Shown here: one piece after another, positions 1 through 64,000 of the stretch
How the letters are laid out: every line of letters starts with the position of its first letter
Numbering within the stretch: position 1 is the stretch's first letter
Origin: the human T2T-CHM13v2.0 reference genome, Homo sapiens
Reading direction: 5' to 3' (one strand)
Length of the DNA: 64,000 bases
Assembly: GCF_009914755.1 (NCBI RefSeq)
Contig: NC_060942.1
Position numbers and translations under genes: made by a program
Notes under the pieces: generated by a model
What the model saw: the letters and a program-made list of their open reading frames with translations, nothing else
Databases searched by the model: none
Told to the model about the DNA's origin: nothing

Positions 1-484
1 CAGGTCAAGTGGAATCAGTTGGTCTGTCCTAATGCAAAGTCTGAAAAATACATCAAAGACTTAGGTTTTACAATAGTGATATTATCTGTTGGAGCAACTG
101 GGGAAGTTACAGATCTTGTGACCTTTGGCTACATGACTCCTGAGCAGTAAGCAATTATAGAAAGGCAAACTAAGGAACAATGGCTGGTTATCACTTAACT
201 ATGCCTGCATCTTAGCAGATTTCAGGCCCCTACCATAATTCTAACCTTGGGCCTTTCATTCATTTTGAAAAGGTACTTTTAGTCCTCAAACAAAGAAGGG
301 GTCAGTTTGGGGAAGGGACTGTTATCATCCTTGCTTTAAAGTTAAACTATAAACTAAATTGCTCCCATAGTTATTTTGGCCTATTCTCAGGCATGAGCAA
401 GGACAGTTATCTTATGAGGTTAGAAGCAAATATGGTGTCAGCTATGTTAGATTTTTCTGACTCAATTTTGCAAAGGCAGTTTCA
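1..484 (-). mobile_element. ERV1 LTR, LTR8-like (partial, runs off window start)
   Basis: Reverse complement starts TGAAACTGCCTTTGCAAAATT...CCATATTTGCTTCTAACCTC, the LTR8-type 5' end. Confidence 0.75.
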
Positions 485-584
485 TAATCAGTACCTGAAA
501 GTCCCAGGCCCCATGTGGTTGAGGATTCACTTATATTACCATTAATTCTCACCAACACAACAGGCATTGAAATCACCGAATCAT

Positions 585-840
<256 letters not shown>

Positions 841-3215
841 TTTTTTTTTTAAAGCATGAAACCATGATCTAACCAACACAAGACTTGCGTTGATGTTTAG
901 GCCAACTTTCAACTCATTACCTTTACCTCCCAATGTCTAAAAGGAAAATTTGCTAGGCAATAAAATTATAGCAAGTGATCACCATCAGGGAATGTATGTT
1001 TTCATTTATGTTTGCATTCCCCTTTTGATCCTATATGCTAATTCCATATTTAAATATGCTTAAGACAATGAAGAAATTTTCAAAAAATTGCTCAGGTGAT
1101 GAATAGAATCTTAATCCAAAATGCAGATCATTTAAGTTTAAGTTGTTATTGGCACAAAGCTTCAAAGTCGACCAATTTCCTAAAGGGCTACTCAGATATG
1201 AATTCATATAGTTGAAAGTCTTCATCAAATTTTTTGCCACGATTTACATGGATATAATGCTGACTCAATCCTTTTATCTAATCAAATAGTCACAAAAGTT
1301 CGGTTATTTTATTTTGGTTTTGCAATATGCTTAGCATAGTGATTGTATAATTTTGTCCCCTTAAAATACTTATTTCTTTTAGTAAGTCAGCTTCCCAGGG
1401 CACAGTGCCAGATAGACAAGTTTTATTTTTATCAAAATAAAACGAAAAAATTCTCTGTAAGGCAGTTCAAAAGTGATCATTTTCATCAAATGTAGCTACT
1501 TTAAAATCTAAAGAGATGAAATATATGGATTCCTACATAGAAGACTAAATACAACCAGAACGGAGGGAATTTTTTACTTTCCTACTAAAATGCCTTATAT
1601 ACAGCCCACCCAAAAAGGATATTTGTAGGTTAAATCTTGACTTTATCATTTTTATTATTAATGTTGTTTGTGTTCACTAACATAAAGCTTACATAAAAAT
1701 TCCAAGTCTTGCCTTCTTCAGTTCATAAAAAAGAAGTAGCTATCCTCACATACCCATGATTGTATACAAATGTTAGATGAAAGGTTCCCTTTTGTATTAT
1801 TGTCAGGAGCTCCCTGCGATAAAATGTTATAGAACATATACCTAATGTCCTTCTCTGAAAGTTCTTTTCTCCTACTAACATATGTGTTCCTGGCACATAA
1901 TAGGCCCCAAGAAATATATGCTTAATTATTTGAAGACATGCATAGCCTAAGCTAACTATTTACCTGAAGAGCGAGAATTTTATTCTGGCTTATTCCCTCT
2001 TCAAACAGCAGGTGCTTGATGAAGTACTCAGCAGAGATTCCAAGGCAACTGGCTATAGATCTTTAACAAAAAATAAACATCAAAATTTCCATAAAAATAT
2101 GCTTATGACAATATAAATTATAAAAATAGGAACAATCATGTTTTGGTTGTCAAAAACAAAATTATAAGTTTAATTTATTTTCTTCAATCACATTGTGCTA
2201 TTGTTTGCAGTACACATTCAGGTGCATTCTTTAACTGCAATAAGCATTTTCCTCTCTGTGTCTTGACACTAGTCATCCATCAGAAAATGCTAATTATATT
2301 AGTTCTTTCATAAGCTGTCTCCCTTGGAAGGAATTTTTAAAATGCAGTAGAAGCACTATTACGAATTTACTTAAAGTATAATATTTCATACATTAATGAG
2401 AATAAAAATTATAGAAACTTACTGAAGAATTATTTTTCTTCCAGTTACAAAAGACAACCTAAAAAAATAAATAATTTAAACAGTGCTGTCTTTTTAAATA
2501 GAATGAAGCTAAAGGATCATTGAAAGTTTATTCTCCGTAAGGCAAACTGTGAATATACCATATAAAACCTGTTTGCTCTGTCTTTAACGAAAAGCCTTAA
2601 TTAATAAGAGAAAATTTAGACTGCAAAGTGTCACTTCCAGAGTTTGTATGGATTTGGAATATTATGATAACTCGTGGGAAACCGAAACCTCCCTCAAAAA
2701 AGACGTGGTGTTATTTCCAACCTCTTTTCAATGGAAATCTTAATTCCATATTATAAAATGAAATCATATGTTTGGGTCTATGTGTCACTTTTGATCACTG
2801 TTTGAAGACCTTTGATATTCTTAATACATTCTTCAGGGAGGAAAAGGATGCTAATACTATTCGCATTTACACCTTTGAACTTTTAGTTCATATTTATAAG
2901 AGAGGGTATTATCCCAGTAAGTTATTATTCTTATCTCCAAATGAGTGCTTTCGAACAGCCTAGCAACTCCTCATTAGTGTGGGGGACATCCTCATTAAGT
3001 GTAAGCCTACTGTTTCAGCCTGGACATGTTTTTCCTTTGATCTAGAACTAGAAGGACATTAATGACCAAGTTTTAGAGACAGCTACTATATCCTCTCCCC
3101 AAAATGCCCATCGCTTTGGTGCCTGTCTCAGAGAGGCTTGTAGAAGTCAGCTTCCCAGGGCAAAGCACCAGATAGACAAGACAAGGAAGGACAGAGAGTA
3201 GATATCAGGGCACAG

Positions 3216-3234
3216 TCAAGGTCAGTCAAGGTCA
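3216..3234 (+). promoter_or_regulatory. Candidate nuclear-receptor element: perfect DR4 (AGGTCA-gtca-AGGTCA), each half also a TCAAGGTCA ERR/NR5A site
   Basis: Sequence tcaaggtcagtcaaggtca. Motif match only, no functional evidence. Confidence 0.35.
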
Positions 3235-4339
3235 CGTAAGTCATTATTCACGCAACCCTGAATATAAACCTCTATCTGTGGAAACTGAATCCAGTATGCT
3301 TTTGTTCAACTCTGAAATTTAAATTGTAAATTAGATTTTCTTTGTCATGTGTTTGCATTAACAGCAAAATACTTCATATCTCTAAAGTTAAATTCAGTCA
3401 CATTTATGTTAATTTAAAATATTAACAAATAATCAGCACCAAAATCAAAAATAACAGCCCAGGATCCTGAGGGAATAGATAGCATTCCTTTAGCTACTAG
3501 TAAGACTGGTTTAAAATGAACCCTGCAATAACTCAAAAATACTAAAGAAATTAGAAATATTCTCTAAAAGAAATTATGTTTTCTTACTCTTTGTGCTAAG
3601 GAAAATTCATGTTTTAAAAAGAGCCCCAGAGAAAAATCCATAAAGTCAGCCAAATGCAAAATCAGAAACTAAGTCTTTTTTATTTATTCCAATCCTAATC
3701 AACTATAAGTATTTTTATATTGCATTTATATTAAATATGCCGAAAGCTGACAATAGGTATAGGAATGGGTTATTTTGCCTGCAATGCTAACTACATCATC
3801 TGCATGCTCTGCTGCACTAAATGTAATGAAACTTGGTCTAGGTGAAAGATAGCACAGCCCCTGAGAACAAGAATGAATTCAAGAAGGCAACATTACTGGA
3901 GCTATATAATCAACACCTTCCACTGCACAAGAAACAGGTTGAGAAATGACCTTTACATGAGCTAGTGAAATAGCAAAGTGTTTTTTGTTCCCTTCTCCAT
4001 TGTTGTCTGTGTTGGTGAAAGCACAGGCAGATTTCCTCCATGGAAAGCTGCCACTTTACCAGGGGAAGCAGTTTTTCACAGGCAAACTCTCTGATGGGGA
4101 CAATTGCTAGTTTGATAGAACACACGCTCGGGTGTGATTGGGCCTGTCAGGGGTATTGTGGGTCACAGTCTAAGAACAGGAAACACCATCTCTAAACATA
4201 GAAAATGCAACACCATTGGGGAAGGTGGCAGAGGCCAATGATATTCTAAAGCACAGCAGGAAAATATTTGCAAAGGAGCATGTTTTAGCTCTCTAGGCAG
4301 TGTAGTGCTCCTGTGAAACCATTGCTCATAATCACACTG

Positions 4340-4530
4340 ATAGTATCTTTTATTTCACAGTGCCTGACGATGTTCAAAATGTGTTCATATTTTGATCCTC
4401 ATAGCAACCCTCTAAGGTGTGAAAGGCAAGCAGTTTTAGAGATGGGCAGCCACAGACTTGGAGGTCAGGTGACTTTTCCAAGGCATCCAAGCTGAGCCCA
4501 GGGCCTTCGATTCCACTCAGTGTGTTTCCC
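4340..4530 (-). mobile_element. MIR fragment
   Basis: atttgatcctcatagcaaccctctaagg ... ttttagagatg ... gtgacttttccaagg, a degenerate MIR core. Confidence 0.55.
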
Positions 4531-6100
4531 CAGGATGTCACCTGCCTTCAGAAGGCAGTGTTTGAACTTTGCAGGGTATCCTGTCCACTGCTCTGTGCAT
4601 CCTAGTGCACCGCAACCTTGTAATCTGGTCTCAAAACCTTTACTTCTTTCTTGGCATAATATTAATTGAAAAGAAACACAGGAGATTTGCTTTTTAATTC
4701 TCTCATTTTCTACCTTGCTAATTCCATCTCCCCTTCAATTTGTAGGAATGCTTAATGAAAGCAGCAAGAGAGATTATCATTGGGAACTGAAATGTGTAAT
4801 CAATCCCTGAATAGAAAAAAATAGTGGGAATTATATAAATAAGATAATTTTATAGCTCAAGTACTTAAAATCAGACAACAGAGCAATACAAAACTTTTTA
4901 TGATGGAGTTTCTATAATTCATCCTTACATACAATAAGAAATGAAACCCTATAGATATTACTTTAGATATTGCTTAGGAGCAGACAATCTTTTGTTCATA
5001 GAGAAGATAGCATTGAAAATGAACATTTCATGGAGCTTTAACAACTAGCAAAGCTGAAAGAAATATTTTTCACTAAGATTGCTTTGATCCATGATAGGTA
5101 TTTACAATATGCAGCCAAGGGCTTTGACCATTAACAAAAATAAAATAAAATATATAGTGCTTGAATTCCCATTAGGTCTCAAGGGTAAAAGAGTAAATTT
5201 CTCTCAACAACTTTCCTTATGACATTTTTATCCCATTCTTTATAATAGTTGGTGCTGGGTTGAGAAAAGTAGAAGAGATTCCAGTAAGCTCCTACCTTCT
5301 TTACTCTTCCATAGAATTTCATCTCAAGCTGGGACAGGAGCTAGAGAGGGAGTGAGACAGCCAGCTCATTCTGTCTTCTCCCCCATCTTACGTCACTGCT
5401 CAAGAAGCGGGTGTGTGGAGTCCAGAGAGGATCCAGTTGTTAAAACACTTACCTGAGGCACTTAGACCAGCTCTCTCCAAGATTATATGGAATGCTAAGT
5501 TGCTCTTGTCTGCTACTGACGAGTGCTGTCTCCTTTTCTCCTGACCCACCAGGACTCTGATGTTGTTATAAAGCCCAGTGGCTTGTAAAACCAACATTGT
5601 AATGGCTCTTACTTCTAAATATCTGAAATTACCCTTTCCAGAAAACCAAAACTCTTTCTGTATAAATACTTCTCAGTTATGTACATGATTCATTCATTTC
5701 TACCGTGAGCCCCTGAATTCTCCTGAAGGTGTTAATAACTGAAACTATTTTTGGAAATATGAAATAACTTCATTTGGGTCCAGTCATGGAGATGTGGTGA
5801 TCTGGAGGTGGTAGACAGAGGATAAACTACTCCAAACAAGCGTCAGAATCTTACTCATTCGGGCAGCTTTCCCGATCACCACCCGTCAGCCTGCAGTCAC
5901 ATACTTGGCTGGGCAGAGCGCCTTGCATGCAACGAGGGATGGATAAGCGTTTGTTGAATGAGAACAAGCTAATGAGACTCGGGTTCTGTAAGGAGGCTTT
6001 CTGTAGCCCTTGGTTCTTTCTTCATGTTCAAAAGAACAGGAAACTCTCCTGGGCTTGCTCTAAAAGTAGTTTGAAACTTAAATATGCAGAAGTCACCTAA

Positions 6101-6428
<328 letters not shown>

Positions 6429-7194
6429 CCTGAAGTGTATTTAAAATACTCAGTCCCCATTATCAGAAAACTATGGAATCTAAATATATGGAACAAAGTG
6501 TGCCTTGCATCAGGCAAAACGGAATGGAGAGCTAACAATGGAGGAAGGGGCTGTGCACCCTCGCTAAGGACCCAGCATCTTCCTTTGCTTCCCTTTCACA
6601 ACTGAACTTCTCTCGCTGGTGGTTACTCCTGTGTCTTGTAGATGAAGTCACTCAGTGGGGAGAATTTGATTGTCTCACCAGCCAGCAGCTTAAGTTATCA
6701 GGAAAATGCAGTCGGTACACCCAGCCAGAAGTGTGGGCAGCATGGAGAGAGGGTTGTCAAGAATATTCCATGAGGATGAGACTTTGAAAATCATTTTTAT
6801 AAATTTAACTTCGCTTCCTCTGCTAGTTCAGATCTTCACTCCCCTCTTTCTCGCTTCTTTGGCCTTTTTCTGTCTTCAGATTATAACTAGCTAGTTCACT
6901 GAATAACGCTCTTGTTTGAGTCATCACTCTGGACTCAATCCTTGTTGATTTTTATCACCATTTGACTACTGACTTTTCCCATTCATCTTTTTGTTCTTTA
7001 ATCTTTTGTTTATTTGCTACTCTCTCAACTCATACCGTTCCTCCAGTTTCCGGCTAAGCATTAATCTCACCGGGGAGAATATTGTTAGCCTCCAAATTCA
7101 AACTATCTTAATGTCGCGTGTGAATGACCACAGTAGAAAGGAGCCCAGTGCCTAAGTATGCCTTGCCCTGGTGACCTCACTTTGTTGTTGGACT

Positions 7195-7955
7195 CTTAGT
7201 CCATTTGGACTGCTATAATAAAATACCATAAACGGGGTGGCCTATAAACAACAAATTGTATATATATATAAACACACACACATATATGTACATGTATGTA
7301 TATGTGTGTGTGTGTATATATACATATATTTTTTTTCTCACAGTTCTCGTGGCTGAGAGGCCTAAGAGCAAGATGCCACCAGATTTGGTGTCTGATGGGA
7401 GCCCACTCCTCTTAGGTGGTGGTTTCATGCTGTGTCCTCACATGGTAGATGGGCAAACAAGCTCCTTTGGGCCTTTTTGTTTTGTGATCCTTTTTAAAAA
7501 AAAAAAAAAAAAATTGAGACAGAGCCTCACTCTGTCACCCAGGCTGGAGTGCAGTGGCACCATCATAGCTCACTGCAGCCTTGACCTCTTGGCCTCAAGC
7601 GATCCTCCCACTTCAGCCTCCCAAGTAGCTGGGGCTACAGGTGGATGCTGCCATGCCTGGCTAAGTTTTTTTATTTCTTTATAGCAACAGGGTCCTACAC
7701 TACATTGTCCAGACTGATCTCGAACTACTGGGCTCAAGCAATCCTCCTTCTTTGGCCTCCCGGAGTGCTTGGTTAACAGGCATGAGCCACTGCACCAGGC
7801 CTAGGTCTCTTTTATAAGGGCACTAATCCCATTCATGAGAGCTCTGCCCTCATGACCTACTTACCTCCCAAAGGCCACACCTCTCACTACCATCACACCA
7901 AGAATAGGGTTTCAACACGTGAGTTTGGGGGAACACAAACATTCAGACCATAGCA
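7195..7955 (-). mobile_element. MaLR LTR (MSTD/MLT1A-like), interrupted by a (TA/CA)n tract and an Alu
   Basis: Starts cttagtccatttggactgctataataaaatacc and ends gggaacacaaacattcagaccatagca; contains aagggcactaatcccattcatgag. Confidence 0.8.
7490..7802 (-). mobile_element. Alu (AluJ) nested in MaLR LTR
   Basis: catcatagctcactgcagcc and gggctcaagcaatcctcc are AluJ-type features. Confidence 0.9.
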
Positions 7956-9748
7956 GACTGTTTTGTGAAGTGGCTGAAATCTAAGTCATTGGAGCCTGTT
8001 CTAGCACGTATCATTCTACATGCTCAACATTTAAGAATACATTTTTAATTTTGGCTTTTTGTGTGTGGCTTTCTGACAATGAAAAGAGCCTCTTTAGTGA
8101 TAATGTGAATCAAAATAAAATATATTCAGTTCACTCCATACCCCCAAGTGATTGTAGAAGGCAGGAATGAAGTAGTGGAAGAATTAGAAAGATGTGTGGG
8201 CAGAAACTTAGAAAAAATATTTTTCCCCAAATTTAGGGAGAGACTGTAGATCTGGCCTGATGACTATATAAATGTGAGACCACGGTAAAAGAAAACCTTT
8301 GCCAATTAATTTTCACAGACAAGGGAGTAAAAGTTTTGCTATTTGAAATTGCAGATGCTTTACAACTGTAGCAGATTCAAGAATTTAACACAACCTGATT
8401 CAGTTAAGAAACTGTAAATTCTTTGTTTCTTATTGAATATTTCTCAGGAACCCCTTCTCACTGGGAAGGGGATAATTATAGCTTGCCATTTCAAATCACC
8501 CCTTTCAAATGACTCACCTTGGTGTGATACTATTTTCTGCCCCTTCTTCCCAGTTTTATGTAGTTTGATGTTTAAACACACAAAAATCTTACATGACCTT
8601 ATGGAATAAAAGGAACCCCAGATTCAAGCCTCGTCTGGTCTGGTCTGTTCCAGGCTGGCATCTGCTGTAGTAAATATAACTGAACTGATTTGGGCTTTGC
8701 AGGGATGCGCTGTCACGCTCCACTGAAACCCCTGATCCTGACCAGTTTCCTCGATCCTAGATTTCTCACACCCTGCTCTTTGACTCCAGTCCTCCACATT
8801 GGAATTTTTGGATGGCCTGCAGCCAGATGTAGGCACTGGGGAGTCAGGAGTGTAACCTTTAGCTCACCTATCTAGAGACCAATTTATTTCACATTCCTGC
8901 ATTCTCCAGAATTTTCACTCAGCTAAGAGACATCGGGATATACAAGTCTCACCCAATGCTTTCTAATTTTTTTCCCCACAGTCACCCAGGTCCAGATGGA
9001 ACAAGGTTGCCTCTTAAATCATGTTCTAATCTCCCTCTAGCTCTGATTTATAGCAAAGCTGACTTAATCATCTAGATTTGGCTTTTACAAATTCATCAAA
9101 GTCTGCCTGGCTAGTGACTCAAATCTTACTCCAAATCTCAGAAGTGAAATGTTGACTTCCTATTTCTTTTGCTGTAATAATACTTTCCATAGCAAATCAA
9201 AGTCCTTGGTAGATTAGGGGAAAATGTCCACAATAATTTCTCAGTGGAGAAAATTCCTTAGTATACTGAAAAAAAAAAAAGTAAAGCCATTGCACTACAG
9301 TAACTTCCTGCCCCCCTTTACCCGAGTTCTGCTGTGTCTGCAGCTGTTTGTGGAAGAGAAAAGGTCTCCTTGGATCTGCTGGGCAGCATTTTTCTTACCT
9401 TCTCAACTACAAGCTGGTTCAGAGAGTGAAAGTCTACCTGGATCTCAGGAGAAAGACAACTTGAAGAGTAATGTCTATAGTGATGCAAACACAAAAACAG
9501 AAGAAACTTCTTCATTTAAAATACAATTTTTATTTAATCTTTGATCTCTCAAGAACCACCATGATTTTTGTGACATCAAGGACAGCCCCTGCAGTGCATC
9601 CCACTCATCCTACTCACCCCTCACCTGACCAGGGCCAGGATCAGATTTCCATGGGGTCAGCAGAGGGCTGAGAAGTCAGAAGACAAAGATCTACAAGCTC
9701 TGTTAATTAGGAAGCCTCTAGAGAAGCAGACCAAAATAATATGCATAT

Positions 9749-9862
9749 CATATGTTATACATATACACACATAAACACATATATATAATATATACATGCA
9801 CATATATACATGTACACATTCATATATATACAGACATACATACACATACATACAACATACAA
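9749..9862. repeat. (TA)/(CA) degenerate microsatellite
   Basis: Visible atacatatacacacataaacacatatat... run. Confidence 0.85.
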
Positions 9863-11466
9863 ATACTAAATACAGGTCAATTCCCTTCAACCAAAGATTC
9901 TGTATTCTGTGAGTTAAACCTCGCTTTGTTATTTCATTTTTTTCTTTATTCTATTAGAGGACTCAAGTTTTGTATTGTTTCTGCTTTTTCATCATTACCT
10001 GAATTAGCATCAATTAAGAAATTATTTTTCCTTCATTATATCTTTCCCAATTGTTCTTTCCTACCAACATGTTTGTCTTTTTAGCAAGAAGTGAAGGTTT
10101 TATTTTCAAAATATTAACTGAAATCAGCTTGACCAGACTTTAGTATTTTTTTTTCTTTTACAGTTAGAATCATGAAGTCTAACAACAGGAGGTGGGAAAC
10201 TATCTCAATTCCATTCCCAAAATGAGGTAGATGGGCACCAGTAAGAAATGAGGATTCGGAGCAACTCTGTGCATGTTGGTTGAGACTCCAACCAACCAAA
10301 GAATAGGAATTGGCTGTCACCGAAGTGAAAAATACACCCGCCAAGGGAAATTCCCACACACAATCTGTTCAAATACCAAATCTGGATATATGCCCCCAAA
10401 TGTGAGGGCAGATAAAAATGTAAAAATGGGATCTAGGAAGCAAACAAATCAGATAGGTAAAAAAGACATCATTCTCAAATTTAAGAAAATGGAGTGGCTC
10501 TAAAAGTTTTATTGTAAAATCTAATAAAGGCTTTCAAAAAGAAGAATCTTTAAAGGTCAAAGAAGGAAGCCATAGGAAGAAATAAGAACAAAAGAAACAT
10601 ATGTTAAGATGATGGGAAGGACAAATATGACAAGGTTTTTCAGAAAGCTTAGAGAAAGGATAAATCAATACGGAAGGAAAAGAGGAAGATAATGAATAGG
10701 GAAGATACACTACATAAGAGATACAGCCAAGTAAAAAGCTAAAACAACTGGAGTCAAAACAACAATTAGGAATGCTCCTGTTTTTCCAGCCACAAAGCAG
10801 CCTGCTCTGACATCTGCAGGATCCTGGGTGGAAACCCACCACCCTGTCTCAAACACCAACATCCCCTTTCATGGACTGAGTTGCCAGCCTCTATAGGTTT
10901 TATTCTAAGTTTTATTTTCCTCCCTATCTACTTGTATTTTCAGGGGATAAGTCTAGTTGGGAAAACATCATGTAAAAATAAAGATAATGAGATATTAGAA
11001 GTACTATAATACAGATTTATACTTAATTCAGCAGGAGAAACAGAAGTGGTTGGTCCATTCCTAAACTAGAATTTGTTAGTATGAACTATAATGAGACTAA
11101 TACTGTATATAGCTAAGAAGATCAAAGATATCAAGGAACAATACAAACTGATTGATACTTTTATTTTTGATAGGGAGATATTTACTCCACTTCTTAGCTT
11201 CTACATTGAAGGTGATTCAAGCTATCTATTCACTAACATTTTCGATGAAGATTGTTTTAAGAAATACAATCTAATGTGTTAAAATGAAGTTAAAATTTTA
11301 AGGTTGAAAATCCACTAAGCTGAAATGAACATTTGACATTTGAAATTATAGAACATCTAGGTGATTGCATTTGAAATTCTTTAATGTTTAAAACTTAGAT
11401 TCATTTTGTTCATGATTTCAGTAAATTTTAATTTCTGTTTCAAAATGAATTAAAAATTGGTAGTTT

Positions 11467-11620
11467 AGGCAGGATGTGATGGCTAACACCTGTAATCTCA
11501 GCACTTTGGGAGGTGAGAGAATCTCCTGAGCCCAGGAGTTTGAGGCCAGCCTGAGCAAGAGAAACCCTAGCTCTACAATAAATAAATATATGAAAATAAA
11601 ATGTTAAAAATTAAAAAAAA
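11467..11620 (+). mobile_element. Alu left monomer (FLAM-like)
   Basis: ggcaggatgtgatggctaacacctgtaatctcagcactttgggagg ... cccaggagtttgaggccagcc, followed by an A-rich tail. Confidence 0.85.
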
Positions 11621-13501
11621 TTCAGTAGATCAAACATATTCCTACATCTTTTATAATACCAGTCAGTATTTGCCCCGAGTATCTTAGAATGATTTGTATT
11701 TTGTTGTTTTACTGGGTAGCTTGTTTTGATAATCCCAACTAAAAAAAATGTGGTACTTTATCAGTGATCTGTCAACTGAAAATCTCTAGAGAAAACTAAC
11801 ACAATAAGGTAATAAATTCAAAAGTTCTTAATCTCCATATACATTTATGTAATCATCTACTCACTGAGTTTTTAAATAAAAAGTTAAATGCATATATATG
11901 AGAACAAATATAATTCATAAGATAATGGTAACTATTTATGTTTTTAAAAATATGATTTTAAAAAATATTACATCTTCCATTGAAAAAAGTAATATGGTTA
12001 TCTCTGAAAATCTAAAATCTAATACAGTGCCTGACAGGTAGACAAGTGGGTAGTGCCCAAAAATATGTTGACAAATGAATAATTGTAACCTGAGAATAAA
12101 AGTCAATCCTTAGTCAAATCAAATCCAGTCTTATATTTATTTTCTATTTGGCTATGATACTTCGTCTTTTTTCTATGGTCAGTTGAAATGCTGAAAGGAT
12201 CTTTCACATAATTAAAAAATTATCTTAACTACATTTAAAGCAAAAGAGGAATACGAATATAATTGTAAACCCTGATTACACATGATTACACATGTTCTTT
12301 TTGCTCTGAAGAAATATAATTCTTATTGTTAGGTTCTCCTCAAAATGTTGAAAAAAAGCATAACTCTTCTCTAATGCAGAGACTAAATACTATTAAAATT
12401 TGGGACAAACTAAAAACTGTCCCAATCGTAACATGGCAGTTAAATTCACGTTAAAAGGAAAGTATACTTCATAAATGACAGAATTCAAGTTTCTGCTTGT
12501 CTTCTTTTGTTATTAGCTCTTCACCACAAAAATAGGTGTGAGTATAGATCAGTAGCTGTTCCATGTGATACACACAGATGCCCTCAAACAAGTTTAAAGT
12601 AGAACAAGTCTTCCACCCAGGATAAGAACGTATCACTTCTCTGTATTTAACTGTTTTATCTACCCCATTTGGAAGAGCACACTAGCACCAAGGCACCATT
12701 CTTCAAAACAATGTTTCTTTTATAATTTGTTTTGCTTTTTTTTCCTATCAGAAACTAGAAAATCAATACTTTTTATTTAGCCATTATATTGATAATTTTC
12801 ATTTGCTTGGGTCAACATTTAAGGAGTACACGAGGTGCTTTTTGTGATTAACATTGGGAGTTAAAAATGTTAAAATTCCTGATTGTCAGGGAATATCTGA
12901 TATGTTTACAATAAAGCCTCCAGGAGCTATGTATATAGGGCGAATATAAAATCATCTGTCAATCTTTTAAAATTTTTTTCCCATTAAACCCTCATTAACA
13001 TGTAACCATATAATAAGGATAATGGTAATTTGTGATCATATATTGAGGTAATGCAAGTCTTATGACTTACATCACATCTTTACATGGTGGGTTTTTTTGA
13101 TTCTGAATTTTTGAGGCATAAAGATAAATAGAAGAGCATCTTATATGTATATATTTTCAAAGATTTACTAAAGCCAAACTCCAGAGTGTTCAGGGAGACT
13201 CAACTAGTCGTCTTATTGAGTTAAAGTAAAAGAAAGAAAAGAAAAAATAAACAGAATAGGGTAAAATGAAAACTTTGGAAAGATGTGAAAAGATAGATTT
13301 TAACTAATGTGATTGTAATTGTGCCATCACTGAGTACACAGGTGGAAGAATTGTAGAGTTTGAGTACAAATGTGTACCTTAGATATGGTTTATGTTCACT
13401 CTTTCATTTAAAAGCTGAATTTTAGAGAGGGTTAAATGGCATTTCACAAAGCTAGTTGGCAGCAGAGCCCAGACTAAAACCAAGATTTCCTTGTAGGCAT
13501 G

Positions 13502-13693
13502 TGTATTAGTCCATTCTCACACCGCTAAGAAGAATTATCCGAGACCGGGTAATTTATGAAAACAGGTTTACTTGACCCACAATTTTTAACAGGCTTAACA
13601 GGAAACATAGCTGGGAGGCCTCTGGAAACTTACAATCATGGCAGAAGGGGAAGTAAGCATGTCTTACCATGGTGGAGCAGGAGAGAGGGAGAG
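13502..13693 (-). mobile_element. THE1D-like MaLR LTR fragment
   Basis: tgtattagtccattctcacacc ... gaaacttacaatcatggcagaagggg, truncated about halfway. Confidence 0.85.
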
Positions 13694-13694
13694 A

Positions 13695-13846
13695 GGCATG
13701 GCAGTGTACGCCTGTACAAACAGCTACTCAGGAGGCTGAGGTGGGCAGATTACTTGAGCGCAGGAGTTCAAGGCTGCATTGAGCTATGCCTCTGCGCTCC
13801 AGCCTGGGTGATAGAGTGAGACCTTGTCTCTATGAAAAAAAAAAAA
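13695..13846 (+). mobile_element. Alu monomer (FRAM/FAM or AluJ right arm)
   Basis: agctactcaggaggctgaggtggg ... ccagcctgggtgatagagtgagacc, followed by polyA. Confidence 0.85.
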
Positions 13847-14047
13847 TTCATTTAATTTACATTAAATAAATCTATAACTTTCCTTATTATTTATGTAAAG
13901 ATTTATTAGTGAAAATGTTCCTTCTATACTTAAACCCCATCTGCTTCACTTCACGCCCAATAAATAACAGTTAGTAGGTTTTGTACATTCTTCCAGAGTT
14001 TAATGTACATACATGCAAAGATGCATATAAATTCTTCCCATGCACAT

Positions 14048-14297
14048 TTTTTACAGTGACATAAAATTGTATTTATTGTGTACAACCTGATATTTTGAAG
14101 TATACAAACATGTGGAATGATTAAATCTAGCTAGTTAACATATGCATCACCTCACATAGTCATCATTTTCCATGCTGAGAACACTTATCCACCCACTTTA
14201 CATTTTTAAGTATACAATATATTTTTATTAACTATAGTCACCATGTTGGACAATAGATCTCTTGAACTTATTCCTCCTATTTAACTGAAATTTTGTC
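14048..14297 (-). mobile_element. L1MA-type 3' end, within older degenerate L1M sequence
   Basis: ttaactatagtcaccatgttggacaatagatctcttgaacttattcctcc is typical of L1MA 3' UTRs. Confidence 0.75.
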
Positions 14298-15030
14298 CCA
14301 CACATCTTTTTTACACAAACATTAGCACGCTCTACATATTACTTTCACCTGAAAAATACTTTTCATAATTTTTTCAGAGTTCTTTGAGCATTAAAAAATT
14401 AATGTGTGTAAACCCTAAAACCCTGTAACTTATCATTCTTCACTGTATACTACTATTATTATTACGACTATTACTGAAAAGTAGTAGTCTTCAGTAGTTG
14501 AATTTCTAAAATATGTTGCTAGATGAAACAAGAGGAATTAGTGTTTTGAGTTTCAATCTTTTTGTTTTTGTCTTATGTTACTTTTTAAAAATAATAGATA
14601 TCAAAAGATATTTTCACCGGCAAATTCATCTATCTTTTCTTCTGTGACTTTATTTGAATCCTCGCTTGAAATCCCTTCTCCTTTCTGAGTTTATGTAGAA
14701 ATTCTTCGATATTTTCTTGTAGTGCTTTTTTTTCCCCATTTGCTTTCTCTGAAATTTATATCAATGGAGGAAGATACATGGATTCAAATTTTTTTTTTTC
14801 CAAATGACTACCATTCAACAGTTTATTGAAGAGGTCAGCTTTCCCTAACTGACTTGAGACTCTACTTGGACCATATGTTTAACTATTATATGAACTGGGT
14901 CTATTTCTTGACTTTCTGTACTGTTGCTTTACTGACTTTTCTGTACTGTTGTTTTTTACAAGCTGTCTGTCCATTTTGCCTAGAGTTTCTTAGATTAAAG
15001 TCTGACTCAGAGTAACCAATCTTTTCATAG

Positions 15031-15061
<31 letters not shown>

Positions 15062-15954
15062 GGAAAATTCTAGCATCGTTAAATGACAATAAAGATTAAA
15101 CTGTTAACAGAATAAGTGTTAATTGGTTTTAACTGCTCTGTGGAAAAGCTGTGCTTTGAAGAATTTCATTATGTTCTATAATTAAACGTTAAATTTTAAA
15201 TACTGAATAGAAATACCACTGGGTTTTTAGGAACATGCTCCTACTCTACCCCATTACTGAGAGTTTAAAATTTCTGTGTTCACAGAGACTAAATATTTGG
15301 TTATTAAATATGTACACAATATTGCAAAACTTACAGTGACAATGAAATTATACAGCTGTGAAGATGGACAAAATTGCCAGATGTCAACTAATTCATCTGT
15401 AGCAAAGTTTTATCTATAGACCCACAAAAAATTATCTTAAAGTATCTACACTTACTTTAAGTAAAATGTCTCCATAATTTTTGACTTGGTAAATTTCTTT
15501 CACACATCATGTGGGAAGAAAGAGTGGCATTTCAAAGTCACGCCTTCATAGAGAGCCAAGTTTGAGAGTTACAGACAAGAAAAAGAGGGCGTGGTCTAGT
15601 AGTTCAATGCTAGTAATATTTTCTCCAGAAAATTCCTCCACGCACCATGTTAGGGCTGATTCTGCCCTTGAAGGCAACTAAGAGAACCATGAATAGTGGA
15701 GCACCTCCTCTGGAGTTCGGTTTCCTTCAAATATATACATCCACATGATCCCTGGTTATTTTTTATTTGTTAGAACATAACAGATAAGTCTGACAGTACT
15801 GTTATCTCAAGTGATTCTGGATGCAAGTGGTGAGGCTGGATAAAGAGGATATTCTCTTAGATTCCATAGAGGAATGTAATTTGACAAACAGACATTTAGG
15901 GAAAAGACTAGGAATTTTACACTCTTACTGCATTATTGACTCCTTAGCACATGC

Positions 15955-16567
15955 TGTCAGTGTCAGATGGAAGGGTTCCCAAGGCCACCCTCCAGCTCAA
16001 TACTCCTCTAGAAGACTCACAAGACTCAGAAAAACACATTATGCTCACAGTTTGTATCACCACAGTGAGAAATAAGATTAAAATCAGCAAAGGGAAAAGT
16101 CACAAGGGATAAAGGCCAGGAGAGACCAGGCAAAACCTTCCAAGGCCCCTCCCAGTGGGGTTGCATGGGGACACCCTTAATTCTCCCAGCAATGACGTGT
16201 GACAACACATGCAGTGCCATAAACCAGAGAAGCTCCCCTGAGCCTTGATGTCCAAGGTTTTTATTGGGGGTCAGTCATGTAGGCATGCAGCACCCCCAGG
16301 ACTGACTCAGCTATTCAGGCTCCAGGCTGCATCAGAGTAAAAACAGGCATCCCCGCTAGGCTGTCCCTTGTTGGGATTAATGTATCTGGTCAAATGGGTA
16401 TAGCATGGCCCAAGGTCTCAGACTTACAGAAACAGGCAGAATATTCCAAAGGCCCCAGAAATCAAATCCCAGAAGCCAGCCATAGGCCTATCCTAAAAAT
16501 AGGAATGGAGAATGTGCAGGGTTTGAATAACCAACTGGTGCCTGCTAAGTTAACCCCTTCCTGCCCA
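15955..16567 (-). mobile_element. LTR, MER21C-like
   Basis: ctagaagactcacaagactcagaaaa ... gattaaaatcagcaaagggaaaag ... ending cctgctaagttaaccccttcctgccca. Confidence 0.75.
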
Positions 16568-17504
16568 CTATCACATATATTACTTCATTTAATTAAAAAC
16601 AAACTGATAAATTCTTGTTGCCAATTTTATAGGTGAGAAGTTAATAGGTAAAATAACTGGCTCAGATTGATCCCCAGTTGTCCTCCTCATGGCCCTGTAC
16701 TTCTCCCTGGTAGCACATATCACAGTAAGTTTGTGATTCTTGCTGGCCTTTCCTGACTACTCAAAAGCCTCAGAAGCAATAGGCCATATATATTTTTCCC
16801 TCCTATTCAGTTCCCAGGCCCAAAACAGTGCCTAGGTTATAGTAGCTACTTGAAAATTATATGATACATTTATATGACAGGCTAGAGCATTGTGGTTGAA
16901 ATCGGTGCCCTAGTCTTTTGAATCCTATATTGTTATAATTTCCCTATATCACAATGTTGAAAACAAAAACAAAGAAAATTCTGGAAACAAGTGTCCCAGT
17001 TCTGTTTACCTCTTAGAATTTTTATGAGGCCCTAGAATATTCCTCAGAGCTGAAAGAAACCTTAGAGATTATATTATCCAACATCCTATTTTAGATAAGA
17101 AAAAAAACATTCATTTTGTACAAAGACATTGTTAGATATAAAGAGATTACAATTGCAATTGTCTACAAACATCAATAGAATTCTAGTTTGAAGTCAGGAC
17201 AAACACACGTCATCCATATTTTCCCTGTTTCACAAAATAAATGCAATTGAGGAATATGCATCTTGTTGGCAAGGGAATTGGGGGTTCAACTGTAACACCT
17301 ATGTTTTAGCTTTTCCCAAGTTAAGGAAATAATTCTTTGGGTTCATTTGCCCTTTTTGACATATTTATTTATAATATTAGTTTTATATATCACAGTCTTA
17401 AAAAGTTGTGCAAATACGTCTTCTAATATGTCCTCCTGTGGGTCTCATGTGTCATCTCCCACTCATCTTCAATGAAATGGTGACCTGTGGAGAAGGTTCT
17501 GGAG

Positions 17505-17640
17505 TCTAGTCATCAACAAACATAATGTGCATTTGAGTCACCTTGGGGTGTGTTAAATGCAGATTTAGATCTGATGGTCTGGACAAGCTCCCAGGGAGGC
17601 AGATGCTACTGATCCGTGGACCATGCTTTGAGGAGCAAGT
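17505..17640. mobile_element. MER5-like hAT DNA transposon remnant
   Basis: caagctcccagggaggcagatgctactgatccgtggaccatgctttgag resembles the MER5A end. Confidence 0.5.
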
Positions 17641-17790
17641 CAAATGCCATCTAAATTATTTCCTCTTTCTCCTAATTACATTCTCTAGTATTGGCTTGTT
17701 ACCACAAGACTGTTTAGACAGATATGAAACAGTCTATCTGTTCCCTAACAGCCCCAAAAGAACACATTTTAAATAATAAGGGAAACCTAG

Positions 17791-18174
17791 AGTATTAGTG
17801 CATTTTCACACTCCTACAAAGAAATACCCAAGACTGGATAATTTACAAAGGAAAGAGGTTTAATTGACTTAGTTGCACATGGCTGTGGAGGCCTCAGGAA
17901 ACTTACCATCATGGCAGAAGGTGAAACGGAAGCAGGGACCTTCTTCACATGGTGGCAGGAGAGAGAAGAGCAAAGGAAGAACTTCCAAACACTTAAAAAC
18001 CATCAGATCTCGCGAGAACTCGTTCAATATCAGGAGAGCAGCATGGGAGAAACTGCCCCCTGATCCATTCACCTCCCTCCCTCCACATGTGGGGATTACA
18101 GGTCCCTCCCTGGACACATGGGGATTACAATTTGGGATGAGATTTGGATGGGGACACAGAGCCAAACCCTATCA
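17791..18174 (-). mobile_element. THE1D-like solo LTR
   Basis: Complete LTR (a)gtattagt...ccaaaccctatca with a 5-bp TSD CCTAG at 17786-17790 and 18175-18179. Confidence 0.92.
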
Positions 18175-19605
18175 CCTAGCCCATTTATTCCAACATGGCT
18201 GACAAAAAATCATAAATATGACCTTCATCTAGGCTTAGGTACAAACACTGAAGAAAGAACATCTTCTACCTAAAGTTTCTTTGCTTTTTATGCTGTTTTA
18301 GATGCCTTATTTCATGATCAAAGGATGAAGTTTACAGTAGTTTTTACTTCAGAGACAAAAATCCCTCCTGTAAGCATGCAAGCTCTTGCGCGGGGCAGAG
18401 TCAAATCCCAGGAAGTGGACAAGCACTCGACCTTTACATCTCAATGACCGAGTGTGACATAACAATTTGTGTCTTCATTATCTCATTTCCAAAGGCTAAT
18501 AAGTACTGTTTTTCAGATGACTATGAACAAAGCTCAACCTCAAACAAGATGCACTCGCTACTTATCAATGGTTTTGTTGCTGCTGCTCCTTACTCCTCTG
18601 AATCAACAAAGAAAGCTCATTTGTTTCACTTTGTGAAAACTCTTCATTTTTCCCCCAGACTTTCCATTTCACGCTGTGTGAATTTTATTAAGATCTCTTT
18701 CAGAGAAGCTAAGTGCTGGCTCTATAGGGCCCTAAGGGATCACAGTTGCAGCCTCTGTAATGTCGGAAGCCTCTTGAGACATTTCTTTTCTATTGAAAAC
18801 TCTTTGGAGAATCATAGAGAAGAATCTAAAATCTTTTTGGTGCTTAAAGAAATAGTTATCCTCATGAATATTTTTATGTTATAACTTGAAAATCGCTTGA
18901 TGTTGTAATCTGAAAAATCAGCAACACAGAAATCCAATTAATATCCAATATCCAAAATATTAACATATTGATATTGGGTGGGTCTTTCTGAAGACTTTCT
19001 TAAAAGCTAGCTTAAAATATTAAAATATTTTCCATTTTGGAGTTAGCCTTTGTTAATAAAACTTACCTATAATCCTATTGAATAACAACTTGTCAGTGGA
19101 GTTTTCCTAATTAAAAAAAATGTTTTTAAAAAGTAATTCTAATTAGATAGTTGAAAAAAGAATTTGCATTCTGATTTTTCCCTGAATTGACATAAGAATT
19201 TTAATGCTCTCAGAAATGACATGGTGATAACTGCATAACAGTTTGCCCATATTGTATCATGATAGTCTATGTCATAATGGCAGATAAAAACACTAATTCA
19301 TTTAAATATTGGAAAGCATCCACTGTCATTGCCTAAATCACCTTTTTTTTCTGTTCCTTTACACTGTTGTGAATGCTTCCTTTTTAAACATCCAAATATA
19401 CATGGATTTTTATTTTTATTTCCATTTTCATGTACCATATAAAGATGCACTTTTTGGTTGGTTTGGTTACGGCTGAATCAGCCTCACTAACTCCTGTGGA
19501 GGTCAGGAGGAGGAGGCACAAGGGCAAGGGCTTTGTCTACGTGGAAAACTGTTATGCACTTGAACACATGGAGACCCATCTCTTTCCCTATCTCTATTCT
19601 CACAG

Positions 19606-19744
19606 AATGTGTGACACAGGAGAAGGACTATTCACTTTTCAAACAAGGGAAGGAGAAATGATCTATCAGAAGGTTCATTCTGCGACACTGGCCATAGCTG
19701 AGCAACATGAAAGATTAATGCTAGAAATGGAACAGAAGGCCCGG
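19606..19744 (+). CDS. DOK6: DOK6 (docking protein 6) internal coding exon, end of IRS-type PTB domain (probably exon 6)
   Basis: Polypyrimidine tract + cacag| acceptor and CGG|gtaagg donor, 139 bp. Encodes (R)[46 protein letters not shown], which I recognise as DOK6. Confidence 0.96.
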
Positions 19745-21249
19745 GTAAGGCCCCTTCCTTGGTAACCTATCAGCTTGGAAATGAATGTCACTGGGATCTG
19801 ATGTACACTGTGTATGTGTGGGGCCATTCATGTCAGCGCCTGGGTGTCCACCCTGCCCTGATCCTGAGGTCTTACCCTACCCTCTCATCTCTCTAATATC
19901 CTATTCAATATGTCAAAAAAGAAGTTATTGTGGCCACCAACTGTGAGCCCTGCACTTCTGGCATCTACCTATGTAAGACCTGTTGCCTTGGATGTCAGAG
20001 AGTAGATTGCATGAAATAAGAAGCAATGCTGTCTGCATGTCCCCACATACAGTTGGACAATCAGATTTAAATATGGGCTCAAAATAACTAGGAAAATTAA
20101 GTTCTCACCAGGAAGGGTTCCACTTTATTTTTTAACCTTTATGTTTATCCTAGGTGCTCTAAAAGTTCTAGCTCTTCCTGTATGTATAATAAAATGTTTA
20201 CAGAAGGAGGTTATGCTGGTTGACAATAGAATAATTTGTCTATCGTCTTGTCCTGGAACTGTAGTCCAGTTTTAGGATCAAGCTAAAAAATAATCTAGTA
20301 AAGAATCTAAAGTAGTAAATTTTATTAATATGACAAGCTGAAAAATAATTATAAGCTTTATTACTAATTTGCTTGAAAAAGCAAACAATGAAATGACTAT
20401 TGATTATGATCTTAAGAGATGAGTATTGTTTTTTCTCTAGGATTTATAAAGATGCATCAGAGTTCATCTATAGAAGGACAGGTAGTGTTTGGGAAGCATC
20501 TATAATTCTCTTTGTGAAACATCAGTAAGTCTATTGTAGTTTAAGAAAGTTTCATATTACTATTATTTTAGTTTTTATCTCTAAAATTCTATGAAACATT
20601 TTGAAGTATAAAATAAATATTTTTAAAAGAAAGAGAACAGAAGTAGCTTAAATGATCATATTTTACTCTTAATGCACTTTTAACTTTCTCAATACTATAT
20701 TTCTCTCTCCATCTGGGGTACGGTTAAAAAAGAGCCTTCCTAACACCTCAGGAGGGAAAGGGCAACACAGGGCATTGGACTCCCCATGGAAATGAAAGAG
20801 TAGCTTCAGCATTTGTAGGATGATTAGGATGAGACTGTGGGGTTGACTGAAGAATCATCAATTAGAGAGGGCTGGTAAAACAAACTTCTAGAAAGATTTG
20901 GGTTAACTTTAAACCATTGTAACAATTATCTAATCAACGTGATGTTTTTCTAGCGATTAAAATCAAGTGGAAAAATATAACTATCAAATTTCAAATTATT
21001 TCAGAGTCATGCATATTGATCATCAGCCCATATTTTCAATCTGCTGGTGCTTGTTTTCAACCAAGATTTACCATGGGGCTAACCATGATGTCACTTGCTA
21101 TTAGTTAACCTCTGTACTTCTTTACTTATAGTTGTTTTAAACAAGCAAAAGCTCATAGAGTGATTTAAATTATATTTTAATGATGGAAATTCCAAGAGCT
21201 CTTTCACATACTGTAATTATCTGCCATAAAGAAGAGTACCCCGTTGGTG

Positions 21250-21450
21250 CTCTGGGCTTGCATCCCAACACCACCACTTACTGGCTGTGTAATCTTGGGC
21301 AAATTATTTAACTCTGGTTTTCCTTTATCTGTAACAAGGGCATGTAATAGTTCTACTCATTTGGTTGTTATGAGGTTTCTGCGCATTCATCTACATAAAG
21401 TGCTGAGAATCAGACCAAGCACATAGAAGTACCATGAAAGTGTTCATTAT
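21250..21450 (+). mobile_element. MIR
   Basis: ccacttactggctgtgtaatcttgggcaaattatttaac ... ttgttatgagg ... aaagtgctgagaa. Confidence 0.8.
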
Positions 21451-22132
21451 GGATGACGGTGATGTCGGAGTGACATTGTATAGTTATAAGAGTTGCTATT
21501 ATGGCTACATAATATCCTTCACAATCTTTCAAGTATTTCTAACAATGTTGTGCCAAAATATTTGCTAAACAAAACTTAATTCACTTTTGTTGTTGATGTT
21601 GTTGTATGTTTCTCGTGTCCTGTGCCACTGAGAAGCAAGTCAAAGGAATGGAGCCAAGTAATTGCTTTTAATGGCTCAGAGATGAGATAATGGATCCAGT
21701 CAATGTAACCACAGGCAGTCTAAAGCCAGGGTGTACACCACAGGCGTGGGTGCCAATATCAGTGCTGAGACAGAGATAGAAGGGAGAGCGCAACAAATGT
21801 TTAAACAGCAGGCTCAGCAAGGCTCAACAGAGAAACAAAATGTTTCTAGAAATTACAAAATCAGAGACTCCATCACTTGGCCCATACATGTCAATAGAGT
21901 GTTTGATTTAATTCAGAAATAATTTCCAACTATGCTTTTCTCTGCAGGTTAATGCTAGTAAGAACTACTCCATGGCTAATTTGTTCTTCAGAGTAAACTG
22001 AACTAATACTTTCCAAGTGCAAGCTGCCTCAAGTTGATAAATGCCTAAATTTCCAAAATACTACAACCAAAAGCAAAGTTTTCCAGTTCTCCAGATACAA
22101 TTTTTTTATAGATACCTCAACATGCACAAAAC

Positions 22133-22436
22133 TTTTCTTTGTTGCTGTTGTTTTTTGAGACAGGGTCTCGCTCTGTCACCCGGGCCAGAGTGTAATGATG
22201 TGAACACAGCTCACTGCAGCCTCAACCTCCTGGGCTCAAGCAGTCCTCCAGCCTCAGCCCCCAACTAGCTGGTACTACAGGCCTGCACCACTATTCCTAG
22301 CCAATTTTTGTATTTTTTATAGAGACGGGGTCTTACTGTGTTGCCCAGGCTGGTGTTGAACTCCTGGGTTCAAGCAGTCCAACTTCCTTGGTCTCCCAAA
22401 GTGCTAGGAATACAGGCATGACCACCATGCCTGGCC
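22133..22436 (-). mobile_element. Alu (AluJ)
   Basis: Antisense dimer with acagctcactgcagcctcaacctcctgggctcaag. Confidence 0.93.
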
Positions 22437-22773
22437 ACAGAAAACTCTTATATAAAAATTTCCAACAAGTATGAAAGAGTGTTTAAATACTCTCTAACTC
22501 TTCATTTACTATTTAAAATAACAAAATTGTAACTTGAAAGTTGGATAAAAAAACTCAAATGAGAAATAATGTCTCAACAACCGTTTCTTACTATGAAAGA
22601 AAATTCAATATGATCTTTTCACACCATATAAGACCTTATTTTGCCCTTGTTTATAACCCACTTTCTTTGGGGGGCCACATGAATAAACATATTTGACATA
22701 TATCCATAGTCTGAATTAGGACATTTCTATTCTTGCTTGAAGAATTTGATGTTTAGAAAAATTTCTCAGCACT

Positions 22774-23084
<311 letters not shown>

Positions 23085-24704
23085 TTATCAACATTGTGAG
23101 AAAACATTGCATTTGCCACTCAAAAGTAACTGGACAAAAGAACCACTAAATTGGTAAGATAATTAGAAGTGAATGTCTTGATTTCCTTCACTGAGAAGAA
23201 TAAAAAATTAATATTAACTGACAACATATTAAGGAGAGGTTATTGGTTTATTAACCATTCACAAGATTATAAAGTGCTTGCACTATGCTGAGTACCCTGC
23301 ACAGTGGTACAGGGAAATACAAGAGGAGAGCAAGAAAGTTCCTTCTCAAGTAGCCCAGAATTGTGTGGGATCAAATAATTTGTACTGCTCAGAACAAGAT
23401 TATTGCATGTCCTTTGACTCCTTGAAATATCAAAAGTTTTCCATACCTCAATGTATGTATGGGTAAGACATCACCATCATTGAATTTTGCTACATGATAA
23501 TAAATACACCATTTGAGCTTGTTCATATTGTCATGGCAAGAGCCTGACAGATTATTGGGATAATCAACTTATTGGAGTCGGCCCTCCATAGAATGATCTC
23601 TGTATTAGAAGATGACATGCTTGCCATTTTGCATTCAGAGGTACAGCAACAGCTTCTCATTCCTGCCTCCAAGTGAGAATCAGAAAGTGGTCTTGGCAGA
23701 AAAGGAGACAGCAATCTTAAGGAGTCTCTATACCTTCTTCATTTTCAAACTACAAACCAGTCTAATTTTAAAAGAGTTTGAAGATACATGGGAGAATTAA
23801 GCTAGGGTAATACATATTAAACTGGAACTATTTTTGAGGAATATGTTTCAAATATTTGAGAAAATGATTAAAGCTAGATATTTGAACACGATATGTTCAT
23901 CTCTAGAAATGTTTCCATTTCACAGAGATCATTCTTGTTCTCAGAGCTAGCAGAGTTCTTTGGATTCCATTGCCAAAAGTATCTGTAGATGGTTTGACAT
24001 GCATGTGCAACATTATCAAAAAAAGTTTTGACACTGTGATAGAAGCCACTCATCAGAAACTGTATCACAAATGCTCCCATGTGACTTAGCCTGTTAAGGT
24101 TGAGTACAGGCTGAAATCATCATGGACACGGCCTCAACTGGATTGAAATAATTTAATTTTAGATTTTCATGGATCTGCTTTACATGCACACACATGCACA
24201 TTAAATGAAAGGTGCTTTCTTTTAAAATGTGCCTTTTATGTTCTAAAGCAATTTATTATAAAATGCTCACATGTAAAGAGCAGTTGAGAAGACAAGAATG
24301 AGGAAAAAAAAGATTTTTTTTTTCTGTTATATCCAAAATAAGTAAGCAAAAAGAAGTGTGGGGGGGATTGTCAGTAATTTCCAATCTTCTAACATTGCAA
24401 GTAATTTAAAAACATTTGTATACAAACACCCTCACAAAATGAGAATTTCAGTGTATTAAAAAAACAAAAAAAAACAGCATTTAGGATGCTCCTGTTCTGT
24501 AATCCCCATCTCCTGCTCACCAGAAAAGCTCTGTATACAGTGTAAGGACAAATAGCATGAGTGCTGTTGAAACGCCAGGAAGATATCAAGACTTTGTCTA
24601 ATGCCTTAAAAACATCATCAGTGGGACTTGTCAAATGGGCTGCCCTCCAGAGCTGTCAGTCCTGTGATTTTCCTAAGCTCTGGTGGACAGAAAAAGAAAG
24701 AACA

Positions 24705-25030
<326 letters not shown>

Positions 25031-25278
25031 TCATAAGATTAGAGCTTTTGATTGCTGACAGTGATCACATTTGCATATTTGTGATTTTTTTTTCTTTTTT
25101 TACTGATAGTCATGGATTGTGATGAAACAACACAAGCTGAATTAGAACAAATTATTATGGTTGATAATGAAAATGTGAAAATGGATCTGTGATCCCAATT
25201 AATCAATTCACTTACTGTTGTTCAGTTTCAGAACACTAAAGAAAATTTAGTCTAAACAACAACAACAAAACCTCACTT

Positions 25279-25674
<396 letters not shown>

Positions 25675-26294
25675 TTATCTAACCAGTGGTGTTCTTGCAT
25701 GATGTGAGTAAAAATTAGACTATCATGTTCTTTTTTCTTAAAACTTGTTTCCTTAAAATTGATATTTTAGATGTCACTTCAGAAAATGCATTTCATGTAT
25801 GTATGTATGTACATGTATGTACTTCTCAAATGTAAATCAAATAGATCAGAGTTGGTTCTGTGTAAGAAAAATCATTGCCTAACACAAAATATTGCAATTT
25901 CTGTGTTTAAAAAAATACAGTTTTGATTCTTTGCTTTGCTGGAACTGAACAATATAAAGAAAGCTGCACAAGGATAGTTTTCTTAAATGAAAATAACAGA
26001 TTTCAAAAGGTTCATCAAAATGACCCAACATACAGACATTATGACAACATACACACATATAACCCAATGGCTCAGACTATCTTTTCTTTGGAACAATGCT
26101 ATAAAACAGAAGTATTTTTTAAATGTAGGCCACGAAAATCTAAGGAGTTGATATAAGCATTGCCTGGGAGGATAATGAAGGCCACATCCAGTGAATGTGA
26201 TAGGAAGTGTCAGTTCCTGGGATGTGTTCAGTGAACACAGATGCAGATTGTAGAAGAAACACAGTAGGATTTCAGAGATTGATTCCAGGGAGAC

Positions 26295-26455
26295 TGCAAC
26301 AGAGCTATGTGACCTTGGGCAAGTTACGTTCTCTGTGCTTCAGTTACCTGTACTTAAAAGGTGTTGAGTGAAGCACAATGATATCATAATATGTACTTCA
26401 CAGTGTTAGAACACCACCTGGTCTTTAGTAAAAGCTCAGTAATTATGAGCTAATT
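26295..26455 (+). mobile_element. MIR
   Basis: agctatgtgaccttgggcaagttacgttctctgtgcttcagtt. Confidence 0.7.
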
Positions 26456-26890
26456 CATAAGATGGCTAGCAAGAAAATTTAGCTTTAAGTGGGAAAAACT
26501 GTTTTAACCATCACTAAAAATTCATCCCAGCTTTCATTACGTGCAGATATTGGAAATTAATTTTATGAACTTAACGATAGCCTCTAGATATTTACATTTT
26601 TTTAATTTAGAAAGAGCCCAAAATTTGATTTTAAATCACTAAGAAATTTAACGTTTTATGTGTATTTATCATGTTCCTTTTATTCAAAGAGCAGCTCTGT
26701 AAATGTGTCTTACTTACAAATAGATAAACAGAAATAGAGATAATAGAGAGATTAAGAATATACATGTTGTTAAATGCATTACTGATTGCAGACGGAAATG
26801 ATGTTGAAAGTGAATGACAGTTTCTGCTGTTATTCTCAAACTCAGCTTATTTTCAGACTTCCTGAAAGTATTTTGGTCCATACATGATTT

Positions 26891-27230
<340 letters not shown>

Positions 27231-27639
27231 TCAGGTTTAATGAAAATATCCTACAAAGTTCAATTAAATGACATCTAGCAACTTTCATTCAATGACCATG
27301 TAAATATTACCTTTTATTTGTCATTCTGGTACAGACCTAGCATGGTATCTTCTAATTCCTTTCCATTTATCTTGAATAAAATGGAAGATTAAGGGTGAGG
27401 TGTCCCTTATTGAAAATTAAGCCAAGTCTGTGATAAGCCAATTGGTGTTCTTCTTGAACATGAGAAGGTGTTCTGTCTTGAACATGAGAAACAGGCACTC
27501 GCATTCCTGCTCTGGTTTTGTGAAATTTACCCAATTGGTGTAATTCTCATCTTATCTGTATCCTGGAGAAGAGAGATCCAGTAATGTATTTTACAGTGAG
27601 TCATGGGGAAGAGGGAAGAATATCAAGACTCTGAAACCT

Positions 27640-27830
27640 CAGAGCCATCTCTCATTAGCCGTGTCACCATGAACAAATTATATTATCCCTCTGTACCTCA
27701 TTGTCCTTGTCTGTAAAGTTCAGATGGCATATTTGTTGACAATTTATGTGAATATTCAGTAGTATAATATATGAAACCAATTTGCACATTGCCAGGCACA
27801 TAGAGAATGGCTCATAAATGTCAATTTATA
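27640..27830 (+). mobile_element. MIR
   Basis: tagccgtgtcaccatgaacaaatt ... ctctgtacctcattgtccttgtctgtaaa ... gccaggcacatag. Confidence 0.65.
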
Positions 27831-28637
27831 AATGCTGAATTTCTTCTCTCTCAGTTGTATATAGATTTGTCTCAACTGCTAATCCAATTTTTAATTTTTA
27901 GGCAATCACTAGAGAGATAAAGAGCAAAAGGAAAGTCAGTTAACAGTTTTTTTATACAAATGAATTTTATGTAAATGAACACAAATTAGCATCAATGTTC
28001 ATCACAGGGGGAAGAAAAGCCTCAAATCAACAAAGGAAAAAATTTCAGAGACAGTAAGATTACCTAAGGTCATATTTTTGGCAAAAGCATGAAGAGGTGT
28101 GGGTTGCCAATACCTTCATAAAATTCCCAACATTTGTCAGCCCCACCTTCCTAGTAACTTAGGTCTTCTCAAGGGATAAGGGTAGAATGTCCACATTGCA
28201 ATATATTAGGGAGGAAGCTCTTTCCGCTCCGCCCCCTCCCCCCCACAGAAGATATCAGCATCAAAGTCTAAAGAGCAATGGGCTCAGAGTCTAGAGAACT
28301 GTTTTCTATTGGGAGCTCTGTAGTTGAGATTTACCTTGAGCAAATTCTTGAATTTTTCTGCATGTTGATTTCCCATCTGTAAGAAAATTGCTAGGTTTTC
28401 TAAGAAGGATTTAAACCTTGAATTGCATGACTTGTCCACATAGTTACTTGAAGCTTCCTCACTCCGTAGCAGTCTTACATGTATGCAGCCTTACAAGGTG
28501 ACTCAGAAGAAGTGAGAGGAAGAGGAGCTGTCATAAGGGTCTTAGAAGTCATGTCCACAGCAGACATAATGTCACACCTACCATATGTTATACTGGTCAA
28601 AACAATCACCAAGAAGCCCAGATTAAAGGGAGAGAAC

Positions 28638-29960
28638 AATCTTACATGCAAAGACACACATAGACTCAAAATAAAAGGGTGGAGGAAAATTTACCAAGCA
28701 AATTGAAAACAAAAAAGCAGGGGTTACAATCCTGGTTTCTGACAAAACAGACTTTAAACCAACAAAGTTCAAAAAAGACAAAGAAGGGCATTACATAATG
28801 GTAAAGGGGTCAATTTAACAAGAAGAGCTAACTATTCTAAATATGTACGCACCCAATACAGGGCACCCAGATTCATAAAACCAGTTCTTAGAGACCTATA
28901 AAGAGACTTAGATTCCCATGCAATAATAGTGGGAGAATTTAACACCCCGCTGTCAATATTAGACAGATCACCGAGACAGAAACTTAAGATATTCACGACT
29001 TGAACTCAGCTCTGGATCAAGTGGACCTGATAAACCCACCCCCAAAACAACAAAATATGCATTCTTCTTGGCACCATGGCACTTACTCTAAAATTTATCC
29101 CATAATTGGAAGTAAATCACTCCTCAGCAGATGCAAAAGAACTGAAATCATAACAGTCTCTCAGACCACAGTGCAATCAAATTAGAACTCAAGATTAAGA
29201 AACTCACTCAAAACCACACAACTACATGGAAATTGAACAACCTGCTCCCGAATGATTTCTGGGTAAATAATGAAATTAAGGCAGAAATCAAACAACAGAT
29301 GCTGGCAAGGTTGTGGAGTAATAGGAACATTTTTACACTGTTGGTGGGATGTAAATTAGTTCAACCATTGTGGAACATGGTGTGGCAATTCCTCAAAGAT
29401 CTAGAACCAGAAATATCATTTCACCAGTCATCCTATTACTGGATGTATCCCCAAAGGAATAGAAATCATTCTATTACAAAGATACAGGCATGCATATGTT
29501 CACTGAAGCACTGTTCACAATAGCAAATACATGGAATCAACCCAAATGCCCACCAATGATAGACTGGATAAGGAAAATGTGGTATATACATACCATGAAA
29601 TACTATGCAGCCATAAAAGGGAACAAGATTATGTCCTTTTCATGGACATGGATGAGCTGGAAAGCCATTATCCCCAGCAAACTAATGCAGGAACAGAAAA
29701 CCAAATACCACATGTCCTCACTTGCGAGTGGGAACTGAACAATGAGAACACATGGACACAGGGAGGGGGACAACACACACTGGGGCCTGTTGGGGGTTGG
29801 GGTGGGGAGAGGGAGACCATTAGGAAAAATAGCTAGGCTTAATATCTAGGTGATGGGTTGATAGCTGCAGCAAACCACCATGGCACACAGTTTACCTATA
29901 TAACAATCCTGCACATCCTGCACCTGTACCCCAGAACTTAAAAATGAACATTTAAAAAAA
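28638..29960 (+). mobile_element. L1 (older L1PA) remnant: ORF2 endonuclease segment joined directly to ORF2 C-terminus and 3' UTR
   Basis: Translates to LTCKDTHRLKIKGWRKIYQAN...NNEIKAEIK, then jumps at about 29290 to aacaacagatgctggcaagg and an L1PA 3' UTR. Contains frameshifts and stops. Confidence 0.92.
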
Positions 29961-30296
29961 TGAAGGAACATAGGCAGTTTCTGAGTGCCAGCTTTTAAAC
30001 GAATTTGCAGCCATCTTCAATCTTTCACAAAATAATGCAATATTTATTACTATTTATGATGTAAGATTATGAGGAAACATTATACAGAATCTCTTGATGA
30101 TGAAAAAAAAGGACAAAAGCATAGAGCAGAATCATGATTCCAGTTTTGCTTCCACAGGATATATGTTCTTAGGAATGTCGATTGATATTAATCAATCAAA
30201 GCTTCAGCATCCTCTCATTTTAAAGAGGGATACTTCATCCCTTTCCTATCTTACAGGAATTTTATGAGGATTTAAGTAGATAAAAATCAATGAGTT

Positions 30297-30601
<305 letters not shown>

Positions 30602-31041
30602 TCAAATACCGGGTAAAATGACTAAAGGGATATAAAAGTGTAGAATACTTGAATTTGGCTGAAAATAAGGAAAAGGCATTTTATATATATATATATTATA
30701 TATATATAATATATATAAAAACATGTATGTGTTAAAAATGCTCAATAATTTCTACTAGAACAAGTGCAGATGAAACAAAGATATTAATGGATGATGAACA
30801 ACACTGTTTCTTGAAAGGAAAGCCCAGACTTCCTAGGAGAACACAGAAGAGATTCTTATTCATTTGGAAGGGTAGGGGCTAGAAGATGGAGGTGAGGTTG
30901 AACATTAGGCCTGGGCAGAACTTTTAAAGGAGAGTTTAATAAAATAGCTAAGGAGGGGAAATGTAAGTTATAGAACCATAGAACAGTCAGAAAGCTTTGT
31001 GAATTAAATAAAATACCACTTTCATGTATAAAATAGTACTT

Positions 31042-32030
31042 GAAAAATGGGCAAGGAACATGAGCAGACATTTTTCAAAAGACATAAAAATGGCTACAAA
31101 GGTTCATAAAAAATGCTGTACATTGCTATTCATTAGGGAAATGCAAATAAAACCACAATGAGATATCTTCTCATACGCATCAGAATGGCTATTATAAAAA
31201 GATGAAAGGTAACAAGTGCTGGTGACGACATGGAGAAAAGGGGACCAGGACACTGAACACTGTTGCTGGGAATGCAAATTAGTACAACCATTGGGGAAAA
31301 CAGCATGAAGGTTCCTCAAACATTTAAAAATAAAACTACCCCATAGGCCAGCAATTCTACGTCTAGGTATGTACCCAAATGATTTGAATCAGTGTCAAAG
31401 AGATTCAATTCTCTTATATTCACTGCAGCATGTTTCACAATAGTAAGTTTATGGAATCAGCATAAGTGTTTATCAACAAATGAATGGATTAAAAATGTGG
31501 AACACATACGCAGTGGAATAGTATTGAGCCTTAAAAAGAAAAACTCATTTGCAGCAACATAGCCTTAAAAAAAAAGAAAACTGACATTTGCAGCAACATA
31601 GATGGAATTGGAGAACATTATGCTAAGTTAAATAAACCAGACACAAAAAGACAAATACCAAGTATTCTCACTTATAAATGGAATCTAAATCAATCAACTC
31701 ATAAAAGTAGAAAGTAGAAATGTGGCTACAAAGGCTAGGGGCTCGGGGGCAACAGGGAGATGACGGTCAAAGGGTAAAAGTCTCAGGCAGGAAGAGTATG
31801 TTTTATTTTGATTTTGAGTGTTCTATTGTGGCAAATATAGTTAGTAATGCTGTATTGTACATTTCAAAATTACTAAGTAAATTTCAAAGGTTCTTATCAC
31901 AAAAAAGATAAGTATTTGAATTAATGGTTATGTTAATTAGATTGATTTATTTCACTTGTATTCATAAATTATAATATCATGTGCCCCACAAATATATATA
32001 ATTATAAATTGTCAATTTATAGTACAGTTA
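31042..32030 (+). mobile_element. L1MA-type 3' fragment
   Basis: agggaaatgcaaataaaaccacaatgagatatc ... 3' UTR. Possible TSD aaatagtactt / aaaaagtactt. Confidence 0.85.
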
Positions 32031-32363
32031 AAAAGTACTTAAAAGATACAAGAGGAAATGGACAGAAACATGCTAATCAGTCATTTGAAATTAACACTTT
32101 CATATCTTGATACAGTGGATTAAAAATTGAACAAATATATATAGAGCAGGAAATGCAGAGTGAATAGTGTTTATTATGTGTATATTTGAGTGTGTGTAGA
32201 GAGATTCTACATCAGTGTGTGCATCTTTTCAAGTACTTACAAGATGTACAGAAATTGGCCATATTAGTTAAAAATGAAAAATAAATTTTAATGTACGGAA
32301 ACTACTCAGTGCATGTTCTCTACTACAAAACATTAAATAAAAAATAATAAAATTTGCACAAAT

Positions 32364-32497
32364 GGCCGGGTGCAGTGGCTCACACCTCTAATGGCAGTGC
32401 TTTGGGAGACTGAGGTGGGAGAATTACTTGAGGCCAGGGTTCCAGAGCAGCCTGGGCAACATAATGAGATCTCGTCTCTACAAAAAGGAAAAAAAAA
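32364..32497 (+). mobile_element. Alu left monomer (FLAM-like) inside degenerate old L1
   Basis: ggccgggtgcagtggctcacacc ... cagcctgggcaacataatgagatctcgtctc, followed by an A tail. Confidence 0.85.
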
Positions 32498-33299
32498 GTG
32501 CACAAAAAATCATTACCTTAAGAAAATATACACAAGCAATACTTTATGTAAAAAAGGAAATAAAGCTACAATTTACAATTATATAATTTTAGGAGAGAAT
32601 ACCTTCTATTCTACTTCATTCAGAAGCAAATGCTTTTATTAAACAAATACAATTTTAATTAATACTTAACTTGAGAAGGTAAAAAAAATAGATCAAGAAG
32701 ATAACCTAAGAAAAACAGCAGGTGGAAATTAATTAGCACAAGCACAAAATATAAGAACTGAAAAATATGAGTTATTTACATAAATGAAAACACAAGTCTC
32801 TCTAAAAGATAAATATAAAAATATAGAAACATTATCCAAAGTAAAACCCAAATATATAAATTCAACATATGAAAGGACTTATAAAAATGTATTTTTTTAA
32901 AAAATCCTACAAGAATTTGATGGTTTTGTATTAAAAGGTGAACACCAAATAACCTTAGGAGAATTGATGACTTTTTAGGGGAACAACGGTCATAATTCTA
33001 CTTATACATACATCAGCTAAAGTCCCTAGATGGCATAACTAACCTAAATGTTTAAAATTTTTCTCAAAATTTTTTAGTTTTGAGATTTTTTAGTTTTTAG
33101 TTCCAAAAGAGCAGAAATAAGTTAATGCCTTTCAGTATGGATATAGTGAATACATTTGGGGCATAGCAAGGTAGTCCTTTGTATTATTCAGGGTCCACTT
33201 AAGTAAATGGAGCCTGTGATAGAGAGTTCAATGAAGGAACTTTAATACAGTAATTTAGATTCAAGAGATAGGAAGAGTAGAGACAATCAAAGATTAGCA

Positions 33300-33700
33300 A
33301 AAGCAGGAAAGATGCTACCAGCCCTGCTTCCCTTGCCTATTAGTTTCATGGATGTTGGCAGAAAACACAAAAAACTCCTGAGTCAGAGACAGAGGACTTG
33401 ATTCCTGAGGCACAGCGAGCATCATGAGTTTCATGCTTCCATAGGTTTCCCTGGTCCCCTGGTCCCACGGGGTCATGTGGAGCAGCCAGGGTGGATGGTG
33501 CTGCATATTACCACAGCCAAGGGATCTGAGTTAGCAACTCCCCATCTTATCAGGGGGCTGCTAGCAACCCTGCCCAGCCTTTGCCTTGGAGGAAAATAGG
33601 ATCTGTACTGTCCTGGTCAGGAAACAAATCTGCCCTCTGCCTGGAGGCTGTTTGCTGTACAAACATACTTGAAAAGATAGTAACAAAAGTGCAAAGCCAG
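33300..33700 (-). mobile_element. Old ERVL-type LTR (LTR40-like)
   Basis: gcagaaaacacaaaaaactcctgagtcagagacagaggact resembles the LTR40 3' end from memory; locally GC-richer island. Confidence 0.45.
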
Positions 33701-34864
33701 AGTGACACAGGACTCATTGTTTCCTAAAAATGACCTTTGCAATGAAATGTGTTCAAAAGAATCTTCTGAAGTTTAGGGGAGGAAAGAGAGATGAGGATTG
33801 GAATCTCTTTGATATCATCTACGAATCTCAAATATTTACAAATAAAAGATAAGTGTATTTATATATTGCCTAAATGGGAAAAACACAAGGAACCCACCCT
33901 TGTTTCTATCTTTACAAGAGCCCTCTAAATCTAAACCTCTTTTCTGGTTGGGGAGAAGGGTCTATTCTCATCAACTTGAGGACAGCATAACTCTCATCTG
34001 TGTTATATTCAAACAAAGGTATCAGTGCAGTCTCCATACAGCACTTAGGGGCTAAATTATTTTCTTAGACTGTTGGCTTTGTGATGAGATGTGTCGGTTG
34101 TCCCTCTCAAATAAAACACAAATGTTTTAACTACTCTCCAGGCTTATTTGAGCTGTGATCTCTACTCTTTCTAGATGCTAACTAACTCCTGATTCATTGC
34201 TCATATCCTAGAAAACTGACTGCTGTTTCAAAAGAATAGAAGGAAGAGAGAGTTAGAACCAAAAATGACAAAAAGTGATGGCAAGTATATCAAGAACTGA
34301 ATCAATGCCTCCTAATCTAGTTGATTTCTGTATGTATGCCAGAGCATCGTTTCTAAATCCTGACCCTATGCAAAAAGGAGAAGCATCGCCTACAGGAAAT
34401 AGTCTTATAAATAACAAGGGAATTCTGGCACAAAGATTGCAGAATTTTGTATCGCTGTTTGAGACTTTTTTTTTTTACTAAGTCCACTGAAAGAATCAAT
34501 ACAGCAGACCCTTGCAGAGAAGGAATGAAAGAACTTCAAACACATGTATCCATCTTGTTTAATTTCTTAAAATACATTGTTTAGAAATAATCTCATAACA
34601 TAATTTTTTATATAAATATTTATTTGCAATATAAGTTGCCTTATATATTTTGTTGATATACATACTTTTATGGTCCTAAAAATCCTCCTGGTCAAATTGA
34701 TGCATTGCTTTTTCAATGAAGGCATTACTATAGCATTTTAAGTTTTGTTTTTTCTTAATGCTTTTAATTGAAGCATTATAATATGAAAATAGTTAAGGAT
34801 GAGTTTTAATTAAATAGTTAAGGATGTGTGTCCTCTTTGTTGAAGCCTGTCATCAAAAAAAGTT

Positions 34865-35012
34865 TTACACCTGTAATCCAGGCTACTCGGGAGGCTGAGG
34901 TGGCAGAAGTGCTTGAGCTTGGGAGGCGGAGATTGCAGTGAGCGAAGATTGCACCACACTCCAGCCTGGGCAACAGAGTGAGACCCTATCTCCAAAAAAA
35001 AAAAAAAAAAAA
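34865..35012 (+). mobile_element. Alu right monomer
   Basis: cacctgtaatccaggctactcgggaggctgagg ... polyA. Confidence 0.9.
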
Positions 35013-35165
35013 GAAGTTATCAAGAGTGCTTGAAATACTGTCTTAGTCACTGCACAGATCAAACAGGTCAATTTCTAATACATTGCTTAAAGTTCATAAC
35101 AAAATTAAGAATTGCTGGTTAAATCAGACAGATTCTGCATTTCTTAGATTCCCCATGAGAGTACT

Positions 35166-35549
35166 CATATTAGTTTGCTCAGCCTGCTATAACAAAATAC
35201 CACAAACTGGATGGGTTAAACAACAGAAATTTATTTTCTCAGTTCTGGAGGCTGGAAGTGCAAAAACCAATATACCTGCAGGGTTGGTTTCTCCTGAGGC
35301 CTCTCTTCTTGACTTTTAGATGGGCACTTCCTTGCTGTGTCCTTAATAGCCTTTTCTCTGTGAATATTTATCCCTGTGTCTCTTCCTCTTCATCTAAGGG
35401 CACAAGTCCTATTTGATTAGGGTCCCCACACTTATATCTTCCCTTAACCTTCATTAAGCTCTTTAAAAGCCTTGTCTTCAAATATAGTCATTTGGGGGAT
35501 AGTGTTTTAACATATGAATTTGTGGGGGAACACAGTTCAGTCTACAGCA
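35166..35549 (-). mobile_element. MLT1B-like solo LTR
   Basis: tattagtttgctcagcctgctataacaaaataccac ... cacagttcagtctacagca with a 5-bp TSD GTACT on both sides. Confidence 0.88.
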
Positions 35550-36408
35550 GTACTCAATACATAGGTACACATGGGGAATGGACTCTATTTTAAAAGTCCA
35601 GGGGAACATTTAGACATCTGAGAAATGGGGGACTAGATTTGTATCCCTGGCAAAGATCCCAAGAAAATCCATGATCAATTTTTTAAATACAAATTTTCCA
35701 TTTTTCAGCAATAAATTATGGAAGTAGAATAAGGAGAAACCTAAAGAAATAGAATATCATTAAAAGCATCCTAGAACACGAAAACAATGAAGAGGGAAGA
35801 GTAGAGAAACATGAGGCGTAAAACAATACAGGGTGATTCAGAAGCAAATCATGTGGAAGAGTTATTATCCAGTGGCTTCCAATTATATTTCCAGCAAACA
35901 AAAAATGCTTACTCTATTTCCCTGATGCTTAAAACTGACCACATTTGGGAAGAAAAATGTCTCCCAGAATAAAAAAAAGAGAAGAAAAAGCACTTTCATC
36001 ACATTTTGGAAAGATTAATTTACCATCAATGATCTACTGTATGCTGAGTAATAAACAAATTATAATACATTAGAAAAAGGAATAAAGAGTAGACAGTAGG
36101 CAGAACGGTGATTAATATGAGACTGAATCTATGGATTGTTGTTATTAATGGGCATTGCTGACATGAATTGAAGATTTATGTGTTTAATTAAGTTTATGCC
36201 TCATATGGGAAATTGGCTTTAAAGACGAAAGTCCTATCTTTTCTCCTAATAATCCTTTCATAAAATGAGCCTGGCCTCTAGTTCTTTATGGTGGTGGATG
36301 ATGGACTTCCATCCATATGAGGGTGTAATGCACGTTTTTAACGTGCATAGCTCTACCTGCAGAGTCCCCCACTGTTAGGTCCGGGGTAAAACTGGAGACC
36401 TCCATTGT

Positions 36409-36867
36409 TGATGCAGGATTTTTTTGCTCCTTAGTTCAGCTAAATCCAGGTTCTTGTCTCACAACCAGGAAAAATTAGGCATGTGAACACATTGAAGGGT
36501 GAGGAAAGCAGAATTTATTAAGCAAAAGGGGAGCTCTCAGCAAAGAGAGGGGTCCCCCACCAGCCAGCTCCCACCTCACAGATTGAACACAAGGCCACCA
36601 CACAGGACCTGAAGGGGCCAGGCTCCTCCCCTGCATCAGGTGTGATTTCCTGGTGGCTCCGCCCCATTTTTTCCAGTGCACATGTGGGCCCTTGGTCTGA
36701 GCCACCCCAATTCATTTCCTTTACTACGCATGTGTTAAGGGACAGAATATTTTTTACGTGGGCTTGTTTAGACAAGTCCCATGTGAGCAATGACCTGGGT
36801 GGGTCAGAGGTTCCCCGGGGAGCCTTCCTTATCTGCCTAGCCATTTCACCGTCTCCTGCCGTTATTA
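36409..36867 (-). mobile_element. ERV1 solo LTR (MER4 group, MER48-like)
   Basis: Starts tgatgcaggatt; polyA signal (tttatt on +); 4-bp TSD TTGT at 36405-36408 and 36868-36871. Confidence 0.8.
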
Positions 36868-38403
36868 TTGTTACCAAACCACCCAAAGATTCTGAAAGCA
36901 CTACTCTATGATAACCCAGAAACTTGTCTCCTTAGAACCCCACCCCTATAAACACCAACCACAGGATGTGGATGTGGATAGTTCACCTGTTTATGTAATA
37001 AGCAGGAAAACTTTGAAGTCTACCAAATTTTGAAAAACAAAGAATGGCTGCAAAGTTACCATTGGGAGCCATCTTTAAAAAAAGAAAGATACCTCAACAG
37101 TCCCAGACTTTTAAATAGACTGAGTATGGCACTTCTGTGACAAGACGTAGCAGCTCGAGAAATGCCTTACTACTAAGAAAGTAAAATGAAATAAGTAAGT
37201 TCAAGCTCTATAATTCCACTTTCTATTAAAATGTAAGAACCTCTTAGTTTTATGTGGCCTTGAACGACCTGGTGTGTCATATCAGGTACTTTCCTGATAG
37301 CATCTTCTATGAAGGGTGGTAAGAGTCAAATCCAATGCTGGATGCAGAAGTATGTGACCCATCCAAGCATCGAGGACCAGGCACGGGGTGTGCAGGTGCA
37401 CCGTGGGAGGTACACACCACAGTAGCAGAAAGGCACGCAAAGCCTAGATTTGACAGAGATGATCTTTGCAACTCAGTTTTGCCAGGAGTCAGGCATTACA
37501 TAAAGAGAAAATGTGAGATTTTATTCATTAGAGGATTGCTCATTGTCTGTCAAAAAGTAAACATTTCCTCAGGTTGGGTCAGAGACATGTGTGCCGAGAC
37601 TAAATAAAACCATTTCTGCATGCTTCTTGAAATTATTTCTGCATTAATAAAAATAAAGCTATTTCTTGGAAGTCCAATGTAAACTATTATTTTCTTTGAA
37701 CTAATCATGTGCCGGAGCACGTGATATTGTGTGAATCTTCTCAGCAATCCTTAAAATGTATGTTTCGAATAAACAAACATGCCACAGTTTTATCACAGTG
37801 TTTCTCAGAGAATACCTTTTTTAATATGTACAAGATTCTATAACAGGGGCAAGGAAAAAGGTCTATTTGAGAAAATATCCATTGTGTAAGGTTGGGAGGA
37901 AGTGTAAGGAAAAATGTTTAGCGATTGAAATGGGTAAAAAAAAATAATAACGGGTATTCTGTAAACCTTTCATGGGTCTCTGCTTCTGAAGCAGCTGGCA
38001 CCTTTACTTTTTTAGTTATTTTACAACTCTGTAAATTGTGGAAAGCTGAGAGTAATGCAAATAATTCTTGTCCATAGAAATGTAAATAACTTTGTCAGGT
38101 GGAGTGAGTACAATTGATCATGCCCTGAGTGTTTGCCAGCATTCCCCATTGCTACAAGTCATTGGAATCATTCGTACCATCTTAATGTTCTCTTCTTAAT
38201 TAATGAGTAAAATTGTTTACAAGTATTCCTTTCATATTTTTGAGTAATGATTTTACTTTAAAAGTTATCCTTACACCGGGGATCATGCAGGTATCTATAG
38301 CAGATTCTATCTGTCACTCACATTTAACCCTGAATATTTAGAAGAGCAGATTTCAGTTTAATATTTTAAAACGAGGCCTAAAACACATTCTTTTCTCTTT
38401 TAG

Positions 38404-38521
38404 CTTCAGACAAGCTTGACTGAACCAATGACATTATCCAAATCAATATCTCTTCCTCGCAGCGCGTACTGGCATCACATCACTCGTCAGAACAGCGTTG
38501 GTGAAATCTACAGTTTGCAAG
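38404..38521 (+). CDS. DOK6: DOK6 internal coding exon (probably exon 7, penultimate)
   Basis: ttcttttctcttttag| acceptor, phase 0 matching the previous exon, 118 bp. Encodes LQTSLTEPMTLSKSISLPRSAYWHHITRQNSVGEIYSLQ(G) and ends AAG|gcaagt (GC donor). Confidence 0.95.
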
Positions 38522-38527
38522 GCAAGT
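38519..38527 (+). promoter_or_regulatory. Non-canonical GC 5' splice site (GC-AG intron)
   Basis: AAG|GCAAGT matches the donor consensus at every position except +2. The DOK6 protein as I recall it continues YSLQG-HGFG, which requires splicing here. Confidence 0.85.
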
Positions 38528-41111
38528 CACTTTAATGTAAGAAAGCAGTGCCTCCATAAGCTTCCTCCAGGTGGACTGAGTCATGCAAATTGCTTTGTAT
38601 TTGCATTGCTTGCTTTTCCTCCCATTCCCATTTATCAGCTGTCACTGGCCACAGTGGGAGCTCTGAGATTTACAGTGGCTTTTTAAAAGCTATCATTTCA
38701 TATACTCATGGTAAAAAATATTTCAAAAATTACTGTGAGGGCTAAGGACCCCATTTGGCACGAGAACTTGACTAAAACATTATACCAAGCACATTATCAG
38801 AAGCTAAAAGCTAATGCTGAGATCTGCTTCATGCTGTTGTTTTATGAAGGATTTCTTTTTTCGCATCTTTTTTTCCTTGAAAGGATTCAATATCAGTTCA
38901 GGAGGCTGACTTCAGGCTTTAAGGCTCTGCCATAAACTGGTATATAAACCTACCCATGAAAGTCTTAAAGTTTAGTCAAAGCCTTAATACAGAAACCATT
39001 CGGAAAGGGTGCAGGGTAGAAGGGGCCACATGTAGATACTTTGCCTTTGTACTTTTTCTAATGATAAACGGTCAATTAGCTAGCATAGGAATAGCTTGCC
39101 AGATGAATCAAATTAATAGCTAGCAGATTTTTTTTTTACTAACAGCAGCAAACAACCCAGCTTCAGCAGTTGTCTTCCTGTTCCTTCCCTTTTGTTTTAA
39201 ACTGAATAATCTTACCCTTCAAATAAAATATTTGATTGGCTACAAGCAACTGACTAACAGCTAGCCAACACTGGAGGAAGCAAGAAACTAGAAACTAAGA
39301 AAATAAGGCTGAAACACACACAGCCAAGAGCATTTACTCATCCAACAAACATTTATTGAGCACCATAGGCTTGAATGTAATAAGCATCCAATAAAATATC
39401 TGGGGAAAGTATGACCAAGTATGACCCTCTGGTAGTTAGACATTCAGACTGTGTTTTTCTTTCACACATTAGCTTTTGCTCACTATTAACAATGCTGTAA
39501 GTTTTGACAAAAAGAAATATTTCCGTTGCAAGCAAACTGAAGTAATGTGTCTTTTTATAGCAATATTTGCTTGCCAGGGTTTCCAAACTAGACTAATGGA
39601 GTTCGATCATGGAAATTAATGGTTAAAGATATGTTCTACAAGGCAAAGCAGTTGGAATGGTTTTAGTCAATTACTGAAGGCAATTACATTTTATATTGTA
39701 AAGGGACTCTCTTATGGCCAACCTGACTGCCTGTATTTAAGAGTTATTATCTTTGTTATTTGTATGATAAAATATTTAACAGAATAAGGATTAGAGGGTT
39801 AAGAAAAGTGAGGAGTGGAGACTGGTTTGGCAATTTCAAGAATCGGAAAGAGAAGACGAGTATCTTATGCTTTTATTTCCCTGTTCAAATGCCAGCAGCC
39901 ACACACTCAAATTGCCTGAGTCATGATCATGCAAAATTAACCTTGCCTATTTCTGGGATGAAAAATAATTTGAAAGTATGCTTGTAATATAAGATTTTTA
40001 TTTAAACATATGTGTAAATATTGATATTCACTTGAAAACAAACTATAAAATGTTTAAATGAAAAAAACTATCAGATTTCTAAGCAATAAAAGTGAGATAT
40101 TAGTGCTCTTAATACAAAAAACGTGGGAATAGGTCAGAAGTAGTATAATAACTCTAGTTTTTGTCAAGGGTTTGGCCTATAATTCCAGAAAATAAAAACT
40201 CTTGTTTTCATGGTAGTATGAAGGAAACGTTTTCTGAAGACAGAGCTAAGATTTAGACTGATACACAATTTCTGCAATGGCTTTGCATCTGATAAAAATT
40301 AGAATGCACTGGAATATCCTAAAACATTGCCAGAGACTTCTTGAAGGAAGATGTTGATTTATATGTTGTATAGATATAATAACTGATTGAAATACTCTCA
40401 CTGATGTTAACTTGCAGCAAAGTTAAAGGCTTGACATGCCTTTTCAATTACAATTTACTTAATCTCAGTATTTCATGTTTCTCTGGTTGGTTGGTGATGA
40501 TTACAGAGTGAAAAATATGTATTGACTAAGGTAATTACTTAAGTCAAATATTTATAAAATGTATTCAACGGAAGTTACGTTTCACTATACTGTGGGTTTA
40601 CTTTTTGTACTGTGTGCTTCTTAGAGCAATACGTTTTACCACCCTGTATACCCCTCAGTGTTATAGATATAAAAATTTAAGTATCCAGATAAGGGGATAG
40701 ATGGTTGATAGTAGGCAGGCATATAATATAGAGATGAATAAATAGATAAAGTTGTTAGTTATACTTTGATAATGGTCACGTATTTTATTCTTCCTTCGTT
40801 CGGTTGTGATAGTCAAAACAAGTAGAGAGCAAGGAGCCTCAGTAGTTTTTTTACTAGGTGCTAGTCCCTAATGGAATCAGGGTAGAATAAAACTATTGAA
40901 AATAAGGAAGAAATAAAAAGAGAAATTCAGAACCTCAGCACCCTTCCACGAACACGTACGTTTTTCACAAAACTACATTTAGAAGCCTAGTTATCCACTG
41001 AGTGCGGTGGCTCATCCCTGTAATCCCAGCACTTTGAGAGTTTGATTTTTTTTTCCCCCAGAGCAGAAGCGAGAGTTTATTAAAAAGCTTTAGAACAGCA
41101 AGGGAAAGAAA

Positions 41112-41217
41112 AGAAGGAAAGTTCACCTTGGGAGAGAGCAAAGCAGGCGCCTTGAGAAACCAAGAGAAGGAAAGTTCACCTTGGGAGAAAGCAAAGCAGG
41201 CGCCCTGAGAAACCAAG
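41112..41217. repeat. 53-bp tandem duplication in the LTR R region
   Basis: agaaggaaagttcaccttgggaga...gagaaaccaag present twice with 2 mismatches. Confidence 0.95.
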
Positions 41218-41292
41218 TGCGCAGCTTGACCTCTTGAATTCGGGTTTTATACTTCGGGTTGGCTTACTTCCGGGATCTTGTATTACTTCTCC

Positions 41293-42094
41293 CTACTCCT
41301 GAAATCTTATTGGGAAGCTGCTGATCAGTTTCAGGTGTTTTCTATCTAGTAGGAGCCTGCCTTTCCCGGGGGCCGGCTGTGACCAATTATTACTACTCCT
41401 GAAATCTTATTGGGAAGCTGCTGATCAGTTTCAGGTGTTTTCTGTCTAGTAGGAGCCTGCCTTTCCCGGGGGCCGGTTGTGACCAATTATTACTACTCCT
41501 GAAATCTTACTGGGAAGCTGCTGATCAGTTTCAGGTGTTTTCTATCTAGTAGGAGCCTGCCTTTCCCGGGGGCTGGCTGTGACCAATTATTACTACTCCT
41601 GAAATCTTACTGGGAAGCTGCTGATCAGTTTCAGGTGTTTTCTGTCTAGTAGGAGCCTGCCTTTCCCGGGGGCCGGTTGTGACCAATTATTACTACTCCT
41701 GAAATCTTACTGGGAAGCTGCTGATCAGTTTCAGGTGTTTTCTATCTAGTAGGAGCCTGCCTTTCCCGGGGGCTGGCTGTGACCAATTATTACTACTCCT
41801 GAAATCTTACTGGGAAGCTGCTGATCAGTTTCAGGTGTTTTCTGTCTAGTAGGAGCCTGCCTTTCCCGGGGGCCGGTTGTGACCAATTATTACTACTCCT
41901 GAAATCTTACTGGGAAGCTGCTGATCAGTTTCAGGTGTTTTCTATCTATTAAGAGCCTGCCTTTCCCTGGGGCCGGCTGCGACCAATTATTACTACTCCT
42001 GAAATCTTACTGGGAAGCTGCTGATCAGTTTCAGGTGTTTTCTATCTATTAAGAGGCTGCCTTTCCCTGGGGCCGGCTGCGACCAATTATTACT
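41293..42094. repeat. Minisatellite, 8 x 100 bp, inside the LTR U3
   Basis: gaaatctta recurs at 41301, 41401, ... 42001; units differ by only a few substitutions. Confidence 0.99.
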
Positions 42095-42892
42095 TTACCA
42101 AAACAGTTAACAACCGCCTGACCATCAGCTGATTGTTGCCCAACACTGCTGGTGTGTGTTGGGAGTGGGGCTTCTCTCTCTTGCCCTGCTCATACATGAC
42201 TAGCTACCTGCTGTAACATTTCTCACCTCAAGAGTCCAGGACCTCAAATCTTTGGATGAAGGTCTGTCATCCAAAATGGATGACTTCTGTTTTCTGTAAC
42301 TGCTTCCTGCTGACAGAGGGGTGGTCGTGGTCGGGTGGATCTTGGCTCCTTGCTACCCGTCAGGGCTGAGTTGGCTGCATCAGTTGGTGAAAGTGGTATC
42401 CAGCCAGGTCCAAGGGAGACAGGGGCAGGATTTCACCACTGTCTTGTCCCACTGATGGGAAGTGCAGAGGTCCTCTCTAGAAGGGTGACTCTTGAATATT
42501 GAGAGGATGGTTTTCCTCACTGAGGATTGTCTGGAGCTCAATGGCCACTAGGAAGGTATCTGAGTCATGTGGACCAAATATGTTAGCAGTGGCAGATATC
42601 CGAGTTACGCAAGTTACCGGCAGCGAATCCATATGGGTCCACAGCAACCTCAGTCCTTGTCTCTTCAGAAGAAAGAATTCTACTGAGGGGCATAAGGCAG
42701 AAGGAGAGACCTAGGCAAGTTGCAAAGCAGAAGTGAGCATGTATTAAAAAGCTTTAGAACAGTAAGGAAAGGAAGAAAAGAAAAGAAGGAAAGTTCAACT
42801 TGGAAGAGGGCCAAGCCGGCAACTTGGCAGAAGGATTGCTTGAGCCCAGGAGTTAAGACCAGTCTGGGCAATATAGTGAGACTCCATCTCTG

Positions 42893-42922
42893 CATACATA
42901 CATACATACATACATACATACA

Positions 42923-42952
<30 letters not shown>
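42893..42952. repeat. (CATA)15 microsatellite in the Alu middle linker
   Basis: Directly visible. Confidence 0.97.
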
Positions 42953-42953
<1 letters not shown>

Positions 42954-43650
42954 TGCAGGGTATGATGGCACACGCCTGTAGTCCTAGCTACTCTGGAGGT
43001 TGAGATGGGAGGGTCACTGAGCCTGGGAAGTTGAGGCTGCAGTGAGCCATGATCACACCACTGCACTGTAGCCTGGGCTAAACAGTAAGACCCTGTCTTA
43101 AAAAAATATTTTTTTAAAGTCTAGTTATTTTGAATCTCGCTTTTTCAGCTGTGCTCCTTGAAGTGGCATTACCTCTTCTTTACGAAAAGGAGAATATCGT
43201 CAGCCAACTGTCATCACTGATTTTGCCAAATCAAAGTAAAAGTCTGGCAATGTGGGAATATATCATTGTCAAGTAAACTGCAGGTAGCACTGAGGAATAC
43301 AAATATATCTTTAGAATTTTCAAATATTTTTTAGGTGAAGCTGAGATCAATATGAATTAAATTTAGCAGACTACATTCAGAAAACAAAAGCAGAAAACTT
43401 TCATATATTTAAAGTTTAAGAGATTAAGATTCATTAATAAGCAGCACATGTACTCAAAGTTTTTTAAATGCATGGCGTGGTAACAAATTCATTCTATAGT
43501 AAGACACCTATAACTTCAGTTGTCTGTCAGCCTCAAAGCTTTGACTTAGCTCAGTTTTGCTGTATTCATTTCTCTCATCCATTGCTAGATACACACGTAA
43601 AGATTGACATAGCAGGACAGAGATCCTGCATCTACCTTCATCTTTGGAGA

Positions 43651-44489
43651 ATGTCTAATGGTGATTAAAAGTCAAGGTGAGAGCCTTAAAGTAAGAAAAA
43701 GTCAGTAATCTGATTTCCTTGTTTTTTGTTTTCTTTTTCTTTCTTTTTACCCTTTCCTGTGCTCCCCTCCTCAATTGGAGAATAAGAATCTCCAATACAA
43801 TCTGCCTCATCTTTCCATGCTACGCCCAGAAGGGTGCTCTCAAAGAATAAGTTAATGTGATTTCCCCATTGTATTCTAGTAGTCTGGAATCAAAAGAGTG
43901 AAAAAGGGAATAATTAGCTTCTAACAAGCACATGTTGTACTAAGTACTTGGCAGCCACTGTTTAAAAATCTCTGTCCGTAAGTGGTTTGTAGCAGGTTGA
44001 GTTATGCCACCTCTTCTTGCAGAAGTGGCAAACAGACATTACTTTTCTTTTTTGCCAGAGTATCATAAGGATAGTTGATTTGTATTTGAAAGTAATTTCT
44101 TATTTATACTTCTCTAACTTCCTCTGTGCTTATGAAAAATGTTTATATCACGCTCATACTAGAGATGTTGTCTCTAGACTGAGGGAAACCTAAACCGTAA
44201 AGGGATGAACATGATTTTAAACTCGCAACTCTGAAGTGAATACATACTATTTGTTTTAATATTCATACAATTGTATTTCCAAGGCGTTGGGAAATGTAGT
44301 AGTAATGTTTTGAAAGCCCTGAGGAACAATCATTTAAAAAAGAGAAAGAAAGAAATACAGAGAAGTTGAGGAGGGGAGCACAGGAAAGGGTAAAAAGAAA
44401 GAAAAAGAAAACAAAAAACAAGGAAATCAGATTACTGAGTTTTTCTTACTTTAGGGCTCTCACCTTGACTTTTAATCACCATTAGACAT
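43651..44489. repeat. Inverted repeat: 124-bp arms (43651-43774 and 44366-44489), 122/124 identical, 591-bp spacer
   Basis: Manual alignment of the left arm to the reverse complement of the right arm; mismatches at 43686/44454 and 43701/44439. Confidence 0.97.
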
Positions 44490-45093
44490 ATTTAGATGAC
44501 AGGCTATACAGCAGGGTTTTTAAGTCAGGATTTGTGAAGATGACAAAAGCATTTATTGAAAATGACAAATCAAACCAGTAAAAGCCATTGACGGTACCAG
44601 GTGTACTGCAGGCACTCAGTAAAGCCTATTGAATTCTAAAGTGAATTAGCAATGCATTATAAAGCATACATGGAGATATGTGACATCAGGACCACATCCT
44701 CCTCCATGAGGGTGGACCTGAGAAAAATTCTCTTCTATATCAAGGAATCATGTCTAGTCCCACATGTGAGCCCCATGCTCTTGCGCAAGGTGAGGTGTTT
44801 GTTGGCATTTCTGCTTTTTGCTTTAGGATCATTTTGACTGAGCACAGATACTTGCTACTACTAGTCTTTATTTTCATGAACACAGGAAGGACTGTGAAAT
44901 ACTAGATCTGCCCCTTTAACATGATGGCTCAAAATCCGTCTCTCTACACCTGCTGCCTTCTCTCCGGTTAGTTCACGTTCTTCTTTTATAAACTAATGGT
45001 GAGAACGAGGGCCAAGAATATGAGCTGAACACAGTGCCCAATGAGCAGGTTTATGGGACTGCACGTGATGACTAAACTTTCTCTGATGTATGA

Positions 45094-45471
45094 TGATATG
45101 GTCTGGCTCTGTGTCCCCACCCAAATCTCATCTTGAATTGTAATCTGAATTGTAATCCCCACATGTTGGGGGAGGGACCTCATGGGCGGTCATTAGGTAA
45201 CGGGGGCAGTTCCTCCATGCTCTCCTTGTGATAGTGAGTGAGTTCTCATGAGATCTGATGGTTTTATAAGGAGCTTTTTCCCCTTCATGCTCCAATTCTC
45301 TCTCCTGCCACCACGTGAAGAAGGATGTGTTTGCTTCCCCTTCCGCCGGGATTGTAAGTTTCCTGAGGCCTTCCCAGCCATGCAGAACTGTGAGCCAATT
45401 AAACCTCTTTTCTTTATAAATTACTCAGTTTCAGGTGTTTCATAATAGCAGCATGAGAACAGACTAATACA
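45094..45471 (+). mobile_element. THE1C-like solo LTR
   Basis: tgatatggtctggctctgtgtcccc ... agactaataca with TSD TATGA on both sides. Confidence 0.93.
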
Positions 45472-46454
45472 TATGATAATCCCTTATTTTCACACAAAAT
45501 AACGTGGAATATACTTTGACTCCTTTTTTTTAAACAGCTTGAACAACTACACTCTTTGAATCAAGAATGATTGTATATACCATTTGTAAAGGTCGTAGCT
45601 TTAGGAGTTCTGCTTTCAGTAACACTGATTAATATCCACAGGCCAGCTTTGCCTCTGTATATCCGTAATTAAGCTACAGACCACCAATGTCAGCACGGAC
45701 ACATACCTAATCACCAGAAGGCATTTGACGCTCACGGAAAGGGTGTCTGTGGCTTCATTTTCTCAGAAGGACAGGATGGAAATAGGCAATTAGAATTAGA
45801 GATAACCTTCAGAAAATGGTAAATAGAGTTCTGCCATAGATTAAGGAGGTAAATCAAAGACTTTGTTTCCTCTTTGCTCAGCAATGACCTTCTGTCCTTC
45901 TCTACTGTCCAAACTGCATTGTATATAAATTGCTTCTATTGAGATTTTCTATTTTGTTTTTCAAGTTCAAAGCTAATAAAAGCCTCTGATAGCCAATTTT
46001 AAAAAATATAGAAATTTGCAACAGAAGTAAAATGAAGCCTGATAGCCATTTGGCAACAGCCATTAAAACATGAGCCACTTTCTAGAAGCAACACTTCTGT
46101 CTATTAAACCTTATTTATAAACATTTATTGTATGCCCATACCTTAAGAAAGGTATGTCAAAGGCAGGAAATGTATCCCTGGATGTCAATTTTTAGAGATA
46201 AATGAATTGGTTATTCCCTAAAGCAGACATCATAAAAATGCACAAAACATTCCCACTGTGAAATGATCCTCACATCCTGCAGTCTTAATTAATCACCTGC
46301 TTTTCCGTGCTCCCATAGACATTTGTGTTTAACTTTATTAAATGAATGTGTTTATTTACAAACCTGCTTATTCCACTGGATTATGAGGCAGTAATTTTGT
46401 GAAAGATTTTATCAAACAAATTTTGGGGCTCAATTATCTTGAAGATGTTACCCC

Positions 46455-46665
46455 TAGAGGTTAAAATCTTGAGTTCTGGAGTCAAATATACCGGAGTTTG
46501 AATATTAACTTTACCACTACTGACTGATGTGATTTTTGGGCAATTTACTCAACCTTTCTAAGCTTATTGCTTGATATCTAAAAGAAGATAGTATTATCTC
46601 CCATGATCTCATTAAAAGAGATCATCAACATAAGATGTCAATATTCAATAATTATTAACTATTAT
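46455..46665 (+). mobile_element. MIR
   Basis: ggttaaaatcttgagttctggagtcaaa ... gtgatttttgggcaatttactcaacctttctaagc. Confidence 0.7.
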
Positions 46666-46680
46666 TAATATATTAAAGTA

Positions 46681-47543
46681 CAGTTGACCCTTGAACAACA
46701 TGGGGGTTGAGGTGCCTACCCCACCCCTGCACAGCTAAAACCAGTGTATACAATAGCAAAGACATGAAATCAACCTAGGCGCCCATCAACAGTGGATTGG
46801 ATCAAGAAATTGTGGTACATATACACCATGGAATACTACCCAGCCATAAAAAAGAATGAAATCAGGTCCTTTGTAGCAACATGGATGTAGCTGGAGGCTA
46901 TTAGCCTAAGCAAATTGAACAGAAAACCAAATACCGCACATTCTCACTCATAAGTGGGAGCTAAACATTGGTTACACATGGACATAAGTATGGCCATAGT
47001 AGACACTGAAGAAGGAGGAGGGCAAGGGTTGAAAACTAACTATTGGGTACTATGCTCACCACCCGGGTGATGGGATCAGTCGTAACCATAACCTCAGCAT
47101 CATGCAGTATACCCAGCTAACAACCCTGCACATGTACCCACTGAATCTAAAAGAAAAGTCGAAATTGTTTATTTAAAAAAGAAAATCAATGTACAACTTT
47201 TGACACCCCCAAACTTAACTACTAGTAGTCTGCTGTTGACCAGAAACCTTTCCAATAATATAAATAATCAATTAATGCATATTTGGGTTTACACGTATTA
47301 TATACTGTATTCTTACAATAAAGAAGTAAGCTAGAGAAAAGAAAATGTTATTAAGAAAATCATAAAGAGGAGAATATATATTTAGTATTCATTAAGTGGA
47401 GGTAGATCATTAAATTGAGTAGGTTGAGGAGGAGGAGGAAGAGGAGAGGCTGGTCTTGCTGTCTCAGGAGTGGCAGAGATGGAAGAAAATCCACACATAA
47501 ATGAACCCATGCGGTCCATACTGTGTTGTTTAAGAGTCTGCTG
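46681..47543. mobile_element. Tigger2a (MER28) DNA transposon interrupted by an L1
   Basis: TIRs cagttgacccttgaacaaca ... tgttgtttaagagtctgctg with TA TSDs. Confidence 0.9.
46751..47180 (+). mobile_element. L1 3' end (L1PA16/L1PB-like) nested in Tigger2a
   Basis: L1 3' UTR with TSD aaaaccagtgtata / aaaatcaatgtaca. Confidence 0.88.
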
Positions 47544-47703
47544 TAAACCAAACTCTCACTATGACGTTTCTTTTTTCTGGCAGAGGCAGATAGGCTGTCC
47601 TACTCCTATTTATTCCAGTGTTGACTTGGAAATATTATTACAGAGTTCTTACTGTGCTTGGGGAAATTTGTTTGGTTCTAAGGACTATGAAAATCTGGCT
47701 TTA

Positions 47704-48003
<300 letters not shown>

Positions 48004-49706
48004 AAAATCTAGCTTTAATAAATGGTTTCTAGTTTTTAAGGTTTTAGAAAAACTAAATCTAAGCTTAACTCTCACTCTAAGTTTTTAATACAAGGAAAAA
48101 AAATTCAGTCTGAAGTCTTCATTTAAGTTTTTTCTTCTCATCAGTGAGTATAAACAAGACATGGCACCTTAAACAGATAAACCACCTCTCCCATGCCTTA
48201 TATTGCTCAGTCCAGGTAGCCTAAGGCAAACTAGAGCCTCTTTTCCAACCCAAGGTTTGCAGAACTCATGGAAGGACTGTGTTTAGCTCAGCCCAGTGCA
48301 GAGGAGATGCCCCCACCCAAACATACTCATCCACACCCACCCTACCACTTACCCTCCCACCCCAAATCAGTTCTTACTAATTAGCTTACCCTAACTGCCC
48401 AGAAGCCTTTCAGAGACCTTTCTTCCTCCATGAGGCCCCAGCCTCTTTCCTAATGTGGACTAGCTTTCTCGAGCCAGTTAATACTACACTGATTCTCTCT
48501 CACAGTGCATTCTACTGGCTGGACTAGAGGCGAGCAACAAGATTTACATTACTAATTGAATTCTTCTGCATCACCCAAATTAAAATCCGAAGAGGACTCA
48601 CAGTGCAAAATATACCAAATCAGCCATTTAATCACTTTTTACCAGATATGTACAAGTAATTACTAAAAGATAAAAGATGAAGAGTTTCCAGATGTTACAC
48701 TGGATTAGTATAATCCACCAATGGTTTTATTAAAATGAATTGCTTCACTCTCTTTAATTCAAATTTGGTGGAAATTAAAATCTCTGTTCAGTCTCTATAT
48801 TTTTCTCCATCAAGCTTCCCCTACTGAATTTTTTAAATAAAAGAAGTAACATACTGAGTTCTCTATTAATCAAATTTTGTGGGGAATATATATTAAAGGC
48901 ATGTCAAATAAATTACACATATATATTCGATTTTATTCAGAAGGGAATAAACAGTACATAATATTAGTTCAGGGAAATGTCAATACAACCAGATTAATTA
49001 ATACAGACAAATGTTAATACAGACAGATTTTAACACAAATGGATGCTCAACTGTCTTTGTCATGTATATGTATATACACACACAAACACATATATACACA
49101 GAGAAAGAGAGGAGCATCTGGTTCACCATATATGGCTTCTCATATACTTCCCTCAAACATGTATGTATTAGGCTAAGCTTCACAAATTGTAAACTACAAA
49201 GAAGAACCTAGAGGGAAAAATGTTCAATTACCTTTTTTCTCCTTGGTCTCTATTTCTTGTTTGATTTTTCTTAATCTCATCTCTGTCTCTGGCCCTTCAA
49301 CTAAATGTTCCCCATCCCTAATTATAGGTTCAATACATGTATTTTGAACAAGTTTTCCTTTATTTTCCTCTGCGGGCCAAGCAGAATACGGCAGAGACTT
49401 GATAATGATTGAAAGATAATAAAAGATGAGAAACATCAGGAAATTAACATCCTTAAAATTACACTTGCCAGAGAATAAACTGCAGAGTTGATGTTGATTT
49501 AAGCCTGGATATGTCCTTCACATCTAGCACAGTGGTGGGCAGGTGTGAAGAACCTCTTTGAAAGTTCTAGCACCTGCCAGCTGTCCAACAATTAATAGAC
49601 ACTAATTGGAAATTTGTTGCTTCGAACTTCGAACCACCCAATATTTTGAAACTCAGGAGCATGGTTATATGTTTATATAAGAGGAATTTATGCTAAGATT
49701 TGAAGG

Positions 49707-49762
<56 letters not shown>
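49707..49762. repeat. (GT)n microsatellite, about 28 units
   Basis: Directly visible, with one GC interruption. Confidence 0.97.
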
Positions 49763-49763
<1 letters not shown>

Positions 49764-50929
49764 GAATGCCTGTATTTAATTCAGGAAGAAGAATGTAGTT
49801 TGGGAGTGCTCTTAGAAATTTTTGGTTGCCATTGCTATATTATGTTGGTTTGGTAAGAAGTTTAAAACTTTTGTGTTATTTTTTGTTTTACTATTCATAA
49901 TATTAGAAAGAGGAGTTTGATATGAAACTCTCAGTGACATAGTATGTCATTTATATATATGATTAATGATAAACATTATCAATGTCTTTTACATATATGT
50001 AAAATTATTTTAGTACAAAATTTCTTACTGACAATTACAACTCTAAGACAAAAGCTGCACTTAGTTTTTTATTCATCAGGAAAGTTCATTCTTCCAGATA
50101 AACATGGAAAGTTTCCTCTCTAGTGTATATTTGAAGAATAGCCATTGTCTGTGGCTCTATCATTTCCAGTTTAGGATTCTGTATGTGCTCAAAAAAGATG
50201 TTGTCTAAGAAACATCCTGTGCTTGTATCTGTAACTCTAATATGATGAGTTGAAACTTTTCTTTGAGATTGATTTACCATTTATAAATTTCTTTTTAAAA
50301 TATTTTAAAAATTGTCCAAACTTCTGATAGTATAATTTAGCATTGTTCTTACATTTACCAAAAACCCACATTTTGTGCAAAAACAACAACATAAAAAGCA
50401 AATTATAGAGCATAATCAGTTTTACTGTTTGAGGATGTCTCTACATTAATGTCCCAGCTTCTTTAGAGGCATGTCTAATAAACTGCTGTATATAAAATTA
50501 AAAATCCCAATAATTAATTTCCTAATCTACTACTTATTTCCTGGATCTCAGCACTGAATTCATCCTTCTGAAAGCAGTGAGACACTAAGAGTCAGGAAGC
50601 CAGAGATCTCACCCCAGTTCAGAATTTAACAGCCATTCAATGTTCATTTAACTTTTCCAATCGGTAAGTGGGTGGGAGTGAACCACTTACCAGATTTCAA
50701 ACAGATTGCATGGTCTGAATAGCAAGAGAGGAGGTGTAACATGTTTGAAAATTTTTGTAGGAAGAAGAAGGGTATTTTATTGAGCAACCTTCTATGAACA
50801 AGATATTATGCTAGGTGTTATCACAAATATAATTTCATGTAAACCACAAAAACCCCTGAAAGGGTAGATCGTTAGGAGTGGCGTTTTTATAAATGGAGAG
50901 AGGTGGTGTCATTTTCAGCTTGGCTGATA

Positions 50930-51090
50930 TTTACTCAGCACTTGACAGTTTCATGATATTTAATCTTCCCAACAACTCTCCAAGGTAGGGGCTATTATTG
51001 TCCCCATTTTACAAATAAGAAAACCGTGGCACACAAAGATAAAATAACTTGCCAAAGGACACAGAGTGGGATTATCAACGCAGGCAGTCT
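50930..51090 (-). mobile_element. MIR
   Basis: tttaatcttcccaacaactctccaaggtagggg ctattattgtccccattttacaaataagaaaac ... taacttgccaaagg. Confidence 0.75.
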
Positions 51091-52599
51091 TGATTTGCTA
51101 GCTAGATTGTCACTTGGATAGGAAAGTTACATAACTACCTTGAGGCAACAGAGTTTAAGCAGAGAGAAAGAAAACATGTATAATCTCTACCCTTCTGCCC
51201 AAGGACATTCTCTTTGAACTATAATCAAGGTTTACAAGAATGATTCTTCTGAAAAGCAAGCAACAGCTCTTCTCAAATGTGCTTTAAATGAGACAACCCA
51301 GATGGAAGCCATCTAAGCAATTTGTGTAAAGTCCGTGGTGTCCAAAGATGACTTGTATACAGTTTGGTCACTGCTTTTAAAAATCTCGTATAACAGCCTT
51401 GCTCTTTTTGTGGAACAATTTAAAGCACACCGTATATGTAAATTAATGGGTTTAACTCGTGAGGGTTGCCATTACTTTTCATTATTGCTTTTCCAGCTTT
51501 TTAACTAAGCTTTATAGCACATTCAAATGTGTTCCTCCCTCATTTCAACTTCTTTAGAAGTGTCTTATTTTGGAGATTTCAGAATCACTTTTCCTGTTGC
51601 AAACCCCTTCTATTTCTTACACTTTCCACTCTCCTAAATATTTCCTTTTCTTTTCTTTAGGCATTAATGCTGACATATGGAGCCTCCCTGTTGTTATTCC
51701 CTGTTGTTAGTTCATATGACTTCCATAACAAAAGTGTAAATGTCTTCTTAGACAAGCTTTATTTCCCTTAAACAATTTCTGTACCTTCCATTGAAAAGTA
51801 ACTTTTTAAGTGAAGGCAGTATGATATCTGAAAATCTGATGGAATTCCAAGGTATAAATACATTAAGTTTAACTGAAATTAATAGTCAAATTTATAAATT
51901 GCAAAATAAATATAGCCTAGTTGAGAAAACTCAAGACATGAAGAAATATGTGAATAAAAAGGTAAAAATCATCACTACCATATATTAACATTTTTAAATA
52001 TGGGTATAAATACATAGATAAAAGTATAGGTCAAGATAAAATTCATATATGTATTTATAAAATTAAGATCATACTACATATGCACTTACTTGCTATGTTT
52101 TTGTATTCTGGTAGAATTGAAACAAAGTCTAAGTGGCAATTAAGGGCTGCATAATATTCTACTGCAAACTCTAGTTTATTTAACCATTGCTCTATTGTTT
52201 AGCATGCTGTACCTTATCCTTTGCTTTTTACTATTATAAACAATGTTTCAGTAAGCACATGTGTATATAATACTTTATACATTATACATATTATATGTGT
52301 ATAATGTTTATAATAACATTTCTAGGAGTGGAATTGATTTTTTTTCAATCAGAATTTATGGGGCTGTGTCAGATCCTGGGGATGTATCTCATTTACAGAG
52401 CGCAAAATCACTGTGGTCACCATCTCTATGTACATTAGCATCTTATTTTTTAAAAAGGCACATAGCTAACTACAGCAGATTTATTAATTTGTTCATTTAT
52501 TTATCCATTTACCACCTATGCATTGAATTGCTTTATGTCCTATTTCTAGATAGCTGAAGACAGAGAGATGAAGAAAAGAAATTAGGTATTTTCCATGAA

Positions 52600-54911
52600 A
52601 GTAAATACCAAAAAAATTAAGTGAAGAAAATAATATATGGGATAATTTCAGACCTTGATGAATGTTATAAAGAAAATACATCAAAATGATGACAAAGATA
52701 AAGGAACACTTAGGAATAAATTTAAGGATATGAAAGATTGGTACACTGAAAACATAGAACATTCTAGGCAACACACTGAGACCTCAGTAAAAAAAAAAAA
52801 AAAAAAAATGGCTTTTAGGTGAACACCTTTAGTCCCAGATACTCGGGAGGCTGAGGTGGAGGATCACATGAGCACTGGAGTTCCATACTACAATGAGCTA
52901 TGATTGTGCCATTGCACTCGAGTCTGGGTGACAGAATGAGACTCCATCTCTAAAAAATAAATAAATAAAACAAATATTGAGGAAAGAAAGTAAAATAGAT
53001 ACAAATAAGTGGAAAGACATCTTGTATTCACGAGTTGAAAGAGTTAATATTGTTAACATGTCTATACTACTCTAAAGCATCCATAGAGTCAATGCAATCC
53101 CCAAAAAAATCCCAAGGTATTTTTCACAGGAATGGAAACAATTAGCAAATTCATGTATCACCACAAAAGACCTCAAATAGCCTCAACAATCTTGAGAAAG
53201 AACAGAGCTAAAAGGATCACACTCACTGATTTCAAAGTATATTACAAAGCTCCAATAATTAAAGCAATATGCTTAAAACAATAAAACATAAAGATAGACA
53301 TATAGAGTAATGGAACATAATAGCCCAGAAACAAATCGCAACATTATAAAGCCAACTGATCTTCAGCAAGAGTGCCAAAAATACACAATGGGGAAAGGAT
53401 AGTCTCTTGCTGGGAAAACTGGATATCCACATGCAAAAGAATGAAATTGGACCCCTATCTTACACCATGCACAAAAGTCAACTCAAAATGGTTTAAAGAC
53501 AAAGGTTAAGGCCTGAAACCATAAAACTCCTAGAAGGATAAGCTTCAGGCAGTGGTTCTGGCAATGGTTTCATGAATCTGACACCAAAAGCACAGGTAAC
53601 AAAAGCATAAGTAGGTAAGTGGCATTATATCAAACTAAAAATCAACTGCACAGTAAAGAAAACAATAAACAGAGGAAGCAGTCAACCTGTGGAATGGAAG
53701 AAAATATTTGCAAACTGTATATCTGATAAGGAACTAATTTCTAAAATACATAAGGAACTCCTACAACTCAATAGCAAAAAACACCTACACTAATTTAATT
53801 TTTAAAACAGCAAAGGACTTGAACAAACATTTCTCCAAAGATATACAAATGGCCAATAAGTACATGAAAAGATACTCAGCATCACTGATCAGCAGGGAAA
53901 TGCAAATCAAAATCACAATGAGACATACCTTCACACTTGCTAGGATGGCTAATTATCTAAAAAACAAAAAACAAAGTATTGATGAGGATATGGAGAAACT
54001 GGAACTCTTGTACACCATTGATGGGAATGCAAAATGGTACAGCTGCCATGGAAAACAGTATGAAGATTCCCAAAACAATTAAAAATAGAAATACATAAAA
54101 TCCACAGCTCCACCTACGGGTATTTATCAAAAAAAATATGAAAGTAGGATCTCGAAGCGATATTAGCACTTTCATGTTCATTGCAGTAGTATTCACAATA
54201 GCCAAGATATGGAAACAAATGTTTGTTGATGGATTAATGAAGAAGGAAAATGTGGTATAAACATACAATTGAATATTATTCAGCCTCAAAAAAGATAGAA
54301 ATCCTGCCATATGCTACATCATAGATGAGCCTTGAGGACGTTATGCTAAGTAAAATATGCCATTCACAGAAGGACAAATATTACATAATTCAATTTATGT
54401 GGAGTATATGAAATGGTCAAATTCACAGAAGCAGGGAACAGAATGTGCTTACCAGGAGCTGGAAGAGGGAGAAATGAGGAGTTGCTGTGCAACAGGTATA
54501 AAGTTTCAGTTATGCAAGATGCACACATTTTACAGATCTGTGCTTAGTTAACAGTACTGTGTTGTACACTTAAAAATGTGTTAAGACTCTTGGTGGGAAT
54601 GTAAACTAATACAACCACTATGGAAAACAGTCTGGAGACTCCTTAAAGAACCAAAAATAGAATACCATTTGATCCAGCAATCCTACCATTGGGTACCTAC
54701 CCAGAGGAAAAGAAGTCATTATACAAAAAAAAGATACTTGCACATGTATGTTTATAGCAGCACAATTTATAATTGAATGTGGAACTAACACAAATGCCCA
54801 TCAGTCAATGAGTGGATAAAGAATTTGTGAGATATATATATATAGATATATATATATGAGATAGATTTATATAGATATATATATGAGATAGATTTATATA
54901 GATATATATAT

Positions 54912-54957
<46 letters not shown>

Positions 54958-55370
54958 GTAATACTACTCAGTCATAAAAAGGAATGAATTAGTGGCATTT
55001 GCAGCAACCCGGATAAGATTGGAGACTATTATTCTAAGTGAAGTGACTCAGGAATGGAAAACCAAACATCATATGTTCTCACTCATAAGCGGGAGCTAAG
55101 CTATGAGGATGCAAAGGCCTAAGAATGACACAATGGACTTTGGGGACTCAGGGGAAAAGGGCGGGAAGGGGGTGAGGGATAAAGGACTACAAATTGGGTT
55201 CAGTGTATACTGCTCAGGTGATGTGTGCATCAAAATCTCACAAATCACCACTAAAAAACTTACTCATGTAACCAAACACTCATTCCCCAATAACCTACGG
55301 AAATAAAATTTTTTTAAAACATGTGTTAAGAGGGTAGATCTCATGTTAAGTGTTCTTACCACAGTTAAAT
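52600..55370 (+). mobile_element. L1MA/L1MB 3' portion (ORF2 end + 3' UTR) with nested Alu monomer (about 52810-52970) and L1PB
   Basis: Degenerate ORF2 ([17 protein letters not shown]...[10 protein letters not shown]); 3' end gagggtagatctcatgttaagtgttcttaccac. Confidence 0.88.
54587..55315 (+). mobile_element. L1PB1-like 3' end with internal (TA)n/(GATATA)n at about 54830-54954
   Basis: caaaatctcacaaatcaccactaaa ... aataacctacggaaat with TSD atgtgttaaga on both sides. Confidence 0.88.
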
Positions 55371-55449
55371 TAATTTAACATTAAAAACTGAATTGTGAAA
55401 GTGGTAACTTAGTCACAAGTGCAGAGAAAATGAGAGAGTTGTAGGATAG

Positions 55450-57620
55450 GAGGAAATCATTCAGCGTGCAACAGAGAGATATTAAGGAGATGGGAAATAT
55501 AAAATATCTTTAGACATACAGAATAGAGTATGAATATTGAACACAGATTTAATAATCATTCCTAAAGGAGATGATACAGCAAATGGGGATGAGGTAAATA
55601 TACAATAACTGGTAATTCTACAGACTAGACAAATGGTATGACTTGTCAGATTGAAGAAGTACATTGAGTTCCAGCATGAAAAAAATAAAAAGCAATTCAT
55701 ACTTTGAAACACGAGGGTAAAATTGCCCAATTCTAAATGCAAAAGGAAGTTTTAAAATCAGAGAGATAAGACAGATAACCCACAAAAGAACAGCAAACCA
55801 GATTGACATCAGATATCTCAATAGCAACGAGATAGAACAGGAAGTGATGAAATGAAATCCCTCGTTGGCCAAGAATTTTATAACCATTCAAGAAATGAGG
55901 CCAGATGCAATAAAAGCCAGAAAATAATGAAAACCATCTTCAAATAACTAAAAACTCTATCACCAACTGAAATATGCAAGAATAAATACTAAATTGATTC
56001 ATCTTTGGAAAATGCTGAGTTTACCAAACAAAAATTCCCTAAAGAAAATAAATAATGGATGTACGTAATGGAAAATAAATTTGAACTCACAAAGAAGAAC
56101 TGGAGTACAAGAAGTAAAGATACTGTTAAACGTGACCAAACCTAATATACATTAACTTTAATAACAGTGATGGTAATAAAGAGTAAGTTTTAGATGTTTA
56201 AAAGAAAGGTAGAATTAAAATAGTTGATAGCAGTAACAAGAAATGGAAGGTAATAAAAAGAGAAGTATGGATACGTTTATATTTTACATTTGATTTTACT
56301 TTTTGGTCAAGTGGGCACATTAAGTAAACTACTAAAAGATTATAAATACATCTAAACAAGTAAATAGGAGAAAAGGGGAAATTTTTAAATTAATGTAATT
56401 AGAAGTAGAGAAAATATAGAAAGAAAAAAGAGTAAATAAATATTATAACAGACACTATAAAATAAGAGAGAGAGAAAATATAAATATGTAGAATCAAAAG
56501 AAACAAAAATGATTACATTTGCCTGTTATAAAAGAGAAGGAAGAAAACCTTAGATTGAGTTTTAAAAGCCCAACTTTGTGCGTTTCTAACAGAAAACATC
56601 TAAAGTTTAAGATACAGGAATGTTGAAAGTAAACTGAAGGCAAGGCAAAACACAAAGTTTTGGGAAAAGAGGGTCATTACATGTTATCATTAGAAAAAAA
56701 TGATTCATCAGCAAGATGCAATATATCTGAACTCTTGATAAAATATTCCCTTGAGTGTATTTTAAGTTTGTACACACACAAAAATGGACACAATTATTAG
56801 ATGGAACCTATTGAAACTGCCATAATTGTAGGTCAGTACTGTTAAATAACAACCATTTCATGTGATTCAACCAAAAAAATTGAAAACATGACAATTATAA
56901 TGAGACTTTTAAAAAGGTACATCTTATAAATATTAGACTGCATGAAAAAAGTTTCTAAGGAAATAGAAAATTAAACAGCATAAAACAAGCTTAAGCAAAA
57001 ACAAAAATCAGAGACTATACATTGCTTTTAAACATTCTTGGAACATTAACAAAATTTGACAACATAAGATGCCACAAACACATCTTAACGTGTATAAAAT
57101 AATCAAGAGCCTATAGAACATGGGCTCATGTTTTCAGATCATAATGCAATACAAATAAAAGCCAAAAAGCCTATACTTTTAAAATTAAGAACACGTCTGT
57201 AAGATCTTTAATAAAAGACAACACAATAAGGGAACTTATTACATATTGGAACTACACGATAATGAAAACACTACATCAAAATTTATGAGATGTGGCTAAG
57301 TTGGTAGAGAAAATTTTATAGACTTACATACACGTATTTAGAAGAAAATAGGGATGGAAAATTAATCAGCTAAGCACTCAACCTTGTAGGTTAGATGAGG
57401 ACAATACAAAAATAGGATAAAATCAACTAATCTCAGAAACATCAATACTAAAGACATCATCACAACCTAATTGTATACAGTCCAGAAAGTAAGGCTACTT
57501 TAACAATAAAATATCAATAAATGATTTTATGTTAGGAAATGGAAGCTAAAATTCTGAGATGATCTCTATAGGTACAGAAAAATATTTGATAAAATTCAGT
57601 ATTCATCAAGAGGTATCAAT
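55450..57620 (+). mobile_element. Ancient, highly degenerate L1M (ORF1/ORF2 traces)
   Basis: Long A-rich purine-skewed tract with L1-like motifs (ttttcagatcataatgcaat, aatgaaaacactacatcaaaatttatgagatgtggctaa, atttgataaaattca). Confidence 0.6.
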
Positions 57621-57715
57621 ATATTCTAAAGAAATGTAGGCATGTGAAATCTGTATTAGACATGACATCAGTTTGCTTCACTTCTACTTTAATTATCATA
57701 GTTCTTTAAAAAGAC

Positions 57716-57952
57716 TGCATGTTCTCACTCAGGTGGGAATTGAACAATGAGAACACACGGACACAGGAAGGGGAACATCACACTCTGGGGACTGTTGTTG
57801 GGTGGGGGGAGGGATAGCATTAGGAGGTATACCTAATGCTAAATGACGAGTTAATGGGTGCAGCACACCAGCATGGCACATGTATACGTATATAACTAAC
57901 CTGCACATTGTGCACATGTACCCTAAAACTTAAAGTATAATAAAAAAAAAAA
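57716..57952 (+). mobile_element. Young L1PA (L1PA2-4-like) 3' end, 5'-truncated
   Basis: cactctggggactgttg ... gctaaatgacgagttaatgggtgcagcacaccagcatggc ... polyA; TSD aaaaagac at a ttt|aaaaa endonuclease site. Confidence 0.93.
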
Positions 57953-59850
57953 GACAGGATAAAAAAGTAAAACTAACTTTTTCAAAGCCTCAGTATTCCA
58001 TCACTTACATATCAATTTTTTTGTAAACAAATTTTCCTTAAGATAATTATTTTCATTAATATTAAGAAAAATGTCTTACTGTATTAATGGAGATTTCTTT
58101 AAATAAATTATTCTTAAAGTTTCAGATTTGTTTAATAGAAATAAAATTTTGATGAATTATATTAGAGGTATGATATTCTCAGTAAGTCCTATTATTTATG
58201 CTAAAAATACCCTTTGGGTTTATACATAAAGTGCTTAGCAAAGCAGTTTTTCACTTTCACTTGTAACTCCTTAACAATGTTCCTGACATCACCACCAACC
58301 TCTCTTTTATTCAGGCCTGCAAAATGACAGCCATCCTTAGTTTTTTTCTTACCCCAGCAATTGACTCAGTTCTATTAATACACATTAACAGACCTATCAC
58401 AAAGGACTACCCAGTTTGGCCAGAGAGTTCTGAGATGATATATTTAATTCAAAATGGCCTCCTTCCCAATCTCCCACCTCTTCTCTCTCCTCAGCCCCTA
58501 CACTTCACAACAAGTATTAGGTCTAGACAGGACTGTCCCCTTCACTGACAAAAAAAAAAAAAAAAAGCAGAAAGGATTCAACATGATATCTGTTTGTGGA
58601 TGATAAAAAAAATTTTTAAAGAGAAAATCAACAAAGGGAAACATGAAGAAGAAACAAAATTTAAAAAATATTTATCTGTACATCCAGGAAATCATGAAAA
58701 TCGGCACTCCGATTTAACAGGAAAGAGTTGCAAGACATCCGAGAACAGGTAAGACAATGGGAAGGATATAAAGCAGACTAAAGTGCTCATCAAAGTAAAT
58801 TGAAAATAATGATAAATGCTTCACACAAATAAAACAATTTTTATAAGCACTTAGAAATCCAATAACTGTAGCTGAAAAGAGACTATAGTAGCTTCAGAAA
58901 ATAATAGGCATTAATAAAGTAACAAAGAAAGAAATTCAGTCAGAGAGACGGAAAATACATGGGTATGCGCACAAGTCAAATAATGGAATTGAACATACAG
59001 GTTTTCCTGAAATAGAGAATAAATACAAGATGTATATAAAGTCTTTCCTGAAATAAAGGAAGACCTATGGCTTAACTCAGGTCCTCCTAGAAGCAGATGC
59101 CGAGATGGGTTGAGATGCACGAGAGTTAGCCAGTTAGGGGTCACCAGATATTTGAGGAAAGTATGAAACAAAAAACAGAGGCCATAGCAAATAAATTGCG
59201 TCAAAAGGAACCTCGAAGAGACCGAGGCAGTGCAGAAAGCAGAATAAAACCATGCACACAAGCAGGCTTACAAACAAGGCAATAAACACTTCACTCAGAA
59301 GTTAACTCAGATGTTTGAGAAAAACAGACATGAAACCACTGTAAACTACATGGCTGGCTTATAAATCATAATTGGATTGGTGATACTAATGCAAATGCTA
59401 AATACTGCTTTTGAAATGTACTTATTCTGAGCATGAAAGGAGGGAAGGTGTGTGTGAGGAAGGAAAGGAGTGGTTCAGACCACTAAATCATCATATTCCA
59501 TAGTAGGAAGAAAATCTATAACATCTAAAAATGAAAAATCAAAACCCAGCTTTTAAAACCATTTTCATTTAAGAATATGAAGGTCAATATCTGAAGAGAT
59601 AGCCTAAAGGATTGTGACTGCTAACTTCTGAAAATATAGCATAGTACTGCCATTGTTAGTATGTTTCCCTTGTTTGTTTTTAGACATGGAACTTTAAACT
59701 CCAGCCCCCTAATGAGTGGAATGGGGATGGAAGGAGCAGAGTGGTTAGAAGAATTTTACCGGCTCACTTCTGCTCTATTTGAATCTTTTACAAAAATCAA
59801 GTTATCATTTGTAATTTAGAAAATGATTTTAATATACAAAATACAAAAAA

Positions 59851-60248
59851 AGCATCAGATGCTTATTGCCATCAAGATAATTTCTAGATTTTTCTTGATA
59901 TTTACGGTGCTTCATATTCTGACCTCATCTTCGTGCTGTTGAAAGGGCTCTTTCCAGCACTGTCTCCCTCAATAAATCTGTTGCCCAGGACTTAACTGTC
60001 CCAAATGGTCATGTACTTTCCCATTTTTACCCTCCTTTTATACCATTGCTTTCACTCAATGCCTTTTTCACAATCCCTACTTGTGATGTGGCTAAACGTA
60101 CTTAGATGTCCGGATAACAGTGGATTAATTTTACCCTACTGCATATATGTCCCTGCACGCTCACTAGATATCAAAGCAGAGACTATCTCCACCTCCTCCA
60201 GTACCTACTGAGCATAGTGCCCTACACAGCTTTATGGCACACACACAG

Positions 60249-60286
<38 letters not shown>

Positions 60287-60489
60287 ATGTTTCTGGCAAG
60301 AAATGTCAGTGTTGTTATGCTTGCTATTTATTAAATTCTTGTAATTATGTTGACTTGTAATAGAAATTGTAAATAGAGAGAATATGTATCCCAAGTTACT
60401 ACTCTTTTGATTTGTAAGGAAAAAAATAAAAAATATTATGAGTGCTTAAAAGATAATTTAGCTGTAACAATAGGAGAGGTCTCCCTGCC

Positions 60490-60521
<32 letters not shown>

Positions 60522-61101
60522 ATGTGTGTGTATTTGTGTGTTCTTAATCTGCCACTGTATCATAGTCCATTCAACTTCATATGCAGGGGACTTGTAATTG
60601 GTCTTCTTGACAGAAGATACTATTGATCATGCAACACCTCTGATGCCCTTCAAACCTGGACTTACCCTTTTCTATACTGTGAATAAATATTTGCCATATT
60701 TTTCATGTTTTCACAGTTTCATGAAAAAAATAACTCAAATTCAATCATAGTATCCTATTTATTGTGTTATTACTGGAAAAAGAAAATATTTTATTTAGAA
60801 TTGTACAAATAACTATAATTATATAAATAATAGAGCATGAAAATATGGTCCTACCTTCACATTTGAGAAAACAAAAATTTCTGAAAATATAATTGTTTAA
60901 AATATTCTAAAATACAAAAGAATAAAAGCATTAGATACTCACTGCCATCAAGATAATTTCGGATTTTTCTTCGTATTTTTGGTGCTTCTTATTCTGACCT
61001 CATTTTTGTGCTGTTGAAAAGGCTCTTTCCAGCATTGTCACCCTCAGTAAATCTGATGCCCAGGATTTACCTGCCCCAAATAGCCATATATTTTCCTATT
61101 T
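59851..61101. repeat. Dispersed direct duplication of about 176 bp (59851-60026 and 60927-61101), about 85% identical
   Basis: Manual alignment gives 26 differences in 176 columns. Confidence 0.93.
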
Positions 61102-61109
61102 GAAACATT

Positions 61110-61432
<323 letters not shown>

Positions 61433-62982
61433 TTATGTTTCAGTAATATAGTATATAAAGCTTTCATGGACACAATCTCTCTTTCTATACGGAATACAAC
61501 ATTAAACAATCAATTATCTTCTGCTATGTATGCGAGTATATTCATTATTCAATTGAAACCTTGGTATTGGCAAGTTACAAAACTGAGCTGAGATTTTAAG
61601 TGAAAATCATGTGACCATGTTATATGTGTCTGAAGGTACACAGGATGAAGAAAGCTCTGTGTTTCCGTTCTCTTTGTTTTTCAATGGACACCAAGATGTG
61701 GATATTTATGGGCTGTCTATGGTAGAGCCATGTGTAGTAGCTATGGGATTTCTTAATTTAGCCTGTAGATCTCCACCGATTTCTCTGTTCACTGGATGAC
61801 AGACGGCCATTTGTCAGAAATATTATGGTGCACACTGTGTCTTTGCAATCCCCACAAACAATTTCAGCTACCAAGAGAAAACACTCTGAAAATAGATTCC
61901 AAAATTCAACTGCTCATCTGCTTGTCTCCCTTTAAATTTTTCAGAGGAAACTGTCAGAAGACAGTTTTTTCTAGACTTCATCTGCACTCTTAAAGAGGAT
62001 TTTTTTCTATAGTGCTATAAAAATAAGAAGGTTTTGCCAAAGGAAGAGTGAAGATTGTCTAGTTGGTAAGCCTGACTGATGTTTTCTCCCATGACATTCC
62101 TAGATTTCTTGAAGAAAATGCACCCTTGGTTATGTATGGCATCACTCACCATCTGTTCATGGATACTTCTACATGCAAAGTTGTACATGACTTGGAATAA
62201 ACCAGCTCTAGTTTTATCATCAGTGTTAATTGTAAATACATTATCTGTAATCAGAAATAAATGTTAGTGATACCATGATTTATTTATGACATGACTTACC
62301 ACCTAAACGTATGAATATGCCAAGTAAGTGAAATTATAGTGGGTAAAGCTTATGAAAAGTACTCTATTACTAACCGTTTCTGCATGGAAATTTGTATATT
62401 CTAGGAGTAATTGTCTCAGCTACAGATGGAAAAGCTAGGTTTCAAAGTAGATTTAAAATAGTGTTATGCAGGATTATATAATATTCGTTATTTTAATTAA
62501 CATTTTCATATATTGAAATCATTTACCATTTTATGCAAATGACATCATTTGGAAGTTTAATTTCTAAAATTGTGAAGTTTTTCCTGTTAAATAAAAATTT
62601 ATCAGGGTAAAAGTGATCTTTTCATCCAGATGACTACCTTGACTTCATATTTACCTTTGAAAGAAAACTTTGTTATGGTTATAAACAAGTAAAATTATAT
62701 ATTTTCTAGCAAAAGAGAGATTTCATTAAAGAAAAATAATTACTTCTGGAATTGGGCAGTTTATAATTCACATTTGTAATATAGAATTAGCTTAGGGCAA
62801 CTAAGAAATAAGAATGAAAAATATAGCAGTTCTATTACAGCCCATGGTTAATAAAATAATTACTGTGAAAAAAATGGAAAGATTATAGGAAGATTAGCTA
62901 GACTACAGAAAGAGTGGATGTTTTGAAAAGTAAGTTCCTTTTTTTTCTGTCAGTGACCAGAGTTTTTTAAATCCAGAACTAA

Positions 62983-63305
<323 letters not shown>

Positions 63306-63357
63306 GTGTTCTAAGATCTTCTAAAGCTTCATGCATCTTCCTGAAGAAACTATCTTA

Positions 63358-63608
<251 letters not shown>

Positions 63609-64000
63609 TCAAAACAGGTCACATGTGATTTAAAACACAAGCTTGCTATTCACTCCTACTATCCTCCCTGAAGTGTGACCCATCCTCTTTTTCCCTCTCT
63701 GTGGGTTCCAGATTCTCATTTCAGTAGCCAGCATGTGTGTGCCCTGTAGCCCACGAACTTTGGAAGAAATTGACAGCAACTCAATTCCAGGTGTGGCCAC
63801 ACTGGTGAGCTTAGTTGGTATATTTCGTTTGCTTGATCAGAGCCATTGATTCAGGGATAGACATGACCCAGGCAATGAAAGAGACTTGCATCTCAGCCTT
63901 TTGTTCAAAAGTACTCTCACCCACCAGGCTTACCTGAGAGAGCAGACAGCTCCTACTGTGGCTGTGGCCAACCTCTTTCCAAAGGAGTGGCCACACGACA

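What the first reader, a model, noticed from the sequence alone, without database searches (positions are those of the whole stretch)
41041..42825. Spliced, polyadenylated retrocopy of an ERV-FRD (syncytin-2 family) RNA inserted inside an Alu
Seen: on the minus strand the insert has RNA rather than provirus layout. It starts inside R, at a point equivalent to about 45 nt downstream of the TATAAAA in the other LTR copy. It then runs through U5 (ending ...GCTAACA) and a PBS, TGGTCCACATGACTCAGAT. Only 362 bp of internal sequence follow, then the PPT and a complete U3-R with AATAAA 21 nt before an A-tract. There is no U3 at the 5' end and no U5 at the 3' end. It splits a single AluJ whose own TSDs survive on both sides; about 5 nt of Alu are lost and the insert has no TSD. 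Knowledge (from memory): the PBS resembles the tRNA-His site TGGTGCCGTGACTCGGAT, the LTR is MER50/MER83-like, and L1-made processed ERV copies are well described for HERV-W. Inference: this is an ERV mRNA mobilised in trans, possibly by an endonuclease-independent route. RepeatMasker would probably show it only as separate fragments.
Basis: partly seen in the sequence, partly recalled or inferred. Interest (0 to 1): 0.85.

Follow-up and report, generated by a model that had tools for sequence, protein, structure and literature searches.

The report
Spliced ERV-FRD RNA retrocopy inside an Alu
This is an old DNA copy of a spliced, polyadenylated RNA from the endogenous retrovirus family that gave us syncytin-2, pasted into an Alu; sister copies elsewhere in the genome show that this family, like HERV-W, was copied repeatedly by the LINE-1 machinery.

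Summary
On the minus strand, 42825-41046 reads R (first 14 nt missing)-U5-PBS-11 nt | last 22 env codons-3'UTR-PPT-U3-R-A9. It sits in one Alu that has its own TSD.

The junction at 42546|42545 is a real splice. Proviral copies carry ...CCTAGTG|GTAAGAG at the donor and ...CCTTCAG|GCCATC at the acceptor.

The element is 74% identical over 552 nt to the 3' end of the provirus carrying the 538-aa syncytin-2 ORF (C6:10.97 Mb). Its LTR start and PPT match that provirus. Its env tail matches syncytin-2 at 16 of 22 residues.

Three other human loci carry the same junction. All three start at the same R start, 25 nt after the TATAAAA, and have A-rich tails and 12-14-nt TSDs, the LINE-1 hallmarks.

Genome-wide, the R end is followed by poly(A) at 43 places and by U5 at 790.

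Corrections: no Alu bases are lost, because the insert ends at 41046. This copy has no TSD, so the endonuclease-independent route stays open. The eight 100-bp units and a 53-bp duplication arose locally and later.

Verdict: a new member of a known kind. I found no published description for ERV-FRD.

The parts
40995..41045 (+). Head part of the host Alu (sense on the + strand), up to the insertion point
   Evidence: sequence; the halves abut with 0 (3 of 5), -1 or +1 nt missing against other Alus of the window.
42826..43108 (+). Remainder of the same Alu. It holds a (CATA)15 microsatellite at 42893-42952 and a short A tail. The Alu TSD is at 40982-40994 / 43116-43128.
41046..42825 (-). Whole insert: retrocopy of a spliced, polyadenylated ERV-FRD-family RNA (1780 nt as it stands)
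42723..42825 (-). 5' R. It lacks the first 14 nt of R and has a degenerate poly(A) signal, AATACA.
   Evidence: alignment with six loci that start at GCACTTGG; 79-80% identity to the 3' R.
42581..42722 (-). U5, ending ...GCTAACA
   Evidence: four of six complete LTRs elsewhere align up to this point (within 1 nt); two alignments stop 9-18 nt short.
42558..42576 (-). Primer-binding-site-like sequence (19 nt, decayed). The tRNA-His assignment is recalled, not tested.
   Evidence: conserved in sister copies and proviral leaders
42546..42557 (-). Last 12 nt of exon 1 (ACCTTCCTAGTG). The donor is used after 42546.
   Evidence: L008, L024, L044 and L046 continue with GTAAGAG, and L034 with GTGAGAG.
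42477..42545 (-). Start of exon 2: the last 22 env codons plus the stop (AIELQTILSEENHPLNIQESPF*)
   Evidence: acceptor ...CCTTCAG|GCCAT; the syncytin-2 ORF ends AIKLQTNLSAGRHPRNIQESPF*; 16 of 22 residues are identical.
42219..42476 (-). Env 3' untranslated stretch, with the PPT GAGGTGAGAAA at 42229-42219
41221..42218 (-). U3 (TGTTACAG...), with TATAAAA at 41251-41245
41293..42094 (-). Eight tandem 100-bp units inside U3 (96% matches). The unit is single in the other copies examined.
41059..41220 (-). 3' R. It holds a local 53-bp tandem duplication (41112-41217) and AATAAA at 41081-41076, and ends ...CTGCTCTG.
41046..41058 (-). GGGG followed by A9: remnant of the poly(A) tail at the family's poly(A) site

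Best explanation
An ERV-FRD-family provirus was transcribed from its 5' LTR. The RNA was spliced from the leader donor, 11 nt after the PBS, to an acceptor 22 codons before the env stop. It was polyadenylated at the R/U5 border of the 3' LTR.

This RNA of about 1 kb was reverse-transcribed and inserted into an Alu in what is now a DOK6 intron, antisense to the gene. The insertion was made by a non-retroviral route, most likely LINE-1 acting in trans. It happened tens of millions of years ago.

Later, a 100-bp U3 unit expanded to eight copies and 53 bp of R duplicated.

Shown: the RNA-type ends, the splice, the family, and L1 hallmarks in the sister copies. Inferred: L1 as the agent for this particular copy, and the date.
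For: Ends:
- Seven other loci (L002, L003, L004, L008, L018, L019, L044), and L034, begin at the same GCACTTGG. That point is 25 nt after the TATAAAA, and unrelated DNA lies upstream.
- Poly(A) follows CTGCTCTG in L006, L007 and L016 (L019: CTGCTCTAAAAC...) and in the six further loci fetched (L073: CTGCTCTT).
- Genome-wide there are 43 R-end+A11 hits and 790 R-end+U5 hits, at up to 3 mismatches. The reversed-pattern controls gave 0.

Splice:
- The window reads CCTAGTG|GCCATTGAGC.
- Five loci that continue past the donor read GTAAGAG or GTGAGAG.
- Seven loci and the ERVFRD-1 provirus read ...YCAG|GCC before the acceptor.
- The same acceptor is joined to a second donor, ATGG|GTAATG, in L010, L011 and L020.

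Family:
- q580-1131 aligns at 74% to the 3' end of the provirus carrying the 538-aa ORF at C6:10.97 Mb. The first aligned base lies 22 codons before the stop.
- The LTR start is the same at both of that provirus's LTRs.
- That provirus nests inside the family tree.

L1:
- L002 has A20 and a 12-nt TSD.
- L003 has an (AAAC)n tail and a TSD of about 13 nt.
- L004 has an A-rich tail and the TSD AAATGAT(C)TGGG.
- In the tree, the window groups with five other R-poly(A) copies (SH-like support 0.93).
Against: - This copy has no TSD.
- Its target (CTGCC|TCAAAC) is unlike the L1 TT|AAAA preference.
- Its tail is only A9 and is preceded by GGGG, which no other copy shows.
- R 5' and R 3' differ by 20%. 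That fits great age, but it rests on about 100 nt.
- A source provirus with a DNA deletion running exactly from donor to acceptor would give the same RNA.
- No primate orthologue could be examined.
Confidence: 0.88

Rival explanations
1. Same spliced RNA, but inserted by an endonuclease-independent route. Either L1 reverse transcriptase primed at a pre-existing break, or a cDNA was captured during double-strand-break repair. This contrasts with classical endonuclease-initiated target-primed reverse transcription.
For: There is no TSD and the target is not L1-like. Only C is shared at the 5' joint. Capture of reverse-transcribed spliced mRNA at breaks is reported in mouse zygotes (PMC4516963, abstract seen in the listing).
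Against: The copy keeps a poly(A) tail and loses no target bases. By recall, endonuclease-independent L1 insertions often lack tails and delete target DNA. All three sister copies are classical, with TSDs. A blunt classical insertion cannot be told apart from this route.
Confidence: 0.3
2. A provirus, or an internally deleted provirus, integrated in the retroviral way. It later lost the U3 of its 5' LTR and the U5 of its 3' LTR by unrelated deletions.
For: Old ERVs are often truncated. The two R copies are only about 80% identical.
Against: Both truncations would have to fall at the cap and poly(A) sites used by many other copies. The internal deletion would have to fall exactly at GT...AG. 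An A9 tract would have to be added. The Alu would have to stay intact without the 4-6-bp TSD of integrase. Three other loci with different flanks repeat the same layout.
Confidence: 0.03
3. A DNA-level duplicate (segmental duplication or gene conversion) of one of the other three spliced copies, not an independent RNA insertion.
For: Four loci share one junction.
Against: The flanks are unrelated in all four. Here the flanks are the two halves of one Alu. The copies differ by K2P 0.16-0.26. The 5' ends differ: this copy is 14 nt shorter.
Confidence: 0.02

Closest known systems
HERV-W processed pseudogenes made by LINE-1 (Pavlicek et al. 2002. That paper is not held, so it is known to me by recall and from citing passages in PMC6995185 and PMC3590776. 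Also Grandi et al., PMC5016936 listing, and the PMC5537654 abstract.)
   Same: R-U5...U3-R-poly(A) layout with no 5' U3 and no 3' U5. L1-type TSDs in sister copies. Some HERV-W copies also lack an intron (pre-gag), as read in PMC6995185 passages.
   Different: A different ERV group (ERV-FRD). Here nearly the whole genome is spliced out, from the leader donor to an acceptor in the env tail. This copy has no TSD.
HERV-K(HML-2) 2q32.1 locus: a retrotransposed rec-like spliced mRNA (PMC3590776, passages read)
   Same: A spliced subgenomic ERV RNA copied by L1. It has a short A tract (8 nt there, 9 here). [quoted passage not shown]
   Different: A betaretrovirus-like group. Reported as a single locus with a 13-nt TSD. 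The splice pattern is that of a known accessory mRNA. The ERV-FRD acceptor used here is not described in the papers I searched.
Retrotransposed spliced HERV-H copies (Goodchild et al. 1995; seen only as a citation in PMC3590776)
   Same: Genomic copies of spliced ERV RNA in a related gamma-like group with a His-type PBS (recalled).
   Different: I could not read the paper. The route and layout of those copies were not compared here.
ERVFRD-1 provirus (syncytin-2 locus), C6:10.97 Mb in this assembly
   Same: Same family: 74% identity over 552 nt, the same PPT|LTR start, the same acceptor sequence, and an env tail identical at 16 of 22 residues.
   Different: That locus is a provirus with both LTRs and an intact 538-aa env. 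The window copy is promoterless at its 5' end and holds only the last 22 env codons.

Membership tests
LINE-1-made processed pseudogene of an ERV transcript | 5' end at or after the cap site (R start), with no U3 upstream | tested here: met
   it starts 14 nt after the R start shared by seven other loci. Alu DNA lies upstream.
LINE-1-made processed pseudogene of an ERV transcript | 3' end at the R poly(A) site, no U5, poly(A) tail | tested here: met
   AATAAA, then 21 nt, then A9. The same CTGCTCTG|A(n) site is used in other copies. 790 LTRs continue into U5.
LINE-1-made processed pseudogene of an ERV transcript | Target-site duplication of about 7-20 bp | tested here: not met
   the Alu halves abut with 0 nt duplicated or lost. 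The feature is met in sister copies L002, L003 and L004.
LINE-1-made processed pseudogene of an ERV transcript | Insertion at a TT|AAAA-like site | tested here: not met
   the target is CTGCC|TCAAAC. Sister TSDs start AAAT or AAAA in L003, L004 and L019.
LINE-1-made processed pseudogene of an ERV transcript | Intron loss at GT...AG | tested here: met
ERV-FRD group (family of the syncytin-2 provirus) | Sequence homology to the ERVFRD-1 provirus across env end, 3'UTR, PPT and LTR | tested here: met
   74% over 552 nt, the same boundaries, and 16 of 22 env-tail residues; the provirus nests within the family tree.
ERV-FRD group (family of the syncytin-2 provirus) | Repbase/Dfam LTR and internal names (MER50, LTR58 and the like) | not testable with these tools
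   No RepeatMasker or Dfam is available. A PMC4724089 table lists HERVFRD as ERV3-1-i/LTR58 MER50.
ERV-FRD group (family of the syncytin-2 provirus) | PBS complementary to the 3' end of tRNA-His | not tested
   The resemblance is recalled only. No tRNA-His gene was fetched.
Endonuclease-independent L1 insertion | No TSD and an atypical target. By recall, often also a target deletion and a missing tail. | tested here: inconclusive
   No TSD and an atypical target. But there is no deletion and an A9 tail is present.
Provirus or solo LTR made by retroviral integration | Complete LTR(s) TG...CA flanked by a 4-6-bp TSD | tested here: not met
   neither LTR copy is complete. Complete LTRs of the family are about 545 bp.

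The most novel reading that the evidence does not exclude
ERV-FRD, the family that gave syncytin-2, was a recurrent LINE-1 substrate in the way HERV-W was. The human genome keeps:
- four copies of one spliced isoform;
- copies of a leader-only RNA of about 370 nt;
- other isoforms;
- dozens of R-poly(A) ends, including 'R-only' copies of about 125 nt.

Together these fossil cDNAs record the cap site, the poly(A) site and a splice acceptor inside the env cytoplasmic-tail codons of the ancestral virus. That acceptor implies a small subgenomic RNA. I did not find this RNA described in the papers I searched.
Probability: 0.5. Interest if true: 0.55.

Novelty: new member of a known kind. Interest (0 to 1): 0.45.

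Why it matters
A 2017 review abstract calls HERV-W the sole HERV group specifically mobilised by LINE-1 (PMC5537654). These copies show the same process acting on the syncytin-2 family.

Retrocopies are fossil cDNAs. They fix the transcription start, the poly(A) site and the splice sites of a virus that has been extinct for tens of millions of years. They also flag family members that are promoterless at their 5' end, which matters when ERV-FRD or MER50 reads are assigned in expression studies.

Locally, the copy puts a complete U3-TATA-R with an eightfold 100-bp array into a DOK6 intron. Whether it acts as a promoter or enhancer there is untested.

Tried and rejected
1. For a while I read the 327 nt after the junction as part of a long LTR. 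In 14 loci homology to the window begins exactly there. I rejected this for two reasons. The sequences upstream of that point are homologous to each other and encode an env TM tail. Complete LTRs and the ERVFRD-1 LTRs start 327 nt further on.
2. LTR-PBS-LTR, 2-LTR-circle or plus-strand strong-stop origins were dropped for the same reason.
3. A blastn search of the window for other copies of the element found none outside it.
4. No ORF of interest was found. The only ATG ORF of 70 aa or more runs through the microsatellite and Alu.
Pavlicek 2002 is not held.
6. I did not attempt a tRNA-His test of the PBS. A 15-nt pattern would mostly hit ERV PBS sites.
Only 6 of the 39 R-poly(A) hits not already matched to earlier loci were fetched. 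The other 33 are unexamined.
8. Literature searches for ERV-FRD or MER50 processed pseudogenes, or for this acceptor, returned no such description. Subscription journals and supplements were not searched.
Full report
WHAT IS THERE. I read the window on the minus strand. An Alu, sense on the + strand, is interrupted between 42826 and 41045 by a 1780-nt insert (42825 to 41046).

The Alu has its own target-site duplication: ATAACTAGACTTT at 43128-43116 and ATAACTAGGCTTC at 40994-40982.

I aligned the two Alu halves separately to five other Alus of the window. They abut with 0 nt missing in three comparisons, -1 in one and +1 in one. That holds if TCAAA (41045-41041) is counted as Alu, as those alignments place it. 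So the insertion neither duplicated nor removed target bases.

ANATOMY OF THE INSERT, 5' to 3':
- R without its first 14 nt (42825-42723)
- U5 ending GCTAACA (to 42581)
- TATT
- a decayed PBS (42576-42558)
- 12 nt ending CCTAGTG (to 42546)
- GCCATTGAG... (from 42545): 22 codons and a stop (AIELQTILSEENHPLNIQESPF*, to 42477)
- 247 nt of untranslated sequence
- the PPT GAGGTGAGAAA (42229-42219)
- U3 from TGTTACAG (42218), with TATAAAA at 41251-41245
- R from GCACTTGG (41220), with AATAAA at 41081-41076, ending CTGCTCTG (41059)
- GGGG and A9 (41054-41046)

Tandem Repeats Finder gives 8.0 copies of a 100-bp unit (41293-42094, 96% matches). It also gives a 2.0-copy 53-bp duplication in the 3' R (41112-41217, 96%). 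The two R copies are 79-80% identical over about 100 nt. No other copy of the element lies in the window.

A FALSE TRAIL, THEN THE SPLICE. The human assembly that holds the window can be searched. With the first 606 nt of the insert as query, 40 of 1725 candidates were scored. Many loci matched only from the point after CCTAGTG onwards. That made me suspect an LTR border there. It is not one.

In the 14 such loci, the sequences upstream of that point are homologous to each other. In L009 and L012-L017 they end in ...TTTGTCTCCTCTCACCTTCAG|GCCATCAAGC. That is a polypyrimidine tract and an AG inside an env transmembrane-subunit tail (LLFGPCLLNLITRFVSSHLQ|AIKLQ).

On the other side, loci that continue past CCTAGTG read GTAAGAG (L008, L024, L044, L046) or GTGAGAG (L034). 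L024 and L046 run on into leader/gag sequence homologous to the ERVFRD-1 locus.

The window's CCTAGTG|GCCATTGAGC is therefore exactly donor exon plus acceptor exon.

The same acceptor is joined to a second donor (ATGG|GTAATG, 285 nt upstream) in L010, L011 and L020. This speaks for a genuine acceptor.

FAMILY. A Pfam TLV_coat search of the genome found an uninterrupted 540-codon open frame at C6:10.97 Mb. Its 538-aa ORF ends ...LLFGPCLLNLITQFVSSRLQAIKLQTNLSAGRHPRNIQESPF*. That this is syncytin-2 follows from its place, its length and my recall of the protein.

The window element from the acceptor onward aligns to that provirus at 74% over 552 nt, and the first aligned base lies 22 codons before the stop. 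The provirus has the same acceptor sequence. It has the same PPT|TGTT... LTR start at its 3' LTR, and its 5' LTR starts at the same point.

Six complete LTRs elsewhere (L063-L068) are about 545 bp (L063: 545 bp). Five start at the U3 start given above (L066 aligns from 11 nt further in). Four reach the U5 end (two alignments stop 9-18 nt short). Each has one 100-bp unit.

In a FastTree tree of the 552-nt segment, the ERVFRD-1 provirus nests among the other loci. So this is the ERV-FRD family itself. I could not test the Repbase name. A table in PMC4724089 lists HERVFRD as 'ERV3-1-i/LTR58 MER50'. The tRNA-His reading of the PBS is recalled and was not tested.

SISTER COPIES AND THE AGENT. I looked for the junction in two ways. 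A junction-centred query scored 40 of 61 candidates. An exhaustive 23-nt pattern search gave 16 hits at up to 3 mismatches. Three of those are family members; the 13 hits at 3 mismatches include 10 copies of one unrelated sequence and were not examined.

Only three other loci carry the same junction: C7:132.674 Mb (L002), C6:152.091 Mb (L003) and C14:70.153 Mb (L004; it has 4 mismatches to the pattern and was found by BLAST).

All three begin at GCACTTGG, 25 nt after the TATAAAA, with unrelated DNA upstream.
- L002 ends in A20 with a 12-nt TSD (AATAGGGTAACT / AATAGGGGAACT).
- L003 ends early, in the env 3'UTR, with an (AAAC)n tail and a TSD of about 13 nt.
- L004 ends at the R poly(A) site with an A-rich tail and the TSD AAATGAT(C)TGGG, beyond a later Alu.

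These are LINE-1 hallmarks. The window copy lacks a TSD and its target (CTGCC|TCAAAC) is not L1-like. For this copy, L1 is therefore inferred from its sisters. An endonuclease-independent entry remains possible but is not shown.

THE ENDS ARE R BORDERS.
- L008, L018, L019, L034 and L044 also start at GCACTTGG.
- L006, L007 and L016 carry poly(A) directly after CTGCTCTG. L019 reads CTGCTCTAAAAC and then an A-rich tail.
- Genome-wide, the R end followed by eleven A's (up to 3 mismatches) occurs 43 times. The R end followed by U5 occurs 790 times. The reversed-pattern controls gave 0.
- So the A-tract is not part of the LTR.
- Four of the 43 lie at loci already known.
- I fetched six more. They are not long copies. 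Five contain only about 105-135 nt, from at or near the R start to the poly(A) site. One has 44 nt. Three of the six have clear TSDs. This is an independent definition of R.
- The other 33 hits are unexamined.

AGE AND LATER CHANGES. K2P distances between the four spliced copies are 0.16-0.26. The two R copies of the window differ by about 20%. At a rate of about 2.2e-9 per site per year (general knowledge), both suggest roughly 40-60 million years, with wide error. CpG sites were not removed.

The 100-bp units and the 53-bp duplicate are 94-97% alike. The unit is single in all 15 other loci that hold it. So these expansions are local and much younger than the insertion.

In the tree the window groups with L002, L006, L007, L016 and L019, which are all of the other R-poly(A) copies in the set except L003 and L004. 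The SH-like support is 0.93. This hints at one productive source lineage.

LITERATURE.
- Searches for HERV-FRD or MER50 with 'processed pseudogene', and for retrotransposed FRD copies, returned no description of such copies.
- A search for syncytin-2 with splice sites returned nothing on this acceptor (listing only).
- PMC3590776 (passages) reports one rec-like spliced HML-2 retrocopy. It cites earlier HERV-H (Goodchild 1995) and HERV-W (Pavlicek 2002) cases.
- PMC6995185 (passages) describes HERV-W processed pseudogenes that lack a pre-gag intron.
- PMC4724089 (passages) states that processed pseudogenes were not told apart from proviruses in its census.
- Pavlicek 2002 is not held. No supplements were read.

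VERDICT. The kind is known, and ERV-FRD appears to be a new group for it. The family-wide set of retrocopies is the more interesting result.

Noticed in passing
L072, L074, L075, L076, L077 (C6:34.50 Mb, C10:98.13 Mb, C11:37.62 Mb, C12:102.28 Mb, C19:13.91 Mb); L073 shorter: 'R-only' mini-copies. About 105-135 nt run from at or near the R start (L072, L074, L077; L076 starts about 22 nt upstream; L075 about 15 nt inside R) to CTGCTCTG plus poly(A), with nothing else of the ERV. L074, L076 and L077 have clear TSDs. They look like L1 copies of RNAs that start and are polyadenylated within one LTR.
   Followed up: partly
L008 (C3:113.19 Mb), L034 (C11:6.42 Mb), L044 (C23:7.34 Mb): Three retrocopies of a short leader-only RNA: R-U5-PBS, the unspliced donor, then 75-85 nt, then poly(A). 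TSDs are clear in L034 and L044 and probable in L008. All end at about the same CT-rich point, and I saw no AATAAA nearby.
   Followed up: partly
L010, L011, L020 versus L013, L016, L017: A 285-nt stretch inside env, bounded by ATGG|GTAATG and the same CAG|GCC acceptor, is absent in three loci. Those loci nevertheless have U5-bearing (proviral-type) 3' LTRs. They are either a spliced variant spread by the retroviral route or a deletion subfamily.
   Followed up: partly
L018 (C4:148.18 Mb); L019 (C12:19.57 Mb) and L007 (C10:78.51 Mb): Further isoforms. In L018 the donor is joined to a point about 120 nt further into the leader. L019, which has poly(A) and a TSD, and L007 share about 150-200 nt of other internal sequence just before the exon-2 start.
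   Followed up: no
window 41293-42094: The eight 100-bp U3 units alternate between two variants. Shifts of 200 bp match better than shifts of 100 or 300 bp. This suggests expansion in 200-bp steps and a possible copy-number polymorphism.
   Followed up: no
window 42893-42952: A perfect (CATA)15 microsatellite occupies the middle linker of the host Alu.
   Followed up: no
window 41046-42823: None of the 20 longest masked stretches listed by the hub falls inside the 1.78-kb insert, although the adjoining Alu part (42824-43126) is listed. The ERV copy seems largely unmasked in NCBI's file.
   Followed up: no

What the first reader, a model, noticed from the sequence alone, without database searches (positions are those of the whole stretch)
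42477..42580. Fossil splice junction joining the PBS leader to the last 22 codons of a syncytin-2-like env
Seen: the minus strand reads PBS-ACCTTCCTAGTG|GCC ATT GAG CTC CAG ... CCC TTC TAG, i.e. AIELQTILSEENHPLNIQESPF*. Knowledge (recalled): syncytin-2 (ERVFRD-1) ends ...RLQ-AIKLQTNLSAGRHPRNIQESPF*, giving 16/22 identity with the stop at the same place. The Gln codon just before Ala would supply a CAG| acceptor, and gammaretroviral major donors lie just after the PBS. Inference: gag, pol and almost all of env were removed by splicing, not by DNA deletion. The copy would then record a short, fully spliced ERV-FRD transcript expressed in the germline or early embryo, possibly from ERVFRD-1 itself or a sister provirus.
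Basis: partly seen in the sequence, partly recalled or inferred. Interest (0 to 1): 0.78.

Follow-up and report, generated by a model that had tools for sequence, protein, structure and literature searches.

The report
Spliced HERV-FRD retrocopy inside an Alu
This is a 1.8-kb dead copy of a short spliced RNA from the retrovirus family that gave us syncytin-2, apparently pasted into an Alu by LINE-1 machinery; the splice scar is real, but the copy is an inert relic and one of several.

Summary
On the minus strand, PBS-leader ...CCTAGTG (ends 42546) is followed directly by GCC ATT GAG ... TTC TAG (42545-42477). That peptide matches the last 22 residues of the syncytin-2 ORF at 16/22.

The splicing inference is supported. 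In ERVFRD-1 the leader reads ...CCCTAGTG|GTAAGA, and the env tail is preceded by a pyrimidine tract plus CAG|.

Three other loci carry the same junction. Three more join a second GT donor to the same acceptor.

It runs R-U5-PBS-SD|SA-env tail-PPT-U3-R-A9. There is no 5' U3 and no 3' U5, so it is a LINE-1-type processed retrocopy, not a provirus. It sits inside a cleanly split Alu.

Sister copies start at the same R nucleotide, end in A-tails and have 9-17-nt target-site duplications. The window copy has none.

The source was a sister lineage, not ERVFRD-1 (74% identity, different well-supported clade).

The shared stop position is coincidental: 30 of 41 copies read TAC there.

It is a new member of known kinds (HERV-W processed pseudogenes, spliced HERV-H copies). 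Interest is moderate.

The parts
42723..42826 (-). 5' R of the retrocopy, lacking the first 13 nt of R. Base 42826 could belong to the Alu or to the insert.
   Evidence: L002, L003 and L018 begin GCACTTGGTTTCT CAAGT..., and L004, L008 and L019 begin at or within a few nt of the same point. The window begins at CAAGTTGCC. No U3 lies upstream; the flank is Alu.
42581..42722 (-). U5. It includes a duplicated module of U5 end plus decayed PBS (about 42612-42581) and ends ...GCTAACA.
   Evidence: 24 full LTRs run on through U5, most to the equivalent of 42613 (...GGTAACA). L024, L025 and L057 run to the second end at 42581; L028 and L062 show the same duplicated module; L004 keeps both PBS copies.
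42559..42576 (-). Primer-binding site TGGTCCACATGACTCAGA, preceded by TATT (42580-42577).
   Evidence: It is the same element as the ERVFRD-1 PBS TGGTGCAGTGACTCGGAT. Assignment to tRNA-His is recalled, not tested.
42546..42558 (-). Leader after the PBS, ending at the major splice donor exon end (...TACCTTCCTAGTG).
   Evidence: Unspliced relatives continue with GTAAGA (ERVFRD-1, L008, L050).
42477..42545 (-). Last 22 env codons plus TAG. This is the exon downstream of the env-tail acceptor (SA2).
   Evidence: All tail-containing loci begin their homology to the window within a few bases of 42546.
42219..42476 (-). Region between the env stop and the LTR, with the purine tract GAGGTGAGAAA at its 3' end (about 42229-42219).
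   Evidence: The ERVFRD-1 5' LTR homology starts at the equivalent of 42218 (TGTTACAG / TGTTGGAG).
41221..42218 (-). U3 of the 3' LTR portion. It contains an 8 x 100-bp tandem array (42094-41293) and TATAAAA (41251-41245).
41055..41220 (-). 3' R, starting GCACTTGG 31 nt after the TATA box. It has a 53-bp internal duplication (41217-41112) and AATAAA at 41081-41076. No U5 follows.
41046..41054 (-). A9 tail, about 20 nt after AATAAA and preceded by GGGGG.
   Evidence: It lies in the same position as the A-tails of L006, L007, L019 and L029.
40995..41045 (+). 5' piece of the host Alu that was split by the insertion.
   Evidence: 41005-41045 aligns to positions 65-105 of another Alu in the window.
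42827..43126 (+). Remainder of the same Alu, with (CATA)15 at 42893-42952 and its own A-tail.
   Evidence: 42839-42891 aligns to positions 119-172 of the same reference Alu, so 42826/7 corresponds to position 106/107. The Alu is cut cleanly, with no duplication or loss.

Best explanation
Window 42826..41046 (minus strand) is a processed retrocopy of a short, singly spliced RNA from a HERV-FRD-group provirus (the MER50-type LTR family).

The RNA started at the LTR transcription start. It ran through R, U5, the PBS and 13 nt of leader. It was spliced from the major donor (…TAGTG|GT) to an acceptor 66 nt before the env stop (…Y-tract CAG|GCC), which removed gag, pol and all but 22 codons of env. 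In ERVFRD-1 coordinates that intron is 7,914 nt. The RNA then continued through the PPT and U3 and was polyadenylated about 20 nt after the AATAAA in R.

That mRNA was reverse-transcribed into the germline genome by a non-retroviral route, most likely LINE-1 target-primed reverse transcription. It landed inside an Alu in what is now a DOK6 intron, antisense to DOK6. It lacks a 5' U3 and so has no promoter of its own. It has since decayed, and its U3 100-bp unit has expanded to 8 copies.

Shown here:
- the junction
- GT/AG in unspliced relatives
- the R…R-A(n) architecture
- recurrence at other loci with their own target-site duplications

Inferred: LINE-1 as the enzyme, germline expression, and an age of a few tens of millions of years.
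For: (1) Junction and splice signals. ERVFRD-1 reads TTCCCTAGTG|GTAAGACA and CTAAATCTAATAACCCAATTTGTCTCCTCTCGCCTTCAG|GCCATAAAG. GT follows the leader in 4 of 5 unspliced leaders. AG precedes the tail in 25 of 28 env-contiguous copies.

(2) The same acceptor takes a second donor. L007, L019 and L029 join …CAAAGTAAG to the tail, and in ERVFRD-1 that sequence is followed by GTGATC.

(3) Recurrence. A junction-spanning query (40 of 71 candidates scored) finds 4 loci that cross the junction: the window, L002/L047, L003/L046 and L004/L048.

(4) mRNA architecture.
- L002, L003, L004, L018 and L019 start at or within 2 nt of GCACTTGG; L008 starts 4 nt upstream; the window starts 13 nt in.
- 3' ends lie about 20 nt after AATAAA with A-runs in the window, L004, L006, L007, L019 and L029, and L002 has A20.
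- Of 39 non-window tail-bearing loci, 9 end R-A(n), 24 have U5 and 6 are undetermined. All 5 scorable spliced copies are R-A(n).

(5) Target-site duplications in sisters: L002 12 nt, L003 10, L004 11, L019 14, L029 17 and L008 9. Shuffled flanks reached these lengths in 2, 9, 15, 0, 0 and 9 of 300 trials respectively.

(6) Internal contrast. A roughly 640-nt env deletion shared by 7 loci has microhomology and no GT-AG. Splice-like and deletion-like junctions can therefore be told apart in this family.

(7) Source lineage. On a tree of 34 rows and 542 columns, the window falls in a supported clade (99/86) with L047, L006, L016, L029, L007 and L019, all of R-A(n) type. ERVFRD-1 lies in another supported clade (95/92). 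ERVFRD-1 ranks 22nd of 40 by identity to the window, at 74.0% against 80.5% for the best.
Against: The window copy itself shows no target-site duplication. The best flank match is 7 nt, reached by 188 of 300 shuffles, and the Alu is split without gain or loss. Its A-run is only 9 nt and is preceded by GGGGG. The LINE-1 attribution for this particular copy therefore rests on architecture and on its sisters.

The G at 42546 could come from either side of the junction, so one junction alone could not exclude a deletion with 1-nt microhomology.

Forcing the three scorable SD1 copies into one clade is not rejected (p-AU 0.057), so a single splicing event that founded a master copy is not excluded.

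Each genome search scored only 40 candidates (of 1725, 71 and 1645), and my loci are biased towards relatives of the window.

No RNA data were available to show that the donor-acceptor pair is used today. The family name (MER50/HERV-FRD) rests on homology to ERVFRD-1 plus the literature, not on RepeatMasker.
Confidence: 0.87

Rival explanations
1. One splicing event produced a single spliced master element. All four junction-bearing copies descend from its transcripts rather than from repeated splicing of full-length proviral RNA.
For: The AU test does not reject monophyly of the window, L047 and L048 (p 0.057). The window and L047 sit in one clade.
Against: The free tree places L048 with L072, away from the window clade (86/89; log-likelihood 38 lower when the three are held together). 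The window clade also holds copies with env sequence upstream of the acceptor (L006, L016) and SD2-spliced copies, so its source still had the intron. R…R-A(n) copies lack U3 upstream, so they cannot regenerate an RNA starting at the same R nucleotide. No two-LTR copy with the junction was seen among 40 of 71 candidates scored.
Confidence: 0.12
2. The junction is a DNA-level or reverse-transcriptase template-switch deletion in a provirus that happens to fall at GT…AG. The element is a degraded provirus.
For: There is a one-base ambiguity (G) at the junction. This family does carry such deletions, for example the roughly 640-nt env deletion with microhomology.
Against: The breakpoints coincide exactly with a strong donor (GTAAGA) and a strong acceptor (branch-like CTAAT, a pyrimidine tract of about 20 nt, then CAG). 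A second GT donor joins the same acceptor in 3 loci. The 5' U3 and 3' U5 are absent, with an A-tail at the poly(A) site. Sister copies have 9-17-nt duplications, not the 4-6 bp expected for retroviral integration (the 4-6-bp figure is recalled).
Confidence: 0.03
3. The spliced RNA was packaged and reverse-transcribed by the retrovirus's own machinery, giving a spliced provirus as reported for HERV-H and for the MLV SD' RNA. Both outer LTR halves were lost later.
For: Spliced retroviral RNAs can be packaged (recalled for the MLV SD' RNA). Six proviral-type loci with full 3' LTRs have an unrelated internal sequence joined at the same acceptor.
Against: This would need two independent truncations, exactly at the R start and at the poly(A) site, plus addition of an A-tail. 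It would need that repeatedly, in the window, L002, L004 and L019.
Confidence: 0.03
4. The retrocopy derives from ERVFRD-1 (the syncytin-2 locus) itself.
For: 16/22 amino-acid identity and a stop codon at the same position.
Against: DNA identity to ERVFRD-1 is 74.0%, against 79-80.6% to L047, L006, L029 and L007; ERVFRD-1 ranks 22nd of 40. ERVFRD-1 falls in a different supported clade. The stop is TAG versus TAA at a codon that is TAC in 30 of 41 copies. The ERVFRD-1 5' LTR lacks about 190 nt of R-U5 that the window copy has, unless that loss came later.
Confidence: 0.02

Closest known systems
HERV-W processed pseudogenes made by LINE-1 (Pavlicek 2002 and Costas 2002, recalled and not held; Grandi 2016 PMC5016936 and Grandi & Tramontano 2017 PMC5537654, passages and abstract seen)
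   Same: Colinear with retroviral mRNA: R-U5…U3-R followed by poly(A), with no 5' U3 and no 3' U5. Sister copies have long target-site duplications and frequent 5' truncation (L029, probably L007).
   Different: A different HERV group (FRD/MER50-type LTR). The copied RNA is spliced so that only 22 env codons of coding sequence remain. The window copy has no target-site duplication. [quoted passage not shown]
Spliced HERV-H copies in genomic DNA (Goodchild, Freeman & Mager 1995; seen only as described in Lam et al. 2025, PMC11998498)
   Same: A spliced retroviral RNA fixed as heritable DNA, and an intron-exact junction.
   Different: As described there, the spliced form was found among cloned HERV-H proviruses and uses a cryptic site in a deleted element. 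Here the copies are R…R-A(n) retrocopies, and the donor is the canonical major donor.
Mtv env deletion matching the rem intron (Lam, Shaffer, Boso & Kozak 2025, PMC11998498; passages seen)
   Same: An env deletion that coincides exactly with an intron, is generated recurrently, and is inferred to come from spliced cDNA.
   Different: The sequenced Mtv example has provirus-like LTRs and keeps an ORF (Rem). Here almost everything is removed, no ORF is conserved, and the ends are mRNA ends.
ERVFRD-1 / syncytin-2 locus (contig 6, env ORF 538 aa)
   Same: The same PBS-leader-donor sequence, the same acceptor context, and homologous env tail, PPT and U3.
   Different: 74% identity and a different clade. 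ERVFRD-1 is a provirus with an intact env. The window element is a promoterless retrocopy holding 22 codons.
Ordinary LINE-1 processed pseudogenes of cellular mRNAs
   Same: Intron loss at GT-AG, a start at the transcription start site, and a poly(A) tail.
   Different: The parent 'gene' is a provirus, so the copy carries LTR parts at both ends and mimics a small LTR element.

Membership tests
LINE-1-type processed retrocopy of a retroviral mRNA (R-polyA pseudogene) | The 5' end lies at or just inside R, with no U3 upstream | tested here: met
   The window starts 13 nt into R at 42826, and the upstream flank is Alu. Sisters L002, L003, L004, L008, L018 and L019 start at or within 4 nt of GCACTTGG.
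LINE-1-type processed retrocopy of a retroviral mRNA (R-polyA pseudogene) | The 3' end lies at the R polyadenylation site with an A-tail, with no U5 | tested here: met
   AATAAA is at 41081-41076 and A9 at 41054-41046, followed by Alu. The 5' copy continues into 142 nt of U5 that the 3' end lacks.
LINE-1-type processed retrocopy of a retroviral mRNA (R-polyA pseudogene) | A target-site duplication of roughly 7-20 bp flanks the insert | tested here: not met
   Window: best flank match is 7 nt, reached by 188 of 300 shuffles, and the Alu is split cleanly. The feature is met in sisters L002 (12 nt), L003 (10), L004 (11), L019 (14), L029 (17) and L008 (9).
LINE-1-type processed retrocopy of a retroviral mRNA (R-polyA pseudogene) | The intron is removed exactly at GT…AG of the parent | tested here: met
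   ERVFRD-1 reads …CCCTAGTG|GTAAGACA and …CGCCTTCAG|GCCATAAAG. The window reads …CCTAGTG|GCCATTGAG.
HERV-FRD group (Repbase MER50 per Mayer 2011 PMC3113919 Table 2 and de Parseval 2005 PMC1236922 table) | Sequence homology to the ERVFRD-1 env and LTR | tested here: met
   74.0% over 561 columns, E 5e-96. 16/22 amino acids, E 1e-08. The PBS-leader is shared.
HERV-FRD group (Repbase MER50 per Mayer 2011 PMC3113919 Table 2 and de Parseval 2005 PMC1236922 table) | Classified as MER50 / MER50-int by RepeatMasker or Dfam | not testable with these tools
   No repeat library is available here. Vargiu 2016 (PMC4724089) lists HERVFRD under 'ERV3-1-i/LTR58 MER50' and has a separate 'MER50like' supergroup, so the Repbase label is uncertain.
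Spliced provirus made by retroviral reverse transcription | Two complete LTRs (U3-R-U5) flank the spliced interior | tested here: not met
   There is no 5' U3 and no 3' U5 in the window, L002 or L004. L003 also lacks the 5' U3 and ends in an A-rich tail inside U3.

The most novel reading that the evidence does not exclude
The HERV-FRD group, like HERV-W, was mobilised repeatedly by LINE-1. Its retrocopies preserve the splicing programme of the extinct FRD virus:
- the major donor after the PBS
- a second donor just after the pol stop
- a strong, previously unrecorded acceptor 66 nt before the env stop

That acceptor generated a very short leader-to-env-tail RNA and an env-less pol-containing RNA. 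It also marks the boundary of a non-autonomous proviral subfamily.

This would contradict the printed statement that HERV-W is the sole HERV group mobilised by LINE-1. It would also give a testable prediction of SD1-SA2 and SD2-SA2 junction reads from ERVFRD-1 and its relatives in placenta or germline.
Probability: 0.5. Interest if true: 0.55.

Novelty: new member of a known kind. Interest (0 to 1): 0.45.

Why it matters
The copy is a dated snapshot of how an extinct retrovirus, the one that donated syncytin-2, spliced its RNA in the primate germline.

It shows that mRNA-type (R…R-polyA) retrocopies are not confined to HERV-W. At least 10 of the 34 tail-bearing copies whose 3' end I could score, counting the window, are of this type. 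L003 and L008 look the same by their target-site duplications and A-tails.

There is a practical consequence. Such copies look like small LTR elements or fragmented 'LTR + int + LTR' annotations, yet they are promoterless pseudogenes. Expression or enhancer studies that count MER50/HERV-FRD loci should treat them separately.

For the window itself there is no sign of function. The copy lies antisense in a DOK6 intron and holds only 22 env codons.

Tried and rejected
Clustering the insert's 5' R and 3' R with the two LTRs of ERVFRD-1 is not possible. The ERVFRD-1 5' LTR aligns to its 3' LTR only up to the R start (82.1% over 514 columns) and lacks about 190 nt of R-U5.
- **Target-site duplication in the window.** None found. 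An early alignment that put the insert start at 42837 was wrong; 42827-42837 is Alu.
- **Duplication for L007.** Not found with my assumed 5' boundary. The boundary itself is uncertain.
- **Coding potential of the spliced RNAs.**
  - The window leader ATG (ATGACTCAG…) hits a stop after 6 codons.
  - The in-frame ATG six codons into the tail, present in many copies, is ACA in the window and ACG in ERVFRD-1.
  - The ATG in the SD2 exon gives different frames in L029, L019 and ERVFRD-1.
  - No conserved ORF emerged, so I dropped the idea of an accessory gene.
- **Internal sequence of the six '…AAGAGGGATG|GCC' loci.** No blastn hit to the ERVFRD-1 provirus except distal gag/pol-like pieces in L052. 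No tblastx hit (only L049 and L022 tested). The longest upstream stop-to-stop frame in L049 is 62 aa. Origin unresolved.
- **Wider census of R-U5 hits.** The census was not done.
- **Literature.** Searches found no description of HERV-FRD/MER50 processed or spliced copies. Pavlicek 2002 and Goodchild 1995 are not held, and Blaise 2003 was not sought, so prior description cannot be excluded. [quoted passage not shown]

Full report
**What is in the sequence**

Read on the minus strand, the window shows …ACTGCTAACA TATT TGGTCCACATGACTCAGA TACCTTCCTAGTG | GCC ATT GAG CTC CAG … TCA CCC TTC TAG. The 18-mer at 42576-42559 sits 4 nt after an LTR-like …CA end, as a primer-binding site should. The last leader base is 42546.

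The 22 codons at 42545-42480 translate to AIELQTILSEENHPLNIQESPF, and TAG lies at 42479-42477.

To avoid relying on a recalled protein, I located ERVFRD-1 in the window's own genome. A PF00429 scan gives one hit on contig 6 with an open frame of about 540 aa and no stops. The fetched stretch holds a 538-aa ORF ending …FVSSRLQAIKLQTNLSAGRHPRNIQESPF*. BLASTP gives 16/22 identities to residues 517-538, E 1e-08. At DNA level, window 42546..41995 aligns to the ERVFRD-1 env tail, PPT and U3 at 74.0% over 561 columns (E 5e-96), starting exactly at the junction.

**Is the junction a splice?**

- In ERVFRD-1 the PBS-leader reads TGGTGCAGTGACTCGGATACCTTCCCTAGTG|GTAAGACA.
- The env tail is preceded by CTAAATCTAATAACCCAATTTGTCTCCTCTCGCCTTCAG|GCCATAAAG. 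This is a branch-like CTAAT, a pyrimidine tract and CAG, with the CAG being the Gln codon before Ala.

Joining these two sites removes 7,914 nt in ERVFRD-1 and leaves 66 coding nt before the stop.

Other copies agree.
- The unspliced leaders of L008 and L050 continue GTAAGAG.
- The PBS-leader downstream of L049 continues GTAACA.
- L018 reads GAAAG. GT is therefore present in 4 of 5 unspliced leaders, counting ERVFRD-1.
- Among 28 copies with env contiguous across the site, 25 have AG (CAG 22, TAG 3).

The acceptor is also used with another donor. L007, L019 and L029 join …CCTCAAAGTAAG to the tail. That sequence lies just after the apparent pol stop and 127 nt before the env ATG. In ERVFRD-1 it is followed by GTGATC.

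As an internal contrast, a roughly 640-nt env deletion shared by 7 loci has T-rich microhomology and no GT…AG. In this family, splice scars and ordinary deletions look different.

**How common is it?**

A 607-nt query found three other loci matching across the junction (40 of 1725 candidates scored). A 135-nt junction-spanning query gave the following among 40 of 71 candidates scored:

| Match type | Loci |
|---|---|
| Crosses the junction (window, contig 6 at 152.09 Mb, contig 7 at 132.67 Mb, contig 14 at 70.15 Mb) | 4 |
| Starts within a few bases of the junction | 34 |
| Ends at the junction | 2 |

I classified 39 distinct non-window loci that hold the tail by what lies upstream:

| Upstream sequence | Loci |
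|---|---|
| Contiguous env | 27 |
| Major donor to tail (SD1-SA2) | 3 |
| Second donor to tail (SD2-SA2) | 3 |
| Unrelated non-coding sequence ending …AAGAGGGATG | 6 |

**What kind of element is it?**

That point is the PPT/U3 boundary (GAGGTGAGAAA|TGTTACAG). The ERVFRD-1 5' LTR begins at the equivalent base.

The element continues as follows:
- U3, including an 8 x 100-bp tandem array at 42094-41293 (96% matches)
- TATAAAA at 41251-41245
- R, beginning GCACTTGG at 41220, with a 53-bp duplication
- AATAAA at 41081-41076
- an A9 run at 41054-41046

Nothing resembling U5 follows. At the 5' end the element begins at 42826, 13 nt inside R, and no U3 lies upstream.

The structure is therefore R-U5-PBS-SD|SA-tail-PPT-U3-R-A(n), which is the order of an mRNA and not of a provirus.

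The sisters show the same plan.
- L002, L003, L004, L018 and L019 start at or within 2 nt of GCACTTGG, and L008 starts 4 nt upstream.
- L004, L006, L007, L019 and L029 end about 20 nt after AATAAA in A-runs, and L002 has A20.
- Of the 39 tail-bearing loci, 9 end R-A(n), 24 run on into U5 and 6 could not be scored. All 5 scorable spliced copies are R-A(n), and none of the six '…GGGATG' loci is.
- Target-site duplications of 9-17 nt flank L002, L003, L004, L019, L029 and L008. Shuffled flanks reached those lengths in 0-15 of 300 trials.

These are the hallmarks described for HERV-W processed pseudogenes made by LINE-1 (Grandi 2016 and Grandi & Tramontano 2017, passages seen; Pavlicek 2002 recalled).

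**The window copy's insertion site**

The insert lies inside an Alu. On another Alu of the window, 41005-41045 aligns to positions 65-105 and 42839-42891 to positions 119-172. So 41045 and 42826/7 are adjacent Alu positions.

There is no duplication and no loss, and no target-site duplication was detectable. That is atypical for endonuclease-dependent LINE-1 insertion and remains unexplained. The attribution for this copy rests on its mRNA architecture and on its sisters.

**Where did the RNA come from?**

It did not come from ERVFRD-1.
- Over the 552-nt tail-plus-U3 segment, the window is 80.5% identical to L047, 80.6% to L006, 79.7% to L029 and 79.2% to L007.
- It is 74.0% identical to ERVFRD-1, which ranks 22nd of 40.

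In a maximum-likelihood tree (34 rows, 542 columns), the window groups with L047, L006, L016, L029, L007 and L019 with support 99/86. All seven are of R-A(n) type. ERVFRD-1 sits in a different supported clade (95/92).

L048, the third scorable SD1 copy, groups with L072 elsewhere. Forcing the three SD1 copies together costs 38 log-likelihood units, with p-AU 0.057. Recurrent splicing is therefore favoured but not proven.

Terminal branches in the clade are 0.08-0.14 substitutions per site. With a neutral rate of about 2e-9 per year (recalled), this suggests tens of millions of years. That is compatible with entry of the FRD env more than 40 Myr ago (de Parseval 2005, passage seen) and with insertion after the Alu.

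**The shared stop codon**

The window has TAG and ERVFRD-1 has TAA. Among 41 aligned copies the codon is TAC in 30, TAT in 3, TAA in 2, TAG in 1 and something else in 5. Within the window's own clade, five of the seven rows read TAC; the window has TAG and L007 has TAA. The coincidence of stop position is therefore a private change in a pseudogene.

**Comparison with what is known**

| Known case | Relation to this element |
|---|---|
| HERV-W processed pseudogenes | Closest analogue |
| Spliced HERV-H copies (Goodchild 1995, via Lam 2025) | Also a spliced retroviral RNA fixed in DNA |
| Mtv env deletion matching the rem intron (Lam 2025) | Also an intron-exact env deletion |

[quoted passage not shown] Vargiu 2016 did not separate processed pseudogenes from proviruses.

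My searches found no description of FRD/MER50 processed or spliced copies. Key older papers are not held, so prior description cannot be excluded. The name MER50 for this family comes from Mayer 2011 and de Parseval 2005, and I could not run a repeat library.

**Verdict**

This is an exact splice scar recorded by retrocopying of a short leader-to-env-tail RNA.

- The copy is one of at least four.
- It came from a sister lineage, not ERVFRD-1.
- It is three times longer than stated.
- It has no sign of present function.

It is a new member of known kinds. The family-level implication is modestly interesting: FRD-group RNAs, spliced and unspliced, were mobilised as mRNA retrocopies through a previously unrecorded env-tail acceptor.

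Noticed in passing
window 41293-42094: The U3 100-bp unit is present as 8.0 tandem copies with 96% matches. Other family copies show one unit (two in L021). This looks like a locus-specific, post-insertion minisatellite expansion and could be a polymorphic VNTR. NCBI's mask did not list it among its longest masked stretches.
   Followed up: partly
window 41112-41217: A 53-bp tandem duplication (2.0 copies, 96%) lies inside the 3' R. It is absent from the 5' R of the same element.
   Followed up: no
window 42581-42612; L004 about 1650-1745 (oriented): This LTR lineage carries a tandem duplication of the U5 end plus PBS (…GGTAACA-TT-PBS-ACCTTCC-…GGTAACA). Most full LTRs (24 loci) run to the first …GGTAACA. 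L024, L025 and L057 run to the second end, L028 and L062 show the duplicated module, and L004 keeps both PBS copies readable.
   Followed up: partly
L043/L044 (contig 6, ERVFRD-1 locus): The ERVFRD-1 5' LTR lacks about 190 nt of R-U5. The sequence goes from GCACTTGGATCTCTCAAA straight into the PBS. Its two LTRs are only 82.1% identical over 514 columns.
   Followed up: partly
ERVFRD-1 env stop; 41-copy alignment: Syncytin-2's TAA lies at a codon that is TAC in 30 of 41 family copies. In some copies the env frame runs on; in L049 it continues for 41 more codons. Whether the family's env tail was longer than syncytin-2's, or the stop is ancestral, is open.
   Followed up: partly
L010/L059, L011/L049, L020/L052, L022, L062, L065: Six proviral-type loci with full 3' LTRs share more than 1 kb of AT-rich, non-coding internal sequence ending …CAGAAGAAACAAGAGGGATG, joined at exactly the same env-tail acceptor. 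It has no blastn match to the ERVFRD-1 provirus apart from distal gag/pol-like pieces in L052, and L049 and L022 gave no tblastx match. It may be a non-autonomous subfamily founded by a splice or recombination at that acceptor.
   Followed up: partly
L007, L019, L029; ERVFRD-1 contig 6 position 10973356: A second donor (…AAAGTAAG|GTGATC) lies just after the apparent pol stop and is joined to the env-tail acceptor. This removes env (1,674 nt in ERVFRD-1). L007 is contiguous with pol upstream, so an env-less pol-containing RNA was retrocopied.
   Followed up: partly
L008 (contig 3 at 113.19 Mb): A retrocopy of an unspliced, prematurely polyadenylated leader RNA: R-U5-PBS-donor plus about 105 nt of intron, then an A-rich tail and a 9-nt target-site duplication.
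   Followed up: partly
L006, L013, L016, L021, L023, L027, L030: Seven loci share a roughly 640-nt deletion inside env (ERVFRD-1 equivalents about 12627 to 13265-13280). It has T-rich microhomology and no GT-AG. It occurs in both proviral-type and R-polyA-type copies.
   Followed up: partly
window 42893-42952: A perfect (CATA)15 microsatellite lies in the middle of the host Alu. The right part of that Alu is only 70-76% identical to other Alus in the window.
   Followed up: no
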